Virus record (IMG/VR): IMGVR_UViG_3300042337_000191 | Length of the DNA stretch: 64,000 nucleotides | Strand: one strand, 5' to 3' | Source: an uncultured virus (IMG/VR IMGVR_UViG_3300042337_000191) | Lineage: Duplodnaviria > Heunggongvirae > Uroviricota > Caudoviricetes | Shown here: piece after piece, positions 1 to 64,000 of the stretch | Layout of the letters: each line of letters begins with the position of its first letter | How positions within the stretch are numbered: the first letter of the stretch is position 1 | Program-made: the position numbers and the translations under genes | The notes under the pieces: model-generated | Database searches by the model: none | The model's input: the letters and a program-made list of their open reading frames with translations, nothing else | What the model was told of the DNA's origin: nothing

Positions 1-1978
1 ATAGATGATTGTTTTCAATACCAGCAGCATAATCCACCGAAGTCGCTGCGATAGCTGGATACAATAGTAATTTTGTTCCTGCCGATCTTGTGGTAACTGC
101 AGGAGCAGCAACGCCAGAAGTATTCCAACCTATAAAATTACTTGTAGCGTTAGAAAATATAATAGAGTTTGCACCAGCCGAGAATGTTACAGCTCCATCA
201 AATGTGTCAGCTGTATCTGTTCTAGCATAATTGGCAGCAGCAACGCCGCCTAGATTAGAAGCATTGGTCGCATTTGTGGCTGCTGAAGCGTTAGTAGCAG
301 AAGCAGCCGAACCATTAATATTGATTGACCAAGTGCCAGAAGCATTAGTGCCAGTTGTTGACGGTGCGCCAACAGAATTATAAGAAATTGTTCTAGCAGT
401 ACCACCATTAAAAGTACTAGTAGCAGCTGCACCAGTTCCATCAGATGCAAACGTTAAGGATTGAGTTGTATTTGCAGTTCCCGCACTAGTAGCATAAGTT
501 GCATTAGTAGCTGATCCAGCCGAAGTAGCGTTAGTGGCTGATGCAGCAACAGGAACCTTATAACTAGAATATGCAGTAGTATCAAAAGATTCGCCAGAAT
601 CTAGAACCACACCAGCAGTAAATTTACAAGAACTATTATCACCATTAACTACTGCAAGTAGAACCCAATCAGCAGGCACCATATAATTTGCTGTTCCTAC
701 ATTGTAGTCTACAATATGGAATGCTGTTGCGCCAGCTGCCGAACCATCGCCAAGATCATAATAAAGGGCTTGCCATGAAGCAAGAGGAATACCATTAGTC
801 GTTGCAGTTACTGCAGTAGTGCCAACAACATCAATTGATCCAGTTGATGGGCAGTTAATGTCATAGTAATTAGCGTTTCCGGGTGATGATGTTCCTTTAG
901 AATCACCAATAATAATGAAACGTGCAGTCCATTTAACAAACCCAGCAACAGCGCCGTAACTAATAGTTCCTCCACCAGAAATATTATGAGCGCCTCTGGT
1001 TGAATAAATTGCTTCATTAAACCAGTTAGTTGTGACAATGTTTGTAGAATTATCAGTTAATGCTTGGGTTGTAGAAGTAGTAGCACTACCGGCACTGGTA
1101 GCATAAGTAGCGTTGGTAGCTGATCCAGCCGAAGTAGCATAGGTAGCATTAGTGGCAGCGGAAGCGTTAGTGGCCGATCCAGCTGACGTTGCGTAGGTGG
1201 CACTATTGACGTTTAAGTTACCTTCAGTCTTGCCGTTAACGTAAGTCGTATTATTTGCTGAAAGGGTTCCAATATACGTCGAATTAACATGAACACCAGT
1301 AGCATTTACTACAGTGCCAGTTCCTTGAGTGACATACAAACCGGTAGCATTAGCAGTTATGCCATTATTAGCAAGAACGCTTACTGTTCCTGTGGCAGTG
1401 ATAGTTCCACCGGTAAGACCATTGCCTGTTGCAACTGATGTTACTCCAGCATCGTCTGTTGCCCAGTAAGTTGCAGTTCCATTCGAATGTAGAACATGTC
1501 CAGCAGTACCAAAACCACCATTAGCAGAAAGACCAGAACTACCCATAATAACATTAGCGTTATGAGTGTGCACTCCGGATATTGTAAATGCAGCAGTAGT
1601 GTTTATAACATTAGCTGGTATTTGAGCGTAAGGCAATGTGCCAGTAGTAATATTGGTAGCGTTGGTATAAAAAGAAGCTAATTGACCGTTCAAATAGGTT
1701 GAATTGTTAGCTGTTCCTGCGTTAGTAGCATAAGTTGCATTAGTAGCGGCAGAAGCATTGGTAGCGCTACCAGCAGATGTGGCATAGGTAGCACTATTGA
1801 CGTTTAGATTGCCTTCAGTTTTTCCATATGGGCCAATAGAATTGGCGACCAAAGTGGCATTGGCATAAACGCCAGTAGCATTGGCGGTCAACATAGTAAA
1901 GGTTGAATTTGCACCGACCCTTAATTGAGTTGTTGTAAGACTACTATTTACCGTAGAGTTACCAATAAACTCACCCAT
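1..1978 (-). CDS. Tail fibre-like protein, 3' end runs off window
   Basis: Not in ORF track. ATG at 1978 overlaps the upstream TAA (TAATG). Reads MGEFIGNSTVNSSLTTTQLRVGANSTF... and shares the GKTEGNLNVNSA motif and (N/S)ATYATSAG-like repeats with neighbouring fibres. Confidence 0.75.
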   Translation of the reverse strand, partial: MGEFIGNSTVNSSLTTTQLRVGANSTFTMLTANATGVYANATLVANSIGPYGKTEGNLNVNSATYATSAGSATNASAATNATYATNAGTANNSTYLNGQLASFYTNATNITTGTLPYAQIPANVINTTAAFTISGVHTHNANVIMGSSGLSANGGFGTAGHVLHSNGTATYWATDDAGVTSVATGNGLTGGTITATGTVSVLANNGITANATGLYVTQGTGTVVNATGVHVNSTYIGTLSANNTTYVNGKTEGNLNVNSATYATSAGSATNASAATNATYATSAGSATNATYATSAGSATTSTTQALTDNSTNIVTTNWFNEAIYSTRGAHNISGGGTISYGAVAGFVKWTARFIIIGDSKGTSSPGNANYYDINCPSTGSIDVVGTTAVTATTNGIPLASWQALYYDLGDGSAAGATAFHIVDYNVGTANYMVPADWVLLAVVNGDNSSCKFTAGVVLDSGESFDTTAYSSYKVPVAASATNATSAGSATNATYATSAGTANTTQSLTFASDGTGAAATSTFNGGTARTISYNSVGAPSTTGTNASGTWSININGSAASATNASAATNATNASNLGGVAAANYARTDTADTFDGAVTFSAGANSIIFSNATSNFIGWNTSGVAAPAVTTRSAGTKLLLYPAIAATSVDYAAGIENNHL

Positions 1979-4900
1979 TATTCAACCTCTTCTAATTTAA
2001 ATTTGAATTTTTTACCATTTTTATTATTTATAATGAAAAGCTCAGTTTCGCCTTCTTGGATAGTCCAATTACCAGTAGTTCCATCAATATCATTACCTCT
2101 AGTTCTTTCGTTAGAAAGATGTAAGTCGCCCGTAAATACGTTGGCCCATCTTAATGTTGCGGAACCTAGATTATAAGCGTTATCAGAACCTGGCATCACA
2201 TTACCACCAACGACCAATTTATCTGCTGGTGTTGTGTTCCCGATACCTACGTTTCCTGATCCAAGAATTCGCATTGCTTCCGATGTATTATTAACAGCAA
2301 AACAAATAGCATCCCCAGAGGTTCCGGAGGCAACCACATTTCTGATAGTAACACCAGCAAAAGTTCCACCATTGTCATAACCAAACAATGCGCCGTAACT
2401 GCCGTTTCTATTGACTGCAAAATAAGACAAACCAGTATTTGATGAAGTACTAATTTGAACTGGTAGAGCTGAGTCTGCTATCGAGCCTGCACCAATAGAA
2501 AGTTTTGATTGTGGAGAAGAAGTTGCAATACCAACATTACCATTAGCAACAATATATGCTGCAGTTCCAAAAGTAGATGTATTAGTAGAAACCACTAAAG
2601 ATACAGTGTTTGTTAATGTTGAATTAGCGGTAAATGCAGTGCCTACTGTATGACTAGCAGCATTAATAATACCAGTGTAAACACCAGTTGAGTTGGCTAT
2701 TGTAGAAGTTCCAACAGTAAGACTGGCTGCGTTCATAGTTCCAGTATGATACACACCAGTAGCATTAGCAATAAGAGATGTACCTACTGTATGAGATGAT
2801 CCATTAACAACTCCAGTATATACCGGAAGATAAGCAGCGATATTCGCATTCAACGTAGAATTGAGCTGATAAGAAGCTGCTGCAGTTCCGCCAAGATTGG
2901 TTGAGTTATTGGAAGTTAATGCGCTGTTGACATTTAACGAACCTTCTGTTTTACCATAAGGACCAGTAGAGTTACCGATAAGAGTAGAACCAACATAATA
3001 TGTTACTGCGTTAACTACTGTAGCATTGGCAGTAAAAGCAGTTCCTACTGTATGACTAGCAGCGTTTACGGTTCCAGTATGATACATACCACCAATATTA
3101 GCAACCAACCAATTTGTAGAAGTATTACCAAGATATAGAGTATTAGCTTGGAAATTGGCTAGTTGAAAAGTAGTATTTGTAGTATCAATGTTAACATTAG
3201 CATCTGGTTCTGGTTTATATCCATCAAAAACTTTCCAGATACCATCAGAAGCATCTCGGAAAATACCAGAATGGGCGTAACCCAAAGAATTACCAGTAGT
3301 ATTATAGTTACCAACTATACCGAGATCTTCGTTGTCTACTGTATTATTTGAATTTAGATAGATAAAGTTATCAACAATAGATAATGTGTTCGAACCAATA
3401 ACATTAACATTACCAGAAATAGAAAGACTTCCAGTAAGAGTCAAACTACTAAAAGAAACGTTATCAGTTGTTCTAACGTTTTGATCCATACGATAAGGAA
3501 GTCTAGCCTCAGCTAAAGTTCCAGTATTAATATTAGATGCGTTTGAAGCAAATACTGTAGCATTAGAATAAGCAGTAGCTGCATTACCAGTAATTGCAGA
3601 ATTAGCTGTTGCTATTTTGCCATCTGTATATGATACAGAGTTCGAATAAGCAGTAGCAGCATTACCTGTTATGGCCGAATTGGCAGTGGCAATTTTACCA
3701 TCAACATACGAAACAGCATTAGAATACGCAGAAACAGCGGCAGATTGCGCTGACGCTGCTCTAGTATTAGCATCTATTGCCCTATCATAAGCATTCTTAA
3801 CAGTATTCGCTACAGGAATATATGTAATAGATGTGTTTGTTACAGAATCTAATTTGAGACCATCAACATAAGAAACAGCATTGGTATAAGCAGTAGCTGC
3901 GTTACCTGTGATCCATGACGATACATTCGCAACAGTAGCAGAAGAATTACCAAGATAAGTTGCTGTGTTTGACGTTAACGCATTATTAACATTTAAATTG
4001 CTTTCGGTTTTACCATAAGGACCGGTAGTATTACCAATTAAGGTCGTTCCTGCATAGTATGATACTGCATTAACTACAGTAGAGTTAGCGGTAAAGGCAG
4101 TCCCTACTGTGTGTGATGCAGCGTTAACAATTGATGCGTCTAGCTTGCCAGTGCTTGGAACGTAATACAACTTAGTTGTTGATACAACTGCGTTTGTCCA
4201 AGCGCCAGAAGAAGCATTTGAAAGACCAATATAGAAAGTCTGAGTGTCTGTATTATTAGCGTTTAATGTAGCGCCAGCAGTAGCCCAATAAGTAGCAGAA
4301 CCGTTTGAAAGTAAAGACTGTCCTGCAGAACCGTAAGAACCGTTTGCTGATATACCAGAGGAACCTAATACGATATTAGCATTAAAAGTGGTCACACCAG
4401 ATAAAGTAAACGATCCAGTTGTATTAACAACATTATTTCCTAACTGAGCGTATGGTAAAGTTCCAGTAGTAATATTAGTTGCATCAGTATAATAAGAAGG
4501 CAAATTGCCACCAAAATATGAAGAATTATTAGCCGTTCCAGTAAAAGAAGTAGAGTTTATAGAAACATTTACAGTGCTATTACCGACATATATTGGTAAT
4601 CTTGTAAACGTGCCAGCATATCCAGTTTCTAAATATGAATTTCCTGTCCAACCGAATACAATACCTTCTAAATTTGAATTTGCTGCAATAATATCAAGAG
4701 AATTGTTTGTATAGTAATATTTTGTAGTGGCTCCTGTATTACGACCAATTTTCCAATTTTGGTCAGATGCTCCACCAAATAATATTGAACCCGTATTAGA
4801 AACGACAGAAATATTATTACCAGTAAACGCTACGTTTGACTGGAAAGTATGAATATTAGACCAAGTGAAATTATACCCAGTATTAACAGAAAGAGTTCCA

Positions 4901-5571
4901 CTCGAAGTAATTGGCCCACCAGTCAAACCAGTTCCTGATCCAACACTAGTAACAGTACCCGTACCAGTAATAGTCGCCCAATAAGTAGCAGATCCATTAG
5001 AAGTCAAAATTTGACCATTAGTACCAATACTACCATTTGAATATATGGGATTAGATCCTATGTCAAGTGGAACATTAATTCTAAAAGCCGATCCTTGACC
5101 AGAAATCGTATTAGCATATACATTAAAAATGGCTCTTTGACCGTTTGTAGTATTTGTAGAATAAAATACAAAGTTATCGTCGCTCTGTTGTCTAAAACCA
5201 ACATTGGCGCCGCCAGACAAAGGAGTAAATGTTATACCCCTATCATTGTATGATATATTAATGTTATTGTTTGTATAAACGCCAGAAGTGTTTGCAATAA
5301 ATGCCGCTGATCCTACTTTAAAAGAAGCAGAATTAATAGAATTAGTAAAAATACCGGAAGAATTGGTAATAGAATTGGTTGCAACGGTTATTGAATTGGT
5401 AACATTGACTATAGTATTATTGGCCCCAATTTCCCAAACGTTTGTTCCATCAGAAGAATATAATATTCTGTCAGTAAGATTAATAGCCTGTTCGCCAATG
5501 GCAATATCTGAAGTAGTTGGCTTTTTGCCTGCGACTGATGAACGACGCAGTTTGAAAACTGTATTTGCCAT
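1978..5571 (-). CDS. Long tail fibre / virion fibre protein (1197 aa)
   Basis: N-terminal KLRRSSVAGKKP..GEQAINLTD motif typical of phage fibres; G/N/S/T-rich repeats; GNVGIG repeats; C-terminal DLHLSNE..GNWTIQEG domain. Confidence 0.75.
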   Translation of the reverse strand: MANTVFKLRRSSVAGKKPTTSDIAIGEQAINLTDRILYSSDGTNVWEIGANNTIVNVTNSITVATNSITNSSGIFTNSINSASFKVGSAAFIANTSGVYTNNNINISYNDRGITFTPLSGGANVGFRQQSDDNFVFYSTNTTNGQRAIFNVYANTISGQGSAFRINVPLDIGSNPIYSNGSIGTNGQILTSNGSATYWATITGTGTVTSVGSGTGLTGGPITSSGTLSVNTGYNFTWSNIHTFQSNVAFTGNNISVVSNTGSILFGGASDQNWKIGRNTGATTKYYYTNNSLDIIAANSNLEGIVFGWTGNSYLETGYAGTFTRLPIYVGNSTVNVSINSTSFTGTANNSSYFGGNLPSYYTDATNITTGTLPYAQLGNNVVNTTGSFTLSGVTTFNANIVLGSSGISANGSYGSAGQSLLSNGSATYWATAGATLNANNTDTQTFYIGLSNASSGAWTNAVVSTTKLYYVPSTGKLDASIVNAASHTVGTAFTANSTVVNAVSYYAGTTLIGNTTGPYGKTESNLNVNNALTSNTATYLGNSSATVANVSSWITGNAATAYTNAVSYVDGLKLDSVTNTSITYIPVANTVKNAYDRAIDANTRAASAQSAAVSAYSNAVSYVDGKIATANSAITGNAATAYSNSVSYTDGKIATANSAITGNAATAYSNATVFASNASNINTGTLAEARLPYRMDQNVRTTDNVSFSSLTLTGSLSISGNVNVIGSNTLSIVDNFIYLNSNNTVDNEDLGIVGNYNTTGNSLGYAHSGIFRDASDGIWKVFDGYKPEPDANVNIDTTNTTFQLANFQANTLYLGNTSTNWLVANIGGMYHTGTVNAASHTVGTAFTANATVVNAVTYYVGSTLIGNSTGPYGKTEGSLNVNSALTSNNSTNLGGTAAASYQLNSTLNANIAAYLPVYTGVVNGSSHTVGTSLIANATGVYHTGTMNAASLTVGTSTIANSTGVYTGIINAASHTVGTAFTANSTLTNTVSLVVSTNTSTFGTAAYIVANGNVGIATSSPQSKLSIGAGSIADSALPVQISTSSNTGLSYFAVNRNGSYGALFGYDNGGTFAGVTIRNVVASGTSGDAICFAVNNTSEAMRILGSGNVGIGNTTPADKLVVGGNVMPGSDNAYNLGSATLRWANVFTGDLHLSNERTRGNDIDGTTGNWTIQEGETELFIINNKNGKKFKFKLEEVE

Positions 5572-5608
5572 TCTAGGCTCTCCTGTAGCTCAGTATATAC
5601 TGAGAATA

Positions 5609-6130
5609 TTAAAATTCATCTGGAGGCAATGTTGCCTCTGTTTTTAGTTTTCTTTTATTTATTGGTAGTTTAGATTTAAGTGTTAAATTTTCTTGATGTA
5701 ACTTATTTAATTCAGAAGTCTGACGACGATATTCTTCTGCTAAATCTTCCAATCTTTTGATATCATCGAAATGTTTATCTTTGTAATCGTTATATTCTTG
5801 TGTTATTTTTATTCTTTCTTCTTTACAATCATGCAAAGATCTTTTTAAATCTTCTATAGTTTTTGTATGTTCTATCTTTTCTTGTTCAAATATTTTTTTA
5901 TCAATAGTAAGAGATTCTACGCCTTTGGCCGCTTGTTGCATCATTTCATTTTGAATCTCAACTTGTTTTTGAGATTCTTCATATTTTGATGAAAGATTTT
6001 TAACTGAAGCTGATAGTGCAGTAACTCTAATTTCTAGATCTATGTTTTTACGCAGAAAATCCAGAAGCATATTTTCTTGCTTCTGGATAAACTGTTTTAA
6101 ATAAATGTCTTGACCTTCATCATTTTCCAT
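5609..6130 (-). CDS. Coiled-coil hypothetical protein
   Basis: 173 aa E/K/Q-rich ORF with heptad character, within the late operon. Confidence 0.6.
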   Translation of the reverse strand: MENDEGQDIYLKQFIQKQENMLLDFLRKNIDLEIRVTALSASVKNLSSKYEESQKQVEIQNEMMQQAAKGVESLTIDKKIFEQEKIEHTKTIEDLKRSLHDCKEERIKITQEYNDYKDKHFDDIKRLEDLAEEYRRQTSELNKLHQENLTLKSKLPINKRKLKTEATLPPDEF

Positions 6131-6160
6131 AGTATAATTCCTTTGTCAACGAAAAATATA

Positions 6161-6907
6161 TCACTTCTTAATTCTTCCTCTGACGTAACCTTCCGGAATA
6201 GCTTCTTGTTTGTTAATTCTGGTGTTTGCTCTACCATTATTAATCCAAATAAGATTCGAAACAGCGCTACGGATTCTTTGTTTATCTTCTTCTGTTTTAT
6301 TAACTCCTTTTTTCGGAGTTTTCTTCCATCTTTGTTTTAGAGAATTAATTCTTTTTTCAATTTGTTCTTCAGATTGTTTTTTACCTACTTTTATATTTAT
6401 TTGAGTTTGTCTATATGTTGGATCTGTCCACAATTCTAAAGATTTTTGTCTTCTCATTTCTATTTGATCATTATCCTCAAATTGCTTTTTATTAGCTTCT
6501 CTCAATTTTTGTTTGGTTTCTTCTGACCTTGTTTTGCCAATAGACCAATGACCCCAATTTTCGTGTTTCTTATGAGATAGTGATATCTTTTCGCCTACTG
6601 TTAATATTTTTTCTCCATCTGTTGTCCAATGACCATTAAGATGGTTTATTAAATTATAATATTTTTTCCCTAACTCTTCATCTTTTATAAAAGAAAGATA
6701 CTTATATTCTTCTATCAATAACTGTTTTCTATCAAAAACCTTTTTAATAATCCTACGTTTAAAATCATGAGGTCTTCTTTTATAAGCGTCTCTCATCCAG
6801 TTCGAAGAACATTTATAACCATCAGTTTCGGTTCCCCAATGAGATCCAATATAATATCTTTTATGTTTTTTATCAAACCAAATATATACAAATCCATACT
6901 TTTCCAA
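6161..6907 (-). CDS. Free-standing GIY-YIG (Seg-like) homing endonuclease with NUMOD3-type DNA-binding repeats
   Basis: GFVYIW...YYIGSH N-terminal motif; GKTRSEETKQKLREA and GKKQSEEQIEKR repeats. Start placed at TTG 6907, 7 nt after AGGAG (track uses ATG 6934). Confidence 0.8.
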   Translation of the reverse strand: MEKYGFVYIWFDKKHKRYYIGSHWGTETDGYKCSSNWMRDAYKRRPHDFKRRIIKKVFDRKQLLIEEYKYLSFIKDEELGKKYYNLINHLNGHWTTDGEKILTVGEKISLSHKKHENWGHWSIGKTRSEETKQKLREANKKQFEDNDQIEMRRQKSLELWTDPTYRQTQINIKVGKKQSEEQIEKRINSLKQRWKKTPKKGVNKTEEDKQRIRSAVSNLIWINNGRANTRINKQEAIPEGYVRGRIKK

Positions 6908-6912
6908 TTTAT

Positions 6913-6946
6913 TACTCCTATGAATTGTTCCCATAGGAGTATTTAG
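6913..6946 (-). promoter_or_regulatory. Late promoter (CTAAATA) overlapping an RBS-sequestering hairpin
   Basis: 10-bp inverted repeat TACTCCTATG (6913-6922) / CATAGGAGTA (6932-6941) covers the AGGAG; CTAAATA lies at 6940-6946. Confidence 0.7.
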
Positions 6947-6960
6947 TAAAAAGTATAGTG

Positions 6961-8814
6961 CTAAAAACTGCCACCATCCAATATATCATAGACTAAAGCT
7001 GTTCCGTTAGACTGCAGAACATATCCGCTAGTGCCAAGTGTTAATTCGTTATATCCATTGGTTGAGTTACCTACCAATAATGCATTATTAGTTACTGTTG
7101 CCTTTCCAGTACCACCGGAAGTTCCTGCAAGAGCAGTGGCAAGAGTAAGAGTATTAGCAACAATGCCAACAGAATATGTAGAATTGGCTGTTAAATTAGC
7201 TGATGTTGTATTAGTGGTAAGAGCACCGGAAGCTAGATATGCGACAAGAGTTGCTGTTCTATATGATGCATCGTTAGTATCTACATCATTGTTACCAGAT
7301 AGTTCTTGTTCTAGATTAAAGAATAGCTTCCATAATCCATCAGTATGATCCCTAAATAAACCAGTATGACGGTTTGCACCATCATTGTAGTTTGCAGCAA
7401 AACCAATATCGACTAAATCGCTGGAATAATTGTTACCAGCAAGGTATATCATTGGGTCAGAAACAATAACTGATTGAACATTTTGAGTTACTAGATTGCC
7501 AGTAACAGTTAGAGTTCCTGCAACACTGACATTTGAGCCAAATGAAGCTCCATCTGTGGTACTAATGTGATTAACATATATATTGGCCCAACGTAAAGAG
7601 TTCGAACCCAAATCATAGCTATTGTTTGTGGTTGGGATAATAGCTGTGTCGATACGAGCATTAAATGTTACTTTGTCAGAAGTTGCATCACCAAGAGTTG
7701 TATTACCATTAACTGATAAGTCAGTGGTAACGACATTTGCGAATGTTACGTTAGAAGTTGTAGCTACCGGCTGTCCGATGAAAACACCAGTGGCATTAAC
7801 GGTAACACCAGTGTTGCCAACAACGTTAATACCGGAAGAGTCAACGCTGATACCATTAGCAGCCTTTGCCCATGTACCAGAAGTATTAGAAACAATACCA
7901 TTATTAGCTAAAACGCCAACACCAGAAGCATCGACATAAACACCATTAGCAGGGTCAACGTAAGTACCAGTAGTGTTAGCAATAATACCGTTGTTAGGAA
8001 GAACGCTTACGGCTGTTGCATTAACCGAAATACCAATACCAGCACCGACATCAATAGTGATATCGCCTACGCTACCACCACCATTTAGACCGTCTCCAGC
8101 AGTGATGCTCGAAATATCACCAACGTCGTCTGCCCAATATGTGCTAGAACCGTTTGTTCTAAGAACCTGATTGGCTGTACCAAGAGAACCATTAACAGAA
8201 AGACCAACACCTGTTCCGATAGTGACTTGAGTAACATTTGCTTTAAAATTAGAACCAACACTAATTGTAGCGCCATTAACTGTGCCTGTAGCGAAAACTC
8301 CAATAGAATTAGCAACTACATCAGTTCCAACAGTATGAGAAGCAGCATTAACAGTTGTTCCAAATAAATTGTTGGTGGTAATAGTATTACCGATTGCAAG
8401 CGTGTTAGAAGTTTTGACAAATGTAAACCCAGCAACACCATTAGCTACGCCAGAATCATTGAACTGAACATAAGTGTTTGATCCAGAGGTACCTGTACCC
8501 CAATAAACGCCGCCTGAAGAATTAACAACTAGAACCTGCCCATTTGAACCGGCAGATCCATTTGCGACCAAAGATGTAATTACCGCATTGGCAACAATAA
8601 CTTTATCAATACCGCTTGTAGAGTTGGCTACAAGGGCATGATTAGCAGTCAGAGTACCAGGATACTGAGCGCCACCAACACGAAGGACACCCGACCCGTC
8701 TGGAAGACCAATATAAAGCGTATTAGAGGCTTGAGTAAAGGCTAATTCGCCGTTTGATAGTCCAGTAACTGTAGCGTTGGACGTAGATCTTTTAATCTGA
8801 ATCTTATTGGCCAT
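6961..8814 (-). CDS. Tail fibre-like structural protein (617 aa)
   Basis: MANKIQIKRS...GELA fibre-type N-terminus; ANNGI repeats; DIGF/HTGLFRD domain also seen in the 1197-aa fibre; ends LDGGSF. Confidence 0.7.
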   Translation of the reverse strand: MANKIQIKRSTSNATVTGLSNGELAFTQASNTLYIGLPDGSGVLRVGGAQYPGTLTANHALVANSTSGIDKVIVANAVITSLVANGSAGSNGQVLVVNSSGGVYWGTGTSGSNTYVQFNDSGVANGVAGFTFVKTSNTLAIGNTITTNNLFGTTVNAASHTVGTDVVANSIGVFATGTVNGATISVGSNFKANVTQVTIGTGVGLSVNGSLGTANQVLRTNGSSTYWADDVGDISSITAGDGLNGGGSVGDITIDVGAGIGISVNATAVSVLPNNGIIANTTGTYVDPANGVYVDASGVGVLANNGIVSNTSGTWAKAANGISVDSSGINVVGNTGVTVNATGVFIGQPVATTSNVTFANVVTTDLSVNGNTTLGDATSDKVTFNARIDTAIIPTTNNSYDLGSNSLRWANIYVNHISTTDGASFGSNVSVAGTLTVTGNLVTQNVQSVIVSDPMIYLAGNNYSSDLVDIGFAANYNDGANRHTGLFRDHTDGLWKLFFNLEQELSGNNDVDTNDASYRTATLVAYLASGALTTNTTSANLTANSTYSVGIVANTLTLATALAGTSGGTGKATVTNNALLVGNSTNGYNELTLGTSGYVLQSNGTALVYDILDGGSF

Positions 8815-8843
8815 ATTAAATGGTGCTCCTGTGAATTTTTATA

Positions 8844-8851
8844 TATTTATA
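8844..8851 (-). promoter_or_regulatory. T4-type late promoter TATAAATA
   Basis: Exact consensus 30 nt upstream of the 617-aa gene. Confidence 0.75.
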
Positions 8852-8853
8852 AA

Positions 8854-9132
8854 TTAAAAGCTTCCACCATCTAGATCGCCAACAACATCAGTACCAAGAT
8901 CAAGTTTCTTTATGATATATTTGTCTGTTACAGAATCATAAACAGGAACAGCGCCTGTAGTTTCATCTACTGAATAAACGTCTTTTAGACTGTCTAATCT
9001 TTCTATCCCTGTACTTATTGTAGGTGTATTTTTAAGAGTAACAGGCGAAGAGGTCTCCAAAACCCCAGCTGTTCCATTAGCTGAAACACGAATAGTTCTC
9101 TTTCTACCTACTACTACATTAGTTATAGTCAT
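8854..9132 (-). CDS. Small virion-associated hypothetical protein
   Basis: 92 aa; ends LDGGSF like the adjacent fibre. Confidence 0.6.
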   Translation of the reverse strand: MTITNVVVGRKRTIRVSANGTAGVLETSSPVTLKNTPTISTGIERLDSLKDVYSVDETTGAVPVYDSVTDKYIIKKLDLGTDVVGDLDGGSF

Positions 9133-9134
9133 TT

Positions 9135-9461
9135 TTATCTCGTAACATTAGGTGTAACTGTGATAATCCCTTCAACTACACGTGAAATAGTAGTGCCGTC
9201 AGATATTTCCACGTCGTATACGTATCTACCAGCCACAAGATTTGCTGTCTGAGCATTTGTTAATGACAAAGTAATAACTCCAACACTAGTATTAACTGCA
9301 GTTGTAAAGGCCACATAATTTGTCGAAGTATACCATTTTCTTAGCTGAGAATTGGCTGTATATCCAACAAGATTCAACATATCGCCGTTTTCGTCGGTTA
9401 ATGTTAGATCTGTTGAAAAATTGGTGCCTTGATCTATAACTAAGTTAGCTTTTGTTGCCAT
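9135..9461 (-). CDS. Conserved T4-like structural protein (IDQG...GRYVYDVEI family)
   Basis: Motifs NLVIDQGTNF and GRYVYDVEI...RVVEGIITVTP, recurrent in T4-like phage structural regions. Confidence 0.65.
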   Translation of the reverse strand: MATKANLVIDQGTNFSTDLTLTDENGDMLNLVGYTANSQLRKWYTSTNYVAFTTAVNTSVGVITLSLTNAQTANLVAGRYVYDVEISDGTTISRVVEGIITVTPNVTR

Positions 9462-12400
9462 TAGACTACCGTTCTAGTATACTTAACTGTTGTTGCTGAT
9501 AATGCTGGTGTAAACTGTAGTATAATATGTGTAGAATTTTGAGTCGCTGAAAATACACCAACGTTACTATTTGAAGTGATAGATGCATACTCAGTAATCT
9601 GAGAAGCTGAACCATCGTGCATAACGAGAACTTTAGACACATATTTATTATTAGCAACATTATCTGAAACGCTGATGAGATATTCTGAACCTAGATATGA
9701 ACCAATCAAGAAGCTGTCGATATTCTGAGCAGTTGTTCCAGAAGTTGTAACAGATCCGTTTGAGACATTTACTAGAGATTGAATATATGTAGAGTTAGCA
9801 AACACACCAGATGAGTTAGAAATAATACCAGTGTTAGCTAATACGGCTAGAGATCTTGTTGAAGATATATCTCCACCACCACTCAGACCATTTCCTGCTG
9901 TAATAGAAACTGCAGTATGATCAATATGTCTATTAACTGCATAGTTGCTAAGGCTATTATGGTCAATCTTAGTTTGATCGATCCATAGACCAGTTGTATT
10001 AGAAATTAACTGATTGTTGCCAGCAAGAACATTAATGCCAGAAGATGTGACTGAAATACCGTTGGCGGCTGCTGCAGCGATAGCATCAGCAGAAACTGAA
10101 ATACCATTACCTTGGCCAATATCGAATGTTCTAGAGGCTGCTATAGTTCCGCCGCCAGTAAGACCATTACCAGCAGTTAATGTTACTGTGGTGTGATCAA
10201 TATGTTCGTTACCAACGAAGTTTGCTAGCGAATCGTGGTTTATTGTTCCCTGAGTTGCAGTTAGAACAGTACCATATAGGCTGTTAGCAGTTATTGTAGA
10301 ACTTACAGTTGAATTTGCTGTAATATTAACAACAGTAGAATTTGCTACGAAAGCGCCACCAGTTCCATAAGGAACGAGATATGCTTGAAGAGTTCCTGTT
10401 CCTGAATTTGCAGAAGTGTCAACTGTTGTAGCTGTATTTGGGTTGGTGTTAGAAACAAACAACCAGAAATAAGGATTGCTGTTTGAAGACTTAGCAGCTT
10501 GACGAACTAAACCTGAATACCAAATTTTGCTAGTATTACCAGCTGGTGAATACCAGCCAATATCAACAGTATCAGTTGTTATATTATTATCAGCTAGTTC
10601 AATGATATTGTCATTTACCATTAATGTGGCAGTATTAACAGATACGACTGTTCCGCCAACAACTAGGTTACCACTAAATGTAGCATTTCTAAGACTGATA
10701 TCAGCGCCAGAACCGCTTAGAGTGGTACCAATACCCAATACAACATTAGAGTTAAGAGTTGTTGTTGTAGCAGTAACTGTTAAATTAGAACTGATACTTG
10801 TATTGGTTCCGGATATTACTAGATTAGCACCAGTGTGACTGATGTTAGAAGCAATAGTAAAATTAGCGCCATTTACAATAAGATTAGATGAAACTACAGT
10901 ATTAGGCGAAGCAATAAGAGTATTACCGCCAGCAACATTCAAACTAGCACCAAACAGACCCCATCTATTTGTTGCATTACCTAGATTATAACCGTTACCC
11001 TGAGGAATGATATTTCCTGCAGCATTACCAGTATAACTCAAAGTACCGCTTACAGACAAATCGCCAGTAACTTCAAGCAAACCATCAACGATAGTTTTGT
11101 AAGTAGAATTACCAGATCCGAATATAGTGTTACCATTAATTACAGTGTCACCATCTACTCTTAGTTTTGTAACTGGTGATGAATTACCAATACCAATATT
11201 ACCATTGGCAATAATATAAGCTGCAGTTCCAAAAGTAGATGTATTTGTTTGAACATTTAGTGCATAAACATTTGCTAATGTAGAATTAGCAGTAAATCTT
11301 GTTGTAGAAAGAGTAGCAGCATTAACAGTTCCAGTAGCATAAACACCGGAAGTGTTTGCATTTGTATTACCAAGAGCATCTGTAACTGATAGTAAAGTGC
11401 TTGAAACTGAAGCATTTACTGAAGAATTACCTACAAACAATGAAGAACTATTTGCAATTACGTTAGCGCCAACAGAAACAGCAATAGTGTTTACTGTAGA
11501 AATACCAGCATTCAAACCTATAGGAGATATATTGGCTGTAGCTGAACTATTTGCTATCTTCAACAAAGAAGAATTGGCCACAGCATTTACTGTTGAATTG
11601 CCAACAGTAAACCCACTAGTGGTTACTGAGACGTTTGCGCCAGCATTGAAGAATCCGTTGGATATTGCTGATAGACCTATAGTCAAGCTTGATGAGTTTA
11701 AGTTAGCTGATCCTGAAGAATTAGCTAATTGCAATAATGTTGAAGTAAGAACAGAGTTTGTGCTTGAATTGCCTACATAAACCGCAGTAGTATTAGCAAT
11801 TACGTTAGCTCCGGCTGCAATAACAGTAGAGTTAACCACTGAAGTGCCAATTCTAAGGTCTATAGGAGTTAGATTGGAAGTTCCTGTTGAATTGGCTACC
11901 TGAATTAAAGTAGAATTACTGATAGAATTGACAGTAGAATTACCAACAAAATATGTTGAAGAATTTACAACAACATTAGCGCCAACAGTAATATTAGTAT
12001 TTGATAGAGTAGAAATACCAATAGCTATTGATGTTGGAGTTAAATTAGCAATACCACTAGAATTGGAAACTTGATGTAGAGTTGAATTTGATACGCTATT
12101 TACACTAGAATTACCTACGAAAAATGTAGTAGTGTTTACTGTGACATTAGCACCAACAGTAACATTAGTGTTTGATACAGTAGAAACTCCAATAGCAAGA
12201 CTTGTTGGAATTAAATTAGCTGTGCCTGAAGAATTTGCTACTTGAATTAAAGTGGAATTACTAATAGAATTTACTGAAGAATTACCAACAAAATATGTTG
12301 TAGCATTAACAATTACGTTTGCTCCAACCAATACTGAAGTATTGTTGAGTTCTGAAATACCAATTTTAATTGATGTAGGATTTAAGTTTGCTATTCCGGA

Positions 12401-13711
12401 ACTATTAGCAATTTTTAGTAGAGAAGAATTTGCAACAGTGTTAACAGATGAATTACCAATAGTAACAACTGAAGTGTTAACAACTACATTAGATCCAACA
12501 GTAATAGCAGAAGTATTAGCTACTAATCCACCGGCGCCAGTTGTGATAATTGTGCTGTTAACAAGAGAAGTACCTATTGTAAGGTTTACTGGTGTTAGAT
12601 TTGCAGTCCCAGAAGAATTAGACATCTGAGTCATTGTAGAATTCACAGTAGCATTTACTGAAGAATTACCTACAAACAACGTTGAAGAATTTGCAATAAC
12701 GTTTGAACCAATTAATACTGAAGTATTATTAAGAACAGAGATACCTATAGAAACGGCTGTAGGAGTAAGATTAGCAATTCCTGTGCTGTTTGCAATCTTC
12801 AATAAAGAAGAATTTGCAACTGTATTTACAGTCGAATTACCAATGGTAGCAACTGAAGTGTTAACAACTACGTTTGAACCTACTGTTATAGCGGTAGTGT
12901 TTGCGACCAAACCGCCAGCGCCAGTTGTAATGATTGTGCTATTGACGATTGAAGTGCCAATCTTAAGATCAACAGGAGTTAGATTAGCTGTGCCAGAAGA
13001 ATTTGACATCTGAACCATTGTCGAGTTGACAGTGGAGTTAACAGATGAATTTCCGACCAATAAAGTCGAAGTGTTCGCATAAACGTTCGCACCAATAACA
13101 ATGGTGGAAGAATTTATTACGGGAGTCCCAGTAACTGTTGGGAACGACATCGATGTGCTGTTGACTACTACGTTTCCAATAGTTAAAGAATTGTATGTTA
13201 AATTGGAATTAACATTATTATTTGAAACTTTGAAATTAGCAGAAGTTAAAACAGTGTTAACAATGTCATTGCTCTGAATATAAATGGTAGCTTTATTTAA
13301 AACAAGATTACCATTGATATCGCCAACATATAAAGCTGAAGTGTTGATAGCAACATTATCATTAACTAAAACATTATTAGCTCTAATAGAAGATGGCGTT
13401 ATGTATGTATTACAAGTATTATTACCCAAGGTAAGGGCTGTAGTATTTGTTACGAAATAGTGATCTTCGCTGGCAGTATTAATTGTGGATACGTTAACAG
13501 TAATAACACTGTTAGTATAAACGTTAGCAGCTGTTAAACTATTTGCAGAAAATCTACCAGAAATTGCAGCATTACCAGCAGTTTGAGCAGAAGCCAAATT
13601 TGCTGTCGTTGTAATTACACAATTCGACATTAACGTTGCAAGTTCGTTTGTTCTGCCACGCCAATATTCGAATGTGTTATTTAATTCCGTATTTGCTACA
13701 TTAATTGTCAT
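9461..13711 (-). CDS. Long tail fibre-like protein with internal repeats (1416 aa)
   Basis: NTFEYWR..TN N-terminus, about ten ~60-aa repeats, C-terminal globular domain. Confidence 0.75.
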   Translation of the reverse strand: MTINVANTELNNTFEYWRGRTNELATLMSNCVITTTANLASAQTAGNAAISGRFSANSLTAANVYTNSVITVNVSTINTASEDHYFVTNTTALTLGNNTCNTYITPSSIRANNVLVNDNVAINTSALYVGDINGNLVLNKATIYIQSNDIVNTVLTSANFKVSNNNVNSNLTYNSLTIGNVVVNSTSMSFPTVTGTPVINSSTIVIGANVYANTSTLLVGNSSVNSTVNSTMVQMSNSSGTANLTPVDLKIGTSIVNSTIITTGAGGLVANTTAITVGSNVVVNTSVATIGNSTVNTVANSSLLKIANSTGIANLTPTAVSIGISVLNNTSVLIGSNVIANSSTLFVGNSSVNATVNSTMTQMSNSSGTANLTPVNLTIGTSLVNSTIITTGAGGLVANTSAITVGSNVVVNTSVVTIGNSSVNTVANSSLLKIANSSGIANLNPTSIKIGISELNNTSVLVGANVIVNATTYFVGNSSVNSISNSTLIQVANSSGTANLIPTSLAIGVSTVSNTNVTVGANVTVNTTTFFVGNSSVNSVSNSTLHQVSNSSGIANLTPTSIAIGISTLSNTNITVGANVVVNSSTYFVGNSTVNSISNSTLIQVANSTGTSNLTPIDLRIGTSVVNSTVIAAGANVIANTTAVYVGNSSTNSVLTSTLLQLANSSGSANLNSSSLTIGLSAISNGFFNAGANVSVTTSGFTVGNSTVNAVANSSLLKIANSSATANISPIGLNAGISTVNTIAVSVGANVIANSSSLFVGNSSVNASVSSTLLSVTDALGNTNANTSGVYATGTVNAATLSTTRFTANSTLANVYALNVQTNTSTFGTAAYIIANGNIGIGNSSPVTKLRVDGDTVINGNTIFGSGNSTYKTIVDGLLEVTGDLSVSGTLSYTGNAAGNIIPQGNGYNLGNATNRWGLFGASLNVAGGNTLIASPNTVVSSNLIVNGANFTIASNISHTGANLVISGTNTSISSNLTVTATTTTLNSNVVLGIGTTLSGSGADISLRNATFSGNLVVGGTVVSVNTATLMVNDNIIELADNNITTDTVDIGWYSPAGNTSKIWYSGLVRQAAKSSNSNPYFWLFVSNTNPNTATTVDTSANSGTGTLQAYLVPYGTGGAFVANSTVVNITANSTVSSTITANSLYGTVLTATQGTINHDSLANFVGNEHIDHTTVTLTAGNGLTGGGTIAASRTFDIGQGNGISVSADAIAAAAANGISVTSSGINVLAGNNQLISNTTGLWIDQTKIDHNSLSNYAVNRHIDHTAVSITAGNGLSGGGDISSTRSLAVLANTGIISNSSGVFANSTYIQSLVNVSNGSVTTSGTTAQNIDSFLIGSYLGSEYLISVSDNVANNKYVSKVLVMHDGSASQITEYASITSNSNVGVFSATQNSTHIILQFTPALSATTVKYTRTVV
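11400..13100 (-). repeat. About 10 imperfect ~60-aa coding repeats (GxNV..N.S..[VI]GNS[ST]VN...ANSSG.ANL.P)
   Basis: Ten [VI]GNS[ST] anchors counted in the translation; boundaries approximate. Confidence 0.75.
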
Positions 13712-13712
13712 T

Positions 13713-13940
13713 CTAGATCTTCTCTGCTATAGCTTTTAGAACGTTTTTAATTTCAGAAATGTCATCATCAATTCTTTTTATTTTTTCTTTGAAAGATTCG
13801 AATTCTTTCTCTTTTTCTCTTCTTATTTTATAAGCCAACAGGCCAGCGTTATTTTTATTTAATAACGCCCCTGTTGACAAATCTCTGTATAGACCTTCTT
13901 TTTCTGTTTTTTGTTCCATCATATTATCTCTGTAGTGCAA
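13713..13940 (-). CDS. Small conserved hypothetical protein
   Basis: EGLYRDLSTGALLN motif followed by a coiled coil; true start probably at 13919 or 13922. Confidence 0.6.
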   Translation of the reverse strand: MHYRDNMMEQKTEKEGLYRDLSTGALLNKNNAGLLAYKIRREKEKEFESFKEKIKRIDDDISEIKNVLKAIAEKI

Positions 13941-16900
13941 TAACTCTTAGGTCACCAACTTTAGGAACTAGAGCTGAACTTATACCGTCAGCATTACCAT
14001 ACAATCCAATCTTAATTTGGAACTGTTTGAATCCCTTGAAAGTGTTTCCTTCAGATGTATATTGCAATATACCATTACCATCATAATTATCAGGATTTAC
14101 AGAATAATCAAATTCTAAGAAATCTCTATTGTTTACGCTTGAACTATAAATCGAGTCAAAATAAACCATTGGTGTCCATTTTTTATTACTTAAACCTTGA
14201 TAATCCTCTGCATTAGCAACTTTAAACCAAACTTTGACGTCAGTTCCAACAGGTCTATATGCAGTTATTTTTACTATCAAATCTTCTGCATCTTGGCCTT
14301 CTGCCAAAGTAATGACTTTACTAATATATCTATTTATTAGACTTCCGCCAGAGATTTGATCTTCGGATCTAGAAACACTAATAACATTGGCAGATATGCC
14401 TTTACTTGTTGTTCCTGTAGATTCATACACAGTAATAATTTCAGCGTTTGCATATCCATTTACGTCAGTAATAACAGTATTACCTATTATAGAAGTAACA
14501 TATCCATTTACTGTTCCGACGATTTTATCGCCTATGATTATAGTATTAGCTCCCTGATCAATATTATCCAATATCAATACATCCGGGTCGTCTGCATTAA
14601 TCAAATTATGAACATAAACGCTATTACCTCTTGACAAGTCAATAACAGGTGAAACATATACACTAGAAGTAGTTAATGTTGCTCTGGCCTGTGAACTTGG
14701 ATTACTAGAGTTCAACGATATCTCATTTACTCTAGAAAGTATTTTATTTTCTTCGTAAAAATCTGAAGAAACATCTGGTATTCCAGGATAATAATTACCA
14801 TATGCGTTTGTATCAGATCTCCAGCCTCTCTTTTCGAAACCACAAGAAGTGTTTCTAAATGTTAGATAATGAGGCTTCAAACAAGTGGTTGAATATGGGT
14901 AATAAGTGAATGAATCAATTACACCAACGTTAGCACTTCTAACACCTTTTACTACACCGTTCGCTAGATACAATCCGTTTGAATCTTCAATAATAAAAAT
15001 ATTATTTGCGCTATCGTATGATTTTAGTTTTCCTGAACCACTATAAACACCATTTACTGTAGCTGAAATATTCTTAAGAGTTCCTGATGAATTCTTAACA
15101 GTAACAGTTTCAGTGTTAGAGAAACCAATTCCTGTGGTAGAATACAATGAACCAGCGCCTACTGCAGTAACATTTCCAACAGCGCCTGAGCTTGAACCTG
15201 TTAAAATATCACCTATTACAATAGTGTTTCCTGTTGAAACTATGCTTGTCAATGCTAGTTTAGCAGAGCCAACAATTTCTTCACCATAATTAGTGAAAGC
15301 TCCAGCACCTGATTTTAGCTTAATATATTCAACAGGAATGTTACCAAGCATAGCAGTTCCGGAACCGACAGCAAAGTTTGCTCTATTGAAAGTACAAGTC
15401 AAATCAACGTCAGGAACCATATCATAATTAGTATTGTTATTAGTGGTATACAAAGTTCCTGTCAATCTTCTACTAGTAATTTGACTATTAGTAAGAACGT
15501 CAGTTTCGCCAAGTCTTGAAACCCAGAAATATGTATCAGGGTTCAAACCTTCAGTGTGAATAACAAATGCGTAAGAAGTGTTATTCATTAGGTAAACAGG
15601 TGCAGGGAAGTTTACCTTTGTGGCTTGGAAATTAGTTGTTCCAACAGGATTCAACTTGATTCTAGGATCAGTTCTCTTCATCCAAACTTCAGAATAAGGA
15701 ACCTGATTCTTGGTAACACCACCGGCATTCATTTCTCTAATTTCAAACCAAACACCAAGAGTTGGGTGCATTGATTCGATGAAAATGTCTACAGAAGTTA
15801 GGAAAATACCATCTTCTGTTGGTGGAACATCAACTTTAAACGAATATGCCATACATGAACAAGCCCAAATTTCTAGAGTTTGTCCCTTTCCTGGAATAAA
15901 TCTTTCTTCTGGGGTTGAGTTAGTTTCAATAGTAGGAACAACAGTAGAAACAATAGTGTTTTGTTTCTGAGCGTTGATTCCTAAAGAAGTCCAATAACCT
16001 CTGGCGTGTGAAGTTGCATCAACAGCATTAGTTGGCGAGTCAGTTACAATAACTTCCTTAGTGCCAACTTTAAAGCGTTTACCAGTTGTTGGTAATCTCA
16101 AATCGAATACAAGATCACCGCCGTCATTAGTAATTAGCTCAGCACCCTCTGTTTTATAGCTATCTGGTTTAGCGCCAAAAAGATTAGATGCTACCCACTG
16201 AGAACAATAGCTGGTCATATTTTCTGAATCAAAGTAGACCCAGTATCTAGTTCTGGCCTTTAGACCCTGAACTATTATGGTTATAGTCTGTGGTCTGATA
16301 TATGTTGCTAAGGTAACATCAGTTACGAAAGAACCTAGAGTTTGTGTTTCAGTTCCCCAATCAAGAGATTTTTCTACTTTACTTCTGCGTTCTGTAGTGC
16401 CCGGATCTGTTCCTTCAATAGCAAAGGAACGCATGAAATTATCAGGTGTATTACTACCTAAATTACCACTGCCCATTTGAACGGCTATATCTGGGTTTGT
16501 TGACCATCCAAAATAACCGGTAACTAATTGACCATTAGCCAAATAGTAAGGAGTTCTTGGGTTATAACCACCACCTGCATTATATGCATAATAATTAGCA
16601 GGAAGAGTATTTGTTTTAACTGGTTTAGCAAAATCCAAAGCTTCTTTATAACTAGAGAAAGAACCTTCTAATGATTTGCCACCATTCCAGCTATTACCAT
16701 AACCTCCTTCATTTGTTGAATAAACGTTATAGACTGGTTTACCTACGCCATACTTTTCCCATGAAGTCCATTCTGTGCTTAACAAGATAGGATTTGGCAA
16801 ATCATCACCATAGGTGATTTTTTTATCAACTGTTTTTTGGTCGTGCCAGATATCAGTTTCTGGACGGAAGGTCATTCTTCCTACGAATCTGTAAACACTG

Positions 16901-19900
16901 TATTCAATGTTTCTTCTAGTTGAAATATTTTTTTGGCTTAGTAACACTGTTTCAGTGTAAGGTCTAGTTACAAGAGAACCAGTTAACTGAACTCCAGAAG
17001 AACCTGTGGACTGATATTGATACTTTACTGAATCAGCTTCGTGAAAAGGTCTAATACAGTTTTCTTTAGGATCAATGGAGCATCGATAATCGTCATTTCT
17101 GGTATCACCCAAAGAGTGATCTACGAAACCGTCAACAAAGAATCCATTTTTAAATCTATCCAGACCAGTAGCAGCATCTGTAATATTTAAATCTGTTGCT
17201 GTTTTTTCTAGAAGAGTCAAAGCATTATAATAATCTAGATTATCAACTCTATTTTTGATAGTGCCAATATCCTTCATAGTATATCTTCTATTTGCAATAT
17301 TTTTGGCAGTACAACCATATGTTTGGTTACCAAGTTGTCTTGCATAAGTTTCAGACAAAGAAGGATATGGTTTGATGAGAGCTTTGACCAAAGGCATAAC
17401 ATTATCAGGCGCAATAGGGCTGATAGGATTTATGTCTGGTTTGCCTTTATATAAAATGAAATTACCGTTGGTGTCTACAGCAATCAAATCTCTTCTAGCA
17501 AGGTAATATGAATAGTCAATATACATATTACTTCCAGGAATAGAAGTTCTTAAACCTCCTGTGGGAACATACATAGAAGTAGTTGTTGCTGGATTTACTG
17601 TCGCTGCAGAAATATTACCAGTCGAAGTAGCTTGAGTGCTAGCAGCTGTTGCAGTTTTGTATGGTCTAAAGTCCATAGCATTTCTTAGTTCAAACATTTC
17701 ACCGTATGATGTAGCATACACTGGTATCTGATAGGTGAAAATAGTGCTTTCAGAAACTGTCGTATCATCAACTGGGTATGAATCAACAGAAAAATAGCCA
17801 GCGCCGCCAGTATAATCTGCCTCAAAATGATCTAATTGCACCAATAGATATTTGTTTTTAATATCAATACCGCCTTTGAATATCAAAGAAGCGTGATCAT
17901 AAAAACAATCTCTTTGACCATCATCTAGAGCGAAATATGATGTTACATCATCACCATCAGTGTTATTAACAAATGCACCAGTCTTAATTCTTACAGATCT
18001 TACTCTATAAACGTCTGGCAAACCTAAGTTATATGGACCAACAGTATTAGCAACGTTAGTTGCTGTATTGATCATCACATAACGTCTAGGACTCAATATT
18101 TTTTTGACTTCCTGAGCACCACTTCTAGTAATATTATAAGTGATTGAACAAGAAACTGAACCTGTTGTGTTTGAAGTGTCTTCCTTCAAATCAACAGTCA
18201 TGACACCAGAAGATGATAAACTAACATTTCTGGTTACACCTGAACTGCCCTTTATAGTCAAATCAACTATATCACCAGCCATGTATGATCTATAAATCAC
18301 GTTAGAAACTGGGCTACTAGAAAGAGTACCTACAATACTCATAGATGTATCGCTGTATACTGTGTTTACAAAATAGTAGCTACCGTTTACTTTGATTCTA
18401 TCACCAGCGTTCAATCTAGAGAAATATGTAGAAGTTCCAGTAAGATTGCCCTGACCAGAAGTTCCAGATACTACACCAGATGGCGAGAATAAATGAATAT
18501 CTTTATTAGCATTAACAGTAAGAAGAATAGTTCTTTTTTCTGTTGAAGAAAGAGAACCAGTAGAATACGACAATTCTTCCTGATCTGAACCACTCAAAGA
18601 TAAGGTTAAGATACCACCAGTAGCAAAGTTTGTGGTTTTTGTTTCTGTTCTACTGAAATTGAAAATTGTATCAGAAATACCATTATTACCTCTGAGAGAT
18701 CTAGTATAATTGGTATTAACTTTATAAAGCAAAGTGTTAAGATTATAATCGTTGAATATTGGAGTACTATTTGAATTTAATTGAATGTCAGCAAAAAATG
18801 TAGAGCTGATACCTACTGATCTAACATTTGCAATGTTACCGTTAGTAAGCTGAGTATCATATAGATATAATCTATATGAACCGTTAGCTGAACCCTGAGA
18901 TCCTGAATCGTAAGCAAAATACTTAACTCTAGCAGTACCGATCAAAGCGCCAGTATTTGCTGTTGATAATGTTGTTTTATTTGTAATTCTCTGTTCAGCA
19001 GTATTATAAAGATTTACTAAAGTACCAGTATCTAAAGATAGGGTCCCTATAGCTTCTTTGACTAGATAATAACCACTTGTTCTTGCATTAATAGTTTCAC
19101 CGTTTTCAGATTCGTATTCTATGCCCTTATCAGTAATAATGTGCTGTGTGACAAGTTTATTAACTTCATAACCTTTTACGTAAGCAACACCTGGATCAAT
19201 ATCGATAGTTAGTTTTTGTGAATCGCCACCCTCTGCTAATGAGAATAGTCCTTCATTAGAGTTTACGTTTAAATGCTCTCTTACTCTGGCATTAAACCCA
19301 GAAACGTAATAATCGCCTGATTCATCATAAGTTCTTTTTGCGAATTCGTCATAAATTCTTGCGTATTCAGTTCTTTCTTTAGACTGTTCGATAATGCCAT
19401 TTTTAATAACAACAAGAATCGAAAAATCAGGATCAGTAATCTCAGCATCATAATCAACAACAGTAAGAGTAGGATCTACTGCAAATCTATGAGCTCCTGG
19501 AGCGTTTTCATTAGGAGATCCTAGAGCGTTATCCAATAAAGATGGATCTTGTAAATCTGTTATGATTGATTCTACAACTTTAAAACCTGCAATCACAGAA
19601 GGAGTTGTGGTATAAAACGAAAGCGCCACAGTTTGCGCAGGAAAGGCTGCAAAAAAGCCTTTTGAGAACATTACGCCTTGCGAAATGCTAAAGATAGTTC
19701 CTACTGAGTTGCAATCTTCTTCTACAGTTTTAAAGAAATTATTAGGATTGCTGTTGTCAGTGACAATTTCGTCCGTTAGAAAGAAATTAGTATCTGTGCC
19801 TGATTTTGTATATCTAACGAAAAATACATAAACGTTATTATCGAAATCATAGTCTACGTGTTTTACGTAAGCTTCGACACCGGAAACAGATCCAGTAACA

Positions 19901-20184
19901 ATTTTACCAACAAAATATGATGATTCTAGATCTTGGGTTAATGAAACTACCTTTACGGTATCAATGTAATGTTCATAATCAAAAGAACCATCTAATACTA
20001 TAGAGCCGTTTTTAAATATATGTTGACCAAATCTATCAATTTGTTTCTGCAGAATAGTCTGCATTTGATTGAGTTCACGTGCCTGGATAGCTGTAGAAGG
20101 TCTGAATAGGACTTTATAATAATTTTTAGCTTCATCATAATCGTCAAAATAAGGGTTGACGTTAAAATTAGTGTTTATTGGCAT
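13924..20184 (-). CDS. VrlC-like / DUF4815-type large baseplate-associated protein (2086 aa)
   Basis: N-terminus NFNVNPYFDDYD..KNYYKVLFRP...QARELNQMQ; RTYDESGDY; DRFKNGFFVD; C-terminal DLRVIAL. Confidence 0.8.
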   Translation of the reverse strand: MPINTNFNVNPYFDDYDEAKNYYKVLFRPSTAIQARELNQMQTILQKQIDRFGQHIFKNGSIVLDGSFDYEHYIDTVKVVSLTQDLESSYFVGKIVTGSVSGVEAYVKHVDYDFDNNVYVFFVRYTKSGTDTNFFLTDEIVTDNSNPNNFFKTVEEDCNSVGTIFSISQGVMFSKGFFAAFPAQTVALSFYTTTPSVIAGFKVVESIITDLQDPSLLDNALGSPNENAPGAHRFAVDPTLTVVDYDAEITDPDFSILVVIKNGIIEQSKERTEYARIYDEFAKRTYDESGDYYVSGFNARVREHLNVNSNEGLFSLAEGGDSQKLTIDIDPGVAYVKGYEVNKLVTQHIITDKGIEYESENGETINARTSGYYLVKEAIGTLSLDTGTLVNLYNTAEQRITNKTTLSTANTGALIGTARVKYFAYDSGSQGSANGSYRLYLYDTQLTNGNIANVRSVGISSTFFADIQLNSNSTPIFNDYNLNTLLYKVNTNYTRSLRGNNGISDTIFNFSRTETKTTNFATGGILTLSLSGSDQEELSYSTGSLSSTEKRTILLTVNANKDIHLFSPSGVVSGTSGQGNLTGTSTYFSRLNAGDRIKVNGSYYFVNTVYSDTSMSIVGTLSSSPVSNVIYRSYMAGDIVDLTIKGSSGVTRNVSLSSSGVMTVDLKEDTSNTTGSVSCSITYNITRSGAQEVKKILSPRRYVMINTATNVANTVGPYNLGLPDVYRVRSVRIKTGAFVNNTDGDDVTSYFALDDGQRDCFYDHASLIFKGGIDIKNKYLLVQLDHFEADYTGGAGYFSVDSYPVDDTTVSESTIFTYQIPVYATSYGEMFELRNAMDFRPYKTATAASTQATSTGNISAATVNPATTTSMYVPTGGLRTSIPGSNMYIDYSYYLARRDLIAVDTNGNFILYKGKPDINPISPIAPDNVMPLVKALIKPYPSLSETYARQLGNQTYGCTAKNIANRRYTMKDIGTIKNRVDNLDYYNALTLLEKTATDLNITDAATGLDRFKNGFFVDGFVDHSLGDTRNDDYRCSIDPKENCIRPFHEADSVKYQYQSTGSSGVQLTGSLVTRPYTETVLLSQKNISTRRNIEYSVYRFVGRMTFRPETDIWHDQKTVDKKITYGDDLPNPILLSTEWTSWEKYGVGKPVYNVYSTNEGGYGNSWNGGKSLEGSFSSYKEALDFAKPVKTNTLPANYYAYNAGGGYNPRTPYYLANGQLVTGYFGWSTNPDIAVQMGSGNLGSNTPDNFMRSFAIEGTDPGTTERRSKVEKSLDWGTETQTLGSFVTDVTLATYIRPQTITIIVQGLKARTRYWVYFDSENMTSYCSQWVASNLFGAKPDSYKTEGAELITNDGGDLVFDLRLPTTGKRFKVGTKEVIVTDSPTNAVDATSHARGYWTSLGINAQKQNTIVSTVVPTIETNSTPEERFIPGKGQTLEIWACSCMAYSFKVDVPPTEDGIFLTSVDIFIESMHPTLGVWFEIREMNAGGVTKNQVPYSEVWMKRTDPRIKLNPVGTTNFQATKVNFPAPVYLMNNTSYAFVIHTEGLNPDTYFWVSRLGETDVLTNSQITSRRLTGTLYTTNNNTNYDMVPDVDLTCTFNRANFAVGSGTAMLGNIPVEYIKLKSGAGAFTNYGEEIVGSAKLALTSIVSTGNTIVIGDILTGSSSGAVGNVTAVGAGSLYSTTGIGFSNTETVTVKNSSGTLKNISATVNGVYSGSGKLKSYDSANNIFIIEDSNGLYLANGVVKGVRSANVGVIDSFTYYPYSTTCLKPHYLTFRNTSCGFEKRGWRSDTNAYGNYYPGIPDVSSDFYEENKILSRVNEISLNSSNPSSQARATLTTSSVYVSPVIDLSRGNSVYVHNLINADDPDVLILDNIDQGANTIIIGDKIVGTVNGYVTSIIGNTVITDVNGYANAEIITVYESTGTTSKGISANVISVSRSEDQISGGSLINRYISKVITLAEGQDAEDLIVKITAYRPVGTDVKVWFKVANAEDYQGLSNKKWTPMVYFDSIYSSSVNNRDFLEFDYSVNPDNYDGNGILQYTSEGNTFKGFKQFQIKIGLYGNADGISSALVPKVGDLRVIALQR

Positions 20185-20197
20185 TTTCTAATCCTGT

Positions 20198-21757
20198 TTA
20201 AAATTCTACAATCAACTTGAACGATTCAGTCTGTGTGTTTGATCTTTCAACTGTATTTATATTCTGAACATAAAGAGGTCTAACGTCTTTAGTGTAAATT
20301 GCGCCTTCTGCACTTATAGTTATATTGAGGGTAGGTGTACCATCTTCATAAGTGATTCTCTCACCATCTTCAAAACTTCTGTCTCCGGCTACATACATTG
20401 CACTAGAATTAACAAAGGCTATAATTCCTTTAGCGCCAGAACTTTCTCCATAGATAACATCTTCAACGTTGAAAGTGTAATATATGTTATTGATATCAAA
20501 TTTCAAAAGTTGATTAAAAGTGTTAGTTTGATACCTGTTTTCACTTTTTTCGAAATTTATATCCATAGCGTATGGATTTTTCATTAAACCGATTTTAGAG
20601 TAATTAATATTGTCTGGTATTGTGGTCAATTCGTTGTTAGAAAATCTAAAAGCTACACAGAATCCTTTGGCGTCTAATTCTGATGCTGGGTCGCTTCCAT
20701 GCCCTCCAGGAGGAGGAACAATAGCATAAGCTGTGGCTCCGGATCCCCAAAGAGTATTACTCTGAATTGAGACATTGGCTCTTGTGATTCCAGTTCCAAT
20801 GTCAAGCATAATTATACTACCAATAGAATTCTGATAAGGATTGATTGTAGTATAAGCTTTTGGTCGAGCTCCGAGATCAGCGTCTGTATTGAAAACTACT
20901 CTTGGGCTGATTTTATATTGAGTCTCGCCTTCAATTATATTATCTGTATTGATTCCTTCGTCTTGCACTCTTACGAAATTACCAGTAGTATTAGAAATAT
21001 ATTGTTTCACATATGTTAATTGAGAAGTTGTTTCTAATGTGTTATAGATATAAATTCCATTTTTAGTATAATATTCATTGAAAGATGATGCATTTGAAGA
21101 AATCTGAATCATGGTACTGTTAATAACAGCTTCTACAATACCGTCATGGTGTGCATCATAACCAGATCCTGGGTTAGTAATGACAACAACTTCTACGCCT
21201 GAATAGCTTGATGCAGTAGCATAGATATTTTGATCTGTATAAACTGGAATATAGTCATCTGTTGCAAATTTATCGTAGTTTGCAGAAGAAACAGAATAAA
21301 CATAACGCCAAACATAACCATCTGAAGTTTGAAATGACAATTTGCCTTGAGGGTCACCAATGGTGCTTGGGTCAATTGTAGAAGGAGCGCCATTGGCGTT
21401 ATCTATACATTTATAGATCAAATAGTTGCCACCAACAATGCCAGGAATACACACAGTGTAAAAATTACTGTTAGAATGTAATGTATCTGAGGTATTATCA
21501 TATTCGTCGAATACTTTTCCATATTCCCATTGTTTATTGTCTATGACTAATGTAACATCATTATAAGTAAGTCGTTTACCAAAAAGCATTGACCAAACAG
21601 GATAATTTGTGTCATAATCGTCGTTTGCTAGCGTGGGGACAGTAAGGCTAGAAACAGGATCAGCAGCAAAAGCGTAATAATCGCTTGAGCCTGACAACAT
21701 ATTATCTTTCATTTCATCAATGAGAGCTTTTTTGTATGTAGGTAGTAACTTACCCAT
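20198..21757 (-). CDS. gp8: Baseplate wedge subunit
   Basis: YKCIDN...DGYVWRY..., PPGGHG.DP..EL, and C-terminal QTESFKLIVEF; synteny with gp7/gp6. Confidence 0.8.
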   Translation of the reverse strand: MGKLLPTYKKALIDEMKDNMLSGSSDYYAFAADPVSSLTVPTLANDDYDTNYPVWSMLFGKRLTYNDVTLVIDNKQWEYGKVFDEYDNTSDTLHSNSNFYTVCIPGIVGGNYLIYKCIDNANGAPSTIDPSTIGDPQGKLSFQTSDGYVWRYVYSVSSANYDKFATDDYIPVYTDQNIYATASSYSGVEVVVITNPGSGYDAHHDGIVEAVINSTMIQISSNASSFNEYYTKNGIYIYNTLETTSQLTYVKQYISNTTGNFVRVQDEGINTDNIIEGETQYKISPRVVFNTDADLGARPKAYTTINPYQNSIGSIIMLDIGTGITRANVSIQSNTLWGSGATAYAIVPPPGGHGSDPASELDAKGFCVAFRFSNNELTTIPDNINYSKIGLMKNPYAMDINFEKSENRYQTNTFNQLLKFDINNIYYTFNVEDVIYGESSGAKGIIAFVNSSAMYVAGDRSFEDGERITYEDGTPTLNITISAEGAIYTKDVRPLYVQNINTVERSNTQTESFKLIVEF

Positions 21758-21767
21758 TTAATAACCC

Positions 21768-22703
21768 TTACTTACCGATAGCAATATAATAAACGTTTGT
21801 TGCAGTAGCATTAGAAGTTCTTACTGTTGCACCGCTTACTGTTCTTGCTGTAAAATAAACGTAATCTGCAGTATTACCTGTAGCAGTAATTGAAAATACT
21901 GCAGTACTAAAAACGTCTGCAAAAGATATAGAACCAGTGCTAGTGTTAGACAACACCCATCCCCAAGTCATCTTTAGACCGTTTGGAAGAAAAGTGTAAC
22001 CATTAGCAGCGGCTGTATGCGAACCTAATGTAAATCCAGTGTTTGATACTACATTAGCTGCCGGCAGAGTGGCCATAGTTGTATTAATAGTAACATTAGC
22101 ACCAACGGTTATTTTACCAGGTTCAACATTAGCCTGACCAGAAGTACCGTTGGCAACACGAACAATACTATAATCCAAAAGCAAGTTTGCTGATGTATTA
22201 CCACAGGAAATAGCTTGGTTATTAATGCTAACGTTAGCACCAACAAGAATTCTATTTGGATGAATAACTATAGAACCCTGAGTGTTATTAGCAATAGAAA
22301 TATTAGTTCCATTAGCAAATACATTTGATGTTGCGTTTCCAATAGCGATAACAGAACTGTTTACTGTTGCCCCAAAAGCTCCAGAGGTTGTATTTCCGAT
22401 ACTAAGCTGCGCAGCTGTTAAATTGGCAGTATATGTATTGTTAGAAACCTGAATTGTGTATGTATTTACTACTGATTTTGAAGAATTTGTAGCATTAGCG
22501 ACCTGAACGCTTGGAGCCGCTGTTGAATTTGAAGTAAGGATAACATTTGACGTTGCATTACCAACTGTTACCCAACTAGTGACTGTAGGATTACTGAAAG
22601 CATTAGCCAAACTTTCATTAACCTTAATCATAGCAGTTCTTAGTGGATCGCCAGTTCCATCATTAGCTGTCGTTCCAACATCAATTTCTTGATATGTACC
22701 CAT
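21768..22703 (-). CDS. gp9/gp10-like N-terminus fused to a short fibre domain
   Basis: IDVGTTANDGTGDPLRTAMIKVNE matches the gp9/gp10 N-terminal motif; C-terminal GYTFLPNGLKMTWG...YYIAIG fibre-tip domain. Confidence 0.7.
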   Translation of the reverse strand: MGTYQEIDVGTTANDGTGDPLRTAMIKVNESLANAFSNPTVTSWVTVGNATSNVILTSNSTAAPSVQVANATNSSKSVVNTYTIQVSNNTYTANLTAAQLSIGNTTSGAFGATVNSSVIAIGNATSNVFANGTNISIANNTQGSIVIHPNRILVGANVSINNQAISCGNTSANLLLDYSIVRVANGTSGQANVEPGKITVGANVTINTTMATLPAANVVSNTGFTLGSHTAAANGYTFLPNGLKMTWGWVLSNTSTGSISFADVFSTAVFSITATGNTADYVYFTARTVSGATVRTSNATATNVYYIAIGK

Positions 22704-22717
22704 AAATTTGTCCCCTT

Positions 22718-25700
22718 TTAATAAGCAATAATATCCGAAGTTACGAATCTAGAATTACTGTCTGCTGTTAGATGAACGTAAATATCCCCATTTGAGTTCA
22801 AATCTCTATCGACAGAGATAACAATAAAATCAGATCTGTTAGTTATATTGTCAACTTTGATTGCAATATTATCAACAGAAACTGTAGGAATATCAGCATA
22901 TTCATAATAGTCATAAACATATGTATCTACTGTGAAATGATCCTCATCACAAGTAATAAAATCTCCTGAAACTAGAGTATAAAGTGTAACAGGATCAGTA
23001 TTAGCATATGATTGATCATATGCGATTTGCATAATAGAAGTATTTAGATCTTTGTATAAATACTTACCAAATAATTCAGAACCAGCAGAGTGGAAAGTTT
23101 CGTTAATTATATCTTTGTATTTAGAAAGATTTTTTGCAGCCCTGATTTCATAAGAATAATCTTGATAATAATAACTATCTTGGATGTATTTATCGGAATC
23201 CAAGAAACTTCTTGTAGAATTCCAGAATCCTTTGCCTTCTCCTATACCTTTTTTGTTGACAAGGCCAGTAACTTCCACCAGAGTATTAAATTCTACCAAT
23301 TCAGAAGTCAAAAATGCATTTTTGCCATTTTTTGTTTGGACAAGTACCTGAGGAGCCTGTCTGTAACCCGATCCACCATTCAATACTGTTGCGTCAACAA
23401 TTCCGCCTGTTGTATTTGTAGTTATGAATCCTGTGGCAATAGTTCCTGGATCTCCGCCAGCGAAAACCAATTTTTCGTTGTTAGCATATCCAGTTCCGCC
23501 TTGAACAATTGTAATAGCATCTGAAACTGCATTATACAAATAAGCAGTTACTTCTTCGCCTTCAACATAACCAATACCAGAATCAAGACTAGTAACAGAC
23601 TTAATAGCATTATTTCCTGAGCTAGGAATAGCTGTGATTTTTTCGTTTTCACCATTTATAGAACCATTGGCACTATACATCAATGTGTCATATTTGGCAA
23701 AATTGGCAGGTATAGTTGTTGGAGCCATAAAATATTTTGCTTTATCTGTTGAATTATAAATTGTATTTCCATACAGATACATTTTTGTATTGCTAACAAC
23801 TTCTTTAATAACTTGGAATTCAACAGTATTAGAATCTGCACTATTCGCTTGGAAACAAATTACATCGTTCGCCTCAAAAACCTCTGAGAACACTGTGCCA
23901 AAATTAGCATTTGTTATTTCGTCACTAGTAAGAGTAACAATATAATTATTTGTGTAATTGATATAGTAATAAGAATTACCTGTCAGACCGTCTAAAGCAG
24001 TATTGCCATTAGGTACTACGTATTCAATTCTTTGTCCAAAAGTCAATTCAGAGTATTCTAATGATATACTAGAACTATTGACAAAGTTCACATAATAATA
24101 TGTATTACCAGTCAATCCGTTTAGCGGAGTATTGCTATTAGGAACTTGATAATAAACTCTATCGCCTTTTGCGAAATAGCTACTGGCTGAGCTTATTTTG
24201 ATAGTATCTGTGTTATAATCAAAACCACTAGAATTAGCATAGAAATTATAAGAAACATTATTTCTTACCAATACTATACTATGAGTTTCATTCGAGTTTG
24301 CGCCAGGAGCAGTGTTATTAATGCTAACGTTAGCAACGTTATATCCTCGGCTCAACTTTATTGGCTTAATCCAATTTCCCAACAAACTGAAGCCATTACC
24401 GTTCGCATAAAATGCAAACTGTGTTCCTGTTTCGTCTTCTATATAATGTGTTTCTGCTGGGTTATCAGCTTCACGAACAACTGCAAGGATATCCACATTT
24501 GCGCCAAGAACAGGAGTTGATCCAGTAACATAATAAGCAAACCCAACATCAAAAACTGCACCACTACCGCTTGAATTACCACCAATAGAATTTGAAACCA
24601 CAATGGTAGGGTTCAAATTAATAAAATTAGTTCCTGGATTAGTAACTACAAATGATAGATTTCCACCAGTGCTATTAGTAGATAATGATAAGGTAGCATT
24701 AGTTCCAAGAGCATTGGCAGTCAAAGCAATAGATGTAGTGTTTACGAAATTAATCCAGTAATAATTATTACCTGTAAGCCCTCTCAAAGCAGTATTATTG
24801 GTAGGAACTTGGTAATAAACCTTATCGCCTTTTGCAAAATAATCGTCTGCTTGATAAATATAAATTACATCAGAGGTATTACTAAATCCTTGAGAATTTG
24901 CATAAAATTGATAAATTGCGCCGTTGCTTACTAAAACAATATCATGAAGCTCTGCAGGATCAGTAGTTCCTCTTGCATCTCTAATATTAACATTAGATCT
25001 TAAATTTACTACAGTGATAATATCTGTATTGTTATAATTTGTAGCAATACCAGTATAAATTAATTCTCTGACTTCCAGAGCGTCTGCAGAATATGTGACT
25101 TTTCCTGGCAATTCATTAGATGTAATTACTGATCTTGTAAATGTAGTAGCTGGTTTAGTATAATTGTTACCAATTTTAATATTTCTAAGATTTAGAATTC
25201 TACCAAAAGTACCACCTTTATAAGTCAAAACGTCATTTAATGTTGAATTGATATTACCAATTAGGTTTTTATCAAACCCAAAAGTTGCATCGTTTAGATA
25301 AACTCTTTTATAGTTGTATATTATATCATCATTATATAATACATATCTTTTAGAATAAAGGTTACGAATATTGAATCCGCCGCCTGTACCTGTTTTATCA
25401 TATGTGTCATTATAGAGAAATGTGAGAGAATTAGCTGTAAAACCAAATCCGCTACTCTGAACTCTAATTGTCAAAGCACCAATTTGTTTGAATACTTCTG
25501 CTACTCTTATTAGACCTTCTTTACCATAAGAAATAATATCGTCGGTAATGGGATCTCTATAAACAAGTTTTAGAACGTCGCCAACATTAAAATCCTGACC
25601 GCCAATAGTAACGTCAAGATTATACATAGAACCAAGAACTACTGGAGCTTGATAATTTATTTCACTGTTAGCAAAAAAGTCATAACGAATTATCTTTTCG

Positions 25701-26293
25701 CCGATGATAAATTCGCCGCCGTTTGGAAGAACATTAGTAATGTAAACAAGATTTACAATATCGTTGTTATATCTTTGTTGAACATAATTTTCAACAACAG
25801 CAAAAGTATTAGAAGAAGTGCCAACAATAGTTTTACCAACCCAATCTTTCATTACATCATTATCAGTAATTTCTAGATATTGGGGCTTATACCAATTACC
25901 ATCAGACACTCTCATAACATCAGTGCCTGGAAGGTAAATGTCTACATCTTCGTCATAAATTAATCTGAAAAGAAGCTTATAACAGTATATTGACCCTTTA
26001 GATCTGTAAACGTCAAGAATATGCTTTAGTAGAAATCTTTTGTTTGAAATGATATCAAACGGAATACCATACAGATACTTTTTCTGAAAGTGCTGTAAAA
26101 AGTCTTCAGTAGTATTATCGATATCTCTATTGTCGAATAAGCTTCTGGCTTCGCCAATAGGGTTGCCTTCGCTTTCCATCCATTCGTAATATGCCTTCAT
26201 AAACAATATGAAGGTTGGTCCATCTTCCTGATAAAATTGCGGGAATTGGTTCTCTACGAAATTAGAGATATATTTTTCTACTGAAAATTCCAT
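22718..26293 (-). CDS. gp7: Baseplate wedge initiator
   Basis: QFPQF...FMKAYYEWME; YRSKGS; C-terminal IQDSYYYQDYSYEI..H.AG; located next to gp6. Confidence 0.75.
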   Translation of the reverse strand: MEFSVEKYISNFVENQFPQFYQEDGPTFILFMKAYYEWMESEGNPIGEARSLFDNRDIDNTTEDFLQHFQKKYLYGIPFDIISNKRFLLKHILDVYRSKGSIYCYKLLFRLIYDEDVDIYLPGTDVMRVSDGNWYKPQYLEITDNDVMKDWVGKTIVGTSSNTFAVVENYVQQRYNNDIVNLVYITNVLPNGGEFIIGEKIIRYDFFANSEINYQAPVVLGSMYNLDVTIGGQDFNVGDVLKLVYRDPITDDIISYGKEGLIRVAEVFKQIGALTIRVQSSGFGFTANSLTFLYNDTYDKTGTGGGFNIRNLYSKRYVLYNDDIIYNYKRVYLNDATFGFDKNLIGNINSTLNDVLTYKGGTFGRILNLRNIKIGNNYTKPATTFTRSVITSNELPGKVTYSADALEVRELIYTGIATNYNNTDIITVVNLRSNVNIRDARGTTDPAELHDIVLVSNGAIYQFYANSQGFSNTSDVIYIYQADDYFAKGDKVYYQVPTNNTALRGLTGNNYYWINFVNTTSIALTANALGTNATLSLSTNSTGGNLSFVVTNPGTNFINLNPTIVVSNSIGGNSSGSGAVFDVGFAYYVTGSTPVLGANVDILAVVREADNPAETHYIEDETGTQFAFYANGNGFSLLGNWIKPIKLSRGYNVANVSINNTAPGANSNETHSIVLVRNNVSYNFYANSSGFDYNTDTIKISSASSYFAKGDRVYYQVPNSNTPLNGLTGNTYYYVNFVNSSSISLEYSELTFGQRIEYVVPNGNTALDGLTGNSYYYINYTNNYIVTLTSDEITNANFGTVFSEVFEANDVICFQANSADSNTVEFQVIKEVVSNTKMYLYGNTIYNSTDKAKYFMAPTTIPANFAKYDTLMYSANGSINGENEKITAIPSSGNNAIKSVTSLDSGIGYVEGEEVTAYLYNAVSDAITIVQGGTGYANNEKLVFAGGDPGTIATGFITTNTTGGIVDATVLNGGSGYRQAPQVLVQTKNGKNAFLTSELVEFNTLVEVTGLVNKKGIGEGKGFWNSTRSFLDSDKYIQDSYYYQDYSYEIRAAKNLSKYKDIINETFHSAGSELFGKYLYKDLNTSIMQIAYDQSYANTDPVTLYTLVSGDFITCDEDHFTVDTYVYDYYEYADIPTVSVDNIAIKVDNITNRSDFIVISVDRDLNSNGDIYVHLTADSNSRFVTSDIIAY

Positions 26294-28191
26294 TATTCTT
26301 TAGCTTCGATTATGGTTATAGATACATCTTCAGGTACTATTTTAATAATATTATTTAAGCCAGCAAAAATATCTACATCTTCATTGCGAAGATAAATTGC
26401 AATTTCACCACTGTAAGAAGAAATGGTTATATCGTTCAAAGTAAACGATCCATCACTATATTTAATTTTACCAACTTCAACAATAGGTGTGATGACTCCA
26501 TTTACTGGAGCATAAACTTTAATAATTGCTTTACCAATATCATCGCCAGTTTCTTCTGCTTGTCCATCGTCAGCAAAATATGCATCGGTATATTCAACAC
26601 CATTATATACGTATGTGAATTTTGAAGAAATTAATGAAGCATGATCGTAATGAGTTTGATAACTAGACAAATAAAGTTCAGCGTGCGGTATTAATACTCC
26701 ATTTTCATAAACTTTTTTAGTTGGAGTCTCATACATAATAACATTTTTTGTGGCTATGCTATATGTGGTAGGCCAATTTAATAAAGGAGCAATTTTTTTA
26801 ATTAATCTCAAATGTGTTTGGTTACTTACCACACTAGTGTCAGAATCATCAATTTCTGTAGCTAATCGACTGAATCTTAAATCTTTATTAAATAATTCCA
26901 AGTGATCTGAACTATATTGAAGTATAGAGTTCAAAACTTCTGTATTAATTTCAGAAACAGATTTACTTGTAGTATATATGTTATATTGAACGACTGTATC
27001 AAGCTTGACATATATGTATTCTGGGTCAGTTAAATCTAATCTGTTAGGAAGAGCAACATATCTTAAAAGGAAGTTAATGATTCTATTTTTCAAATAGTCA
27101 GGAGCAATAGTTCCAATAACTGGCTTTAAACAAACAATAACTCTACCATATCTTTTAGGTTCAACTTCTTGACCACCAAATATGGCAACGTCTTGAATTT
27201 CTCCGCCGAAATTGTTTTTAACAAGAGCAGCATAATCGTCTGAAGAAACTGCTCTTTGCTGAGTAGCAAAATATCTTGGAGCGGCGAATCTTACCGATTC
27301 GATTGATTCTTGTGCAGAACCACCAACAGAGGGAGAAACTGTTGTGATAGAAGAGGGTGAAGCGACACCGTTATTAAATGGTCCAATATCGTCATCTAGT
27401 GTAAATTCTTCAACGCCGTTACCAAGATAACCATTGGTAACAATATATTTTACAAGAATGGTAGACCCATTCTTAGGCTTTCTACCAAAATAACCGTCAC
27501 CAAAAACAACTTCATATTTGTTGCTATCAGAACCTTGAACGAAAAACACTTCTGATTTATTGTCAAGTTCAAATAAGGTTTCAGAACGTGTAAATTCTGT
27601 GTTTGTAGAACCGTTATCTTCAACTACATATACTTCTAAACTTGTAGTGTCAATATTTTGATTAGAAAGAACAAATAATTGATTTTCAATATCATAATTC
27701 ATTACAAATGAATCTTGGAAATATATACCTTCGTTAATTTGAAGGTTATCTATTGTAAATATATTATTAGTTGAGGTGACTGTAATTCTAGAGTCTGTTA
27801 CGAAATTGAATGAACCATTGGAGTTTGACCCTGAGAATCTAGTGCCCTTTGGAATGGTAAGATTTCCCAAAATACCAGTTGTTTCAACTGTGAATGAAAC
27901 ATTAGCAACAGAACAATGGGCGCTTCTTGGGGTATAATTTAACTCTTTTGAATGAGACACAATCGAATCGTATTTCTGAGCTGAATCAAGAAACATCTCA
28001 GAAGCAACCATATTGAGATAAAACGAATTCAAATATGAATTATATGCCATAACGTCTAATAGAACGTTAATATTTGAGCCGTCGTAGTTGTAATCTTTGA
28101 GAACAGACTGAGTTTTTAGGAACTCTTTGAAATTCTCTTTAAGAGTATCAAAATCTAAAGAACTAAGTGTTAGTGAGCTATTTGCTGCCAT
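26293..28191 (-). CDS. gp6: Baseplate wedge subunit
   Basis: LDFDTLKENFKEFL..DYNYDGSN..LLDVMAYN; EMFLDSA; QQRAVSSDDY. Confidence 0.92.
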   Translation of the reverse strand: MAANSSLTLSSLDFDTLKENFKEFLKTQSVLKDYNYDGSNINVLLDVMAYNSYLNSFYLNMVASEMFLDSAQKYDSIVSHSKELNYTPRSAHCSVANVSFTVETTGILGNLTIPKGTRFSGSNSNGSFNFVTDSRITVTSTNNIFTIDNLQINEGIYFQDSFVMNYDIENQLFVLSNQNIDTTSLEVYVVEDNGSTNTEFTRSETLFELDNKSEVFFVQGSDSNKYEVVFGDGYFGRKPKNGSTILVKYIVTNGYLGNGVEEFTLDDDIGPFNNGVASPSSITTVSPSVGGSAQESIESVRFAAPRYFATQQRAVSSDDYAALVKNNFGGEIQDVAIFGGQEVEPKRYGRVIVCLKPVIGTIAPDYLKNRIINFLLRYVALPNRLDLTDPEYIYVKLDTVVQYNIYTTSKSVSEINTEVLNSILQYSSDHLELFNKDLRFSRLATEIDDSDTSVVSNQTHLRLIKKIAPLLNWPTTYSIATKNVIMYETPTKKVYENGVLIPHAELYLSSYQTHYDHASLISSKFTYVYNGVEYTDAYFADDGQAEETGDDIGKAIIKVYAPVNGVITPIVEVGKIKYSDGSFTLNDITISSYSGEIAIYLRNEDVDIFAGLNNIIKIVPEDVSITIIEAKE

Positions 28192-28617
28192 TTATCGGAC
28201 TCGTTTCAATAGGACAGTAAGAGTAATAGGTTCTGGATTATTTATTAAAGTATAATAGATACTTATTTCTAAAGAGTTTTCGTTTGGCTGAATTTTAACT
28301 TCAACACCCAAAAGGTTTGCTCTTGGTTCATTGTTCTCTATAGTATTTTTTATAAAAAGTTCCAGAAGAGAAATATCTTCAGGATACTGATTCTCAAAAA
28401 GCATAGAATACACATCTGAGCCTACCATTGGCTGAAAAGGTCTCTCGCCAAGATTTGTTTTTATAAGATTTTTTAACGATTGATTGACTGCTTGCTCGTT
28501 AGTAACTCTACCAAGTTGATTACCAAATGGAGTGATGTCAAAACCTGTCAAAAAATCCGAAAAATATTCTTTTTGTTTTGATGTGCCTGTTAAAGCGTCT
28601 GCTCTTGTTGTTGCCAT
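28192..28617 (-). CDS. gp25: Baseplate wedge / sheath initiator
   Basis: AVNQSLKNLIKTNLGERPFQP..GS; NEPR. Confidence 0.92.
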   Translation of the reverse strand: MATTRADALTGTSKQKEYFSDFLTGFDITPFGNQLGRVTNEQAVNQSLKNLIKTNLGERPFQPMVGSDVYSMLFENQYPEDISLLELFIKNTIENNEPRANLLGVEVKIQPNENSLEISIYYTLINNPEPITLTVLLKRVR

Positions 28618-28905
28618 TTATCCTACTTCTACTAAACTGCTTCCAGAAGAAGCTTTGGGATTACAATGTTCTCCGCCAGCTGTTGGACATAAATTGTCCT
28701 GATTAGCACTATCATTAACCACTATTATTTTTTTACCAGCAATTGTAATATACGATTTAGAAGCTATTAAACCGCCAGCACCATGTGTATTTTGATCGTT
28801 TTCAACAGCCCATAATTTTCCTTCGATGGTAACAAAATTCTGACCACTAACAACTGTAGTAGCTCCACAAGATCTTTGATCGCTGTGTCTATGTGCTTGG
28901 CTCAT
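28618..28905 (-). CDS. PAAR-type spike tip protein (gp5.4-like)
   Basis: HRHSDQRSCGA...H...HC metal ligands; lies between the spike gene and gp25. Confidence 0.75.
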   Translation of the reverse strand: MSQAHRHSDQRSCGATTVVSGQNFVTIEGKLWAVENDQNTHGAGGLIASKSYITIAGKKIIVVNDSANQDNLCPTAGGEHCNPKASSGSSLVEVG

Positions 28906-28912
28906 TTACTAT

Positions 28913-29737
28913 TTAACCTTGTTCAAATTTAATCTGGGAAGATTTAATAGTAATCGAACCGCTTTCTATCACTATACTGGAACCACCAACTTTTAATGTA
29001 ATTTTTGATTGTGATTCGACAGTAATATCAGATTGTGCTTTTCCTATAATCTTAGCTGCAGAATTAATAGTAGCATCAGATCCTGTTTGGATCATCATGG
29101 TACTACCAGTTTCTATTTTGCCCTTTTGTTTTATGTGAATATCATGGTTAGAACCTGCATATAAAGAAACGTCTTTCTGAAATACTTCGATTTTGTTTTT
29201 CTCACCCATAGAAACATATTCGCCTTCAGTTGCCATAAAGCGATCTTTTTTACATCTATCTCTAAGAGTTCCAGAGCTTACTTTACAAGTTACGGAATCA
29301 GAGGCTTTCTGGGTCGACTTATATTGTGCGCCTCCAGACATTTTGATTTCTTCTTTTTGTGTACCTCTGTAATATTTTCCACCAGTTGCTTGACCAAAAT
29401 CTTTTCCGTATTCAATTCTACCAGTTTTTTCACCATTATGATCGTAATGACCATCAACTTGACTAGCATGCCCGCCAGCAGTATATCCTCTATATTCACC
29501 AGATTTTAGATTTGTGTGTATTTCTTTTTTATCAGAATCGTGCTGTGTGGTATGATAGCTTCCACTAGGCAATAATTCTTCAGAATAAGATTTTTCGTTT
29601 TCGTCAGGATAACGATATTTGAAATGATGACCACCTAATGCATCCCATTCTCCGTGAATGTATCCATATTTTGGAACAATATCGCCCTCATCAACTCCGG
29701 ACTTTGGTAATTTTTTATTGTCTTTATCATTAGCCAT
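28913..29737 (-). CDS. Central spike, gp5 C-terminal beta-helix-like part
   Basis: Repetitive beta-strand C-terminus (KITLKVGGSSIVIESGSITIKS) as in VgrG/gp5 spikes; adjacent to the PAAR gene. Confidence 0.6.
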   Translation of the reverse strand: MANDKDNKKLPKSGVDEGDIVPKYGYIHGEWDALGGHHFKYRYPDENEKSYSEELLPSGSYHTTQHDSDKKEIHTNLKSGEYRGYTAGGHASQVDGHYDHNGEKTGRIEYGKDFGQATGGKYYRGTQKEEIKMSGGAQYKSTQKASDSVTCKVSSGTLRDRCKKDRFMATEGEYVSMGEKNKIEVFQKDVSLYAGSNHDIHIKQKGKIETGSTMMIQTGSDATINSAAKIIGKAQSDITVESQSKITLKVGGSSIVIESGSITIKSSQIKFEQG

Positions 29738-31231
29738 TTACGATATTCCCAATAATTTTAACATTGTTTCAATATTTGTCAATCCTGTTTCTGAAATATT
29801 TCCTCCGGAATAACTGCCACCGCCAGAAGCTTGTGGGAATCCTGAACCAGCCCCACCGCCACCGCCATTGGAACCGCCACCAAAACCACCGAAACTGCCT
29901 AACAGACTTCCACCACCAAGATTTCCTAGGATACCACCAATACCTCCTCCACCAATTCCAAACCCTCCCATGATATTCGATAAGCCTCCCATGTTTCCAA
30001 GAGATCCTAAAGCTCCGCCCAAACCACCGCCCATTGCCATATTTCCTAGTTCAAAGAGCTGATTGTTGAACGACATATCTTTTGTATACTGTTGCAAAGC
30101 TTTATTAATCTCGCCTTGGTTCAATACAGATTTTGGTAATTGTTCAGATTGTAACATTTGCAATAATTGCTGTAATTGGCCACCCATCATACCAGCCATA
30201 TTATTTCCTCCGTTGTTGCCGGAGTTACCACCAGAATTATTTCCCATGTTGTTGTTTAATGTATCTTGCTCTATTAAGTTTGATCTTTTTATCAACAATT
30301 CATTAAATATTGCAATTGTCAAAATAGGTTGCGGTCCAATTTCCAAATTAGGTTGTGGTGTTTGTAATTTCACATATTGATCTAGATCTTCTGCCAATCC
30401 CAATTCTGAATTTGAGTATATTTCTTGACTTGATGAAGAAAAGTGATAAGAATTTTCTTCCTTTTTTGTCCAAACCTTATCCGTAGAAGCTGGAGATCTC
30501 CATTCATAGTATCCAGGATACGGGTCTGTTGCTAAAGTGTAGTATTGTTTTTGGTAAAAATCAGGAACAGCAGCTGGATCTACCAAAGGATCGGGCACAT
30601 CAACTCCAAATACAACTGTTTCGTATACTGACACAGGAATATCTTCTGGTCCATAATATAGACAAACTTTTATCAAGTTTGCCATAGCATTCTCAACAAT
30701 TTTTCTATATCTAATATCAACTAGATTTATTCTGTTTTCTGAGAGTAACTCAACAAAAACTTGTATTACTCTTTCAAATCCATATTTTCTAACCAAAATA
30801 GCCAAAGCACCAGTAAAAGAATCTTCTAATACTGAAGAAATACCAGAAGGTAATACTGGTATTTGATTTAAACCAGTTTGCCCACCAGCACCACCACCTC
30901 CAAAACCACTACCCATAGACAATATACTAGTCATTTGCATCAATTGTTGATACATTTGTGGTATGACTTGTGCTTTACCTTGAGGATCAATTTGTTTTAC
31001 TAATTGCGGTAAATCTGTGATACCTTTATCACCAGAAGCAGTTGTTGGTTTGTCTGCATTAGGAGCAAATTTATCTCTGACATCAGAAAGTTCTTTTGAA
31101 TCGTCTGGCTTAACTGCTGGCGCATCAGCATATTTTACCGAAGCATCAATTTTTGGTTTTTTACCACCAATAGTTTGATTGTTCGGACTTACTCTCTTTT
31201 TATTTTTTTCAAAAGCTGGTTTAGGCGCCAT
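29738..31231 (-). CDS. Hypothetical baseplate-region protein with Gly/Asn/Met-rich tracts
   Basis: 497-aa ORF translationally coupled between the two gp5-like parts. Confidence 0.6.
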   Translation of the reverse strand: MAPKPAFEKNKKRVSPNNQTIGGKKPKIDASVKYADAPAVKPDDSKELSDVRDKFAPNADKPTTASGDKGITDLPQLVKQIDPQGKAQVIPQMYQQLMQMTSILSMGSGFGGGGAGGQTGLNQIPVLPSGISSVLEDSFTGALAILVRKYGFERVIQVFVELLSENRINLVDIRYRKIVENAMANLIKVCLYYGPEDIPVSVYETVVFGVDVPDPLVDPAAVPDFYQKQYYTLATDPYPGYYEWRSPASTDKVWTKKEENSYHFSSSSQEIYSNSELGLAEDLDQYVKLQTPQPNLEIGPQPILTIAIFNELLIKRSNLIEQDTLNNNMGNNSGGNSGNNGGNNMAGMMGGQLQQLLQMLQSEQLPKSVLNQGEINKALQQYTKDMSFNNQLFELGNMAMGGGLGGALGSLGNMGGLSNIMGGFGIGGGGIGGILGNLGGGSLLGSFGGFGGGSNGGGGGAGSGFPQASGGGSYSGGNISETGLTNIETMLKLLGIS

Positions 31232-31644
31232 TAATTACTATCCTTTTTAGTCCAAGCTGGATTATCAATGCCTGGTTTTTTAATTTTACCGCCAGAATTT
31301 TTCTTAGCATCATCAGTATTTGTTCCTACACCGCCATTACTATCTTCATGTCCTTCTGGCATATCACCTCTTGCCAATGATCCTATAACAATAGGATATT
31401 GTTTAGCATGATCTTCTTCAGAATATATAATCAAAACTCTAGAACCAACCACTAGACCTGAAGGAGATATTCCTATTCTCGACGTTGCTGGCGAAGTGAC
31501 TGGATGAAGCACCATGGCCCATGGCAACTCATCATCCTTTACTTGTTGTTCGTCGTTATGTTTATTGTATATTCTAACTTTCACACGTCCTGATTTAGTA
31601 GGATCGTCTTCAAAGTTTCTGACTTCTGCTATATGAAATGTCAT
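31231..31644 (-). CDS. gp5 N-terminal OB-fold domain as a separate protein
   Basis: EDDPTKSGRVKVRIY..H....DDELPWA..L.PVTS....G....G...GSRV....P.VIGS matches the gp5 OB motif. Confidence 0.75.
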   Translation of the reverse strand: MTFHIAEVRNFEDDPTKSGRVKVRIYNKHNDEQQVKDDELPWAMVLHPVTSPATSRIGISPSGLVVGSRVLIIYSEEDHAKQYPIVIGSLARGDMPEGHEDSNGGVGTNTDDAKKNSGGKIKKPGIDNPAWTKKDSN

Positions 31645-32903
31645 GCTTGACCTCCTCCACCTTCTTTATAAGAAGCCTTTACAACTCTAACTACCATAGT
31701 GCAATGAGGTGGTTCAGCTGCTATTCTATATTTTGTTCTAATAGCAACAACCAAAAACTTACCATTCATTTGTTTTTCGCCACCTTCCCAATCACTGTTT
31801 GCTTTTGTGGGAATATCAAGCTCTATCATTTCTCCTAATTTGATATCAGGGTTATAATAAGTTTCAAACTCTGCAGAATTTTGGGCCAGATGAGATAAAA
31901 AAGCTGCTCGTTTAGTCATAGCTGAAGCAGTTTCATGTTTTTCTTTATTGTTTGCCTTATCATGCACATAATGAGTTGGTACGCCTTTATCAACATATGA
32001 AGGCGAACTGTTATAAACTGGATCTCTATCTGCAAATTTAAATTTGTTATTGCTTTTTGGTTGGTTTACAGCCACAACTTTATGCGTAGTATAATCAAAA
32101 GTATATTCTGAAGATTTATCTAACGCTCTTGGACCACTATCAAAAGACTTTGATGGTTTGAACCACATAACAGAATTTTGTCTTTCTTGTCTATTATTGA
32201 GTTCAAAATTCAAATTAGTGGTTTGTTTTAATTTTACTTTTGAAGAGCCTTCAAATAGTTCTTCGAAAGTTTTAAAGTGATACTCATATTCACCACCAGA
32301 TTGACCTGATTTCTGAAATAACACAAAACAAGAGGATTCATATTTGTCCGAAACATGCTCAGTGCTTATTTGTTTATAAGCATCTAGAGGATGAGACTTA
32401 GGAATTATCAATCTTCTTTTTTTGGTCTTACCAGCATTGAATTGTTTTTTAGATTTGAATCCCTTTTCAACTATATGTTTTACTGCTTCAGAAGTTTCTT
32501 GATTGAAACTTTTTTCAACATAGTTACCTTGAGCGTTTAAAAACTCTGGCGAAACGCATCTAATGTCATATTGTTTGTGATGTCCAGAACCAACGTTATT
32601 CAAAGATTGATCGTTCAAATCTTTGTTGTGAAACATTTTCATCTTTAATTTATGTCCGCCACCAATTCCTGCTATAGAATTGTCGCCAGAAAAATTTATC
32701 TCAACATCCTGGTCGTATGAACCATTTAATTTTGTTTTGCCCAATTGATCTGTTGGATCGAGAACTCTTATTTCAGCTAATGGTCCATAAGGATTTAGAA
32801 TATCTTCATAAATGTTGAAACCAACGAGAGAAACCTTTCCCCCTTGGATCAAATCCATTTGTCCAACCTTCAATGAAGAAATTTTAATATCACCAATAGC
32901 CAT
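31641..32903 (-). CDS. Baseplate hub protein (gp27-like position)
   Basis: NIYEDI N-terminus and G.FLV.AIR C-terminus typical of hub proteins; lies between gp53 and gp5. Confidence 0.55.
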   Translation of the reverse strand: MAIGDIKISSLKVGQMDLIQGGKVSLVGFNIYEDILNPYGPLAEIRVLDPTDQLGKTKLNGSYDQDVEINFSGDNSIAGIGGGHKLKMKMFHNKDLNDQSLNNVGSGHHKQYDIRCVSPEFLNAQGNYVEKSFNQETSEAVKHIVEKGFKSKKQFNAGKTKKRRLIIPKSHPLDAYKQISTEHVSDKYESSCFVLFQKSGQSGGEYEYHFKTFEELFEGSSKVKLKQTTNLNFELNNRQERQNSVMWFKPSKSFDSGPRALDKSSEYTFDYTTHKVVAVNQPKSNNKFKFADRDPVYNSSPSYVDKGVPTHYVHDKANNKEKHETASAMTKRAAFLSHLAQNSAEFETYYNPDIKLGEMIELDIPTKANSDWEGGEKQMNGKFLVVAIRTKYRIAAEPPHCTMVVRVVKASYKEGGGGQA

Positions 32904-32904
32904 A

Positions 32905-33780
32905 TTATTCTCTCATCAAATCTTTTAGATTATTGACCATGGTTTGTTTGAGGCTACTATCGATAACTCTTACAGATTTATTGAACTCATTTTTTTCATT
33001 TTCATGTTCCAAATAAGTAACCGGAGTCCAATAAGAATATTCTTCTTCTGATAGATTATTAGCGACAGAAGTAACAGAAGTGAAAACTGTATTCACTGTG
33101 CTTTCTCTTCCGTATATATAACTATTTTCTTTAATTACTACTGTGGCACTTGTGAAAAATGATCCGCTGACATGTTGAACATTTATCATATTGTTTGCAA
33201 TTGATGCTATTTGTCCTGAGCCAGAATTAATTTCATCAAATACAATATCAACTATTTCGTCCACAATAAAGTTTGTGTTTGACACCTGATAGGAAACCAT
33301 TTTATTTGTTACTATTTTCCAATCAACCTGTTTTCTCTTATACCCAATAATTTTGTTATTTGGTCCAAAATTTGGTTCCCAATAGTTTTTTAAGGTTTTG
33401 GGTAATGAGTTCCAGACTTCTACGTTAATGTCCTCTACATTTGGCCAATCGTTTCTGTAAAACATAATTTTATCAGTAGCATTAACATATGAACCGTATT
33501 TTTTGGTGATATACTCTTGGAATTCTTCTGTGTGAAGATACCATTCGTAATATGGATCAACTATTTTATTGCCTAGATACAATATCCAACTTTTAAATGG
33601 ATCTTGATAATAACGGTAACTTAGTTGATCCGCTCTTTCGTTGGAAGTAATTTCATAAGGATAAAAAGCAAAAGGATCTGTTGAAACTTTTTCTAACAAA
33701 GCAACACGCTTTGTAATATCTACGGCATTATTATTGCCGTAATTGATAATTGGGTGTTTGTCGAAATATCTATCTACCAT
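32905..33780 (-). CDS. gp53: Baseplate wedge subunit
   Basis: YF...P.INY; YEI...ERADQLS..YY.D....WIL...N.IVDPY.EW; E...NE. Confidence 0.8.
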   Translation of the reverse strand: MVDRYFDKHPIINYGNNNAVDITKRVALLEKVSTDPFAFYPYEITSNERADQLSYRYYQDPFKSWILYLGNKIVDPYYEWYLHTEEFQEYITKKYGSYVNATDKIMFYRNDWPNVEDINVEVWNSLPKTLKNYWEPNFGPNNKIIGYKRKQVDWKIVTNKMVSYQVSNTNFIVDEIVDIVFDEINSGSGQIASIANNMINVQHVSGSFFTSATVVIKENSYIYGRESTVNTVFTSVTSVANNLSEEEYSYWTPVTYLEHENEKNEFNKSVRVIDSSLKQTMVNNLKDLMRE

Positions 33781-33783
33781 GTC

Positions 33784-34548
33784 TTACTCTACGTATGTGT
33801 CTTTTTTCTGCAATTGAAGTTCTTTTAATTGCATAGTAAGAGTTACAATTGTTGGTGCGCCACTTTTGAAAAACGATGGTCCTGCGCCTGTATAGTCCAC
33901 CTGAACACCTAGAATAGCACAAGGCTTTAGTTTGAACAAATAATCATCTGGTCTAAATCTGACCATGGCAATATCTGGATATTTCATTAATCCGCCACCA
34001 AGAGAACCAGTTGAAGGCAAAGCAGATTTTTTGCATTTGTTGATAATATCCTTCAAATTATCAGAATCTTCTCTTGTATTCGGAGCTAATATCCAACTAA
34101 AAGTATATTCTTTGAAATTTGGTCTTTTGAACATCATAAACTGGAATGGATTTACAGATTGTCCAGTAAAAGTTCCAGCCATATCAACACCAGCTGTCAA
34201 GCCAGTCATAACACCGCCAAGTCCCTGTGCTACTCTAGCAACTGCACCAGCACCAAATGTGCTAGCTATACCAGCCCCTGCATTTAAAAGCTGTGGTGCT
34301 GCTTGTGTTCCTGACCATTCTTCCCAAATAATACTTTCATTATCATTAATTCTTCTTGGAATGGGTAATCTAACTCCTCCACCAAAGGAAAGAGCTCCTA
34401 AACCAGTTGCAGTGGCATATTCGTAACTTTGGAAGTTTATTTCGGTATAGTATTCTCTACCATTTGTGATGAGATCCGAAGGGAAGGTCATGCCCGCCCC
34501 GCTTCCGATATTTCTTCCCGGTGGTTGTGGAAAATTAGGTACTGCCAT
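33784..34548 (-). CDS. gp48: Baseplate tail-tube cap
   Basis: NPF..M.F..P.F....F...LAP....DS..L..II; YPD; G.P....LTM...E. Confidence 0.75.
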   Translation of the reverse strand: MAVPNFPQPPGRNIGSGAGMTFPSDLITNGREYYTEINFQSYEYATATGLGALSFGGGVRLPIPRRINDNESIIWEEWSGTQAAPQLLNAGAGIASTFGAGAVARVAQGLGGVMTGLTAGVDMAGTFTGQSVNPFQFMMFKRPNFKEYTFSWILAPNTREDSDNLKDIINKCKKSALPSTGSLGGGLMKYPDIAMVRFRPDDYLFKLKPCAILGVQVDYTGAGPSFFKSGAPTIVTLTMQLKELQLQKKDTYVE

Positions 34549-34567
34549 GATTCCCTTTTATTATTTG

Positions 34568-34588
34568 AATAAATATAGTTTATTTATT
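34568..34588. promoter_or_regulatory. Divergent late-promoter-like AATAAATA boxes
   Basis: AATAAATA on + (34568-34575) and on - (34581-34588) between the divergent gp48 and gp4 genes. Confidence 0.5.
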
Positions 34589-34601
34589 AGTGATATAGAA
34601 C

Positions 34602-35057
34602 ATGGCTAAGTATCAAGGTTATTTTAAACCAAGGAATCCTCAAAAATACAAAGGCGATCCAACCAACATTATTTATCGTTCTCGATGGGAATTATTAGTA
34701 ATGAGTCGATTTGATATTGACCCTAACATAATATGGTGGTCTTCAGAGGAGACTATAATACCATATAGATCGCCAGTTGATAATAGAATACATCGCTATT
34801 ATGTGGATTTTACTGCAAAAATGAATAAGCCTGGAGGCGGGACTAGAACTGTGCTCATAGAGGTAAAACCCTTCAAGCAAACGCAGCCGCCAACTATTAC
34901 TGAAAGCAAAAAGAAAAGTCGAAAATATGTTAATGAAGTTATGACTTGGGGTGTAAATTCAGCCAAATGGAAAGCTGCTCGTGAATACTGCAAAGATAGA
35001 GGATTTGAATTCATAATAATGACAGAAAACGAACTAGGATTACCGAAAGGTTATTAA
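34602..35057 (+). CDS. gp4: Head completion nuclease
   Basis: F.P.NP.KY.GD...I.YRS.WE; WSSEE..IPY.SP.D...HRY..DF; IEVKP..QT; KW.AA. Confidence 0.92.
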   Translation: MAKYQGYFKPRNPQKYKGDPTNIIYRSRWELLVMSRFDIDPNIIWWSSEETIIPYRSPVDNRIHRYYVDFTAKMNKPGGGTRTVLIEVKPFKQTQPPTITESKKKSRKYVNEVMTWGVNSAKWKAAREYCKDRGFEFIIMTENELGLPKGY

Positions 35058-35632
35058 TGCCAAATACGTTCAATGACCTTCTAAGAGCCTCTGCCCGAGC
35101 TTTAGCTGACAAATCTCTTTCAGCTGAGGATTGGTTCAATGATTCTGTCGAAGATTTAAAATCAAATAAGACCAAAGCAGAACCAAACAAATATTTTAAA
35201 AAGATGTCATTGCCTCAAATTGGAGGAATGTACCTTTATTTGTATGATCCAAAATACAAAGCCACCCTTCCTTTTTACGATATGTATCCATTAACTATGC
35301 CCGTTGAGATGTATATAGACGGATTTTTGGGTATCAACCTACATTATCTTCCGGCATTGGCCAGAGTCAGGTTATTAAACTCTTTAGTAGAATTTACTGA
35401 CGAAAATAAATATAAAATGAATAAAAGGCTTAGTTTGTCTTATGAAATTTTAAGAGGTTATTCAAACGTCTTTAAAGGCGTTGATGGGTGTATAAAGAGA
35501 TATCTTTATAGTCATGTTAGAAGTTCGTTTCATGAAGTTGACCCGTCTAATTGGGAAAAGGCTGCTGTGTTGCCAATTCATAGATGGAAAATAAACTCAA
35601 ATAAAAGATATGCTGGTTCACCACCTTACTAG
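35057..35632 (+). CDS. gp2: DNA end protector protein
   Basis: YDPKYK.TLPFYD.YPL; GFLGINLHYLP; CIKRYL..HV. Confidence 0.9.
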   Translation: MPNTFNDLLRASARALADKSLSAEDWFNDSVEDLKSNKTKAEPNKYFKKMSLPQIGGMYLYLYDPKYKATLPFYDMYPLTMPVEMYIDGFLGINLHYLPALARVRLLNSLVEFTDENKYKMNKRLSLSYEILRGYSNVFKGVDGCIKRYLYSHVRSSFHEVDPSNWEKAAVLPIHRWKINSNKRYAGSPPY

Positions 35633-35640
35633 GGACTAAA

Positions 35641-36333
35641 ATGGCTTTTAACATAAACAAGTTTTCAACTAATATAAGAGATTTCGGATACCTAGATAAT
35701 AATTCTTTTGAGGTATTTGTTCAAACACCACCAGTTATGACGCAAAACGGTGGTGCTTTGGGCAATCAGGGCACTCCTGTTTCGTTAAAACAAATATCTG
35801 AAAATATGTCTTTCAGAGTTGATCAAGTCAGAGCTCCTGGTATTTCTCTTATTTCTTCAGACATCAATCATTACGGTATAGGTCCAACTCAAAAGAAACC
35901 AACAAACGCCCAATATCAAGAAACTAATATTTCTATGATTGGTGATCATTTTTGCGAATTTTGGCAATATTGGTATCAATGGACTAGATCTATTTTCCAG
36001 TATAGTGGAACTTCTACAGGTCAAGCGCCAACATATACAGCTGAATACAAAGATCAGTATTCATCAACAATAGTAATTGTAATTTACGATCATTATGGAA
36101 ACTCAATTCAGAAAATTAACTTATTTGAAGCGTTTCCGAGTGCATTAAGAGAAATACCGCTTTCATGGGGTGATGGTAATTTGATGAGAATTAATGTTTC
36201 TTTAGCTTATACTGAATATACAATTGAGGGTTCATCAATTTTAAGAACCAGATCGCAACCAGGTGGACTATCAACAGCAAAAGAACGAGAAACTATAGGT
36301 GTTGGTGTGGGATCATCACAATCAATATTTTAA
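35641..36333 (+). CDS. Tail-tube-like protein (gp54 / gp19 family)
   Basis: PG..L.........G.....P; Y...Y...I.I..YD; LFEAFP......LSW; synteny. Confidence 0.65.
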   Translation: MAFNINKFSTNIRDFGYLDNNSFEVFVQTPPVMTQNGGALGNQGTPVSLKQISENMSFRVDQVRAPGISLISSDINHYGIGPTQKKPTNAQYQETNISMIGDHFCEFWQYWYQWTRSIFQYSGTSTGQAPTYTAEYKDQYSSTIVIVIYDHYGNSIQKINLFEAFPSALREIPLSWGDGNLMRINVSLAYTEYTIEGSSILRTRSQPGGLSTAKERETIGVGVGSSQSIF

Positions 36334-36351
36334 TCATAATGGAGTTTTAAT

Positions 36352-37065
36352 ATGTCATCATTGCCTAAAATTGATTATCCAGTTTATAGAGTAAATGTTC
36401 CTTCCTTGAAAAAGGAATTTCAGTTTAGACCTTTCTTAGTTAAAGAAGAAAAACTGTTATTAATGGCTAAAGAAAGTGAACAGGCAACGGATATTCTCTC
36501 AGCAATCAAACAAATCATCAATAATTGTTCTATTGATTCTAAATTTGACATTGATAAGCTGGCGCTCTTTGATCTTGAGTATATTTTTCTCAAATTAAGG
36601 TCAATTTCAGTGGATAATATCGTAAAAGTTTCATACAAAGATTCTGAAGACGATAAAACATACGATTTTGAGATCGATCTCAATAAAATTGAAGTAAATT
36701 TTCCTGAAAAAATTATTAATAACATAAAAATCACCGATAAATCGGGTATTGTTATGAAATATCCTTCTGCAAAACTGTATGACGACAAAGAATTTTTGAG
36801 TTTAGAGAAAGATTACATATTTGAGCTCATAGTTCGTTGTATCGATTCAATTTATTATGAAGATCAGATCTATAAAGCAAGCGATTATAAAAAACAGGAT
36901 CTAGTAGACTTTCTAGAAAACCTCAATATTAAGGTTTTTGAAGAAATTCAGAAGTTTTTACTTAATATTCCTAAGATCGAATATGTAATTAAGTATGAAA
37001 ATACAGCAGGGACAAAACGAGAGATCGTTTTGAATTCGTTAAACGATTTTTTTACATGGCGCTGA
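36352..37065 (+). CDS. gp26: Baseplate hub assembly protein
   Basis: LPKI..P.Y....PS......FRPFLVKEEK.LL.A; FDLEYIFL.LRS.SV; MKYP. Confidence 0.88.
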   Translation: MSSLPKIDYPVYRVNVPSLKKEFQFRPFLVKEEKLLLMAKESEQATDILSAIKQIINNCSIDSKFDIDKLALFDLEYIFLKLRSISVDNIVKVSYKDSEDDKTYDFEIDLNKIEVNFPEKIINNIKITDKSGIVMKYPSAKLYDDKEFLSLEKDYIFELIVRCIDSIYYEDQIYKASDYKKQDLVDFLENLNIKVFEEIQKFLLNIPKIEYVIKYENTAGTKREIVLNSLNDFFTWR

Positions 37066-37235
37066 GTCATAATTCGTTGGGTAACTATTTCTCAACGATA
37101 TTTTCATTGGCCCAGCACCATAAATATTCAATTAGTGATATTGAACACCTTATGCCATTTGAAAGAGATATCTATGTTCAGATGTTAGTTGATTATCTTA
37201 AAGAAGTAGAAGAACTCAAAAATAAGAGCAAATAA
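37056..37235 (+). CDS. gp51: Baseplate hub assembly catalyst (59 aa, not in ORF track)
   Basis: MALSHNSLGNYFSTIFSLAQHHKYSISDIEHLMPFERDIYVQMLVDYLKEVEELKNKSK; QHHKYS..E...P.ER.IY motif. Confidence 0.85.
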   Translation: MALSHNSLGNYFSTIFSLAQHHKYSISDIEHLMPFERDIYVQMLVDYLKEVEELKNKSK

Positions 37236-39335
37236 ATGGAACAAGCAGAACTTTCGCAACTCTCAGGCACAATTCGTTCAGCGATGGGAGATTCCGCTGG
37301 ACAATTCAGAGAAGCTGCGGAAAGAGGAAATGCTAATTTATCTAAGATTATGGGAACTATTGCTGCTGCTATTAAGGCACAGCGACAGGATCTTAATGAT
37401 CTTCAAAATGTTATGCAGGAAAACGAAAGTGTATCTGAAAGAAATTCTTCTACATTACAAGCAATTCAATCTGAACTTCAAGACATAAATTCTGGCATAC
37501 ATGATATGGCTACTGGCATAAAAAATATGGCCAGAGGAATAGCAAACGTTGATAATAGTATATTTCGCCTAAATCAAGACCTTCAATCTTCAATTGGACA
37601 AAGTCTATTACCAGGATTATTAACTGGTCTTAGCGGAACAGCTATGTCCATAGTTAAAGGTATTGGTGCATTGGCTATGGGAGGTTTGGCTTTTGGTGCG
37701 GGTAAAACTGCAATGGACTTTATGACTGGAGGTGGTGCTGGCGGCGCTGGTGGAGGTCTCGGCGGCGCTGGTGGCGGAGTCAAACAGGTAAGCAATCCTG
37801 TTATGGCAAAGGACATATATAGCTACCTGACTAAAGAAAAAGGTATAGACCACGAACACGCTGTAGGAATGTTAGCTAATATACAAAATGAATCAAAATT
37901 TAATTCAGGCGCATATAATCGCAACGACGTTAATGGTCCATCTGGCGGTTTGTTCCAACATCATGATAATTTAAGAACTGGTGAACATAGATTCACTGAC
38001 ATGACTAGAGCAGCTGGACCTGACTGGCAGAAAAATTGGAAAGGGCAAATTGATTACGCTCTGACCGAAGGCGAAATGAAATCTTATTTAAAAACTCCAG
38101 TTTCTAGCGGCCAAGAAGCGGCTGCTCAATTTGTTTATAAATTTGAAAAACCAAGAGATCAAGCTGGAGAAGCATCAAAAAGAGCAGGGAATGTTGCAGC
38201 TGTAGAAAAAGCGATTGTTGGTGGTGGTGGGGCTGGAGCTACCAAAGGAGCTTCTGAAAGTGGAGCAACTCCACAATCTTCGCCAATGCAATCTAAGTTT
38301 GAACAACCACCAGTTTCTTCTGAAGGCGTTTCTAGAGTTGAGAAAATTGGTGGCGAACACGGACATGGTCCCATAAGTGGCGCTGCGGAACATAATCACA
38401 ATGAAAAAGAAGCTGGTATTGGTAAAATGCCTGCATTGCCTGGAGGCGACATAGTTGCTTTAGGTAGAGCACTACAAGCACAAGGAATAAGAGTTTCAGA
38501 ACATCCAGCGTTTAATGGCGTTCATCCGGAACAGCATCATCCTGGTTCTGCTCATAACGATGGGTTGGCAATTGATATTAATGCTCCTGGTAGTATAACT
38601 GAAGCCAGTGATCCGGTTTGGGGCAAGAGATTTGATGAATTGGCAAAACAAATTCAAGCTGCAGGATATACTGTTCTTTGGAGAACCAAAGGTCACGATA
38701 ACCATATTCACGCTCAAATAGGTGGCAAAGGTATCAAAGGTGGTCAATCTATAATTGGCGGTCAAACAACTCCCGGATCTGAACCATCAGCAACAACTCC
38801 AGGATCAAGTTCTCCGATGATGCCAACAGCAACTCCAGTTGCAATGACACAGGCAATGCCAGGAGCAGCCGCAGGATTAACTCCTGAACAAATGACAATG
38901 ATGATGACAGGAATGAATCCTATGGCTGCGGCTGCAGCATCAGCAATGATGGGCCAATTACAATCAGCTCAAGACGAAGCTGCAGCAATTGCTCCGCAGC
39001 AACAAGCAGAACAGCCACAATCACAACAGTTATCTAGTACACAAATATTAGAACAATTGAGTAGATCTACAGAAAACACTCAAACTCTTAAACAGGCAGC
39101 TGTATCAAACCAAGTTCAACAAGAAATTGCGCAACAGGAACCAATATCTGAAATACTTGCTTCTATATTTGGTCAACAATCTGGTTCGTCATCTACAGTT
39201 GTCAATAACAACAGCAATGTTAGTGCTGGCGGCTACAATGGCACATATGATGTTGGCTGGCCTGATTGGGCTGAAATGATTGGTGGCAATCATTGGAAAG
39301 AAATGAAGAATTACAAAAAGAACATGTGGGGATAA
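37236..39335 (+). CDS. Tape-measure/hub-like protein with phage tail lysozyme-like and peptidase M15-like domains
   Basis: Helical N-terminus; AVGMLANIQNES.FN...GLFQ...QIDY...FEKP lysozyme-like motif; SAHNDGLAIDIN...HDNHIH zinc-peptidase motif. Confidence 0.65.
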   Translation: MEQAELSQLSGTIRSAMGDSAGQFREAAERGNANLSKIMGTIAAAIKAQRQDLNDLQNVMQENESVSERNSSTLQAIQSELQDINSGIHDMATGIKNMARGIANVDNSIFRLNQDLQSSIGQSLLPGLLTGLSGTAMSIVKGIGALAMGGLAFGAGKTAMDFMTGGGAGGAGGGLGGAGGGVKQVSNPVMAKDIYSYLTKEKGIDHEHAVGMLANIQNESKFNSGAYNRNDVNGPSGGLFQHHDNLRTGEHRFTDMTRAAGPDWQKNWKGQIDYALTEGEMKSYLKTPVSSGQEAAAQFVYKFEKPRDQAGEASKRAGNVAAVEKAIVGGGGAGATKGASESGATPQSSPMQSKFEQPPVSSEGVSRVEKIGGEHGHGPISGAAEHNHNEKEAGIGKMPALPGGDIVALGRALQAQGIRVSEHPAFNGVHPEQHHPGSAHNDGLAIDINAPGSITEASDPVWGKRFDELAKQIQAAGYTVLWRTKGHDNHIHAQIGGKGIKGGQSIIGGQTTPGSEPSATTPGSSSPMMPTATPVAMTQAMPGAAAGLTPEQMTMMMTGMNPMAAAAASAMMGQLQSAQDEAAAIAPQQQAEQPQSQQLSSTQILEQLSRSTENTQTLKQAAVSNQVQQEIAQQEPISEILASIFGQQSGSSSTVVNNNSNVSAGGYNGTYDVGWPDWAEMIGGNHWKEMKNYKKNMWG

Positions 39336-39336
39336 T

Positions 39337-39369
39337 AAAAAAGGGAGCCAAAAGGCTCCCTCTTCATTT
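39337..39369. terminator. Bidirectional intrinsic terminator
   Basis: AGGGAGCC-AAAA-GGCTCCCT flanked by an A-run and a T-rich tail between convergent genes. Confidence 0.8.
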
Positions 39370-40271
39370 TATTCATTAGCAAGCTTCTTAAAGAACTCCA
39401 ATGACTCATCGTCATCTTCGTCATCACCAGAATACTTCGGCGCATGAGTCGCCTTAAATGCCGGAGCAGAATCTTCTTCCTGCCATGGGACTTCTGTATT
39501 CTCAGCAGCCTTACGCTTTGCTGCAGGTGAATCTTCAGCAAGAACCTTGGCCAGACGAGCACGTAGCTCTTCTTCTGACTTGAAGTTCTTAGGATCTAGG
39601 AATTCCTTAAGCGAATGCTCACTCTTCCAGATCTGCTCTAGTTCCTTATCGTTATCAGACAGAGGCTCTGGCTTACCAAACTCTGACTTATCGTAATTAC
39701 GATAACCTTCGACCTGACGAATCTTTAGCTTGAATGGTGCACCTGCCCAAAGATCGAATGGGTTGATTGCTTCCTCGTCAGCAAACTGAGGCTCCATTGC
39801 TTCCTTGAGCTTATCAAAGATCTTCTTACCATACTTGTAAAGAAAAACCTTACCCTCATTGGCAGGATTACCTGGATCGCTGATAACATGAATATTGCTG
39901 ATGAAGTGAAGACGACGCTTCTGCTTACGAGCAATTTCCTTGTTAGCTTCAATACCCGAATTCCAGAGCTTAGAATTATACTCAGAAACTGGATCGTTCT
40001 TACCAAGAGTTGTTAGTGAGTTCTCGATATACCATCCGCCCGGACCCTGGAAACCATGATCAAAGATACGAACGAAGGGAACATCCTCGCCAGCTGGCGG
40101 AGGGAGGAAACGAATAACAGCATAACCATTACCAGCCTTATCGACTGTTGGCGTCCAGAAGCGATCGTCGGCACCCTTGCCTTCGCCGCCTGATAGCTTA
40201 TTGAGTTCTGATGTTAGGGATTCGAGAGACTTCTTACCAGAAGCTGCCTTGAGGGACTTAAAATCTACCAT
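39369..40271 (-). CDS. gp32: Single-stranded DNA-binding protein
   Basis: DDRFW...DKAGNGYAVIRFLP; GKVFLYKYGKKIFDK; YRNYDKSEF; acidic tail. Start at ATG 40271 after GGAGA. Confidence 0.95.
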   Translation of the reverse strand: MVDFKSLKAASGKKSLESLTSELNKLSGGEGKGADDRFWTPTVDKAGNGYAVIRFLPPPAGEDVPFVRIFDHGFQGPGGWYIENSLTTLGKNDPVSEYNSKLWNSGIEANKEIARKQKRRLHFISNIHVISDPGNPANEGKVFLYKYGKKIFDKLKEAMEPQFADEEAINPFDLWAGAPFKLKIRQVEGYRNYDKSEFGKPEPLSDNDKELEQIWKSEHSLKEFLDPKNFKSEEELRARLAKVLAEDSPAAKRKAAENTEVPWQEEDSAPAFKATHAPKYSGDDEDDDESLEFFKKLANE

Positions 40272-40331
40272 GTATATTCTCCGTATAACAGTGTATGACA
40301 ATTGTATGATGGGTATTTGTATCACCCAACA

Positions 40332-40907
40332 TTATTTAGTATACCCCATATCGCTCATTATGTCAAGCATTACCTGCTTGATTTTCTCAATATCATATTT
40401 TATAAATGGAGTATATTTCACAACCTTCAATCGGACTTCTTCCCATATCGGGTCGTATTCAAGTTTAGAGTCCCACTGAGCCATCGCTTTAGTCATTTTA
40501 ATAAAGACACAGAGAGACTCTAAACTGATCTCGTTGCCAAGATATAACCTCAAAGCAGCAGGATGATGCTGCCCTCCTGATTCTTGTAGGATTTTCTTAA
40601 AATCATTTTTGAAATTGTAGGTGAGGGACTGATTACGCTTTTTCCAATTTTGGTATGTTAATTGGGCGGTCTCAGAATATGCAATATCTCGTATCCATAA
40701 CTTTGGATTATCGCTAAGATTAGCAACAAGAAACTCGTGATAATTCTCATTCTTAGCAAGTTTTTCAAAGAATATCTTATCCTTACGCTTCTCGAAAGAA
40801 GTATGTTTCAGACCTGTCTTTCCGTTGTATTTAATGTAGTCGTAATCAGTTTTGGTGAAGTGGTTTTTTAAAGCCACGTATTCTTTATATGCTTCAAAGG
40901 CTGACAT
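40332..40907 (-). CDS. gp59: Helicase loader
   Basis: YKEYVALKNHF....YDY.KYNGK......F.KRKD..FF.KLA; upstream of gp32 as in T4. Confidence 0.88.
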   Translation of the reverse strand: MSAFEAYKEYVALKNHFTKTDYDYIKYNGKTGLKHTSFEKRKDKIFFEKLAKNENYHEFLVANLSDNPKLWIRDIAYSETAQLTYQNWKKRNQSLTYNFKNDFKKILQESGGQHHPAALRLYLGNEISLESLCVFIKMTKAMAQWDSKLEYDPIWEEVRLKVVKYTPFIKYDIEKIKQVMLDIMSDMGYTK

Positions 40908-40917
40908 GTCAAAATAC

Positions 40918-40982
40918 CTAAATAAAGATGTCCGTCACGAGTTGGCGCTCTACGGACTCTACACCTGTTAAAGAGGTCCAGC
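40918..40982 (+). promoter_or_regulatory. Late promoter plus conserved structured leader (copy 1)
   Basis: CTAAATA followed by TGTCCGTCACGAGTTGGCGCTCTACGGACTCTA...CAGC-ATG; near-identical copy at 46679-46744. Confidence 0.7.
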
Positions 40983-41456
40983 ATGAATATTTATTACGTA
41001 TACGCATATATCCGAGCATCAGACAACTCCCCATATTATATCGGCAAGGGCAAAGGTCGAAGAGCCTTTAATAAATCTCATAGCGTATCAGTTCCCAAAG
41101 ACAAATCAAAAATAATATTTCTTGAAACTAATCTAACCAACGTTGGTGCTTGCGCTATTGAACGACGTTTAATACGTTGGTATGGAAGAAAAGATTTAAA
41201 CAATGGTATTCTCCATAATCGCTCGGATGGTGGCGAAGGACCAGATGGAGCAACCGTCTGGAACAAAGGAAAAACTGGAGTCTACTCAGAAGAAACTATT
41301 CAAAAGTTACGATCGAAAGCATCTGGCAAAAAACAATCAAAAGAAACAATCGAAAAAAGAATACAAAAAACAAAAGGCAAAACCAGAAGCGAAGAATTCA
41401 AACGACAACAATCCGAAAAAATTAAAGAATGGTGGCGTTTGAAGAAGCAATCTTAG
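40983..41456 (+). CDS. GIY-YIG-type homing endonuclease with NUMOD3 repeats, antisense insertion
   Basis: YYVYAY.R....[18 protein letters not shown]...[22 protein letters not shown]. Confidence 0.82.
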
Positions 41457-41973
41457 GTTGTTTCTGTGGAGCCATAATCTTTATACGCTTCGAAGGCTGA
41501 CATTTTATTTCAGGTTCTCCCTCTCTCATATAATTTATGAATTTAAAATAAAGTCCTTTCTCTCGGCCATAAGCCTCGATTTCCCAAGGACATTCCCAAT
41601 AATCCATCTCTTCGTGGAGGTATTTTTCACCCTGCCATTTGACCATGCGTACTGGCTTCCAAATGTCTTTCATTTCACCTTTAGCATATTGCTTTAGGTG
41701 GACCATTTCATGAGCTAAAGCTAGTAATGTTTCTTTCTTGTTAAGAGCTCTATCTACGCCTATAGTAAATTCTCTTTTCTGCTGACTGTCGTCAGTCCAG
41801 TCGCAATAAGCGTAGTCTCCGTCGATATGATCCATTTTCTCAAATTGGATAGTCAACTTTAAGTTGTTGTAAAGTTTACCCCCTCCAATGAGATATTTTC
41901 CATAAAAATTCGCCGCCTTCTTGACTATTGGCAGGGATATATGTGAGGGTTTACCGATTGTTTTTATGCGCAT
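41422..41973 (-). CDS. HExxH zinc metallopeptidase-like protein
   Basis: [11 protein letters not shown] and PWEIEAY motifs. Start at ATG 41973 after GGAGG; TATAAATA at 42001-42008. Confidence 0.7.
41453..41503 (-). pseudogene. Remnant duplicate of the gp59 5' end
   Basis: ATGTCAGCCTTCGAAGCGTATAAAGATTAT ([10 protein letters not shown]) versus the gp59 start ATGTCAGCCTTTGAAGCATATAAAGAATAC ([10 protein letters not shown]); stops after 16 codons. Confidence 0.75.
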
Positions 41974-42003
41974 ATTAGCCTCCAACAATGGTTCACCCAC
42001 TAT

Positions 42004-42222
42004 TTATATCGGCAATCTAGCCCCACGTTTCAGAACATTAAGGTTTTCAGCCTCCAATTGAATCTTAGACTTCATTACTGGGTCTTTTCGTATCCAATAC
42101 GCCGCAGTCTCTATTTCTAGATTATTTTTCTCGCACCAAAAAACTACGGCGTCAATATATTCAATATTTTTATCTTGACAGAGTTTTTCTACTTCTTCTA
42201 TGAAGCCTGAATTTTTAAGCAT
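42004..42222 (-). CDS. gp33: Late transcription coactivator
   Basis: YIDAVV.WCE.N.LEIE.......K.KI..EAENLN.L. Confidence 0.85.
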   Translation of the reverse strand: MLKNSGFIEEVEKLCQDKNIEYIDAVVFWCEKNNLEIETAAYWIRKDPVMKSKIQLEAENLNVLKRGARLPI

Positions 42223-42383
42223 TGTTTTTCATATTCCTTCAATTCGGCTATTCGTCGTTCAAGATATTGTTGTATATGACTATCGTTCAATCTTCGAGCC
42301 TTATGTCTGTTCAACTCCTGTTGTAATGACCACATTACCGTGCTAGCATGAGAGTATGCATAAGTCTCTTTGATTGTGTCCAT
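42198..42383 (-). CDS. Hypothetical protein
   Basis: ORF in operon; start taken at MDTIKETY. Confidence 0.5.
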   Translation of the reverse strand: MDTIKETYAYSHASTVMWSLQQELNRHKARRLNDSHIQQYLERRIAELKEYEKQCLKIQAS

Positions 42384-42387
42384 AGAA

Positions 42388-42789
42388 CTAATCCTTGATT
42401 GTGATTGTCGTAGATTCACCTTTGGTCATATTGTAAAGAGTGTAAGCGTTATTTGGACTCAACCGAACGCATCCGTGACTAGCAGGTCGACCCAAATTGC
42501 CCACGTGAGGGGTAGCATGAATAGCATAACCACCAGAAAAGAATATAGAGTGCGGCATGGGAGCATTGTCATATTTCTTTGAATAATGTATAGGCTGATA
42601 AGAATAAGGGCGGAAAGTTCCAGTTGGCGTATAATATCCCTTCCGGGCTGTAGATACTGGCCAACGTTCAATTAACTCTCCATCCTCGTAAATTGTCATT
42701 GACTGGCTGCGTTTCGAAACTACTATATCATAGTTTGCTAGAGCAGAGGTAGAGAATAGAACTAATGCAGAGATCAGTAGTTTGTTCAT
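42388..42789 (-). CDS. L,D-transpeptidase (YkuD family) with signal peptide
   Basis: WPVSTAR.G..TP.G; MPHSIFF.GGYAIHAT.....LGRPASHGCVRL (catalytic His and Cys). Confidence 0.9.
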   Translation of the reverse strand: MNKLLISALVLFSTSALANYDIVVSKRSQSMTIYEDGELIERWPVSTARKGYYTPTGTFRPYSYQPIHYSKKYDNAPMPHSIFFSGGYAIHATPHVGNLGRPASHGCVRLSPNNAYTLYNMTKGESTTITIKD

Positions 42790-42926
42790 TCTGAATCCTC
42801 AATTTGATCGAGCTTTTCTCTTACAAATACAGCAAACTCTGGATCTTCCTTGAGATGCTGCTCTAACTGAGCAGTAGTCATCTGTTCAGACATAAAGCAT
42901 TCCCAAAGCAATTCATAATTATTCAT
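42786..42926 (-). CDS. Small hypothetical protein (46 aa)
   Basis: MNNYELLWECFMSEQMTTAQLEQHLKEDPEF...; coupled by ATGA overlaps at both ends. Confidence 0.5.
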   Translation of the reverse strand: MNNYELLWECFMSEQMTTAQLEQHLKEDPEFAVFVREKLDQIEDSE

Positions 42927-43126
42927 GATAGATATCCTAGGATAGAACCAACAGGGCCAACAAAAACACCAATACAGCGAAGAATAAACTTAGCGGTTAC
43001 AGGATTGTCCATTGTATTCCAGATAGCAATAATGTTCATCACCCATCCAACAAAAAAGACAAGCCATATTACAGTTAGAGTAATGTAATATGCTAGGCCA
43101 TGATCTTCTTCACGATAATTTGCCAT
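42923..43126 (-). CDS. Small membrane protein
   Basis: Two hydrophobic segments; GWVMNI...R.IGVFV.P.G.ILGY. Confidence 0.6.
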   Translation of the reverse strand: MANYREEDHGLAYYITLTVIWLVFFVGWVMNIIAIWNTMDNPVTAKFILRCIGVFVGPVGSILGYLS

Positions 43127-43141
43127 AATATATTCTCCAGA

Positions 43142-43252
43142 TTAGCGACCTGACTGTTTACGCCAAATCCATGATGAAAGGTTTAGAAGCGTTTGATGAA
43201 ATTTGTCTACCAAAGAACTGTTCCAGAACCAATGAAGCTTACGGTTTGACAT
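43142..43252 (-). CDS. Small hypothetical protein (36 aa)
   Basis: MSNRKLHWFWNSSLVDKFHQTLLNLSSWIWRKQSGR preceded by GGAGA. Confidence 0.45.
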   Translation of the reverse strand: MSNRKLHWFWNSSLVDKFHQTLLNLSSWIWRKQSGR

Positions 43253-43271
43253 TTTGTTCTCCGTTAAGAAA

Positions 43272-43348
43272 TGGCGATCCCGGCACGATTCGAACGTGCG
43301 ACCCACAGATTAGAAGTCTGTTGCTCTATCCAGCTGAGCTACGGGACC
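43272..43348 (-). tRNA. tRNA-Arg(UCU)
   Basis: GGTCCCGTAGCTCAGCTGGATAGAGCAACAGACTTCTAATCTGTGGGTCGCACGTTCGAATCGTGCCGGGATCGCCA; folds as a cloverleaf, anticodon TCT, encoded CCA. Confidence 0.95.
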
Positions 43349-43357
43349 ATTGTTAGT

Positions 43358-43386
43358 ATTATACGCTGATCCGAATGGAAAAGCAA
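43358..43386 (-). promoter_or_regulatory. Sigma70-like promoter for the tRNA
   Basis: TTGCTT-17 nt-TATAAT. Confidence 0.7.
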
Positions 43387-43391
43387 GTTGT

Positions 43392-43601
43392 TTATACAAA
43401 CATTCCAAAAATGCCAGAAAGAACAAAGAACGTAATTGCAGAAGCCAATGTGATCTCAATTACGCCTGTCGCCCAATAACCCAGAATAGCTCCCAGAAAT
43501 AGACCTGCAACGGCGCAGATATAGACATTAGTACTGAGAGCAAAGTTGAACTCACGCATACCCGTATATTTGTCTTTGTTACTCATAATATATCCTTTCA
43601 A
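43392..43601 (-). CDS. Small membrane protein
   Basis: Two predicted transmembrane segments. Confidence 0.5.
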   Translation of the reverse strand: MKGYIMSNKDKYTGMREFNFALSTNVYICAVAGLFLGAILGYWATGVIEITLASAITFFVLSGIFGMFV

Positions 43602-43604
43602 AAT

Positions 43605-43763
43605 GAAAATGCGACTGTTCTGTTTCTAGGTCAGTCGCCAACCCAATGAGGATTAAGCTGCTAGAGCGTAACCTTCAAATGATGCATCATTATCGTTTGC
43701 ATCTACGTTTCGCCTTTGGTCTCCTCGAAGCCTTAATGTAGATAATCGAGCCTATACACCCCC
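43605..43763 (-). ncRNA. ssrA: Two-piece tmRNA, coding piece
   Basis: Begins GGGGGTG at 43763; tag frame 43700-43653 = ANDNDASFEGYALAA*; 3' hairpin GCGACTG...CAGTCGC. The 3' end is approximate. Confidence 0.88.
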
Positions 43764-43764
43764 A

Positions 43765-44229
43765 TCATAAACTGACATATGGATTCGTTTTTTTCATAAC
43801 AGATTTTAATCTACCACGAACCCAATCTTTAGGATAATCCTCTAAAGAGAACTGTCCTTCGGAAACGCCATCATTGAACCAATATCTCTTGTTTCTAATT
43901 TTTCTGCCATCTGTTCCTTTTTCATAAGGAGAAGGAACGCCTGATCTTATCCATTTACCAGTGGCAGATTTCTTACCATTTCCCCATCTAATAGCATTGG
44001 TTATTGCAGCGCCTTTTTTTGCTCCTTCACGAATTGCTATAAAAGTGCATTCGTCAGAAGTAAGAAGACCTAACAAACCTTTCCAAGCCAATAAATCTTG
44101 CCAGTGACCATGTGTTTCATATAAAACTCTATGGGCTTCGGCATGTTCTTCAATAGTAAGTTCTATCAAGTTATTTGGTTCATCTGTTCCGCCTAAATGT
44201 TTGGGAACAATATGATGTATGTGTTTCAT
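43765..44229 (-). CDS. HNH homing endonuclease inside the tmRNA intervening segment
   Basis: HHIVPKHLGGTDEPNNLIELTIEEHAEAH HNH motif; C-terminal W.NDG...W.RGR motif. Confidence 0.85.
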   Translation of the reverse strand: MKHIHHIVPKHLGGTDEPNNLIELTIEEHAEAHRVLYETHGHWQDLLAWKGLLGLLTSDECTFIAIREGAKKGAAITNAIRWGNGKKSATGKWIRSGVPSPYEKGTDGRKIRNKRYWFNDGVSEGQFSLEDYPKDWVRGRLKSVMKKTNPYVSL

Positions 44230-44236
44230 TTAATCC

Positions 44237-44270
44237 TCCTGTCAATCATACTTATTTATAATAGACAGGA
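44237..44270 (-). promoter_or_regulatory. Late promoter TATAAATA in the loop of an RBS-sequestering hairpin
   Basis: TCCTGTC/GACAGGA stem overlaps AGGAGG of the HNH gene; TATAAATA at 44253-44260. Confidence 0.75.
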
Positions 44271-44283
44271 TTTTATCAGTTTA

Positions 44284-44352
44284 TGGTGGAGGTGAGGGGA
44301 TTCGCACCCCTGTCTTACCAACCTATATGCTAAGTCTCAACGACCTCGGCAA
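44284..44352 (-). ncRNA. ssrA: Two-piece tmRNA, acceptor piece
   Basis: ...GACAGGGGTGCGAATCCCCTCACCTCCACCA: T-arm plus CACCTCC-A-CCA, which pairs with GGGGGTG to give the G3.U70 alanine identity pair. The 5' end is approximate. Confidence 0.85.
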
Positions 44353-44414
44353 ACTTTATTTATTCTTTTGGAATTTCGTTTTCAAATTCTTCAATTAGGG
44401 GATGTGGTGGTTCT

Positions 44415-44537
44415 TTAGTGGCACGGTCTGTTAGAACTGTCCCGTACAATGCACTTACCGACGGTCGCCAACTCAGCGCAGCCAGCAACACCCAGACTAA
44501 GACACACCATTGCTATTGCTATATAAACCTTTTTCAT
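44415..44537 (-). CDS. Small lipoprotein (40 aa)
   Basis: MKKVYIAIAMVCLSLGVAGC signal peptide with lipobox. Confidence 0.55.
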   Translation of the reverse strand: MKKVYIAIAMVCLSLGVAGCAELATVGKCIVRDSSNRPCH

Positions 44538-44784
44538 TCTTATCCTCCGGATTATAATCGTGCTTTTCAGTTTCATGAAGAGCAACAGAAAACCATTCAG
44601 TAGAACCTTCACGTTGATACTGAAGATCCTGCATTGGAACCATTACCATTTCCTTAGTCTGAGGATGAACCATCATCTTAGGAAACATTACCATACGAAA
44701 ATCTACAATCGGCTTTTTCTTATCAACGCCTCCCGTTGGGAGACTGCTAGCAGCAATTGCACCATCTGGTCCAAGAATACTCAT
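44497..44784 (-). CDS. Hypothetical protein
   Basis: 95-aa ORF in operon. Confidence 0.55.
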   Translation of the reverse strand: MSILGPDGAIAASSLPTGGVDKKKPIVDFRMVMFPKMMVHPQTKEMVMVPMQDLQYQREGSTEWFSVALHETEKHDYNPEDKNEKGLYSNSNGVS

Positions 44785-45134
44785 GTCTTTTGTCCTTTTA
44801 CCTTTTCAAGCAACTGACCTAGATATTCAATCGCTTTATCATTAAATGTAACGTCGTCTAAAACACCAACAACGCAATATTGCTTTGCTGCCATTGCATT
44901 TCCATCCGAAGACTTATCGTATTCAATGATAAACAGATGCCGATCTTTGGACATCATAACTTCATTCATCTTATCATTCTTTATACCATTATAAAGAGTA
45001 ACAAGAGCTTTATCATCAATCATCTTCATAAATTCTTTATTTTCATAACACTTCAATTCTGACTCTGCTGATAAAGCAGAGCCAGTTAACATTGAAGAGA
45101 TAATCACACCATACATGATATTCTTCATCATCAC
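44781..45134 (-). CDS. Putative exported protein
   Basis: Signal-peptide-like N-terminus; paired Cys. Confidence 0.55.
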   Translation of the reverse strand: MMMKNIMYGVIISSMLTGSALSAESELKCYENKEFMKMIDDKALVTLYNGIKNDKMNEVMMSKDRHLFIIEYDKSSDGNAMAAKQYCVVGVLDDVTFNDKAIEYLGQLLEKVKGQKT

Positions 45135-45322
45135 TTCCTTGTGGTTACTTCCTGAACCTTTTGAGCAACCTTTTGATAATCAATCTTACCAAAATTGGTT
45201 GGACGCTTTGGAGGTAGAGGAACTTCAACATACTTTGTAACTGGAGGCGCAATAACGTCGCCAGCAATTGCACTACCACCCATAAGCATGGCAGCGATAG
45301 TCGATAAGATAATCTTATTCAT
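45131..45322 (-). CDS. Putative exported protein
   Basis: Signal peptide followed by a VPLPPKRP motif. Confidence 0.55.
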   Translation of the reverse strand: MNKIILSTIAAMLMGGSAIAGDVIAPPVTKYVEVPLPPKRPTNFGKIDYQKVAQKVQEVTTRK

Positions 45323-45496
45323 CTTATTTCCTTTCGGTATTATTTACGATGTTCTTAAGCAAAGCAACATCGTAATTTGTGATACGAGAAAAAGCATTCA
45401 ACGCTTCTTCCCTTGATACTCCTTCTTTTTCGAGAAGGAACTTTGCTACGATCTTTATATCATTAAAGTCTTCGTAGAATTCTACATCTTTAGTGT

Positions 45497-46624
45497 TCAT
45501 TGAACCACCCTCAACAAAATCGTGTTCTCGTTGATACGATACGCAAGAGGCTTTTCTGTCTTGAGATCATCAAGGACTTTTCGTAGAACAAGTTTACCAC
45601 CCTCAAGTATGCGCTTGAGAAAATCGTTCGGTTCTTTCCTGCCCACAGAGCGGGAAATAGAACTACTTTCGTCATAGTTCGTAATGCTAGTTCCCTTGAC
45701 CTGTAGCCCACCACGATCAATCGCTGTAAGCCTCGTAATCGTCTTATACTTTGTATTGAAAGTCCAGAGTTCCATTGCACCGATGATTTTTTCCGGTGAC
45801 ACTGAAGCAATTTTATAAGTTGCATCTTCCTTTTGGAACTTGAGACCCTTGATCTTCTTCTCAACTGATACTGCTCGTGGCTTGCGAGCCGTTCTAACTT
45901 TCTTCGTATTTGAAGAATATCTCTCCGCATCTTCGATGAGGGTGTTGTAGAACGAGACGAGTTTCTTGATTTCTGTCTTTTTAAGGTGACGATAACCTTC
46001 TTTAAGCTGATCATCTTTTCCCTCATACGCTTCAAGCAATTCGTCGAGCACTGGGGAAAATTTAGCAATGATTGAAGTAGCATAGGCTGCAGGAATATTG
46101 TTGCTCTGCAGCCACTCATACATCGAAAACTCTACATTCTCGTAGATGTAATCGTCAATCAATCCTTCAATCTCTCCCAAAATATCATGAGTTTTCTCAC
46201 GCATACGATCCTGGATAGAAATCCTCGGAGTTTCTGATTCCTCCTTGGGTTCTTCCTTCGCCTTGTCCCACATATTTAGGATCTTAGAACTGAAAAACTG
46301 CATCGTAGTTCCCGATGGCTTATGACCACGAGAGATCATACGTGCAATCCAAGCAGCAGTCAAAGGAATATCTACGTCGGAGATCCTCGAAAGCTTCTTG
46401 GCTAGGTCTGGCTTACCAGTGTTCTTGAAATATTCCTTTAGATAATCACGAGCATCATTGGCAGTGCACATGTAGTTATACCATGTGAAACACTGACCCT
46501 CGTTGACATCCTGGGTCATAAGAGGCTCGTCGCCCAGATATTTCTTGTTCACAATATACTGTTCGGATCGAGAGACCCGAATAGTCTTTGGTTTACGCTT
46601 AATGAGTGCTGGGCGACGAGCCAT
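45497..46624 (-). CDS. Conserved T4-like hypothetical protein
   Basis: WYNY motif and C-terminal IIGA.ELW.FNTK...L.VKGTSI...RINE.TILL. Start at MARRP after AAGGAG and a TTGTCT-17-TATAAT promoter (46650-46678). Confidence 0.7.
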   Translation of the reverse strand: MARRPALIKRKPKTIRVSRSEQYIVNKKYLGDEPLMTQDVNEGQCFTWYNYMCTANDARDYLKEYFKNTGKPDLAKKLSRISDVDIPLTAAWIARMISRGHKPSGTTMQFFSSKILNMWDKAKEEPKEESETPRISIQDRMREKTHDILGEIEGLIDDYIYENVEFSMYEWLQSNNIPAAYATSIIAKFSPVLDELLEAYEGKDDQLKEGYRHLKKTEIKKLVSFYNTLIEDAERYSSNTKKVRTARKPRAVSVEKKIKGLKFQKEDATYKIASVSPEKIIGAMELWTFNTKYKTITRLTAIDRGGLQVKGTSITNYDESSSISRSVGRKEPNDFLKRILEGGKLVLRKVLDDLKTEKPLAYRINENTILLRVVQ

Positions 46625-46678
46625 GAATATCTCCTTCAATCGTATACATATTATACTTTATATAAGGGTCAAAGACAA

Positions 46679-46744
46679 CTAAATATTATTGTCCGTCACG
46701 AGTTGGGAGCTCTACGGACTCTAACGCTAAGAAGGAGCATCAGC
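46679..46744 (+). promoter_or_regulatory. Late promoter plus conserved structured leader (copy 2)
   Basis: CTAAATA followed by TGTCCGTCACGAGTTGGGAGCTCTACGGACTCTA...CAGC-ATG. Confidence 0.7.
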
Positions 46745-47173
46745 ATGGATATTTATGATCCAATCGGTAAAGCATTAGGTCTCGAACCTATCGAATTTAA
46801 TTATGATATAAAAACCTATTGTCCAGACCAAGAAATTATTCCTTGGAACAAAGGTTTGACAAAAGAAGATCCTTACGTCGCTGAAATAGGCAAAAGAATT
46901 TCTCAAGCAAAACAAAATAATCCTACCAAACCTTGGAACAAAGGTTTGACAAAAGAAGATCAACGTGTAAGAGAAAACTCTATAAAGGCAGCTAATACTA
47001 AAAAACAGCAGGGGTTTTATAAAGATTGCGGAAAATATCTCCCTAAACTCATAGGAGATAAAAATCATATGAAGTCTTCAGAACATAGAAAACGTATGTC
47101 TGAATTAGCTTCTAGAAGATATAAAAAATGGAACGAGGACGGTAGCTGGACTTGGGGCTACCGTCCTCTGTAA
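46745..47173 (+). CDS. NUMOD-like (PWNKG repeat) endonuclease-derived protein with no recognisable nuclease domain
   Basis: Two PWNKGLTKED repeats (31-bp exact DNA repeat at 46841 and 46931). Start at ATG 46745 after AAGGAG. Confidence 0.6.
   Translation: MDIYDPIGKALGLEPIEFNYDIKTYCPDQEIIPWNKGLTKEDPYVAEIGKRISQAKQNNPTKPWNKGLTKEDQRVRENSIKAANTKKQQGFYKDCGKYLPKLIGDKNHMKSSEHRKRMSELASRRYKKWNEDGSWTWGYRPL
47135..47168 (-). terminator. 12-bp perfect hairpin, likely terminator of the DUF932 gene
   Basis: GAGGACGGTAGC-10 nt-GCTACCGTCCTC followed on - by GTTCCATTTTTT. Confidence 0.65.
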
Positions 47174-47174
47174 C

Positions 47175-48155
47175 TTATGCCGCTTGTTCGGCCATTTCTA
47201 CTGCAAGCTCAAGAGCCTTAGTCTTGAGACCCTTGTTGTAGCCATACCAAGCCGACTGCATTCGAGTGTCAGCCGTACGACCGAGAACGTGATCGGTCAT
47301 AAACGTAACAGCGTTAAAAGGCTGCCACCAGCTGCCCTGAGCGAATTCGCTACCAGGCTGAGTGTCGAGAATACCGAGAGCCATATTGGCATTCTTCGAA
47401 CGCTTACCCTCAACCTTATCTTCCGAAGTAGCACCAGCCAGCGGGAAGATACGCTCGAAGTACTCGACGATCGTTTCAGTCTTGGCCTTCTTCGAACCAA
47501 GGAACTGAGCCATCTCCTTATACTTCTGGAGCTTGTCGGTTGCAATGCCAAGCATATCCTTCACGTTAGCAGGGTTAAACTGCTTACGATGGGAAATCTT
47601 GACCATACGCTCTACCTTCGAACTGAGCGAGAGCGAGAGCGTATTGTTGCAAACGACTCGGATCGGCGTAAACCGAACGTCAGTAGAGAAACCATACTTG
47701 TGGAAATTAGAAAATAGAAGATAAGAGTCAATTTGATCTCCTTTGAAAAGCTCGAAAGATTCCTTGATCTTTGCGAGACCCCAAACGATCTGACCTCCCT
47801 TTAGCGAACCAGCGGTATGCATCTCCATATCGCCAGCCATCACAAACTCATTAAAGAAGTCGAACGCCTCTGCATTCTGCACGGGGTTCCAGTCGTCAGA
47901 GACAACGTCAAGCATCTTCTTGTCCTTCATACGAACAAGAGCAGACTGACCTGTCTCCATTACACTATCCGGATCGTTTTCATCCAGAATAGCAAAAGTA
48001 GGAAACTTCTGGACTTCCCAATTGAGACCAGCAGCTTCCAACATCTGTTCCGGGGTGAGATCCCCGAGAACCTTAACACCAAGACCATGCCACGGAACAT
48101 CGCCAGCATAAGCCATCTGAGCGACACCATCAACGAATTCGATTTCATGAGCCAT
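47175..48155 (-). CDS. DUF932 (DUF945-like) family protein
   Basis: MAHE...MAY....PWHGLG; PVQN.EAF.FF; TAGSL.GG..VW.LA; TPIRVVCNNTL; W..FNAVT...DH. Confidence 0.85.
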   Translation of the reverse strand: MAHEIEFVDGVAQMAYAGDVPWHGLGVKVLGDLTPEQMLEAAGLNWEVQKFPTFAILDENDPDSVMETGQSALVRMKDKKMLDVVSDDWNPVQNAEAFDFFNEFVMAGDMEMHTAGSLKGGQIVWGLAKIKESFELFKGDQIDSYLLFSNFHKYGFSTDVRFTPIRVVCNNTLSLSLSSKVERMVKISHRKQFNPANVKDMLGIATDKLQKYKEMAQFLGSKKAKTETIVEYFERIFPLAGATSEDKVEGKRSKNANMALGILDTQPGSEFAQGSWWQPFNAVTFMTDHVLGRTADTRMQSAWYGYNKGLKTKALELAVEMAEQAA

Positions 48156-48189
48156 TTTACTTCTCCTTCACATCAACCATCATATACAT

Positions 48190-48218
48190 AGTATAGCTCG
48201 ATATTTTAAAAAAGTCAA
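48190..48218 (-). promoter_or_regulatory. Early sigma70-like promoter
   Basis: TTGACT-17-TATACT upstream of DUF932. Confidence 0.75.
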
Positions 48219-48469
48219 GCGATCTTTTTGGCTTCGAGAGAGTCCTGAAAACCCTGATGGAACCCAGCATACCACTCTCGTTCACGATAGTGTTCCGACT
48301 GAACTAGCCTCTCGTTGCTCTGATCTACGGAAAGATAATTATAGGGACAATCCTTTATAGACCCTCCCTCTACATAATGCGTTTTACCTTCGAGAAAAAA
48401 TTGATTAGTATACTGCCATTCATTCATGTCGTTTATCCTTGACTTGAATCCAACAATTTTTAGGGTCAT
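48215..48469 (-). CDS. Hypothetical protein
   Basis: CPY...W..GF motif; true start probably at MNEWQY. Confidence 0.5.
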   Translation of the reverse strand: MTLKIVGFKSRINDMNEWQYTNQFFLEGKTHYVEGGSIKDCPYNYLSVDQSNERLVQSEHYREREWYAGFHQGFQDSLEAKKIA

Positions 48470-48598
48470 CGTGACACTGGACTTCCATTAAGGTGCCAGA
48501 GTCCTTCATCTTCTGTGTTATATATATTGCATCGAAATATGGGATAATCAAATATCCGCACATGAGCAATAATTCTAACCAAATTCTTTTTTTCTCAG

Positions 48599-48919
48599 TC
48601 ATGATGAGAACGAGTAATATGCATCAATAATCTTTTGAAGTGGTCGCTCAAGACTATCATAATGTTCTTTATCTAAAATACCGCAAAGAATATCTTGATA
48701 ATCTTCTGGTTCAAGAAACTGTTTTAGAATGTTTTGATATTGTTGACGAGTTTTTGGCTCTTCTACAGGAACACCCATTACATTAGGTACATCGTATTGC
48801 TTCATTTCTTCGGCAATACTACGTGCAATGATAGTCTTTGCCTTACTGACAAAGTCTTTCATAGTTTCTAACTCTAACTGCTTTTTGGTTTTAGGAAAAG
48901 GTATAACTTCAGCGCTCAC
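48599..48919 (-). CDS. Hypothetical protein
   Basis: VIPFPK N-terminus; in operon. Confidence 0.5.
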   Translation of the reverse strand: MSAEVIPFPKTKKQLELETMKDFVSKAKTIIARSIAEEMKQYDVPNVMGVPVEEPKTRQQYQNILKQFLEPEDYQDILCGILDKEHYDSLERPLQKIIDAYYSFSS

Positions 48920-49151
48920 GACTCATATCCCTTGGAACACATTTCACTTTGACATAAAAGATATCGCCTTGCCTCGGAGCAAGAGCACTCTTTGCTATTC
49001 TTTCATAGCCTTCTTTTGCACAACTCATTGGAGTGTTTTGTATTTCTCCCATGATAATTGTTGTATCTCGACCACCTTCTTTACATTCAAAATCGGAAAG
49101 CATAGAATTACAAATTAATATGACTGGTATATATTGAATCATCCCTGACAA
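48909..49151 (-). CDS. Hypothetical Cys-containing protein
   Basis: 80-aa ORF with four Cys. Confidence 0.45.
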   Translation of the reverse strand: MSGMIQYIPVILICNSMLSDFECKEGGRDTTIIMGEIQNTPMSCAKEGYERIAKSALAPRQGDIFYVKVKCVPRDMSRER

Positions 49152-49436
49152 CGTATACCAAATTTAGCTTCAGCCCCCATTACTTTACCATGTAGAGGAC
49201 CAATCTTACATGCTTTAGATTCAATTTCTACATGTTGCTCGGTACACATTCCCGCAATGCACATATAGACAATAGCTGCAACGAGTTTCATTTTCGCTCC
49301 TTATACAAAAAAGGCATGCCAATTATGATATAGAAACCAACCAGCCAATAGAGCAAAAGCTGCTCGAGGCTGAAAGGTGCCCACTAGTAGTAAAACAACT
49401 ACAACAAGCTTTGGGTCAAAAAACATATTATATCCT

Positions 49437-49622
49437 TTATGCTGCCTTCTTAACCTCAACAAAATGTTTCTTGAGATTGTCAGAAGCTTTGTTTAAAATT
49501 TCTCCAGAAACGCCAATACGAATAAGATTAGACAACTCAATAATTTCTTCTTCTGAAATATCATTGGCTGGCTTAAACTCGAACAAATTAGACTGATTAT
49601 ATTTTTTAGTTGCCTTTGCCAT
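49437..49622 (-). CDS. Hypothetical protein
   Basis: RBS AAGGA; ends KKAA. Confidence 0.5.
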   Translation of the reverse strand: MAKATKKYNQSNLFEFKPANDISEEEIIELSNLIRIGVSGEILNKASDNLKKHFVEVKKAA

Positions 49623-49633
49623 ACGAGTTCCTT

Positions 49634-49816
49634 TTAAATCTTTTGTAGGGTTGAATTCGTTTCTATAATTTCCATCTCACTGAGGGGTACGTATTCATTT
49701 GAATTTAGGCTAGAAAAAATCTGTTTAGCTGATTCTGCTTCTTCTATTGAAGAATAGAAACCAAGAACCAAACCCTTTTTCTTATGCATTAAAACATAAT
49801 AATGAGCGTTTGTCAT
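49634..49816 (-). CDS. Hypothetical protein
   Basis: VLGFYSSIEEAE motif; RBS present. Confidence 0.5.
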   Translation of the reverse strand: MTNAHYYVLMHKKKGLVLGFYSSIEEAESAKQIFSSLNSNEYVPLSEMEIIETNSTLQKI

Positions 49817-49832
49817 TTACTATTCCTTATGT

Positions 49833-50015
49833 TTAAGATTGAGTTTTATACATAACATATGATGCGGAAAACCCTAATAGAGAAATTAGAGCACACATAA
49901 AATTTACAGTAGGATAATCTGCAACATACATTAGCAATGCATTACACAATACAAAGAAACCATTAATCCACATCATCCAAAGATGGAACTTTTTACTAAA
50001 AATAAAATCACTCAT
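49833..50015 (-). CDS. Small membrane protein
   Basis: Two hydrophobic helices. Confidence 0.45.
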   Translation of the reverse strand: MSDFIFSKKFHLWMMWINGFFVLCNALLMYVADYPTVNFMCALISLLGFSASYVMYKTQS

Positions 50016-50156
50016 TATATAGGCTTTCGCTGTTTAAAGAGACGGTCTACTTATTTACACTCCGAAGAAACTCCAGATACTTAGAAAGAGAAATATACCC
50101 ATGGATCATAAGCATTTCCATAGCAGCGATCTTAGCTTCAATCTTTTCGTTATCAG

Positions 50157-50372
50157 TCATAGCTTAATCCAATCTCTACGTTTCTTTAGTTTATTCACTT
50201 TAACCTTAATATACCCTCTATTCATACAGAAGGCAATAAGTTCAGTTACGTTCGAAGGAACCTTCTTCGAAATCTCCAAAGAAGCGGTTTGACAAACAGC
50301 CAAACCGTCCGAAATAGTTACCGGATCCTCCGACACGAATTCGTATTCTCTGGTATCCTCAAAGGAGATCAT
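50157..50372 (-). CDS. Hypothetical protein
   Basis: Coupled by ATGA overlap. Confidence 0.45.
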   Translation of the reverse strand: MISFEDTREYEFVSEDPVTISDGLAVCQTASLEISKKVPSNVTELIAFCMNRGYIKVKVNKLKKRRDWIKL

Positions 50373-50557
50373 AGCGATTCAAGACCACGTTTATGGCATT
50401 CATCGACACAAGCCCAGTATTCCTTTTCATTGGCTCCACGAGCAGCAGCCTCTTGATTCCAATTACCTTCAGCAGCCATATAATACATATGCTGGCGCCA
50501 GAGACGATCCATTTCCTCGGTTAGTTGTTTATCAGTAAGCGTAGTAAAATCAGTCAT
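50369..50557 (-). CDS. Hypothetical protein
   Basis: Start MTDFTTL after GGAGA. Confidence 0.5.
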   Translation of the reverse strand: MTDFTTLTDKQLTEEMDRLWRQHMYYMAAEGNWNQEAAARGANEKEYWACVDECHKRGLESL

Positions 50558-50786
50558 GCCATTCTCCATCATCACATTCATAGAACACTCGCCCAAAATA
50601 AGTTTTGGGCATCACCATTTTAAGAGATACGTCATATTCCATGACGGTGCGATCGGGATTTCGATGAATAACCTTACAATGTTGATCAAGCCATTCCTGC
50701 CGATCACCGCCAATGGTAATGACAAAAGTCATTATTATTGCAATAGCTATCGCTCCAATAACGATAACTACTAACTCTCTATCCAT
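50550..50786 (-). CDS. Single-pass membrane protein
   Basis: N-terminal TM segment followed by HC...YECDDG. Confidence 0.55.
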   Translation of the reverse strand: MDRELVVIVIGAIAIAIIMTFVITIGGDRQEWLDQHCKVIHRNPDRTVMEYDVSLKMVMPKTYFGRVFYECDDGEWHD

Positions 50787-51081
50787 TACTCATACCCTTG
50801 ACGAGTTTCTGCCCATATTCAATACGATCACGGATGGCCTGTAGCTTACGCTTATGACCGTCCCCAGCAGTATAGTGTTCGGCCAGAGTTTCATATGCAC
50901 CACAGACAGCAGCATTGTGTAGAACATCTTCTGCAAGATATTCATAACGTGCTGGATCTCGAGCCATTTTATTACTATCTTCAACAAACGAATAGTAACA
51001 GGCTTCATATCCTTCATAGAGCATCTGAAGGAAGGCATCATCATAGGCTTCATAATTTAATTCTAAAGATAGTTTCATCAC
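50779..51081 (-). CDS. Hypothetical protein
   Basis: ORF in operon. Confidence 0.5.
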   Translation of the reverse strand: MMKLSLELNYEAYDDAFLQMLYEGYEACYYSFVEDSNKMARDPARYEYLAEDVLHNAAVCGAYETLAEHYTAGDGHKRKLQAIRDRIEYGQKLVKGMSNG

Positions 51082-51356
51082 TTATAGATCTCCTCTAGTA
51101 CACGTTCAAGAAAGCGAATAGGTTCTGAGTCATAGGCACCATATTTACTAAACTTCTTCATAATATCATGCATACCACTAAGAGTCTCTTGTATGGTATA
51201 GCCATTATTGACATAGTCTTCTAGTTCATTGTTCAGTCTATTTGCTATGGACTCAATTTCATCCCGAGGGAAAGACATTGTAAACAGTTCCCACTGATCG
51301 GCTGAGAAGTCAGCCTTAATGGTAGGAGACTTTATGATTGTAAGATTGTGCATCAC
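51078..51356 (-). CDS. Hypothetical protein
   Basis: YGAYDSEP motif; coupled start. Confidence 0.55.
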   Translation of the reverse strand: MMHNLTIIKSPTIKADFSADQWELFTMSFPRDEIESIANRLNNELEDYVNNGYTIQETLSGMHDIMKKFSKYGAYDSEPIRFLERVLEEIYK

Positions 51357-51583
51357 TTATCCTCCGTCCATCGCTTTCCACAATCAGGACATTCATATTC
51401 AAACCATTGACGATCCATAGAGGGATCATAATTCCCGCTGGAAGACTTATAGGTCTTAGTAGCATTTATATGGGGACAAAGTTGCTGCAGGCTATTAAGA
51501 TCAGACTCAAGATCCGATATCTGTGCTTCAATCTCAATACGATCTGCACGAATGCCCTTACATAATAGTTGGTCCTTTGTCAT
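51353..51583 (-). CDS. Zinc-ribbon-like protein
   Basis: CPH...CPDCGKRW. Confidence 0.55.
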   Translation of the reverse strand: MTKDQLLCKGIRADRIEIEAQISDLESDLNSLQQLCPHINATKTYKSSSGNYDPSMDRQWFEYECPDCGKRWTEDK

Positions 51584-51834
51584 TATGATCTCTCGATCTT
51601 ATCAATGCGACGTCGCATTGACGATCGATCGATCTTATCAATGATTCCCTGCAGAAATTCGATCTCTTCTCGAACTGCATTCAATTCGCCGTCATTAAGT
51701 CCCCCATCATAGGGGTCAAATGCAACGTGCTTCTTGAGACGTTCTGCATATTCCTTGGCTTCCTGCAGTCGGGTATAAAGATCTTCTCTGATCTCAATCC
51801 ACCGATCCGTGGTGTCTCGTGAATAGAATTCCAT
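51583..51834 (-). CDS. Hypothetical protein, paralog of 63449-63643
   Basis: MEF.S.D...LY.RL...EIEFL...D.IERS shared with the paralog. Confidence 0.6.
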   Translation of the reverse strand: MEFYSRDTTDRWIEIREDLYTRLQEAKEYAERLKKHVAFDPYDGGLNDGELNAVREEIEFLQGIIDKIDRSSMRRRIDKIERS

Positions 51835-51978
51835 TTAGTCCTCCAGTGTTCCCGGAACAATCCAATAAGAGTGATCGGTGCTCTCATCATAGGGAGCCAT
51901 ATCCTGTTCGGTGAAATAAAAGGCATGACCAAACATGCCAGGACAGATATACACCGACTGCCAATAAACGACAATCAT
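51835..51978 (-). CDS. VPGTLED-family microprotein 1 (47 aa)
   Basis: MIVVYWQ...SYWIVPGTLED. Confidence 0.6.
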   Translation of the reverse strand: MIVVYWQSVYICPGMFGHAFYFTEQDMAPYDESTDHSYWIVPGTLED

Positions 51979-51979
51979 C

Positions 51980-52108
51980 TTAGTCCTCCAACGTCCCGGG
52001 AACTGCCCAGTAGGAGATATCAGCTTCGTCGCAGATGCACTCGCTAAGATAACGAATGAACGAGATATTTCGAGTGTTGTCATACCAATACGAATAAAAG
52101 ACTGTCAT
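51980..52108 (-). CDS. VPGTLED-family microprotein 2 (42 aa)
   Basis: MTVFYSYW...SYWAVPGTLED; directly behind a promoter and GAGGAG. Confidence 0.6.
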   Translation of the reverse strand: MTVFYSYWYDNTRNISFIRYLSECICDEADISYWAVPGTLED

Positions 52109-52136
52109 CTCACTTCTCCTCAACCATAGAATAATT

Positions 52137-52169
52137 ATACCACTCTTTTGATAAGAAGTCAAGCTCGAA
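52137..52169 (-). repeat. 33-bp promoter-containing direct repeat, copy 1
   Basis: ATACCACTCTTTTGATAAGAAGTCAAGCTCGAA identical to 52882-52914; forms TTGACT-17-TATAAT. Confidence 0.85.
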
Positions 52170-52314
52170 TTTTTCGCATGCGACGATTAACTCGATTAAT
52201 GAAAAAAGGATAAGTCCCTGCATAAAAATCATCATATGGTCGAAGCCATGCATGATCTCTGTCTCTACGATAGATTATGATGGATCCCTTACGGTAATAG
52301 CTATGGAATAACAT
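52159..52314 (-). CDS. Hypothetical protein
   Basis: Start MLFHSYY. Confidence 0.4.
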   Translation of the reverse strand: MLFHSYYRKGSIIIYRRDRDHAWLRPYDDFYAGTYPFFINRVNRRMRKIRA

Positions 52315-52355
52315 TTTCTCAGTTCTCCAAAATGTGCTTAGATTCGATCTGCATC

Positions 52356-52670
52356 TTACCCTGCATTGAAAGAAGAACAAACGATAGAAGTTACAGAACC
52401 TTCCTTTGCTTCGCCCAGATATTCTACCTGAACAAATTCTGGAGAAGTCCACGATAACGTACCATAATTTGCTTTCACATACGTATCGACAACCCGACCA
52501 TCTGCCTTATAGCACCACTTCTCATCCGACTCACGCCAGAAATATGGACATTCTCCATACCAATAAGGATGAATAAGACGAGCCTCATCCTCTGACTCTG
52601 CAATGACTACGGCAGAATCATAGGTATCATAATCACGGTTTTCTTCCTGAGAAATTTTATAAAGTTTCAT
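52356..52670 (-). CDS. Conserved phage hypothetical protein
   Basis: MKLYKISQ..N.DYDTYDSAVV.AESE.EAR..HP...VCSSFNAG. Confidence 0.65.
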   Translation of the reverse strand: MKLYKISQEENRDYDTYDSAVVIAESEDEARLIHPYWYGECPYFWRESDEKWCYKADGRVVDTYVKANYGTLSWTSPEFVQVEYLGEAKEGSVTSIVCSSFNAG

Positions 52671-52857
52671 CTTCCTCTCCAAAAAATTCGTCTTCTCCAA
52701 AGGGATCGTCCATACCATAATCAATCCAGAACTGCTTTACATCGTCCTCAGACATATACATAAGGAGCGATGCAATAAGGTCTCGTGCAGCTTGATCAAG
52801 ACGACCATAGAGTCCGTCATCCACCAGATCTAGGATCTTATTCGTATAGGTCCGCAT
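52657..52857 (-). CDS. Hypothetical protein
   Basis: MRTYTNKILDLVDDG...L.YMSEDDVK. Confidence 0.6.
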   Translation of the reverse strand: MRTYTNKILDLVDDGLYGRLDQAARDLIASLLMYMSEDDVKQFWIDYGMDDPFGEDEFFGEEDETL

Positions 52858-52881
52858 TTCTCCCTCCATCATATCACTATG

Positions 52882-52914
52882 ATACCACTCTTTTGATAAG
52901 AAGTCAAGCTCGAA
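52882..52914 (-). repeat. 33-bp promoter-containing direct repeat, copy 2
   Basis: Identical to 52137-52169; forms TTGACT-17-TATCAT. Confidence 0.85.
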
Positions 52915-53353
52915 CTTTAAAAGTCAAAAAATTTTGTTGCGGATTTTTTTAAAATCCATTCGGTAAAGTCAGTGTGACCTTTTGAGGTGTGTGGTTGACC
53001 TTTTGGGCATGTCGGGGTGTGTGGAGATAATACTAGGCTCCGGGTCCCCCGCACGAACATCAACCGATTTTCTAAAGGTGCGACTCACTTACGCCAACGT
53101 CGCCGGTAGCGCACCATGTCCACATACAACTCGATCCAGATGCCATATGCGAAACCAAGCGTGAACAGAGCCACACAATCTCCAATCAGCTTCCAATCCA
53201 TCTTCGTCTCCTAGTGATCCGTATTAAACCCTTCATACCCATCATACCACCAATACTTGCCCAAGTCAAGCAGAGTTTTCTCGGTGGCGATACCTTTCCT
53301 CTGACAATCCATCAGTGTCCGCCAGAGGAGATAATGAGAGAGATGATCCGCCA

Positions 53354-53527
53354 TTACCACTCTCTATACTGTCGAGCTCGAGCCTGACGATACTCATCCA
53401 GACACCATTGGTCTAGCTCTCGTACCTCTAGGTCGTAGGTCTGTTGGTCAATGATACCACGGCTGAGCTCTCGGTCGAGCCTGTCCATGGTCCGTTCGGC
53501 GATACGTTCGATTTGGTCCTCGGTCAT
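53354..53527 (-). CDS. Hypothetical protein
   Basis: MTEDQIERIAERTMDRLD..L..G...Q..YD. Confidence 0.55.
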   Translation of the reverse strand: MTEDQIERIAERTMDRLDRELSRGIIDQQTYDLEVRELDQWCLDEYRQARARQYREW

Positions 53528-53529
53528 TC

Positions 53530-53673
53530 TCAGCGCTCCAATACGACAGACCACTTACCGTCTGCCCACTGCTTAGTCTTGACAATACGGTATCCAGCGT
53601 GCACCCAAGCTCTCGCTGTCCGACAAACGTAGCTGTAAGATCCGGATATAACCTTCTTCGGCTTCTCTGTCAT
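53530..53673 (-). CDS. Hypothetical protein (47 aa, not in ORF track)
   Basis: MTEKPKKVISGSYSYVCRTARAWVHAGYRIVKTKQWADGKWSVVLER after GGAGG. Confidence 0.5.
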   Translation of the reverse strand: MTEKPKKVISGSYSYVCRTARAWVHAGYRIVKTKQWADGKWSVVLER

Positions 53674-53820
53674 TTAATCCTCCAACGTTCCAGGAACAAT
53701 CCACCATGAGCGATCTTGAATATCATCCACGGGATACATATCCTGCTCGCTATCGTATTGAGCAATAGACCATGCACCAACTTGATATATTGATCGACGT
53801 TGCCAATAAACGATAACCAT
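53674..53820 (-). CDS. VPGTLED-family microprotein 3 (48 aa, not in ORF track)
   Basis: MVIVYWQRRSIYQVGAWSIAQYDSEQDMYPVDDIQDRSWWIVPGTLED. Confidence 0.6.
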   Translation of the reverse strand: MVIVYWQRRSIYQVGAWSIAQYDSEQDMYPVDDIQDRSWWIVPGTLED

Positions 53821-54032
53821 CACACTTCCTCCCCGACACCATCGTATCCGTCATAGATACGGTTCAGTTCTACCTTACGGATCTCGATCCACTCGCAGTC
53901 GTTTCCAACCGCATGCTTGGCCTTATAGGACACTTCGAACTCACGAGCCTTCACGTAGTCGGAGAACACGCCCAACAACTCCATGCCCTCATACTGGACA
54001 CCGTACATCACGACGTAGACTTCCATGATCAA
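53820..54032 (-). CDS. Hypothetical protein
   Basis: VYVV....YEG..LLGVFS motif; behind a promoter and GAGGAGG. Confidence 0.6.
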   Translation of the reverse strand: MIMEVYVVMYGVQYEGMELLGVFSDYVKAREFEVSYKAKHAVGNDCEWIEIRKVELNRIYDGYDGVGEEV

Positions 54033-54173
54033 TCCTCCTCATCAACCTATATTCTTACTCTACGCCCATTCTGGATAAAAGTAAAGCTGAGACTGTGCTG
54101 TAACGTCAACTTTTTTTAAAAATAATGCCTGGACGAACCTAGAGCTCCGCAGAGACAATGATCCGCCCAGGAC

Positions 54174-54202
54174 TTGACTTTTAGGTGATAAAATGGTATA
54201 CT
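54174..54202 (+). promoter_or_regulatory. Sigma70-like promoter with no downstream + strand ORF
   Basis: TTGACT-17-TATACT. Confidence 0.6.
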
Positions 54203-54309
54203 TAGAAATTGTCTAACAGTGGGATGGACTATCAGCTCTCGACGTCCCAGTCACTGACAATCCATCCCACACTCAGAACCGCTGGAGCAAGGGCCAGGGC
54301 CGTGAGATC

Positions 54310-54825
54310 TTAGACTAATGCCTTGACAGCATCAACCGTCAGGAACGTCGGAGCCTTGAAGGACTCAAGATCATTCGTGACAGCATCAACATAAGCACGA
54401 GCCTCATCGGCATCGAAGTTCTCGACACCAGTGGCCTTCGGCTCGGCATACTGGCCCTTGGCATACTTACGGCCAACAGCCTTCAGACGAGCAAGGTTCT
54501 TCGCACGAATGTCGGCGATTTCCTCGGCAGTCTTGGTCTTACCGAGCTTGGCCTTCTCGGCCTGTTCCTTATCGCCAGCAACACGAGGAGCCGGAACCTT
54601 CTGGATCTTGCTCTTCGGAGCCTTAGCAGCCTTCGGAGCAGCAGAACGAGTAGCCTTCTCGACAGTGCCGAGCGACGGATCAGCCTTCACACGGAGAGCA
54701 TACGCTGCACGAGCGTTCTTCTCGGTCCAACCGAACTCTGCCTGGAGCAACGGCAGGACATCAGCCATCGCCTTACCAGCGTTTTCCTTCATAATGCGAA
54801 TCACGATTTCAGTCTTCGTAGCCAT
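54310..54825 (-). CDS. Basic Ala/Lys-rich early protein, possibly DNA-binding
   Basis: Helical N-terminal domain, AAPKAAKAPKSK linker, strong RBS and strongly biased codon use. Confidence 0.65.
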   Translation of the reverse strand: MATKTEIVIRIMKENAGKAMADVLPLLQAEFGWTEKNARAAYALRVKADPSLGTVEKATRSAAPKAAKAPKSKIQKVPAPRVAGDKEQAEKAKLGKTKTAEEIADIRAKNLARLKAVGRKYAKGQYAEPKATGVENFDADEARAYVDAVTNDLESFKAPTFLTVDAVKALV

Positions 54826-55476
54826 CTTCAGATCTCCTTCATCAACCTATATACGTATTCTACCCCAGATTTCGATATTCGTAAAGCCCCAAAAGTCAAA
54901 TTTCTGAAGAAAAATGACTTTACCGTTCCAGATCAATAGCTTGTCAACGAAACATGATCCTCTACGTCATAGCCATAGAATTCAGGGAATTCCTGGAAGT
55001 ACTCGAGGTAGGACTTGACTGCTACCCGAGATATGTTATAATAGGCTCTGTCAAAGCCATCGAAATAGAGGATCAGATTGAATGAACGAATCATTGGATC
55101 ACCTCGAGGATCTGAACCAGAACAATGAATACAGCCAAGCCAACGGTCATCAGTCCGAGGCCAATTACGTTCTGCATATCTTGGGTTCTCATCAGCAGTT
55201 CTCCTTTCAACCTTACATATATGATTATACCCAGTTTCGGAAAATTCGTCAAGCGAAAAATGACTCTCTCGGCAACTTTTTTTGAGCTTGGTCTGTGCTG
55301 TAAGGAACACCTGCCCCGCCCAATACCACTCCCTAGAGTATACTCCATTTTTGAGAAAAAGGCAAGCTAGGCTGTAGGGCTACCGCTAAAATAAATTTGC
55401 TCGTTACAGCACAGTCTCAGCTTGCCTTATAAGGGGATCAGCGGTAATATAATAATGGTAACTGAAGGAGAAACTC

Positions 55477-55698
55477 ATGAAAGCGATTTATTTTCCCTTT
55501 AAAGGTTCAAATAATTGGGCTTTTATTAATTCGTGGGTTAATTCATGCGGCCCAATTGGGGTTATATATTATGGGGAAAATGAAATGATGATCCCGGTAT
55601 TAGCGACCGAATTAAATACCTATAATAAAAAGCCTTTAGATTTTTATAAAAATTCGCCTAAGTTTAATAAACGACGGGGGTATAATGCCCCTTATTAA
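55477..55698 (+). CDS. Hypothetical early protein
   Basis: Behind a TTGCCT promoter at 55422 and AAGGAG. Confidence 0.55.
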   Translation: MKAIYFPFKGSNNWAFINSWVNSCGPIGVIYYGENEMMIPVLATELNTYNKKPLDFYKNSPKFNKRRGYNAPY

Positions 55699-55837
55699 TA
55701 ATTAAAAAAACTTAGTAATTCTTGGCTAATTGTTAATGCTCTTGGTTGTGTGTGGGTTTATAATAAGTTCAACAACCAAGAGCACCAACACGCATTAGCA
55801 CGCATTAGCAAGCATATACGCCTCGAATAGCGCAGAG

Positions 55838-55866
55838 ATAAAAAAAAGGGGATTTTTTATACCCCT
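55838..55866 (-). terminator. Intrinsic terminator
   Basis: AGGGG-loop-CCCCT followed by a T-run on -. Confidence 0.6.
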
Positions 55867-55884
55867 AAATATATTCCCTTATTA

Positions 55885-56085
55885 TTATTCTTTAATCTCT
55901 AGGTATTCCCTATATTTCTCTCTTAGGAGTTGCCTATCCTCTATTAACATATGGGTTAGCGTTCCCATTAAATCATATTCCCTTCGGTATTCTTTTAATT
56001 GGCGTAATTGGTAGTATCTTAGGTATAACTGGCCTATTATTGATTCTATTTCTAATTCTATATCCTCTACGGTTTTATTTTCCAT
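55885..56085 (-). CDS. Hypothetical protein
   Basis: 66-aa ORF in a short - strand operon. Confidence 0.5.
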   Translation of the reverse strand: MENKTVEDIELEIESIIGQLYLRYYQLRQLKEYRREYDLMGTLTHMLIEDRQLLREKYREYLEIKE

Positions 56086-56218
56086 TAAACCATTCCTTTC
56101 GCATTTCGCCTATTATATTAATAAACCATTCAGGACCGAATATTAATACGCCTATTGCTAGTAATATAGAGCCGAATGATAGTATTAGACGGGCGGCGAT
56201 ATTTGATAGTAGTTTCAT
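56075..56218 (-). CDS. Small membrane protein (47 aa, not in ORF track)
   Basis: MKLLSNIAARLILSFGSILLAIGVLIFGPEWFINIIGEMRKEWFNGK. Confidence 0.45.
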   Translation of the reverse strand: MKLLSNIAARLILSFGSILLAIGVLIFGPEWFINIIGEMRKEWFNGK

Positions 56219-56219
56219 T

Positions 56220-56402
56220 TTATTCCCCCTCAATCTTAATATTCTTCCAATCCGGGAGTAATTCGAATAATACGCCTTTAATTTCTTTTAATACTCTACC
56301 CTCTACTATTTCCTCTACTCTGTATATTTGATTATGATTATAATAAGCGGCGATTAATCTATAATAATTACCGTTCTTCTCTTTGATGATTCGCTTAGTC
56401 AT
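56220..56402 (-). CDS. Hypothetical protein
   Basis: AGGAG RBS; behind a TTGCCT promoter. Confidence 0.5.
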   Translation of the reverse strand: MTKRIIKEKNGNYYRLIAAYYNHNQIYRVEEIVEGRVLKEIKGVLFELLPDWKNIKIEGE

Positions 56403-56520
56403 TTCGTTTTCTCCTACTATTCCTATTCTACGCCTTTCCGGAAAAAAGGCAAGCGCTGACTCTGCTGTAAGGCCAAGAAATTATTTTAAAAAAAATGACC
56501 CCATATGGTCTAGCTGGCGC

Positions 56521-56548
56521 TTGCCTTTTTCGGCGAAACGGGTATACT
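56521..56548 (+). promoter_or_regulatory. Early sigma70-like promoter
   Basis: TTGCCT-16-TATACT; divergent partner near 56425-56452. Confidence 0.65.
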
Positions 56549-56577
56549 AAGAATATGGTTGATTGAAAGGAACTGAT

Positions 56578-56811
56578 ATGACTACGTTTACCTACCCGAC
56601 TCAAGCTGAACTGTTGATCCTTATTGCTAAGACCGAGTTTAAGCCGTTCGATAAAATGGATTGGGACGCCTTTGCGGGTTGTGAAAGCGATAATCCGTTT
56701 ATCGGCTATTCCGACGAGTTTACTATCGTTCTTGACGGTCATCTTATTAATATTATTCATTCCGAAGATAGCTATGGCGGTCAGTTATTTGAATTGAATA
56801 AACTGGCCTAA
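56578..56811 (+). CDS. Hypothetical protein
   Basis: F...DW.AFAGCE...P motif; start at ATG after AAGGA. Confidence 0.6.
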   Translation: MTTFTYPTQAELLILIAKTEFKPFDKMDWDAFAGCESDNPFIGYSDEFTIVLDGHLINIIHSEDSYGGQLFELNKLA

Positions 56812-56848
56812 TATAGTATAATATTAATATAATAAGAGGAGAGTTAAT

Positions 56849-57100
56849 ATGGATAATATTAACGAGAATTGGCTTATCCGCACCGACGAAATGGCCTATA
56901 AATTCGAACAGGGCGATCTAACCGTAGATAAGTTTACGGACGATCAATTAACCTATTTGATATACTGGAACTTCGGAGTTTCTGGTGTATCTATTATGAA
57001 AGAAACTAAACTCGCCGAAGAAGAATTAATTCGCCGAGGTAATCCCTATTCCGAGGATTACGCCGATGAATTAAATGCTAAGACGGAGGATTATCTATGA
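56849..57100 (+). CDS. Hypothetical protein
   Basis: AAGGAG RBS. Confidence 0.55.
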   Translation: MDNINENWLIRTDEMAYKFEQGDLTVDKFTDDQLTYLIYWNFGVSGVSIMKETKLAEEELIRRGNPYSEDYADELNAKTEDYL

Positions 57101-57315
57101 TTTATGATATATCTAAATGGTCGACCGAACAATTGGTTGACTTATTAAATCATTCAGGTTATAGTAGCGATGATATAGTTTCTTGTTACTATAAACAAAC
57201 GCTGTCCGAGGGTCATATAGTCTTTAATATAGACTACGAGAACCTAGATGGCGAATTAGAATCAGGTAATGTCTTTGTATTCATTCGCGATGGTAAACTG
57301 GTCGCTGAGTTCTAA
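57097..57315 (+). CDS. Hypothetical protein
   Basis: GGAGG RBS; ATGA coupling. Confidence 0.55.
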   Translation: MIYDISKWSTEQLVDLLNHSGYSSDDIVSCYYKQTLSEGHIVFNIDYENLDGELESGNVFVFIRDGKLVAEF

Positions 57316-57316
57316 G

Positions 57317-57370
57317 TTGGTCGCAGCGTAGGTCAGCGAGTTGGTCCTTCACTTGGTCAGGAGATAGGTC
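57317..57370 (+). repeat. 12-nt periodic array A (5 x TWGGT + 7 variable nt)
   Basis: Pentamers at 57317, 57329, 57341, 57353, 57365. Confidence 0.85.
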
Positions 57371-57676
57371 ATGTCTTTTAGAGTTACAAATAACTTCGCC
57401 GATGCGAATATGACTGGTCTGGTTGGTTATGTTAATACAACCTACGCAGATCTGGTCGAGGCGTTCGGTCAGCCCCAGCAAGGCGGCGATAAGACTAATT
57501 CAGAATGGATTATTAAGTTCTCTGACGGTCAGGTAGCGACTATCTATGACTGGAAAGAACCTATGACGCCGACCGATGATTATGACTGGCATATTGGCGG
57601 TAAACGCTCGGTCGTTGTTGAGCGTATTGCTAATATTCTAGGTGTCGGTAATAACTGTTGGTCGACCGATAGGTAA
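57371..57676 (+). CDS. Conserved phage hypothetical protein flanked by the two arrays
   Basis: TY..LV..FG.P....DK...EW...F.DG.VATIYDWK......WHIGG. Confidence 0.7.
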   Translation: MSFRVTNNFADANMTGLVGYVNTTYADLVEAFGQPQQGGDKTNSEWIIKFSDGQVATIYDWKEPMTPTDDYDWHIGGKRSVVVERIANILGVGNNCWSTDR

Positions 57677-57813
57677 TCACTTAGGTCAGACGATAGGTCA
57701 ACCCGCTGGTCATTAAGTTGGTCAGCGGGTTGGTATTGTCGTAGGTAACTGCGTAGGTAGGTCAGTTGGTCACATCATAGGTAAACCAGTAGGTGAGTCA
57801 GATGGTCAACAAA
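57658..57813 (+). repeat. 12-nt periodic array B (13 x NWGGT + 7 variable nt)
   Basis: A pentamer occurs every 12 nt from 57658 to 57802 without a break. Confidence 0.92.
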
Positions 57814-57868
57814 CATAATAGCGGCCAGCGCATAGATTAATCCGGCGAATAATCCTATTGCTAGGGGT

Positions 57869-58096
57869 TTACTCATCTTCCTCTCCCATATACTTGTCCC
57901 ATTCCGCCGCCGTAATTCCGCTCTTAATAAACTCTCTGGCGTCGGAGGACAACTCGGGGAATGCCTCTTGAATTAACTTCTCTCCTCGACGCCAAGCTAA
58001 TAGGCGTAACTCGAACTCGTCCTGATCATAGGCGGCAAACTCCATTGTATGCAGCTTGTTCGTGAATGGACTAGTCTTAGTAATTCTTGCTGTCAT
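57869..58096 (-). CDS. Conserved phage hypothetical protein
   Basis: W..G..IQ.AFP.LS.D.REFI.SGIT..EW. Confidence 0.65.
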   Translation of the reverse strand: MTARITKTSPFTNKLHTMEFAAYDQDEFELRLLAWRRGEKLIQEAFPELSSDAREFIKSGITAAEWDKYMGEEDE

Positions 58097-58099
58097 ATA

Positions 58100-58735
58100 T
58101 CACCTAAATGATGGTCCGGCAACCCACATAACCAAAGAGTTTCTTATTCCCTTTGTTACTGGTGTCACTTCGTGAATAGTAAATGATGGAAATAATAATA
58201 CAGAGCCTCTTGTTGGTCTAATCTTAAAATCACGTGCATAAGGAAAACGTAGCTCGCCTCCTTCAAACTCATCTGGGTCTGAAAGTAATACAGTCAATGA
58301 TAGCTTTCTTGCTATTGTATTATAATCTCTATCCGAGTGAGCAATATAATGCTGCTCATCGTTGCCGTTATATTCCAGGAATTGCATAGGCTCTACGGGA
58401 CCAGTCAAATCGAAATGAAAATGTCTTTGATTGGCCGTGACTACTACTTCTCTGATCCTCTCGATTACAAAAGCCAAATTCTCTTTTTGTTGTTCGGGCG
58501 ACGCCTGATAAACCGTGCAGTTTCTTACGCTCTTGTCAACATTTCCCTCGCCAACAGAAGAAACATTCGGCGTAGTGTTGTTCTTATAATAATCAATAAT
58601 ATCGTTACACTCTTTGGCGTCGAATACCTTATGATAAATTGCGAACTCTTCTATATTGTCTCGATGTACTCCGGGAATATCAAAAATACTAGGTATCTTG
58701 ATTTCATTTTGATCATCACCAGTATCAATAATCAT
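58100..58735 (-). CDS. 2OG-Fe(II) oxygenase (PKHD-type)
   Basis: H.D (HSD)...RKLS..V.LSDP..FEGGEL...FPS...HEVTPVTKG.R.SLV.W. Confidence 0.9.
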   Translation of the reverse strand: MIIDTGDDQNEIKIPSIFDIPGVHRDNIEEFAIYHKVFDAKECNDIIDYYKNNTTPNVSSVGEGNVDKSVRNCTVYQASPEQQKENLAFVIERIREVVVTANQRHFHFDLTGPVEPMQFLEYNGNDEQHYIAHSDRDYNTIARKLSLTVLLSDPDEFEGGELRFPYARDFKIRPTRGSVLLFPSFTIHEVTPVTKGIRNSLVMWVAGPSFR

Positions 58736-58738
58736 TTA

Positions 58739-59386
58739 TCACTCCGGAATTTTAGGATCTTTAATAGGCGGAAATGGTTTGGCTTTCCCAGTTTTGTTAG
58801 GAACAAAATTAAACCATCCTGTAAGAATATACTTCTCTTGCGTTGGAGATACTACACCACGATGGAAATGAGTCCAGTCGACTGGCCATATCATGGTCAA
58901 TCCCTTCTCTGGGCGTAGATTAATACGTTGATGATAGAATTGCGTTCCGCCTCGATCAGTAACGTCATTAAGATATGTCATAAACGCCAGATGACGAGAT
59001 ACTCCTGGCTCAACACAACTTAGACGTTCGGAATGCCAAATTTTAAATCCGCCACCCGGAGGATAATATTGAATATTTGGTGGGCTAAGAACATCTACAT
59101 CATCACCATACGCTGACAAAGGATATACCTTTTGATACTCATTCATTATGTCATGCAAATGAGCATAATACTCTTTTAGAATTGTATCGTCGCTTAAATG
59201 ACAATCAACGGAGTCTTTAATTGATTTGTTAACAACTCTCTGGCCAAACTCGTTATGAATAATTCCAGCACTCTTATCTGAGTTATTATTAAACCATTCA
59301 ATAACTCTATCGCAGAAACTGGTGTCTTTCATATACCATCCCAGGATGAAATTACCTGGGATTGGATTTAGTATATGTGATTTCAT
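58739..59386 (-). CDS. 2OG-Fe(II) oxygenase
   Basis: IQYY.PGGGF..WHSE; YLNDV..GGT.F; WP..WTH.HRG; KYI.TGW. Confidence 0.9.
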   Translation of the reverse strand: MKSHILNPIPGNFILGWYMKDTSFCDRVIEWFNNNSDKSAGIIHNEFGQRVVNKSIKDSVDCHLSDDTILKEYYAHLHDIMNEYQKVYPLSAYGDDVDVLSPPNIQYYPPGGGFKIWHSERLSCVEPGVSRHLAFMTYLNDVTDRGGTQFYHQRINLRPEKGLTMIWPVDWTHFHRGVVSPTQEKYILTGWFNFVPNKTGKAKPFPPIKDPKIPE

Positions 59387-59389
59387 CTA

Positions 59390-59608
59390 TTAACTCATGG
59401 AGTTAATAAGATCTTGGCGTATGTTATTTGTAATCTCTTCCATATCTTCGTCAAAGCCAACAGTAAAGCCTGACATAGTACGAACAAAGAAAACATATTT
59501 TGGAGACTCTAGATTATTTTCCTCGTTTGGTTCTACATACTGAACTGGGGAAACGAATTCAATATAAGCAGTATTAATTACACCAGAATTTGGACATCTG
59601 AAAAGCAT
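59390..59608 (-). CDS. Hypothetical protein
   Basis: AGGAG RBS. Confidence 0.5.
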   Translation of the reverse strand: MLFRCPNSGVINTAYIEFVSPVQYVEPNEENNLESPKYVFFVRTMSGFTVGFDEDMEEITNNIRQDLINSMS

Positions 59609-59655
59609 ACTATTCTCCTTGTTACTTTCAAGTCATATATGTATATAGTCGATTA

Positions 59656-59955
59656 TTATTCGTGGACTTCAAACACATGCCAAACGTGAATTGAACCCAT
59701 CATATTACGCCGCTGAACCGTTGCAACGTAATCATAATGCTTCTTTTCGTAATCATACATCTCGAAGCCAGTTCCGAACACATGAAATACGTATTTACGT
59801 TTTTCTCTCTTTGGGTTTACAATAGCCCAAATAACAGGAAAATTACCTTGAGCCTGAATTGTTAGGATCTTGGCGCCACGTGGCATCTCAATCTCGTATA
59901 CCGCATTGTGATGAATGTCGTCACCAAGCGGATACTTATAAATCATTTTCGTCAT
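59656..59955 (-). CDS. Conserved phage hypothetical protein
   Basis: IYKYPL...MP.GAKIL..Q.Q....WA.V....GTG...VWHVFE; start at MTKMIYK. Confidence 0.65.
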   Translation of the reverse strand: MTKMIYKYPLGDDIHHNAVYEIEMPRGAKILTIQAQGNFPVIWAIVNPKREKRKYVFHVFGTGFEMYDYEKKHYDYVATVQRRNMMGSIHVWHVFEVHE

Positions 59956-60341
59956 GCTGCCTCCATTACCTCTTGAACGTGGGAACAACTCTTCCGGTAG
60001 CCAAACCCCATGCAATTGCAGCGTAGAGAAATACCCCCATCGGCCAGACTAACAATATAAGACTTTCCATTTGATCGGGATGGGACAGAAATTGATATCG
60101 GATCAGGCAATTTAGAATTGCTTGAAACAGTCCAGCCACATATGATCCGGTCTTTATCCAAAACACGAAGTTCTGATTCATCGGTGCCAGTGTCCATCAT
60201 AAACTGATCTTCGGAAAGCCACTTGGGCTTGGGCGAAATAATCTCGCCCTCATACTCGTGATACTCTGGTATCTGCATATAGCTCGCATACGTATGCCGG
60301 AAACGATACATAGGGTTGCTGACACGAATTCGAAGGCGCAT
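59952..60341 (-). CDS. SWIM zinc-finger protein
   Basis: Y.V.......CNCMGFGYRKSCSH. Confidence 0.7.
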   Translation of the reverse strand: MRLRIRVSNPMYRFRHTYASYMQIPEYHEYEGEIISPKPKWLSEDQFMMDTGTDESELRVLDKDRIICGWTVSSNSKLPDPISISVPSRSNGKSYIVSLADGGISLRCNCMGFGYRKSCSHVQEVMEAA

Positions 60342-60350
60342 AACAATCTC

Positions 60351-60641
60351 CTAGAGGGGAGCGAATTTATATATCTTACCCTCTTTGGTGTATAAAGTCA
60401 AGCCCGACACGTAATGACACGAATCAGTCTTTGGAATAACCCAGTGATAGCCAGCTGGAACATTTCGATATACCTCGAAGTCGCCGCATTCTCCGCCGTT
60501 CAATAATACTCTCGTAACAGTTACGTTTACTTTAAAATTGCAATGAACCTGGAAGTCCGAAGGCTTCTTAGCGCATTCGATATCGTCCTTGGCAAAAGCT
60601 ATTGACGGAATTAATAGAATGGTATATAATAGTTTCTTCAT
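60351..60641 (-). CDS. Putative exported protein
   Basis: Signal peptide MKKLLYTILLIPSIAFA; four Cys. Confidence 0.6.
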   Translation of the reverse strand: MKKLLYTILLIPSIAFAKDDIECAKKPSDFQVHCNFKVNVTVTRVLLNGGECGDFEVYRNVPAGYHWVIPKTDSCHYVSGLTLYTKEGKIYKFAPL

Positions 60642-60844
60642 TCGTCTACTCTTACAAAAAGATCATCAGGGAATGTTCTGTTGTATGGCTTACCTTCGAG
60701 CGTAACTACTCCGGCAACAGCCAACATTTTATCTACAACATAGATTGCACCAGGAGTTAGTTCCAATGTGTCAAGAAACGGGTGATCAGGAATAACTCTT
60801 ACCCGATCACCCGCCTTAAACGTAGCGAAATCTGTTCGCACCAT
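60638..60844 (-). CDS. Small SH3/KOW-like hypothetical protein
   Basis: FKAGDRVRVI motif; start at MVRTDF. Confidence 0.5.
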   Translation of the reverse strand: MVRTDFATFKAGDRVRVIPDHPFLDTLELTPGAIYVVDKMLAVAGVVTLEGKPYNRTFPDDLFVRVDE

Positions 60845-61281
60845 CAGAAGTCCCCCGGAGACACCTGAAGGCAACGAAGACCCGCCGAACGCCACATCTT
60901 AACCACTCGATCACGATCTTCGAGAACGAGCACAGGCTCATATCCCGCTTCATAGATCTGCTCGAGCAATTCGAACTTTACGATATCGTCATCACGACGA
61001 TCTCCTAACTTACGCATATAAAGAGCATGATAAGGAATATCATTCTCAGTAAGCCAGTCTAGAGTATCCTGACGACACTTCTCGTCACGAGCAGTGCAAA
61101 GGACAATCTTAATATCGTAGTCCGCCGCCATATCTAATAGGGCGACGACTTCCTCGATAGGCTCGTCCTTATGGGCATTAGAATGCCATGCATTCCAGTC
61201 TTTATGCCCATTGGTAATGTAATGGATACGATGCTCTGTATTAGCAATCGTTCCATCAATATCCACGATCCAACACTTCAT
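60844..61281 (-). CDS. HAD-family phosphatase (PseT/PNK 3'-phosphatase-like)
   Basis: DIDGT, TAR, MR..GD.R.D..VK, EDR..VV.MWR..GL.CLQV..GDF. Confidence 0.85.
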   Translation of the reverse strand: MKCWIVDIDGTIANTEHRIHYITNGHKDWNAWHSNAHKDEPIEEVVALLDMAADYDIKIVLCTARDEKCRQDTLDWLTENDIPYHALYMRKLGDRRDDDIVKFELLEQIYEAGYEPVLVLEDRDRVVKMWRSAGLRCLQVSPGDF

Positions 61282-61297
61282 TATATATCTCCTTCAA

Positions 61298-61675
61298 TTA
61301 GGAATTGTCAACCTCTCGAATTGTGTAGTTTTCATGATTGAACGTTGAGTTGATATATTCCTCTGCATCCTCATGCGTCACAAATGCAGCGACTGCCTCT
61401 TTGTTGAGGATATTAACAACGACAAAAGACCAACTACCACCAGCGATAGGATACTCAGACTCGATTGGCTTACACTTGATCATATTATGAATGCTCTGTT
61501 TTGGAGAGACATGCATTAGATTGGTCTCGTGCCAACTCTCTATACATGCATCATTTGCATTATCAGGAAACCATCTAACAGATACCATTACATCAGTAAG
61601 GTATGATGTTACTTTACCACGACGGTGCTTGTCCCATATAGGACACACGATGGAACCAACACGAAATCTAGACAT
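61298..61675 (-). CDS. Hypothetical protein
   Basis: ORF in operon with GAGG RBS. Confidence 0.5.
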   Translation of the reverse strand: MSRFRVGSIVCPIWDKHRRGKVTSYLTDVMVSVRWFPDNANDACIESWHETNLMHVSPKQSIHNMIKCKPIESEYPIAGGSWSFVVVNILNKEAVAAFVTHEDAEEYINSTFNHENYTIREVDNS

Positions 61676-61684
61676 ATTATTTCC

Positions 61685-62491
61685 TCACTTGCAGCAGGTG
61701 ACTTTCGCCACCTTTTCCCAATTTGTATTTCTCTTACGAATAGAGGCAACTTTGAGCGCCATACGCAGCGACAGTTCACGGAGGCTATCGGCATACGCTT
61801 CGATAAACGTAAGCACATCGACCTGCTCATCAATATCAAGATGCGAGAGCAATCCCTGAGCAACTACCTGACGAATACGCACCAGATAATCACGGCGAGT
61901 CTTCATCGCCAGATCGAGATAATGAGCACGAGAAACCATCGCCTGAAGATGCGGCGCCAGCTTATGGCCCTTATCAATCATGGCGTCGAAGTCATAATTA
62001 GAGATGAAGATAATGGATCCCTCGAACACGAAAGACCTTGGGACGAGTTCACCAGTATCTTCATCAAGCAGCTTACCTTCGGACAACCAAGAGACGACAC
62101 GACGCTCAGTAGTATCACAGACAGCCTTGAGGAGATTGAGGCTGATATCATCGAAAAAGATAGCATCAGCGTCGTCAAACACCAAAACTTGGCCAGCTTC
62201 ACGGTAAGCATACAACAATTTAACAAGACCAGTCGCTCGGACATAGCCTTTCGTAATAGCGTAGTTGTGGCCGTTCGGATCCCATGCTTCGAGTTTCTTC
62301 TCGACGGTATAGGATTTACCGAGGCCAGCGGGACCACTGACGATCAGCGCACGAGAGTCACCAGCAATGCAGCTATCGGCCAGCATTTCGAGAATATCAA
62401 ATCGCTCGGCGATACGATCCTCGACCTGATCGTCAGTTTCGTTAGAGACATTCAGCGGAACAACATTGTCAATCTTACGAGCACGAGCCAT
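61685..62491 (-). CDS. P-loop (AAA-like) ATPase
   Basis: Walker A GPAGLGKS, Walker B VLVFDDAD, IIFISN, SR. Start at MARARK behind TTGACT-17-TATAAT (62519-62547). Confidence 0.85.
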   Translation of the reverse strand: MARARKIDNVVPLNVSNETDDQVEDRIAERFDILEMLADSCIAGDSRALIVSGPAGLGKSYTVEKKLEAWDPNGHNYAITKGYVRATGLVKLLYAYREAGQVLVFDDADAIFFDDISLNLLKAVCDTTERRVVSWLSEGKLLDEDTGELVPRSFVFEGSIIFISNYDFDAMIDKGHKLAPHLQAMVSRAHYLDLAMKTRRDYLVRIRQVVAQGLLSHLDIDEQVDVLTFIEAYADSLRELSLRMALKVASIRKRNTNWEKVAKVTCCK

Positions 62492-62551
62492 TTTTCTCTC
62501 CTCATCAACCATAGACATATTATACCGCTGAATTTGAAAGAAGTCAAGCGA

Positions 62552-62737
62552 TTAGTATTCGCTGTCGAGATCTTCTTCGTTAGCAACGATACGGATACGG
62601 TCAGCCCATGCGAGGGCTTCCGCCACTCGCTCGAGCATATCGTAGTTAAAGCCAGTCCCGCCATCCCGAAGATATTCGTAGATGAGACCGTTGACTTCTC
62701 TGGCGTCTTCGCGAGTGATAGACCATTCTTCCTTCAT
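62552..62737 (-). CDS. Hypothetical protein
   Basis: Coupled ORF. Confidence 0.5.
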   Translation of the reverse strand: MKEEWSITREDAREVNGLIYEYLRDGGTGFNYDMLERVAEALAWADRIRIVANEEDLDSEY

Positions 62738-62916
62738 TCTACAGCCTCAACTCTATCTTCTGCTTGCATATACCAATCAGGAGCAGTATCACTAACATTA
62801 GCGTCATTTACCGACTTAATGCGAGCCTTTGCTTCTTCGAATGTATTATAATCTTCAGTCCAGTAGTCTTGACCCCAGCCACGCTCAGACTCCACGAGAA
62901 AGACACGGTATTTCAT
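62734..62916 (-). CDS. Hypothetical protein
   Basis: MKYRVFLVESERGWGQ...N....APDWY. Confidence 0.6.
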   Translation of the reverse strand: MKYRVFLVESERGWGQDYWTEDYNTFEEAKARIKSVNDANVSDTAPDWYMQAEDRVEAVE

Positions 62917-63176
62917 TATACCCTCCGAAGAAGCGAGCCAGAAACTTTCCATTCGCTCGTAGCAGTCTTAACCGAGACCGTCTTCTGGTTAACCTTCGTA
63001 ACGACGCCAGTGATCTTCTGGCCGCTCTTCGCGATAAAGAACACGCTATCGCCCCGAGAGAACGAATGAGCCGCACGAGACTGAAGCTCTCGGAAGCGAA
63101 CGTTGCAGGCGTTCATAACCTCACGAAGATCGTCCATATTGTCGATAGCAAAGATAGCCTTGTTAAGCGTAGACAT
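62916..63176 (-). CDS. SH3-like hypothetical protein
   Basis: F..GD.V.F......G.VTKVNQKTV.V.....WKVS..LL. Confidence 0.65.
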   Translation of the reverse strand: MSTLNKAIFAIDNMDDLREVMNACNVRFRELQSRAAHSFSRGDSVFFIAKSGQKITGVVTKVNQKTVSVKTATSEWKVSGSLLRRV

Positions 63177-63207
63177 TTTTCTCTCCTCTCAATCAACCAT
63201 ATTCTTA

Positions 63208-63307
63208 GTATACCCTATCCTACGAAAAAGGCAAGCGGAGACTTAACCATACAAGACTCTTTTTTTCTAAAAAGATCGCTTGCCTTTCGCCAAAAACCCG
63301 GTATAAT
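63208..63307. promoter_or_regulatory. Divergent early promoters
   Basis: TTGCCT-16-TATACT on - (63208-63235) and TTGCCT-16-TATAAT on + (63280-63307). Confidence 0.7.
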
Positions 63308-63448
63308 CATTAATGTGATTGAAAGAGAGGAATCGATGAAACAGTTTAATCCTGTCGCCTTAGAGTTACGCTCAGGCAAATATAAACAGCGAGTAATTCG
63401 TAACAAGAAGAAATATGACCGCAAACGAATTGTTCGGGAGAAATACTA

Positions 63449-63643
63449 ATGGAATTCTTATCGAAAGATCGTGAAAAAGCGATTGAAGAAATCAAAGAAA
63501 CACTTTATAGTAGATTACGTAATAGAGAGAATTACGCCGCTCAAGATCCTTTAAAAGATCAATACTACAAAGGATTGCAGAAAGGCGCATTGTCCGAAAT
63601 AGAATTCTTAAAGCAATTGTTGGATGTTATCGAGAGGTCATAA
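63449..63643 (+). CDS. Hypothetical protein, paralog of 51583-51834
   Basis: Shared MEF.S.D, LY.RL, EIEFL and IERS motifs. Confidence 0.6.
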   Translation: MEFLSKDREKAIEEIKETLYSRLRNRENYAAQDPLKDQYYKGLQKGALSEIEFLKQLLDVIERS

Positions 63644-64000
63644 TGAAAATTCATAATGAATCTACCTGGTTAAAGCCGGATGGGATTACAAAAGTCGAAC
63701 AGATGTATAATGCCAAATACGTATTCGAGTCATGCCTTAAAACTCGCTTTGGTGGTTGGTCAGAGTTTCCGGTAGCAATCTTTTATACCGAACAGCCTCA
63801 TCCAGAAGGCTCGAATTACTTTGGTCTGTTTAAGAATGCATTTGGGCAGTTGACGATTACCAATGGTATCTCTGCTCTCGAGGAATTTGTTGGTTTGCAA
63901 ATTGGTGAAGATATTATATACTCTCGTTATCGTCACGATTACCGCACTCTAAATGAAGACGATTCAGCTGGTTTCATTGATGGTGGTCGTGATTATGTTA
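63643..64000 (+). CDS. Hypothetical protein, truncated by window end
   Basis: ATG at 63643 (MKIHNESTWLKPDG...); YSRYRHDYR...IDGGRDY motif near the edge. Confidence 0.6.
   Translation, partial: MKIHNESTWLKPDGITKVEQMYNAKYVFESCLKTRFGGWSEFPVAIFYTEQPHPEGSNYFGLFKNAFGQLTITNGISALEEFVGLQIGEDIIYSRYRHDYRTLNEDDSAGFIDGGRDYV

Follow-up and report, generated by a model that had tools for sequence, protein, structure and literature searches.

The window, a stretch of 64,000 nucleotides from an uncultured T4-like phage, contains two copies of a repeated cassette of about 85 bp. Each of them appears to make up the 5' terminus of an inserted, mobile homing-endonuclease element. In the reading that we consider somewhat probable, such inserts carry facing late promoters and a structured antisense RNA that is transcribed outward from the insert. 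The conserved fold fits the strand opposite to the nuclease gene; therefore, the cassette probably specifies an antisense/outward RNA and not a plain mRNA leader.

Copies, inserts and cargo of the cassette

The element from CTAAATA to ATG is located at 40918-40985 (copy A) and 46679-46747 (copy B), as described in the first-pass annotation. The repeat is borne out by the 17-mer TGTCCGTCACGAGTTGG, which occurs exactly twice in the window (0.06 occurrences expected; none of 100 shuffles reached two). The alignment of copies A and B has a mean column identity of 82% over 126 columns, and the covariance model scores them at 73-77 bits. Both copies precede plus-strand ORFs amid minus-strand genes. 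The ORF behind copy A (40983-41456) encodes a 157-aa GIY-YIG-type homing-endonuclease-like protein, P0001, with a NUMOD3-like tail (phrog_15526, phrog_314). That behind copy B (46745-47173) encodes P0002, whose 142 residues contain PWNKG/NUMOD3-like repeats and lack a recognisable nuclease domain. A paralogue of P0002 with 36% identity is located behind another cassette in the nearest genome record, which has four cassette copies.

Relatives with 77-84% flank identity lack a 567-bp segment consisting of the cassette and its gene (insert A, 40908-41474, plus strand). At its far edge, the initial ~29 nt of gp59 occur a second time, together with the native Shine-Dalgarno sequence (41475-41503, minus strand). 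The gene for the gp59-like helicase loader (40332-40907, minus strand) starts 22 nt past the hairpin. Comparison with relatives that have no homing endonuclease gene places insert A at the gp59 start, where it provides the ribosome-binding site of gp59; this AGGU is the complement of the ACCT before the box of insert A. Before the insertion, gp59 was translationally coupled to the upstream ORF. Insert B (46658-47186, plus strand; edges approximate, about ±15 nt) is likewise delimited by relatives without it, and it is flanked by a DUF932 gene and the sigma-70-like promoter of a 375-aa gene. This promoter (46678-46650) is part of the flanking sequence and also occurs in insert-free alleles. Locus B is an insertion hot spot.

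The cassette family comprises 129 distinct copies in IMG/VR loci. The ~85-base cassette precedes at least 10 N-terminal protein clusters, and the cargo includes several GIY-YIG types, HNH, HNH_3, TnsA-like DUF7487 and NUMOD3-only proteins. Two earlier suggestions, that the element travels with endonuclease-type genes and that it is more conserved than its cargo, agree with this pattern of one cassette in front of very different proteins. Across these loci, the cassette is a portable element common to many unrelated nuclease genes of uncultured phages. Model R1 matched all 80 loci retrieved with a single stem variant, whatever the cargo, and 77 of the 80 sources of the homologue set. On the controls, it matched 2 of 73 loci fetched by a chance 14-mer, and on cellular DNA one of 67 pattern matches from 185,579 genomes. 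A search of cultured phages found none with a canonical copy; in two cultured-phage copies, the hairpins are kept although the minus-strand box is either shifted by 9 nt or missing. Rfam 15, scanned over the whole window at the gathering score, gave only a tRNA and a permuted tmRNA, and scans of both copies at E<=10 gave only chance-level matches of 11.6-14.9 bits to unrelated families. The description of the element as unnamed is supported, and no result pointed towards the ribozyme that had also been considered.

Late-promoter boxes and strand asymmetry of the fold

Copy A begins with a late-promoter-like box for the endonuclease gene, CTAAATA (40918-40924, plus strand; TAAATA at 40919-40924). 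A 5-nt spacer follows; therefore, the predicted plus-strand +1 is G40930. The box of copy B (CTAAATA, 46679-46685, plus strand) is followed by the 5-nt spacer TTATT, which places the predicted +1 at G46691. The plus-strand TAAATA is invariant in 49 of 49 aligned relatives, and in 103 of 120 copies the spacer between the box and the first G of the main hairpin is 5 nt long. At the motif level, a putative T4-type late promoter is located directly upstream of the endonuclease ORF.

On the minus strand, codons 2-4 of the endonuclease gene contain a second TAAATA box, at 40988-40993 in copy A (AATAAATA at 40995) and at 46750-46755 in copy B. Just past the ATG, TATTTA is present in 112 of 118 copies. 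Its offset from the ATG is 0, 1, 2 or 5, so that it is read in three frames, and this frame-independent TATTTA is, by its sequence, a candidate T4-type late-promoter box on the minus strand. The 5-nt spacers TTCAT (copy A) and TCCAT (copy B) place the predicted minus-strand +1 at the G opposite C40982 and opposite C46744, respectively. Between the minus-strand TAAATA and GCTG, 88 of 115 copies have 5 nt, and extra bases are seen where the ATG shifts; in the other 27, the spacing is different or unmatched. A G is found at -12 of this box in 22 of 112 copies. The distance of 5 nt between box and G on both strands matches the geometry of T4 late promoters as a motif; these are located at -13 to -6, and in Aeh1 CTAAATA is described as starting from -12 (PMC1524935). 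The opposite-strand promoter predicted from this motif would lie in or beside the 5' end of the nuclease gene. The window encodes a gp33-like late-promoter transcription co-factor (42004-42222, minus strand; phrog_254, E = 3.9e-15), which indicates that the window phage has T4-type late transcription. Late boxes are also present upstream of structural genes in the window, including a divergent pair at 34568/34588.

The main hairpin (40930-40957 in copy A and 46691-46719 in copy B, with identical stems) can form on both strands, as P1/P2 on the plus strand and HP2' on the minus strand. In copy A it consists almost only of Watson-Crick pairs and has two conserved one-sided bulges. The GUCCGU/ACGGAC stem enclosing GAG/CUC, noticed in the first-pass annotation, gains support from covariation in relatives: helix 1 is 97.2% paired, with changes on both sides in 10 of 11 pairs, and slid controls are 30-41.5% paired. 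The main hairpin is 97% Watson-Crick whichever strand is considered, and as HP2' it is 98.9% paired. Covariation also backs the variable hairpin at the ribosome-binding site (double changes in 5 of 5 pairs, 73-80% paired), which in copy A is only a short 4-bp hairpin on the plus strand (ACCU/AGGU). In the test for sense-strand sequestration, this hairpin was found downstream of the late start. The further idea that the hairpin loop pairs with (C/U)CAGC, as a pseudoknot or switch, found no support; the mean of the longest complementarity is 2.68 bp vs 2.72 bp for shuffled loops, and it reaches at least 4 bp in only 12% of 121 copies.

The minus strand forms a second hairpin, HP1', at 40958-40982 in copy A (base GCUG.../...UAGAG with G·U) and at 46720-46744 in copy B (CUGAUGCU/AGCGUUAG, 8 bp including two G·U). 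In both copies, the loop of HP1' (CCUUCUU in copy B) is complementary to the Shine-Dalgarno sequence. The conserved UCUAA and CAGC constitute the G·U-containing base of this hairpin and pair on the minus strand only, and the G·U joining them is kept in 120 of 121 copies. When the same list of 19 pairs was compared in 122 copies, which are phylogenetically related so that cell counts are not event counts, the minus strand had 213 G·U pairs and 85 mismatches, whereas the plus strand had 24 and 274. In HP1', the corresponding values for the 122 copies are 197 and 70 on the minus strand and 19 and 248 on the plus strand, and in HP2', excluding the loop-closing pair, they are 12 and 4 and 0 and 16. 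The structure expected under selection on the sense (mRNA) strand was not what this comparison returned. The minus-strand structure is 96.2% paired (slid controls 32-47%), and 16 of its 25 pairs change on both sides. In 111 of 122 copies, the minus strand has the lower minimum free energy (MFE); its mean advantage is 3.6 kcal/mol. The earlier term "structured 5' leader" therefore holds for the structured cis element but not for its assignment to the endonuclease mRNA. The conserved fold appears to suit the strand opposite to the nuclease gene; selection for folding seems to be stronger on the minus strand, and both strands may matter. Single-sequence folding gave z-scores of -1.13 (copy A) and -2.57 (copy B) on the minus strand and -1.16 and -0.32 on the plus strand. 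These modest values of the window's own copies are weak evidence; therefore, the structural case rests on the family comparison.

RNAalifold draws an additional helix on the minus strand, P0, in which the box is paired with codons 2-4. P0 consists of six A-U pairs without compensating changes, and it is present in the MFE structure of 72 of 114 minus-strand copies and of 66 of 114 plus-strand read-through RNAs. Both boxes are invariant; therefore, covariation cannot separate P0 pairing from promoter function.

Proposed role of the outward RNA and alternative explanations

In the proposed mechanism, two facing T4-type late-promoter boxes would bound the cassette, and their transcripts would overlap by ~65 nt. 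The plus box ((A/C)TAAATA, 5 nt, G) would set the start of the nuclease mRNA to the very base of the main hairpin, and from the minus box (nuclease codons 2-4, in any frame) an outward RNA would begin with the G opposite CAGC. This RNA would be complementary to the entire nuclease 5' UTR, including the Shine-Dalgarno sequence, and would fold into two hairpins, first HP1' with the anti-Shine-Dalgarno sequence as its loop and then HP2', behind which lies the tail A(C)UUUUAUUUAU. Its fold would be the target of selection. As modelled, it is a structured antisense RNA that would cover the ribosome-binding site of the nuclease gene. HP1' is stabilised by G·U on the minus strand and the plus strand has A·C mismatches there, so that the nuclease ribosome-binding site would be weakly paired. 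By analogy with art200, which acts on the IS200 transposase, we infer that the outward RNA may pair with the nuclease mRNA as an antisense and thereby restrain its translation. At loci where the cassette is followed by a phage gene, such as gp59 at locus A, the RNA could double as the leader of that gene. In 58 of 127 copies, the start of a minus-strand ORF is no more than 60 nt away from the cassette. Several observations count against this mechanism: the minus-strand boxes with G at -12, the copies with a deviating spacing, the cultured-phage hairpins without a well-placed box, and the signs of termination. With regard to the inferred 3' end of the outward RNA, the minus-strand tail of the main hairpin contains a mean of 6.9 U per 12 nt, and a simple terminator scan called hairpin and tail in neither window copy. 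The U content of the spacer is alike in contexts that need read-through and those that do not (0.42 vs 0.43, p = 0.9). A strong terminator at locus A would sever gp59 from its operon.

More tentatively, the ~85-bp module with its facing late promoters and covarying antisense RNA could be a portable "governor" for homing endonucleases. If so, it would be a widespread module acquirable by any nuclease ORF, and it would restrain the nuclease much as a type I antitoxin restrains its toxin. In return, the host phage would receive "rent", namely a ribosome-binding site and a late promoter that serve the displaced gene. Because copies within one genome share the stem sequences of the main hairpin pairwise, the RNAs might also cross-regulate several nuclease genes in trans.

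The cassette might instead be a structured leader whose 5'-terminal hairpin stabilises the endonuclease mRNA and whose short hairpin tunes translation or binds a protein. The predicted plus-strand +1, which falls on the first base of that hairpin, the Watson-Crick character of this hairpin on either strand and the covariation of the short hairpin agree with such a leader. We nevertheless regard it as unlikely, because the mismatches accumulate on the plus strand, the pairing between loop and CAGC is not enriched, and the plus-strand UCUAA and CAGC as well as the frame-independent TATTTA are left unexplained. A related possibility is that masking of the T-even type operates: UAAAUA in upstream-initiated transcripts would pair with codons 2-4 (UAUUUA) and close the leader around the start codon, and late transcripts without the 5' arm would be translated. 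This mechanism is established for I-TevI, segB and mobE (PMC2988022). The frame independence of TATTTA and the frequency of P0 in plus-strand read-through RNAs speak for it here. However, most copies, including both in the window, are antisense to their neighbours, which leaves little read-through to mask, and the A-U-only P0 helix without covariation and the excess of G·U on the minus strand make this explanation quite improbable.

The fold may also work in read-through transcripts of minus-strand operons, with no promoter of its own, as a three-way junction of P0', HP1' and HP2'. The junction would be a stabiliser, processing site, partial terminator or insulator that limits the harm of an antisense insert to its neighbour. 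Of 116 copies that could be assessed, 83 have an upstream neighbour on the opposite strand. The fate of gp59, once coupled to the upstream ORF and now starting past the hairpin, the minus-strand P0 and the cultured-phage hairpins that persist without a well-placed box would also suit this function. However, the cassette is equally conserved in the 33 copies with a co-oriented upstream neighbour, the strict 5-nt spacing on both strands is a requirement of late promoters, and P0 has no compensating changes; we consider this explanation as unlikely as the leader. With regard to the inferred 3' end of the outward RNA, the minus-strand tail of the main hairpin contains a mean of 6.9 U per 12 nt, and a simple terminator scan called hairpin and tail in neither window copy. 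The U content of the spacer is alike in contexts that need read-through and those that do not (0.42 vs 0.43, p = 0.9). A strong terminator at locus A would sever gp59 from its operon.

A role at the DNA level, in which single-stranded hairpins or homology drive recombination and cargo shuffling as in PeSL and no RNA function is selected, seems very improbable. The very different cargo behind one cassette, the hot spot at locus B, the stems shared within a genome and the nearly complete Watson-Crick pairing of the main hairpin are in line with it. However, stem sequences vary freely while pairing is kept, for which homology-driven exchange has no need, and the one-sided bulges and abundant G·U of HP1' indicate a folded single strand, most simply RNA between promoter boxes.

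Comparison with known systems

The homing endonuclease genes I-TevI, I-TevII, I-TevIII, segB and mobE of T-even phages and Aeh1 are controlled by late promoters and hairpins that sequester the ribosome-binding site, and promoters inside endonuclease genes serve neighbouring host genes (PMC2988022). They share with the cassette the T4-type phage background, a selfish nuclease gene directly preceded by a late promoter of the TATAAATA type, and RNA structure around the ribosome-binding site. As described in that source, their hairpins are gene-specific, contain the promoter and form on the sense strand, whereas the cassette is common to unrelated nuclease families, with a fold predicted on the antisense strand and a second, facing late box.

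Cis-encoded antisense control of a selfish-element gene is represented by art200/tnpA of IS200 (PMC4513863). As is predicted for the cassette, a structured RNA covers the 5' UTR and ribosome-binding site, antisense transcription begins inside the gene's 5' end or adjacent to it, and the mRNA has its own stem-loop at the ribosome-binding site. According to that account, systems of the art200 type have bacterial sigma-70 promoters and experimentally shown RNAs; the cassette has phage late-type promoters, homing endonuclease cargo and an RNA predicted from sequence alone. IS10 RNA-OUT/RNA-IN and SymR/symE are further antisense systems of this type. In cyanophage S-PM2, an antisense RNA, CfrI, reportedly links psbA and the F-CphI homing endonuclease gene (Millard et al. 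2010). CfrI, too, would be an antisense RNA of a T4-like phage that adjoins a free-standing homing endonuclease gene, but it concerns a single locus, and the likeness follows the description in citing papers (PMC5931967, PMC10690425). Model R1 found no copy in two T4-like cyanophage genomes, S-SRM01 and S-N03; S-PM2 was outside this search.

The promoter-early/stem-loop (PeSL) cassettes of T4-like phages (PMC4122927) are likewise small composites of promoter and stem-loop that flank variable genes and are tied to modular shuffling. In the description available, they have early promoters and are recombination points, unlike the present cassette with its late boxes, link to nuclease genes and strand-specific covariation. 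An early (sigma-70-type) promoter with a stem-loop was not found in the cassette, whose boxes are late-type.

Hairpins in the 5' UTR and late-promoter boxes before free-standing endonucleases were described by Dassa et al. (2009) at "fractured gene" loci (PMC2677866). These are metagenomic phage loci, partly from freshwater, in which hairpins and TATAAATA precede GIY-YIG/Vsr-like endonuclease genes. Their motifs differ from the cassette in sequence and architecture (one of them pairs GATTACACTTCC with GGAAGTGTAAT and has the promoter in its loop), and in the parts of that report considered here neither an antisense-strand fold nor a second box is reported. Dassa et al. propose that the invading element carries control signals for the neighbouring gene (PMC2677866).

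A repeated cassette and its range of cargo

The motif that the first-pass annotation described as a structured leader at 40918-40985 and 46679-46747 reads at both places as it had been set out. The two copies (A and B) of this ~85-bp cassette show 82% mean column identity in a pairwise alignment, and the 17-mer TGTCCGTCACGAGTTGG occurs exactly twice in the window, against an expectation of 0.06. Single-sequence folding z-scores of these two copies were modest. Each copy is followed by a plus-strand ORF amid minus-strand genes. The genomic context is that of a T4-like phage, with a gp32-like gene (39369-40325), a gp59-like gene (40332-40907), and a gp33-like late-transcription factor (42004-42222), as well as baseplate, tail-tube, and head-closure genes. 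The cargo of copy A (P0001, 40983-41456, 157 aa) is a relative of GIY-YIG-type homing endonucleases. The cargo of copy B (P0002, 46745-47173, 142 aa) contains PWNKG/NUMOD3-like repeats but no recognisable catalytic domain, and searches of Pfam, PHROGs, and the protein atlas found no nuclease domain in it. The two proteins share little, as had been noted; a WNKG hexapeptide is their sole similarity.

P0001 has 188 relatives in IMG/VR. The best 80 of these were retained as the homologue set, and nearly all of them have the same upstream architecture. In an alignment of 49 distinct copies, the main helix is 97.2% paired, with changes on both sides in 10 of 11 pairs, while slid controls gave 30-41.5%. 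A covariance model of the cassette (R1) found two copies in the window, and four in the nearest genome record (G001); it hit 77 of the 80 sources of the homologue set and all 80 of the 80 loci that were fetched by one stem variant, whatever their cargo. A 14-mer scan of IMG/VR returned chance matches for the most part, and 73 of its loci served as a negative control, two of which passed R1. Among 67 loose-pattern matches in 185,579 cellular genomes, only one passed; its 9.4-kb contig had been binned as a Dechloromonas MAG. Family-wide counts take in related sequences. The search of Rfam proposed in the first-pass annotation returned nothing relevant, either at the gathering score or at E<=10.

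A total of 129 distinct leaders was collected, and 116 of them lead into an ATG with an ORF of 100 aa or more. These 116 ORFs form 10 N-terminal clusters with 67, 22, 11, 4, 4, 2, 2, 2, 1, and 1 members, and comprise several GIY-YIG subfamilies, HNH (PF01844), HNH_3 (PF13392), a DUF7487/TnsA-like protein, and the NUMOD3-only type. Therefore, the leader is better conserved than its cargo, and more strongly so than was first proposed. Two further cassettes of G001 (L220 and L223) lie outside the window; one heads a NUMOD3-only paralogue of P0002 and the other a classic GIY-YIG gene. By main-hairpin sequence, the four copies of this genome form two pairs: the window copies have GTCCGT, and the remaining two have GTAGGT. 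When 7 kb were compared with cultured phages by Megablast, the only match was tRNA-sized, and the cassette is absent from the searched phages S-SRM01, S-N03, and Motura. The only cultured-phage copies found, in Variovorax phage V45v66 (L354) and Pseudoalteromonas phage vB_Psh_XG4 (L355), are both variants.

Facing boxes and the strand of the fold

The TAAATA upstream of the endonuclease gene is invariant, and in 103 of 120 copies a 5-nt spacer separates this plus-strand box from the first G of the main hairpin. A TATTTA lies just 3' of the ATG in 112 of 118 copies, at an offset of 0 (14 copies), 1 (5), 2 (91), or 5 (2). It is a nucleotide-level element and not a protein motif, because it is translated as M-Y-L, M-I-F-I, or M-x-I-Y. 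On the minus strand, this in-gene box reads TAAATA and is followed by a 5-nt spacer and GCUG in 88 of 115 copies; where the ATG is nearer to the box, the spacing is restored by extra bases. Late promoters of T4 are reported to carry TATAAATA at −13 to −6, and those of Aeh1 CTAAATA from −12 (PMC1524935). With this geometry, the predicted +1 falls on a G for both boxes. Late-type boxes also precede structural genes in the window. At 34568-34588, overlapping divergent AATAAATA boxes separate the minus-strand baseplate module from the plus-strand head-closure module, forming a natural opposed pair of late-promoter boxes within the same phage. A third homing-endonuclease-like gene (6164-6946, minus strand, 257 aa, phrog_314) is co-oriented with the structural genes and has no cassette; its CTAAATA box ends 5 nt before the ATG, which predicts a leaderless late RNA.

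The fold is asymmetric between the strands. Among 56 distinct rows, the inner pairs of the main helix contain no G·U pair on the plus strand and 10 A·C or C·A mismatches, each of which corresponds to a minus-strand G·U pair. When both strands were folded, the minus strand was lower in energy in 111 of 122 copies, by a mean of 3.6 kcal/mol, and most of this gain came from the hairpin on the RBS side. RNAalifold on the minus-strand alignment of the 122 copies gave two hairpins, and pair counts in the same alignment showed 96.2% pairing, as against 32-47% for slid controls. The first minus-strand hairpin has a CUG/UAG base with a G·U present in 120 of 121 copies, and the two pairs above it are variable and rich in G·U (21 GU + 2 UG; 45 UG). 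Thus, the two arms of a minus-strand stem correspond to "UCUAA" and "CAGC" of the plus strand. Scored with a single pair list, the copies have 213 G·U pairs and 85 mismatches on the minus strand, as against 24 and 274, respectively, on the plus strand. The plus-strand RBS hairpin has 3-5 bp, and the Shine-Dalgarno sequence is mostly in its loop. The pseudoknot between the loop and CAGC suggested in the first-pass annotation showed no enrichment.

A candidate antisense RNA and its alternatives

On balance, we consider it somewhat probable that the repeat is a face-to-face late-promoter cassette in which the selected RNA is the outward, antisense one, and that the antisense repressor and the leader of the neighbouring gene are two faces of this one RNA. 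If both boxes fire, two RNAs would overlap across the entire endonuclease 5' UTR, and each would open with a hairpin no more than 1 nt from the 5' end. The outward RNA, the predicted minus-strand transcript from the in-gene box, would pair with this 5' UTR, and the loop of its first hairpin would present an anti-Shine-Dalgarno sequence to the Shine-Dalgarno-bearing loop of the mRNA. Such pairing may hold in check a nuclease that could do harm. Owing to the G·U/A·C asymmetry, the antisense hairpin would be stable and the sense RBS only weakly paired. The outward RNA could end at an A(C)UUUUAUUUAU tail, which has a mean of 6.9 U per 12 nt, or continue into the neighbouring gene. A simple scan for terminators called none in the cassette, and the U content of the spacer, taken as a test for terminator tuning, did not differ by context.

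The first-pass annotation had assigned the fold to a structured leader of the endonuclease. The main hairpin may indeed act in this way, being Watson-Crick on either strand, but a sense-strand leader leaves both the strand asymmetry and the in-gene box unexplained. Alternatively, the fold could act solely in a read-through operon RNA. This fits the two cultured-phage variants, which retain the hairpins but no well-placed box: in one, 14 nt separate the minus-strand box from GCTG, and the other lacks this box. A T-even-style mask formed by pairing of the two boxes appears in the minimum-energy folds of 66 of 114 copies on the plus strand and 72 of 114 on the minus strand. This pairing consists of A-U pairs alone, and no covariation was seen in it. 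Least likely is a purely DNA-level role, because the stems turn over freely and yet retain their pairing.

Homing endonucleases are model selfish genes. To our knowledge, the control that keeps them harmless to their hosts has been described for no more than a few T4 and Aeh1 genes, every one of which has a separate hairpin. Antisense RNA control is familiar in insertion sequences and type I toxin-antitoxin systems. If the proposed model is true, one covarying cassette on GIY-YIG, HNH, TnsA-like, and nuclease-less cargo makes regulation a mobile, exchangeable module, adds a large RNA family missing from Rfam, and suggests antisense RNA control under late promoters in lytic phages. The model is directly testable because the cassette is short and the predicted starts are exact. 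The combination of a late promoter with RNA structure at homing endonuclease genes is an established principle, as are promoters within such genes that serve neighbouring genes (PMC2988022). Dassa et al. (2009; PMC2677866) described hairpins with late boxes before metagenomic endonucleases; the motifs in their main text and supplementary Figure S4 differ from the cassette. Cyanophage S-PM2 is reported to have an antisense RNA, CfrI, beside a homing endonuclease gene (cited in PMC5931967 and PMC10690425), and PeSL cassettes are described as early-promoter/stem-loop shuffling points (PMC4122927). A parallel is art200, which restrains the IS200 transposase (PMC4513863) in the way that the outward RNA would act on the nuclease. 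A description of the cassette was not found in the literature that we could search, to which subscription journals largely do not belong.

Insertion sites and neighbouring genes

At locus A, 567 bp (40908-41474) are absent from relatives with 77-84% identical flanks, in which the upstream ORF runs into gp59. A duplicate of the gp59 start (~29 nt; 41475-41503, minus strand) includes the old Shine-Dalgarno sequence and opens a 16-codon remnant ORF; it is a footprint of insertion A. The gp59 start now in use, at 40907, is 22 nt beyond the hairpin, and gp59 needs transcripts that cross this hairpin. The ribosome-binding site of gp59, AGGU, is complementary to the ACCT of the insert directly before the box. 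The comparison thus provides a concrete case of an insert re-equipping a displaced host gene. This site also carries an independent insert (L381-L387), with another stem sequence and the same TATTTAGG-type end.

At locus B, ~46658-47186 is absent from relatives, and the sigma-70-like promoter of a 375-aa gene is kept beyond the cassette. This site, which separates a DUF932 gene from the 375-aa gene, seems to be a hot spot for insertions. Other inserts occur there in L486, L498, and L515, one of them ~1.5 kb in length, and L515 has a different endonuclease behind its own cassette. Across the family, 116 copies could be assessed by a crude ORF call, which gave an opposite-strand upstream neighbour in 83 and a co-oriented one in 33; eight copies had no ORF, and in five the flank was too short. 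In 25 of 127 copies, a minus-strand ORF begins no more than 20 nt from the cassette; with a limit of 60 nt, the count is 58.

Elsewhere in the window, 43653-44345 (minus strand) matches the Rfam family RF04321 (tmRNA_permuted) with 52.8 bits (gathering score 47). ARAGORN did not confirm a tmRNA there and called only a tRNA-Arg(tct) at 43272-43348. An HNH-like ORF (43765-44229, minus strand) lies inside this match, with a TATAAATA box 31 nt upstream. The window also contains two adjacent 2OG-Fe(II) oxygenase-like genes (58103-59386, minus strand) and a polynucleotide kinase-like gene (60847-61281).

What the first reader, a model, noticed from the sequence alone, without database searches (positions are those of the whole stretch)
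43605..44352. HNH endonuclease gene nested in the excised spacer of a permuted two-piece tmRNA
Seen: on the - strand the order is acceptor piece (T-arm, CACCTCC-A-CCA, ending 44284), then a ~520-nt spacer, then the coding piece starting GGGGGTG (43763) with tag ANDNDASFEGYALAA. The spacer holds an intact 154-aa HNH ORF with its own TATAAATA late promoter; its stop codon lies 1 nt before the predicted mature 5' G. Established: alphaproteobacterial tmRNA genes are circularly permuted and a short intervening segment is removed by tRNA-type processing. Inference: the endonuclease uses this spacer as an intron-like safe haven that host processing removes without splicing, and may home into HNH-less tmRNA alleles. 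I do not know of a described case.
Basis: partly seen in the sequence, partly recalled or inferred. Interest (0 to 1): 0.88.

Follow-up and report, generated by a model that had tools for sequence, protein, structure and literature searches.

The report
Nuclease gene inside split phage tmRNA
A lake phage carries its ribosome-rescue RNA (tmRNA) as a two-piece gene, and the stretch between the pieces that is normally thrown away holds an intact, selfish-looking HNH nuclease gene belonging to a family that sits in or beside tmRNA genes in many uncultured phages.

Summary
Rfam's permuted-tmRNA model (RF04321) matches 43653-44345(-) above its cut-off, with about 480 unmatched bases in the loop between the CCA end (44284) and the 5' G (43763). 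A 154-aa HNH ORF (43765-44229) fills that spacer, and its stop codon ends 1 nt before the 5' G.

- **Empty alleles:** in 80 related phage records, 67 carry the same gene unsplit (196-411 nt). Only 4 near-identical records are split by the HNH gene.
- **Gene absent elsewhere:** two long relatives (82% and 98% complete) have no copy anywhere.
- **Family association:** of 80 metagenome loci with HNH relatives, 31 have a tmRNA gene within 900 nt, and 12 of these lie between the two pieces.
- **Decay:** one relative keeps only the last 32 codons.
- **tmRNA looks intact:** HNH-bearing alleles keep intact tags and the helix that closes the spacer.
- **Regulation:** most leaders fold into a hairpin with a late-promoter motif in the loop and the ribosome site in its arm, as for T4 homing endonucleases.

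Best reading: a homing-endonuclease lineage specialised on phage tmRNA genes, using the discarded spacer as a ribozyme-free intron equivalent. RNA ends, cleavage and homing are untested.

I found no paper describing it. This scan noted the same arrangement on other genomes (e1-5789481, e1-5927549, e1-5684334, e1-6093233).

The parts
44284..44345 (-). tmRNA acceptor piece: 3' strands of P2, T-arm, 3' acceptor strand CACCTCC, discriminator A and an encoded CCA ending at 44284
   Evidence: RF04321 alignment, model positions 1-62; own nhmmer acceptor-piece profile E 1.1e-13; sequence
44357..44364 (-). AATAAATA, a late-promoter-like motif 12 nt upstream of the acceptor piece; possible promoter of the tmRNA precursor (inferred only)
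   Evidence: Read. Relatives have TATAAATA or CTAAATA at the corresponding place. No sigma-70-like site on this strand
43764..44283 (-). Intervening spacer of 520 nt, predicted to be discarded on maturation; relatives have 23-242 nt
44276..44283 (-). 5' strand (TAAACTGA) of the helix that closes the spacer
   Evidence: Pairs with 43768-43775. The register is conserved in 44 distinct alleles: 90.2% of cells paired, against 32-65% in other registers and 63.8% (max 69.2%) with partners shuffled
44237..44270 (-). Leader hairpin of the HNH gene: TATAAATA (44253-44260) in its inner stem and loop, Shine-Dalgarno AGGAGG (44235-44240) in and next to its 3' arm
   Evidence: strand folding: -15.1 kcal/mol, z -2.81, 1 of 200 shuffles as good. 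The same design occurs in 19 of 26 distinct leaders of family members. It is the only strongly folded site among the 6 TATAAATA sites in the window
43765..44229 (-). HNH endonuclease gene, 154 aa, starting MKHIHH; its last three sense codons and TGA stop lie in the 3' strand of the spacer helix
43768..43775 (-). 3' strand (TCAGTTTA) of the spacer-closing helix, which also encodes the final residues V-S-L of the HNH protein
43653..43763 (-). tmRNA coding piece: 5' acceptor strand GGGGGTG, 5' strands of P2, resume codon GCA at 43698-43700, tag ANDNDASFEGYALAA, stop TAA at 43653-43655
   Evidence: RF04321 model positions 87-213; ARAGORN tag call; nhmmer coding-piece profile E 2.4e-19
43600..43639 (-). 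GC-rich hairpin followed by a T-rich run; likely the 3' end of the coding piece or a terminator (inferred)
   Evidence: Read. Partly aligned by the alpha_tmRNA model. Not picked up by the simple terminator scan
43272..43348 (-). tRNA-Arg(TCT) gene downstream on the same strand; a neighbour, not part of the element
   Evidence: ARAGORN; Rfam tRNA 66.6 bits

Best explanation
The locus is a functional-looking, circularly permuted (two-piece) tmRNA gene of an uncultured freshwater T4-like phage. A free-standing-type HNH homing endonuclease gene has colonised its intervening spacer.

How I think it works:
1. The gene is transcribed as one precursor: acceptor piece, spacer, coding piece.
2. The two pieces pair, and the ends of the spacer form a helix that extends the acceptor stem.
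3. tRNA-type processing cuts 5' of G43763 and trims to the CCA at 44284. The spacer, with the nuclease gene in its loop, is discarded, so the insertion costs the tmRNA nothing and no ribozyme is needed.
4. In the precursor a hairpin hides the nuclease gene's ribosome-binding site. A late-type promoter in the hairpin loop would start a shorter transcript that cannot form the hairpin and can be translated.
5. The protein is proposed to cut tmRNA genes of co-infecting relatives that lack it, near the conserved acceptor piece, and to be copied in by repair.

Shown here: the anatomy, the empty alleles, the family's association with tmRNA genes, a decayed copy, and retention of tmRNA features.
Inferred: RNA processing, promoter use, nuclease activity, the target site and homing.
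For: 1. tmRNA identity. RF04321 scores 52.8 bits against a cut-off of 47. ARAGORN calls a permuted tmRNA with a proper tag once the spacer is shortened, in 5 of 5 trials.

2. Presence/absence polymorphism at one site.
- Of 80 related records, 67 have an unsplit full-length permuted tmRNA of 196-411 nt.
- One has a partial match above the cut-off at a contig end.
- Four, all near-identical to the window, are split.
- Two have only an acceptor piece at a contig end.
- Six have no match.
- G004 (82% complete) and G027 (98% complete) have no homologue of the protein anywhere.
- An RNA-library contig in run X19 has the 82-nt acceptor piece with 0 differences, then diverges 2 nt after the CCA into a sequence like the short spacers of HNH-less relatives.

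3. Family-level association with tmRNA genes.
- Viral contigs: L129, L130, L131 and L132 (43-66% identical proteins) lie between the two pieces. L128 (70%) lies 27 nt upstream of an unsplit tmRNA.
- 80 metagenome loci: 12 enclosed by both pieces; 4 with one piece in the expected place; 15 beside a tmRNA gene, one of them a one-piece tmRNA; 49 with none within 900 nt.

4. Decay. L120 has a 113-nt spacer made of the first 16 spacer bases plus the last 32 codons of an HNH gene. Six codons differ synonymously and three non-synonymously from the window. The peptide equals the C-terminus of P0003, whose intact gene sits in L234.

5. The tmRNA stays intact. Twelve of 14 HNH-bearing loci give ARAGORN permuted calls with ...LAA or ...KAA tags after shortening. 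The spacer helix is 89.8% paired in 12 HNH-bearing alleles and 90.3% in 32 empty ones.

6. HEG-type regulation. The leader hairpin has the late-promoter motif in its loop and the ribosome site in its arm, and 19 of 26 leaders share this. The T4 review describes this scheme for I-TevI, I-TevII, I-TevIII, segB and mobE (PMC2988022, passages read).

7. Nuclease core.
- All 31 aligned members start at MKHxHH or close to it. N20, H29 and H33 are invariant, and H5 and H6 are conserved in at least 90%.
- The profile hits the HNH domain of a group II intron maturase at E 5.2e-05.
- The AF2 model has mean pLDDT 80.6, with 89-95 over residues 1-70.
- It superposes locally on colicin, pyocin and Cas8-HNH cores over 34-39 residues at rmsd 0.9-1.3 A.
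Against: - No RNA evidence. The runs laid were contigs only, and the RNA libraries gave no cover over the HNH gene. Neither processing nor transcription is shown.
- The window protein scores just below Pfam's HNH cut-off (21.0 against 21.4 bits). It lacks the N-terminal part and the Cys pairs found in many HNH domains. Foldseek gives no match at E <= 0.001. Activity is therefore not assured.
- No co-conversion tract is visible against relatives that are only 70-87% identical in DNA.
- For 9 of 12 HNH-bearing tmRNAs the most similar tmRNA is an empty one. With 35 empty against 12 filled alleles this is close to the chance expectation.
- L154 and L158 lack the hairpin and promoter, so that control is not universal.
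- The motif upstream of the tmRNA is also late-type. Timing alone therefore may not separate the two transcripts.
Confidence: 0.72

Rival explanations
1. The nuclease is a domesticated phage gene with a job of its own, for example processing the phage's pre-tmRNA, degrading host or competitor DNA, or excluding related phages. It is kept next to the tmRNA gene for co-expression and not because it is mobile.
For: - The association with tmRNA genes is tight and old: proteins down to 43% identity are still in the spacer.
- The ORF is intact, with invariant catalytic residues in 31 of 31 aligned members.
- The stop codon sits within 1 nt of the predicted processing site in the window and in L129, which could hint at coupling with processing.
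Against: - Most relatives do without it: 67 of 80 records carry unsplit tmRNA genes, and two long genomes have no copy at all.
- A decayed remnant exists.
- The gene takes three different positions relative to the tmRNA gene: inside the spacer, upstream on the same strand, and divergent.
- Its leader follows the design described for T4 homing endonucleases.
Confidence: 0.15
2. The insertion has inactivated the tmRNA gene. The two pieces are relics, and only the nuclease gene matters.
For: - The Rfam score of 52.8 bits is lower than in relatives (81.5-131.2 bits for unsplit full-length matches).
- ARAGORN does not call the intact locus.
- No RNA data are available.
Against: - The lower score and the ARAGORN miss follow from spacer length alone: ARAGORN calls the gene in 5 of 5 shortenings.
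- The G3:U pair, T-arm, CCA, P2 pairing and a complete tag frame are all present.
- Twelve of 14 diverged HNH-bearing loci keep callable tmRNAs with proper tags.
- The spacer helix is as well paired as in empty alleles. That would not be expected without selection.
Confidence: 0.06
3. The ORF in the spacer is a chance reading frame or an assembly chimera.
For: None beyond the just-sub-threshold Pfam score.
Against: - 335 homologues at E <= 0.001, about 60 clusters of them full-length.
- A strong ribosome-binding site.
- The same arrangement in several independent contigs and in 18 DNA runs.
- A contig in run X1 spans 43678-44699 with 0 differences.
Confidence: 0.01

Closest known systems
Two-piece (circularly permuted) tmRNA genes of aquatic T4-like phages such as OM43 phage Melnitz and pelagimyophages (PMC9004378, passages read); Rfam RF04321 (PMC11915505, passages read)
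   Same: Gene order is acceptor piece, intervening sequence, coding piece. Tags are alphaproteobacterial-style ANDN...LAA. The setting is a T4-like aquatic phage, with tRNA genes (including tRNA-Arg TCT) nearby.
   Different: The spacers described there are short. The Melnitz text has 0 occurrences of 'homing', 'HNH' or 'intervening'. Here the spacer is 520 nt and holds a protein-coding gene. ARAGORN, the tool used in that survey, misses such loci.
Group I introns in the T-loop of tmRNA genes, some carrying LAGLIDADG homing endonuclease genes (36 of 883; PMC11915505, passages read)
   Same: A homing-type endonuclease gene sits inside a tmRNA gene, in a segment absent from the mature RNA.
   Different: There is no ribozyme here: Rfam finds no intron family in 43000-45000 at E <= 10. 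Removal would rely on the end-processing that every permuted tmRNA needs anyway. The enzyme is HNH, not LAGLIDADG. The position is between the CCA end and the 5' end, not in the T-loop.
Free-standing homing endonucleases of T4 and the hairpin plus late-promoter control of I-TevI, I-TevII, I-TevIII, segB and mobE (PMC2988022, passages read)
   Same: - The phage lineage is T4-like.
- The ribosome site is hidden in a hairpin and a late promoter is placed so that late transcripts cannot form it.
- SegB sits among T4 tRNA genes and targets that region.
- The 3' end of the I-TevI ORF extends into structured intron RNA, just as this ORF's last codons form one strand of the spacer helix.
- The outside-the-gene members of this family look like 'intronless homing'.
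   Different: The niche is a processed spacer inside a single RNA gene, neither an intron nor an intergenic gap. Target, cleavage and mobility are untested for this family. The protein shares only the roughly 40-residue HNH core with known enzymes.
Other cargo in intervening sequences of permuted tmRNA genes: a tRNA-Ala gene in one ('unique feature') and a repetitive element in the longest, 1152 bp (PMC11915505, passages read)
   Same: These show that the intervening sequence tolerates large insertions.
   Different: Neither is a protein-coding selfish gene. That paper's main text has 0 occurrences of 'HNH', and its only endonuclease genes are in introns. Its supplementary tables were not examined.

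Membership tests
Permuted two-piece tmRNA (Rfam RF04321) | Covariance-model score at or above the curated gathering score | tested here: met
   52.8 bits against 47, model positions 1-213, E 1.8e-07
Permuted two-piece tmRNA (Rfam RF04321) | tRNA-like domain split across the pieces: T-arm, 7-bp acceptor stem with G3:U, discriminator and CCA on the upstream piece, 5' strand on the downstream piece | tested here: met
   Read; aligned; ARAGORN 3' and 5' tRNA domains found after spacer shortening
Permuted two-piece tmRNA (Rfam RF04321) | Tag reading frame with an alanine resume codon, a hydrophobic ...LAA end and a stop | tested here: met
   GCA resume codon, tag ANDNDASFEGYALAA, TAA stop
Permuted two-piece tmRNA (Rfam RF04321) | The precursor is processed into two RNAs held together by pairing | not testable with these tools
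   Only contigs of public runs could be laid; no ends can be read
HNH (beta-beta-alpha-metal) endonuclease, Pfam PF01844 | Pfam gathering score | tested here: inconclusive
   The window protein scores 21.0 bits against a cut-off of 21.4. 27 of 31 family members match at E <= 0.01. PHROG 655 'homing endonuclease' E 6.8e-14
HNH (beta-beta-alpha-metal) endonuclease, Pfam PF01844 | Catalytic His, structural Asn and metal-binding His conserved | tested here: met
   H5 and H6 conserved in at least 90%; N20, H29 and H33 invariant in 31 sequences. Aligned to the HNH motifs of a group II intron maturase and Cas8-HNH
HNH (beta-beta-alpha-metal) endonuclease, Pfam PF01844 | beta-beta-alpha-metal fold | tested here: inconclusive
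   The AF2 model has strands at residues 2-6 and 21-25 and a helix at 26-40, with pLDDT 89-95. Local superposition covers 34-39 residues at rmsd 0.9-1.3 A on colicin E9/E7, pyocin and Cas8-HNH, but no Foldseek match reaches E <= 0.001
HNH (beta-beta-alpha-metal) endonuclease, Pfam PF01844 | Nuclease activity | not testable with these tools
   Needs an enzyme assay
Homing endonuclease gene (mobile selfish element) | Present or absent at the same site among related genomes | tested here: met
   67 of 80 related records have unsplit tmRNA genes; 4 are split. G004 and G027 have no homologue
Homing endonuclease gene (mobile selfish element) | Occupies a site where it does not destroy the host gene | tested here: met
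   It sits in the loop of the spacer-closing helix. tmRNA features and tags are retained in 12 of 14 HNH-bearing loci, and the helix is 89.8% paired. Function itself is inferred
Homing endonuclease gene (mobile selfish element) | Degenerate copies (the gain, decay and loss cycle) | tested here: met
   L120 keeps only the last 32 codons, and an intact counterpart sits in L234
Homing endonuclease gene (mobile selfish element) | Site-specific cleavage of the empty allele and preferential inheritance in crosses | not testable with these tools
   Needs experiments
Group I intron with a homing endonuclease in a tmRNA gene | A self-splicing ribozyme surrounds the ORF | tested here: not met
   No intron family among Rfam matches at E <= 10 in 43000-45000. 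The ORF fills the spacer from 55 nt after the CCA to 1 nt before the 5' G

The most novel reading that the evidence does not exclude
The nuclease gene's expression may be wired into tmRNA maturation itself. The predicted 5' processing cut falls 1 nt after the stop codon in the window and in L129. It falls inside the ORF in L132 and L130, where the ORF runs 9 and 37 nt into the coding piece.

Processed precursors would therefore yield a nuclease message with its stop codon at the very 3' end, or with no stop codon at all. A stop-less message is exactly the substrate that tmRNA tags for destruction. The rescue RNA would then police the selfish gene lodged inside its own gene, and only transcripts from the internal late promoter that escape processing would give stable protein.

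More broadly, the clade would be the first homing-endonuclease lineage whose 'intron' is an RNA-processing spacer instead of a ribozyme or an intein.
Probability: 0.12. Interest if true: 0.85.

Novelty: new variant of a known kind. Interest (0 to 1): 0.62.

Why it matters
**A third kind of niche for homing endonuclease genes.** They are known to survive in genomes by hiding in self-splicing introns or inteins, or by sitting between genes. A discarded spacer of a circularly permuted RNA gene would be another way to sit inside an essential-type gene at no cost. It borrows the cell's tRNA-processing enzymes in place of a ribozyme.

**A blind spot in annotation.** ARAGORN misses these loci, and no full-length homologue is present in 50,697 deposited phage records. 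Counts of phage tmRNAs are therefore likely too low.

**A possible enzyme resource.** The family has about 60 full-length clusters and a compact nuclease of about 150 aa. If it is active, its specificity for a highly conserved RNA-gene sequence could be of practical interest.

**A population-genetics opportunity.** The same lake populations hold filled, empty and decayed alleles. The gain-and-loss cycle of a selfish gene could be followed in time-series metagenomes.

Tried and rejected
- **ARAGORN on the intact window and locus:** no tmRNA. This is explained by spacer length and is not evidence against the gene.
- **Megablast against deposited phages:** only a 48-nt tRNA match.
- **tblastn of the protein against deposited phages:** 20 records, none covering 80% or more of the query, all matching only the N-terminal core. 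Two cyanophage hits (S-SKS1, RB11-B) have no tmRNA within 1.5 kb by annotation or Rfam.
- **Co-conversion tract around the insertion:** blastn against L004, L007, L012, L016, L024 and L120 gave 68-93% identity pieces with no step near the tmRNA. The relatives are too distant to tell.
- **RNA evidence:** two RNA libraries held only small shares. All laid runs were contigs. There was no cover of 43347-44239 in the RNA runs and no ends. This says nothing about expression.
- **Joint skipping the HNH gene:** none was seen in DNA runs X1 and X15.
- **Global fold match:** none at E <= 0.001.
- **PHROGs on small ORFs:** no family for the 68-aa ORF in the L030 spacer or for two small neighbours of the tmRNA.
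- **Nearest-neighbour test of tmRNA similarity:** with 35 empty against 12 filled alleles it is too weak to prove repeated gain.
- The count was made from the stored files instead.
- **Literature:** searches found no paper that places an HNH or other endonuclease gene in the intervening sequence of a permuted tmRNA. Supplementary tables of PMC11915505 and PMC9004378 were not read and could list such loci.
Full report
**What is there.**
- The window is part of an uncultured T4-like phage. PHROG matches include baseplate wedge subunits, a tail protein and the gp32-type single-strand DNA-binding protein. G+C is about 33-45%.
- On the minus strand, Rfam's tmRNA_permuted model (RF04321) matches 43653-44345 at 52.8 bits. 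The gathering score is 47 and E is 1.8e-07 for the whole window. All 213 model positions are covered, and about 480 unmatched bases fall in the loop between the two pieces.
- The upstream piece carries the T-arm, the 3' acceptor strand, a discriminator A and an encoded CCA ending at 44284.
- The downstream piece starts GGGGGTG at 43763. This gives a 7-bp acceptor stem with a G3:U pair. It goes on to a GCA resume codon and the tag ANDNDASFEGYALAA with a TAA stop.
- ARAGORN finds nothing in the intact locus. It calls a 'Permuted' tmRNA with this tag in 5 of 5 trials in which a script removed the middle of the spacer.
- The 520-nt spacer holds one ORF, 43765-44229, of 154 aa. AGGAGG lies 7 nt upstream and an in-frame stop lies directly before the ATG.
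- The ORF's TGA ends at 43765, one base before the 5' G. TATAAATA lies at 44253-44260.

**The protein.**
- It matches PHROG 655 'homing endonuclease' at E 6.8e-14, but only over profile positions 49-99 of 343.
- It matches Pfam HNH at 21.0 bits, just under the 21.4 cut-off.
- A search of 5.8 billion proteins gave 335 homologues at E <= 0.001. About 60 clusters are full-length at 42-92% identity. All are unnamed or 'hypothetical'.
- In an alignment of 31 members, nearly all start at MKHxHH, so the short N-terminus is real. N20, H29 and H33 are invariant, and H5 and H6 are conserved in at least 90%. Most members end ...RGRLKSVMKKTNPxVxL.
- 27 of the 31 members match Pfam HNH at E <= 0.01.
- A profile of the family hits the HNH domain of a group II intron maturase (E 5.2e-05) and Cas8-HNH fusions.
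- The AlphaFold model has mean pLDDT 80.6, with 89-95 over residues 1-70. It shows two strands and a helix at the N-terminus.
- These superpose locally on colicin, pyocin and Cas8-HNH cores over 34-39 residues at rmsd 0.9-1.3 A. No global match reaches E <= 0.001.
- The protein is therefore a minimal HNH core joined to a family-specific C-terminal half. Activity is plausible but unproven.

**Empty alleles.**
- I fetched 79 loci encoding relatives of the neighbouring 380-aa protein and one more locus by pattern. I then ran RF04321 over the 80 records.
- 67 records have an unsplit, full-length match of 196-411 nt (39 of 50, 28 of 30).
- One has a partial match above the cut-off at a contig end.
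- Four records (G002, G003, G022, G051), all 100% identical to the window in the tested genes, give two separate sub-threshold hits about 500 nt apart. This is the HNH-bearing form.
- Two show only an acceptor piece at a contig end, and six show nothing.
- ARAGORN calls permuted tmRNAs in 57 of the 79 loci, with spacers of 23-150 nt and one of 242 nt.
- The closest backbone relatives (L004-L006, 87% identity in the 380-aa protein) have a 93-nt spacer.
- G004 (82% complete) and G027 (98% complete) have no homologue of the HNH protein anywhere. The same phage as the window, G001, has exactly one copy.
- An RNA-library contig in run X19 carries the 82-nt acceptor piece with 0 differences. Two bases after the CCA it diverges into sequence of the short-spacer type. 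This hints at a very close HNH-less allele.

**Spacer anatomy.**
- In all relatives the first bases after the CCA pair with the bases that end four positions before the 5' G.
- The count covered 44 distinct alleles and nine pairs. In that register 90.2% of cells form standard pairs. Other registers give 32-65%, and dealing the partners anew among sequences gives 63.8% (sd 1.7, max 69.2). Each position shows 3-5 pair types.
- The 12 HNH-bearing alleles are paired as well as the 32 empty ones (89.8% against 90.3%).
- TGAT precedes the 5' G in 35 of 44 alleles.
- In the window the helix is TAAACTGA (44276-44283) with TCAGTTTA (43768-43775).
- The HNH gene therefore sits in the loop of a conserved helix. 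Its last three codons are one strand of that helix, and the stop codon it uses is native spacer sequence.

**The family is tied to tmRNA genes.**
- Viral contigs:
  - The full-length homologues in L129, L130, L131 and L132 (43-66% identity) also lie between an acceptor piece and a coding piece.
  - In L129 the stop again ends 1 nt before the 5' G. In L132 and L130 the ORF runs 9 and 37 nt into the coding piece.
  - In L128 (70% identity) the gene ends 27 nt upstream of an unsplit tmRNA.
- The one metagenome scan returned 80 loci. Using my own nhmmer profiles and Rfam on 66 of them:
  - 12 are enclosed by both pieces (L152-L155, L163, L164, L166, L167, L169, L173, L176, L185).
  - 4 have one piece in the expected place at a contig end or with the other piece undetected (L156, L157, L158, L165).
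  - 15 lie beside a tmRNA gene but outside it.
  - 49 have no tmRNA within the 900-nt flanks. Most of these share only the N-terminal core.
- The 15 outside loci break down as follows:

| Position relative to the tmRNA gene | Loci |
|---|---|
| Upstream, same strand | L159, L160, L202 |
| Upstream of a one-piece tmRNA | L188 |
| Divergent, 19-109 nt from the acceptor piece | L161, L162, L168, L172, L177, L182, L190, L215, L228 |
| Further away | L183, L186 |

- The tmRNAs involved score as alpha-type, beta-type or standard in Rfam.
- In every arrangement the gene borders the acceptor piece. For that reason I place the likely target there. This is inference.
- After spacer shortening, ARAGORN calls permuted tmRNAs with complete tags in 12 of 14 HNH-bearing loci. 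Of the two it missed, L130 passes RF04321 at 75.2 bits, and L163 has nhmmer hits to both pieces.

**Decay.**
- L120 has an unsplit tmRNA (84.1 bits). Its acceptor piece is 92.6% identical to the window's.
- Its 113-nt spacer is the same first 16 bases followed directly by the last 32 codons of an HNH gene.
- Against the window, six codons differ synonymously and three non-synonymously. The sequence therefore evolved as coding DNA before the deletion.
- The peptide equals the C-terminus of P0003. An intact P0003-type gene stands in the same place in L234.
- This pairs an occupied allele with its deletion derivative, as expected for the gain, decay and loss cycle of a selfish gene.

**Expression signals.**
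- The leader folds into a hairpin at 44237-44270 (-15.1 kcal/mol, z -2.81, 1 of 200 dinucleotide shuffles as good). TATAAATA lies in the inner stem and loop, and AGGAGG lies in and next to the 3' arm.
- Among 26 distinct leaders of family members, 19 fold into a hairpin that encloses a TAAATA motif. Their z-scores are -2.6 to -7.9 against 200 mononucleotide shuffles each. The stem sequences differ between lineages.
- Seven leaders do not fold this way. They include L154 and L158, where the ORF starts 10-12 nt after the CCA.
- Of the six TATAAATA sites in the window, only this one has a strong hairpin (z -5.3). Three others stand just upstream of ORF starts at 20184, 8814 and 42000, which fits use of the motif as a late promoter.
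- The T4 review PMC2988022 (passages read) describes the same scheme for I-TevI, I-TevII, I-TevIII, segB and mobE:
  - The ribosome site is hidden in longer transcripts, and a late promoter is placed so that late transcripts cannot form the hairpin.
  - The suggested reason is to keep ribosomes out of structured RNA.
  - The I-TevI ORF's 3' end also contributes to intron structure, a close parallel to the helix strand encoded here.
- A late-type motif (AATAAATA, 44357-44364) also precedes the acceptor piece. The hairpin may therefore serve more to shield the precursor from ribosomes than to time expression. This is inference.

**What is not shown.**
- No RNA ends and no transcription. The public runs were available only as contigs, and the RNA libraries did not cover the HNH gene.
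- No cleavage and no homing.
- No co-conversion tract is visible, because the nearest empty relatives are only 70-87% identical.
- For 9 of 12 HNH-bearing tmRNAs the nearest tmRNA is an empty one. With 35 empty and 12 filled alleles in the set, this is weak support for repeated gain.

**Comparison with what is known.**
- Two-piece tmRNA genes in aquatic T4-like phages are described for Melnitz and pelagimyophages (PMC9004378, passages read).
- The 2025 tmRNA database paper that produced RF04321 (PMC11915505, passages read) reports three related things:
  - LAGLIDADG endonuclease genes inside group I introns of tmRNA genes (36 of 883).
  - One tRNA-Ala gene inside an intervening sequence.
  - A repeat element inside the longest permuted gene.
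- Neither text mentions an HNH or any endonuclease gene in an intervening sequence.
- Four searches found no paper that does. Supplementary tables were not read.
- Deposited phage genomes hold no full-length homologue.
- This scan's own earlier notes describe the same arrangement on other genomes: e1-5789481, e1-5927549, e1-5684334 and e1-6093233. These are AI notes, and I saw them only after my own analysis of the spacer and the family. They agree with it and are not independent evidence.

**Verdict.**
- It is a new variant of a known kind: a homing-type endonuclease gene whose safe site is the processed spacer of a permuted RNA gene. It belongs to a sizeable, unannotated family specialised on phage tmRNA genes.
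- Interest is moderate to high for people who work on selfish elements, tmRNA or phage genomics. It would rise if cleavage and processing are shown.

Noticed in passing
L030:5998-6239 (spacer of an HNH-less relative): A 242-nt spacer with about 155 extra bases directly after the CCA. These carry a ribosome-binding site and a 68-aa ORF (6011-6217) with no PHROG match. The ORF runs into the native spacer helix. It is a second, unrelated kind of cargo in the same niche.
   Followed up: partly
L080 spacer (150 nt; ARAGORN call at 2474-2934): The spacer contains a small ORF that looks hydrophobic, starts about 14 nt after the CCA and runs to the 5' end of the coding piece. I read it by eye and did not search with it.
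   Followed up: no
L188:901-1725: A relative of the HNH gene (residues 1-101 matched) lies about 215 nt upstream of a standard one-piece tmRNA (RF00023, 89.3 bits). The family's link to tmRNA genes is therefore not limited to permuted genes.
   Followed up: partly
L128:2440-2500: A direct repeat of about 16 nt, containing the hairpin arm and a CCTAAA motif, stands just upstream of the free-standing HNH gene. It could be a footprint of how the cassette moved.
   Followed up: no
L154 and L158, leaders of the HNH ORF: In these two HNH-in-spacer alleles the ORF starts only 10-12 nt after the CCA, with no hairpin and no late-promoter motif. Expression would depend wholly on the tmRNA precursor transcript.
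   Followed up: partly
window 43676-43722 and 44475-44700, in runs X1 and X15: Summed contig depth over the tag region and over the upstream genes is 10-25 times that over the HNH gene (about 344 against 14 in X1). Related, mostly HNH-less phages therefore share the same lakes with this one. This is a depth of contigs, not a measured allele frequency.
   Followed up: no
window 43272-43348 (-): A tRNA-Arg(TCT) gene lies directly downstream of the tmRNA. A 48-nt stretch of it is 89.6% identical to a tRNA-Arg of a crAss-like gut phage record, most likely plain tRNA conservation.
   Followed up: no
window 58739-59386 (-): A 215-aa ORF matches PHROG 61, a 2OG-Fe(II) oxygenase classed as an auxiliary metabolic gene (E 2.6e-37). 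A similar-looking gene end lies just upstream of the tmRNA in L120.
   Followed up: no

Follow-up and report, generated by a model that had tools for sequence, protein, structure and literature searches.

Phased 12-nt repeat arrays in a T4-like lake phage look like a new kind of gene-shuffling linker

The question raised by this locus is why a phage should carry two non-coding arrays, each repeating a short motif at exact 12-nt intervals, on either side of one small gene. The arrays lie in a 64,000-nt stretch of viral DNA (the window, meaning the whole stretch that was analyzed), which belongs to the genome of a T4-like myovirus, as it encodes gp32, gp59, baseplate wedge and head-completion proteins and a late-transcription co-activator. 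The source is lake water, and the locus was found in 24 lake or freshwater DNA runs, with no RNA run listed among the 24. A preliminary description took the arrays for a centromere-like or iteron-like site, a packaging or replication signal, or an RNA scaffold or decoy, and proposed the enclosed protein as a candidate binder. In our analysis, they resemble neither a centromere nor an origin of replication so much as linkers of a new type, used to shuffle genes. Tentatively, and with somewhat less than even probability, we read them as transcribed linkers that provide a portable translation start and a 3′ hairpin and that double as recombination joints.

The arrays adjoin the last gene of a short plus-strand run (82, 83, 72 and 101 aa) that occupies 56.5-57.7 kb amid minus-strand genes. 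The first three genes of this operon (56563..57315, plus strand) encode small acidic proteins (pI 4.1-4.2; 4.1-4.7 for all neighbours of the 101-aa protein), for which no Pfam or PHROG family was found. Array A (57317..57376, plus strand) consists of five TWGGTC(N6) units in exact 12-nt phase, in order TTGGTCGCAGCG TAGGTCAGCGAG TTGGTCCTTCAC TTGGTCAGGAGA TAGGTCATGTCT, and forms the entire intercistronic leader of the 101-aa gene (p101; 57371..57676, plus strand). It occupies the 55-nt gap behind the 72-aa gene, whose TAA stop codon (57313-57315) adjoins it, and, as had been noted earlier, it includes the ribosome-binding site of p101: both the Shine-Dalgarno (SD) sequence AGGAGA (57359-57364) and the ATG (57371) lie inside. 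Array B (57658..57813, plus strand) consists of 13 units in 12-nt phase and fills the convergent gap between the plus-strand operon and the minus-strand genes. Its first 1.5 units are the final codons and TAA stop of p101, and its last three units are overlapped by the last codons of a 33-aa minus-strand ORF (57775..57876) with one predicted hydrophobic helix; comparable small hydrophobic ORFs occur at the same position in four relatives (L002, L005, L044 and L112). Next after this ORF stands a 75-aa minus-strand gene (57869-58096) that matches phrog_20898. The arrays sit among ORFs of 33-101 aa without known families, in a hyperplastic region of a T4-type genome. They are 341 nt apart and do not share a phase.

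The periodicity is exact. In a scan of the window, the longest chain of GGT at period 12 had 13 members, and chains at periods 6-23 otherwise reached 3 at most; a chain of 7 at period 24 is the same array B. When the window was shuffled 200 times, the longest chain had three members in 12 shuffles, two in 187 and one in a single shuffle, and the preliminary description of two exact arrays of 5 and 13 units bracketing one gene is borne out. Its list of the array B units also matches ours, apart from one unit written GEGTCAG, a slip for GAGTCAG. Besides arrays A and B, no plus-strand GGT chain of three or more was found in the 64 kb. Tandem Repeats Finder gave only weak rows at the arrays because the units share little beyond their core. 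From 79 units (59 distinct) of the window and five relatives, we obtained the consensus T-W-G-G-T-C-A, in which positions 8-10 are free, positions 11-12 avoid T and position 12 is mostly a purine. The core is 7 nt long, with positions 8-10 alone free, and not a 5-nt core with free 7-nt spacers as first described; nor are all spacers unrelated, since several are conserved across relatives and some are mutually complementary. No interior unit of any array has lost its core and there is one phase break only, although arrays were defined by GGT chains and their ends are therefore ascertained by core loss. The sense strand is rich in G (47 G vs 27 C in array B; 20 vs 12 in array A).

A Rfam 15 covariance search of 54000-60000 returned three chance-level rows (E 0.5-1), none of them within the arrays, and a crude sigma-70-like consensus scan of 55000-60000 found no plus-strand promoter-like site inside 57317-57376 or 57658-57813. 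No public phage record matched 56500-58800, and the nearest record compared (G001) is without this locus. In the literature on 12-bp or 12-nt phage direct repeats, PeSL cassettes, oriE iterons and tubC, we found no description of TWGGTCA arrays.

A period of 12 nt could in principle betray a decayed or cryptic ORF with a four-residue repeat; with GGT read as a codon, this would be, for instance, [I/V]-G-[Q/H]-x. The semi-free positions 2 and 8 then fall on third codon positions, position 12 (A/G) would switch between I and V, and array B has one stop only in this frame, as it has in one minus frame. However, every one of the six frames of array B contains stops (7, 5 and 1 on the plus strand; 1, 3 and 8 on the minus strand), which upholds the earlier statement that it is non-coding. 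The stop-bearing CATTAAG unit is conserved in five relatives, no start codon or ribosome-binding site serves the frame in question, and its relation to the frame of the upstream gene varies among relatives. Moreover, the third position of the putative Gly codon is invariant (79/79), and the arrays carry a ribosome-binding site and start codons for other frames. We regard the coding explanation as hardly credible. The preliminary description had named a decayed 4-aa-repeat ORF as grounds for abandoning its own reading, and the stops in six frames and the fixed third position largely refute such an ORF.

We then asked how the arrays are distributed. The p101 family is widespread among phages: 111 related stretches were confirmed out of 122 candidates in IMG/VR (109 protein clusters), and 80 loci kept from these 111 entered the array survey. 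TWGGTC arrays adjoin the p101 homologue in six of the 80 loci (L002-L005, L041 and L044), of which L002, L003 and L004 are identical at the array locus. In two more loci, an unrelated GGTG chain lies roughly 850 nt upstream, and none of the 80 has a GGT chain on the opposite strand. The array-bearing loci are those that share the neighbouring genes; homologues of the 82-, 83- and 72-aa genes are syntenic only in L001-5, L041 and L044 (7/80 loci) and in L112, a further syntenic relative that came from a pattern scan. The terminal array of L112 consists of 6 units whose spacers are all different, and one step in its leader array measures 10 nt. The phased-GGT signal proposed earlier as a check is present in related phages (L002-5, L041, L044 and L112). 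At the position of array A, relatives have 5, 4, 3, 3 or 0 units. Five whole records (64-136 kb) contained 4, 4, 4, 5 and 6 matches to the pattern, all in one locus, and a reversed-pattern control on the same records gave 0, 0, 0, 0 and 1. In the window and in L002-5, L041, L044 and L112, the arrays always lie on the strand of the plus operon; all these loci descend from one ancestral locus, so that the common orientation counts as one observation.

The preliminary description had concluded that the spacing is under selection. Phase and core are indeed kept in relatives while spacers change (in L112 all are different), and therefore something constrains both the spacing and the core. L001 keeps the genes but has no arrays: in place of array A it has TAATAGGAGAGCAATATG, a 15-nt spacer with a plain ribosome-binding site (TAGGAGAGCAAT) before the ATG, and in place of array B it has AAAAGCCCGGATCTCTCCGGGCTTTTT, a canonical A-tract/stem/T-tract terminator. 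Because this close relative keeps the genes without an array, the idea of an indispensable cis-site finds no support.

Scans of IMG/VR for TWGGTC x4 and WGGTCA x4 gave, among the matches listed, mostly coding tandem repeats and hexamer arrays, and the only lineage members among them were L112 and L255. In bacterial and archaeal genomes, TWGGTCA x4 matched at least 82 arrays in at least 80 loci. Among the matches listed, 16 had diverse spacers, and 13 of these 16 lie beneath open frames that are at least some 160 aa long and, judged from the reading frames, look like coding repeats; no host lead emerged from the matches listed.

If the arrays are protein-binding sites, the enclosed protein was the obvious candidate. 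Its confident AF2 model (pLDDT 93.9) has an alpha/beta fold, for which the best PDB match is a mitoribosomal protein (Z 8.1); appendage-platform and TBP-like folds follow at Z 4-5.5, within the range of common arrangements. In two PDB fold searches with the model, HTH, RHH and other repressor folds that bind DNA were absent from the matches. When the sequences of p101 and the 72-aa protein were searched against PDB, E values were at least 0.39, and the Atlas clusters for p101 contained viral "hypothetical protein" entries only. The protein is acidic (pI 4.55). Furthermore, the expected co-occurrence of family and arrays was not observed: 72 of the 80 homologue loci are without a phased GGT chain, six have TWGGTC arrays and two have the GGTG chain. 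Because of its fold and pI and the 72 loci without phased arrays, p101 is a poor candidate for a specific binder, and we rejected it as such. An iteron-type origin finds little support either: no Rep-like family occurs in the ORFs scanned, and p101 is found without phased arrays in 72 of 80 loci.

Another phage or host protein could still polymerize head-to-tail on TWGGTCA, one step every 12 bp of dsDNA, and make the arrays an operator, a roadblock, an iteron or a centromere-like site, as TubR does on tubC and StbA on stbDR arrays, with the T4 oriE repeats as a possible further example. The 7-nt core, the strict 12-bp spacing and the changes by whole units have the look of such a lattice, and the array sizes (3-13 units) and the presence of several arrays per locus fit the tubC and StbA precedents discussed below. 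The leader arrays, which are unfolded as RNA, also require some other constraint on their cores. However, no Tub, Par, Rep or HTH/RHH family was found among the 12 + 44 ORFs scanned (39-64 kb), and the operon proteins are all acidic. The arrays are intercistronic or 3′, away from the sigma-70-like sites of our scan, and L001 does without them. In the predicted hairpins the spacers are palindromic and the cores are direct repeats, an arrangement that is sensible only if G.U pairs count, that is, in RNA. A partition function is not expected in lytic T4-like phages, which speaks further against a partition site. A dsDNA lattice seems unlikely to us. Among the options of the preliminary description, an RNA-level role fits best, whereas a Tub/Par/Rep-type system finds no gene in the 12 + 44 ORFs.

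In 10.1101/2022.04.29.490116, tubC, the site bound by TubR, is given as seven 12-bp direct repeats in two sets. Our arrays share the 12-bp period, the direct orientation and the division into two sets (here 5 + 13 units). In contrast to tubC, there is no tubR (winged HTH) or tubZ in the 12 neighbouring or the 44 ORFs of 39-64 kb; the arrays stand between and after genes and not before an operon, they belong to a lytic T4-like phage, one relative is without them, and their spacers are predicted to pair as RNA. The StbA operators (stbDR) of plasmid R388 are described in the same source as arrays of 2, 3, 5 or 10 repeats before several genes, and thus resemble ours as direct-repeat arrays of variable unit number before several genes. 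They differ in having 9-bp repeats with 2-bp spacers (an 11-bp period), in their position at promoters and in having a known HTH binder, of a type that was not found in the ORFs scanned here.

A role on the opposite strand or in replication was also considered. The C-rich complement, with ACC every 12 nt, might load Rho, or the G-rich transcript might prime replication from an R-loop, as happens at T4 oriF/oriG. The excess of G over C in both arrays and the position at a convergent junction are compatible with this idea. Rho covers about 12-13 nt per subunit, close to the period of the arrays. Nevertheless, Rho needs YC dimers only and no 7-nt core, and a strong hairpin would hinder its loading. 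For the replication version, PMC3016281 describes T4 origins as using R-loops and as lying near switches of transcription direction, and it also mentions "12-nt direct repeats" of unknown role in the oriE region. Those repeats and ours have in common that the phage is of the T4 type, that the unit is 12 nt long and evenly spaced, and that no role is assigned to it. However, in the T4 record GTTRAAGGWRAT recurs within gene 5 at intervals of 24 nt, beside the annotated oriE, and on our own reading of that record the repeats would be the V-x-G-N codons of the C-terminal octapeptide repeat of gene 5. On this reading the T4 repeats are coding, of period 24 and within gene 5, whereas the window arrays are non-coding, of period 12 and outside any gene 5 homologue, about 18 kb from the baseplate-hub genes of the window. 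Read in this way, the oriE repeats are a different object, which speaks against the replication version, and we hold both versions to be highly improbable.

The RNA-level reading draws in part on the predicted folding of the arrays. UGGUCA is self-complementary only as RNA, through the pairs U-A, G-C, G.U, U.G, C-G and A-U. Its central GGUC/CUGG is a stabilizing tandem-wobble context, for which PMC9122537 gives -4.12 kcal/mol in an earlier parameter set. The sense RNA of array B has a minimum free energy (MFE) of -63.4 kcal/mol, against -43.2 +/- 4.0 kcal/mol for shuffles (z -5.07), and the six 3′-end arrays range from z -2.8 to -5.2. These arrays are also more stable than spacer-shuffles in which cores and phase were kept (z -2.0 to -3.9). 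The six leader arrays, in contrast, are not more structured than shuffles (z -1.0 to +1.5) and reach z +1.4 against spacer-shuffles keeping cores and phase; array A itself has z +1.5 as a 60-nt array and z -0.55 within a 111-nt stretch (57290-57400).

In array B, a conserved hairpin (57689..57740, plus strand) is predicted, with a 15-bp stem (57698-57712/57719-57733), the loop UUAAGU and an outer 7-bp helix (57689-57695/57734-57740). UGGUCA cores would pair with UGGUCA cores via G.U wobbles, in the order core, ACCCGC, core, loop UUAAGU, core, GCGGGU, core, with up to 18 bp in the common form. Three unrelated hairpin sequences (the window type, L112 and L044_a1) follow the same plan of core-core pairing and complementary spacers, and the predicted stems of the 3′-end arrays are 15-22 bp long. 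Across five variants of the common hairpin, 96.7% of 90 cells are paired. L041 has a compensatory change from C-G to U-A at pair 9:34 and a change from C-G to U.G, and L005 has a change from A-U to G.U. A second both-sides change was counted in the window at pair 1:42, the outermost one (U-A to A-U), and may have arisen by chance; the covariation score of these five sequences was reached by 46 of 500 shuffles. In the six variants that keep both arms, the sense strand is the more stable (-20.1 to -25.5 vs -10.6 to -19.4 kcal/mol). The 39-nt hairpin module (57696-57734) is 97-100% identical in L002, L005 and L044, compared with 68-88% for its flanks.

The array hairpins have no U-tract after the stem, and a terminator scan found no terminator-like site within the arrays. 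Compared with an intrinsic (Rho-independent) terminator, the stem is present but the T-run after it is missing. Long-range pairing of A with B around p101 was also rejected: the MFE structures of four transcripts contained 0 A:B pairs, and the A:B duplex (-31.3 kcal/mol) was no better than that with shuffled A (-36.8 +/- 4.1).

An ssRNA operator was also considered, above all for the leaders. A multimeric binder, whether ring or filament, could place one subunit per 12 nt on UWGGUCA, cover the SD and the AUG and co-repress the cassette genes. It would suit leaders that show no excess of structure over shuffles (z up to +1.5) or spacer-shuffles (+1.4), that overlap the SD and start codon and that occur on the sense strand only. 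The T4 gene 32 translational operator and the TRAP triplet repeats offer a parallel, each being a repeated motif in an unstructured leader over a ribosome-binding site that is bound by a cooperative or ring-forming RNA binder. However, their motifs and periods are unlike those of the TWGGTCA arrays, we found no candidate protein, the neighbours being acidic, and terminal arrays without a downstream gene would need a second explanation. We judge this operator distinctly improbable. Several other ideas were weighed by hand and set aside, since none would seem to fit both the 7-nt core and the period: an SD-like AGGU "handrail", pairing of the tRNA CCA end with UGGU, T7-type primase sites (TGGTC), restriction, BREX or Chi-like decoys, and an RNA polymerase pause consensus.

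What the leaders do share is their end. Every leader array ends in GGTCAGGAGATAGGTC[A/G]TG, the start codon being ATG or GTG. In the window, this end forms a 21-nt translation-initiation module, TTGGTCAGGAGATAGGTCATG (57353..57373, plus strand), made up of core, SD, core and ATG with the two cores 12 nt apart. Across the window and four relatives, four unrelated genes (p101, orf43, orf105 and orf96) are headed by GGAGATAGGTC and a start codon, in eight instances altogether, and in L044 a module variant stands ahead of a 49-aa RMF-like gene. Five occupancy states were seen in six relatives for the slot that separates p101 from the terminal array: nothing (the window and L041), orf43 + orf105, orf105, the RMF-like gene or orf96. 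L002 has orf43 between two module copies, TAGGTCAGGAGATAGGTCGTG and TAGGTCAGGAGATAGGTCATG, and L005 has a single copy and no orf43; read from the sequences, this indel is of the kind left when direct repeats exchange and a gene is inserted or deleted.

The arrays also change by whole units. Array B of the window has three more units than L041 and L044, between the CAGCGGG and CACATCA units. In a metagenome variant (L351), a 24-nt deletion removed two units between two identical CATTAAG units and with them the 5′ arm of the hairpin. An 8-unit form, joined across the extra units of the window, was present in contigs of three of the four lake runs that also hold the 13-unit form. Among relatives, unit number ranges from 0 to 13. 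A single base separates units such as GGTCATTAAG from GGTCATGAAG, the L041 start unit. Because the module has two cores 12 nt apart, misaligned exchange between them would add or remove exactly one unit.

These same observations could mean that the arrays are functionless scars, by-products of recombination or slippage in which misaligned cores add or remove 12-nt units. The internal 12-nt repeat of the module, the orf43 indel with module copies at its borders, the L351 deletion with identical units on either side, the range of 0-13 units and the single-base step from GGTCATTAAG-type units to the start unit of L041 are all compatible with such an origin. However, paralogous spacers are essentially random, and yet no interior core is lost and only one phase break occurs, allowing for the fact that the ends of arrays were set by the loss of the core. 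Conservation is far higher in the 39-nt hairpin module than in its flanks, and terminal arrays are far more structured than spacer-shuffles. Scars without function are in our opinion quite improbable.

Overall, we provide a putative mechanism for the linker reading. Swappable small genes would each be headed by a shared initiation module (core TWGGTC, SD AGGAGA, core TAGGTC, start codon), whose two cores, 12 nt apart, would set the period, and copies of the 12-nt unit upstream would form an unstructured leader. At the 3′ end of the operon, UGGUCA would pair with another core and spacers with spacers to give an 18-22-bp hairpin, which may end or stabilize the transcript at the convergent junction. 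In the fold-back, equal spacing on both arms would set core opposite core, which could account for the exact phase there. With a module at every gene boundary, recombination could insert, delete and swap genes, and arrays would change by whole units. We infer that the array hairpin terminates or protects RNA and that recombination at the modules causes the gene shuffling. Against the linker reading stand the missing U-tract, the thin covariation, the occurrence of L351 with the 5′ arm gone, the absence of predicted A:B pairs and the 10-nt step in a leader of L112. Fold-back does not explain why leaders retain core and phase, because the leader arrays do not fold; there, the cores may serve ribosome standby or another factor, and the reader of the phase could be the ribosome, an RNA-binding multimer or a DNA-binding protein.

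A broader version, which we consider doubtful, is that phased UWGGUCA is a periodic cis-element read in register, either by a multimer that co-regulates the slot gene and forms a ring or filament, on RNA or on DNA, with one subunit per 12 nt or as self-zipping RNA on the GGUC/CUGG wobble. In the self-zipping variant, register tolerance might let hairpins survive the gain and loss of units. If register reading holds, the arrays would be a phage "socket" through which all captured genes share one translation start, one regulation and one 3′ end. Phase reading by a factor, if it occurs, would amount to a new periodic recognition system; if the phase is purely structural, the arrays would be a natural register-tolerant hairpin, and their repeat uses the one tandem G.U context known as stabilizing.

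The closest known relatives of the proposed linkers are the PeSL cassettes of T4-type phages, promoter and stem-loop modules that mediate modular shuffling (PMC2839356, PMC4122927). As described there, PeSLs are, like the arrays, conserved modules that are short and non-coding and that stand between small, non-essential genes where T4-like genomes are hyperplastic. Expression signals and stem-loops are found in both, and both lie at points of gene insertion, deletion or replacement. However, a PeSL comprises a sigma-70-like promoter and a terminator stem-loop, whereas the arrays comprise phased TWGGTCA and an SD/start module, with no promoter found in our crude scan. The stem-loop of the arrays is confined to 3′-end arrays and is without a U-tract, leaders having no stem, and the arrays occupy one locus per genome, whereas PeSLs, in those accounts, occupy many. 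T4-like phages try new genes in hyperplastic regions, and the mode of capture, expression and loss is known for PeSLs only. The array lineage has apparently found a different solution, a standard ribosome-binding linker with a 12-nt repeat and a hairpin built from the same unit. The 21-nt module may serve as a marker of cassette boundaries in freshwater phage metagenomes and is a candidate portable translation-initiation part.

The loop word of the hairpin, GGTCATTAAGTTGGTCAG, was found in 7 viral loci and 19 metagenome loci. Eight of the latter are chance matches, and the other 11 belong to the array lineage (L350, L351, L353, L355-L359, L361, L363 and L366).

We analyzed assembly unitigs from lake metagenomes across window positions 56500-58500 (sequencing runs X9, X15, X20 and X24) and found breaks at or near the arrays. 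In the same runs, several array variants occurred together in one sample, comprising leader and terminal forms of the types carried by two array-bearing relatives, L041 and L002. Taken together, the unitig breaks and the co-occurring variants show that the array locus is a strain-variable spot of natural populations.

The 101-aa family, represented by the window gene (57371-57676, + strand) and 80 further loci, is unnamed and common across phage contigs. Its invariant residues are G33, K41, W46, I58, Y59, K62, P67, W73, H74, G76 and G77, and the confident structure model of the protein has a TBP-like or appendage-platform arrangement. In L044, another array-bearing relative, the variable slot between the 101-aa gene and the terminal array is occupied by a 49-aa acidic gene (3287-3436), which weakly matched the Pfam ribosome modulation factor family RMF (E 5.9e-4) at 20.3 bits, not reaching the cut-off of 27.9. 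Directly downstream of the convergent junction of the window lies a pair of adjacent, paralogous 2OG-Fe(II) oxygenase genes of phrog_61 (58100-59386, - strand; 211 and 215 aa).

Other repeats and short GGTC-containing words were also present in the window. Large imperfect tandem repeats with periods of 171, 384 and 78 nt (11889-13051 and 3559-3738) fall within two minus-strand ORFs, of 1416 aa and 1197 aa, that probably encode fibre-like structural proteins. Five T[AT]GGTC words cluster on the + strand at 53400-53520, within a 66-aa minus-strand ORF; the 12-nt phase is absent from these five words, and the cluster probably has no relation to the 12-nt arrays.

Near T4 oriE, the repeats described as "12-nt evenly spaced" seem, on our reading of the T4 record, to be GTTRAAGGWRAT with a period of 24 nt (L105 5427-5570, corresponding to T4 AF158101 79426-79570). 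The copies in that record encode V-(E/K)-G-N, part of the C-terminal octapeptide repeat of gp5, and for this reason the T4 repeats may be a by-product of coding.

Among the matches listed, dozens of unrelated IMG/VR contigs carry hexamer arrays of 48-204 nt, in which GGTC is fixed and one base is free. These take the form (TNGGTC)n (L106, L115, L117, L122, L133, L143, L145, L155, L161 and L181) or (GGTCAN)n (L242, L253, L294 and L297), and usually lie within small ORFs of 60-115 aa on the same strand. Translation in one frame gives (Gly-Leu)n or (Gly-Gln/His)n; the free base then falls in the third position of a codon, and a Gly codon other than GGT was never seen in the arrays of these listed matches.

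Two other repeats were observed upstream of 101-aa homologues. The related contigs L049 and L050 carry a 22-nt tandem repeat (1438-1583; seven copies in exact phase) approximately 1.4 kb upstream, and L076 and L077 carry, approximately 850 nt upstream, a GGTG chain of four units with period 12 (2128-2166; CTGGTGGATTAG TTGGTGCTGGTG ...), which looks like a Gly-rich coding repeat.
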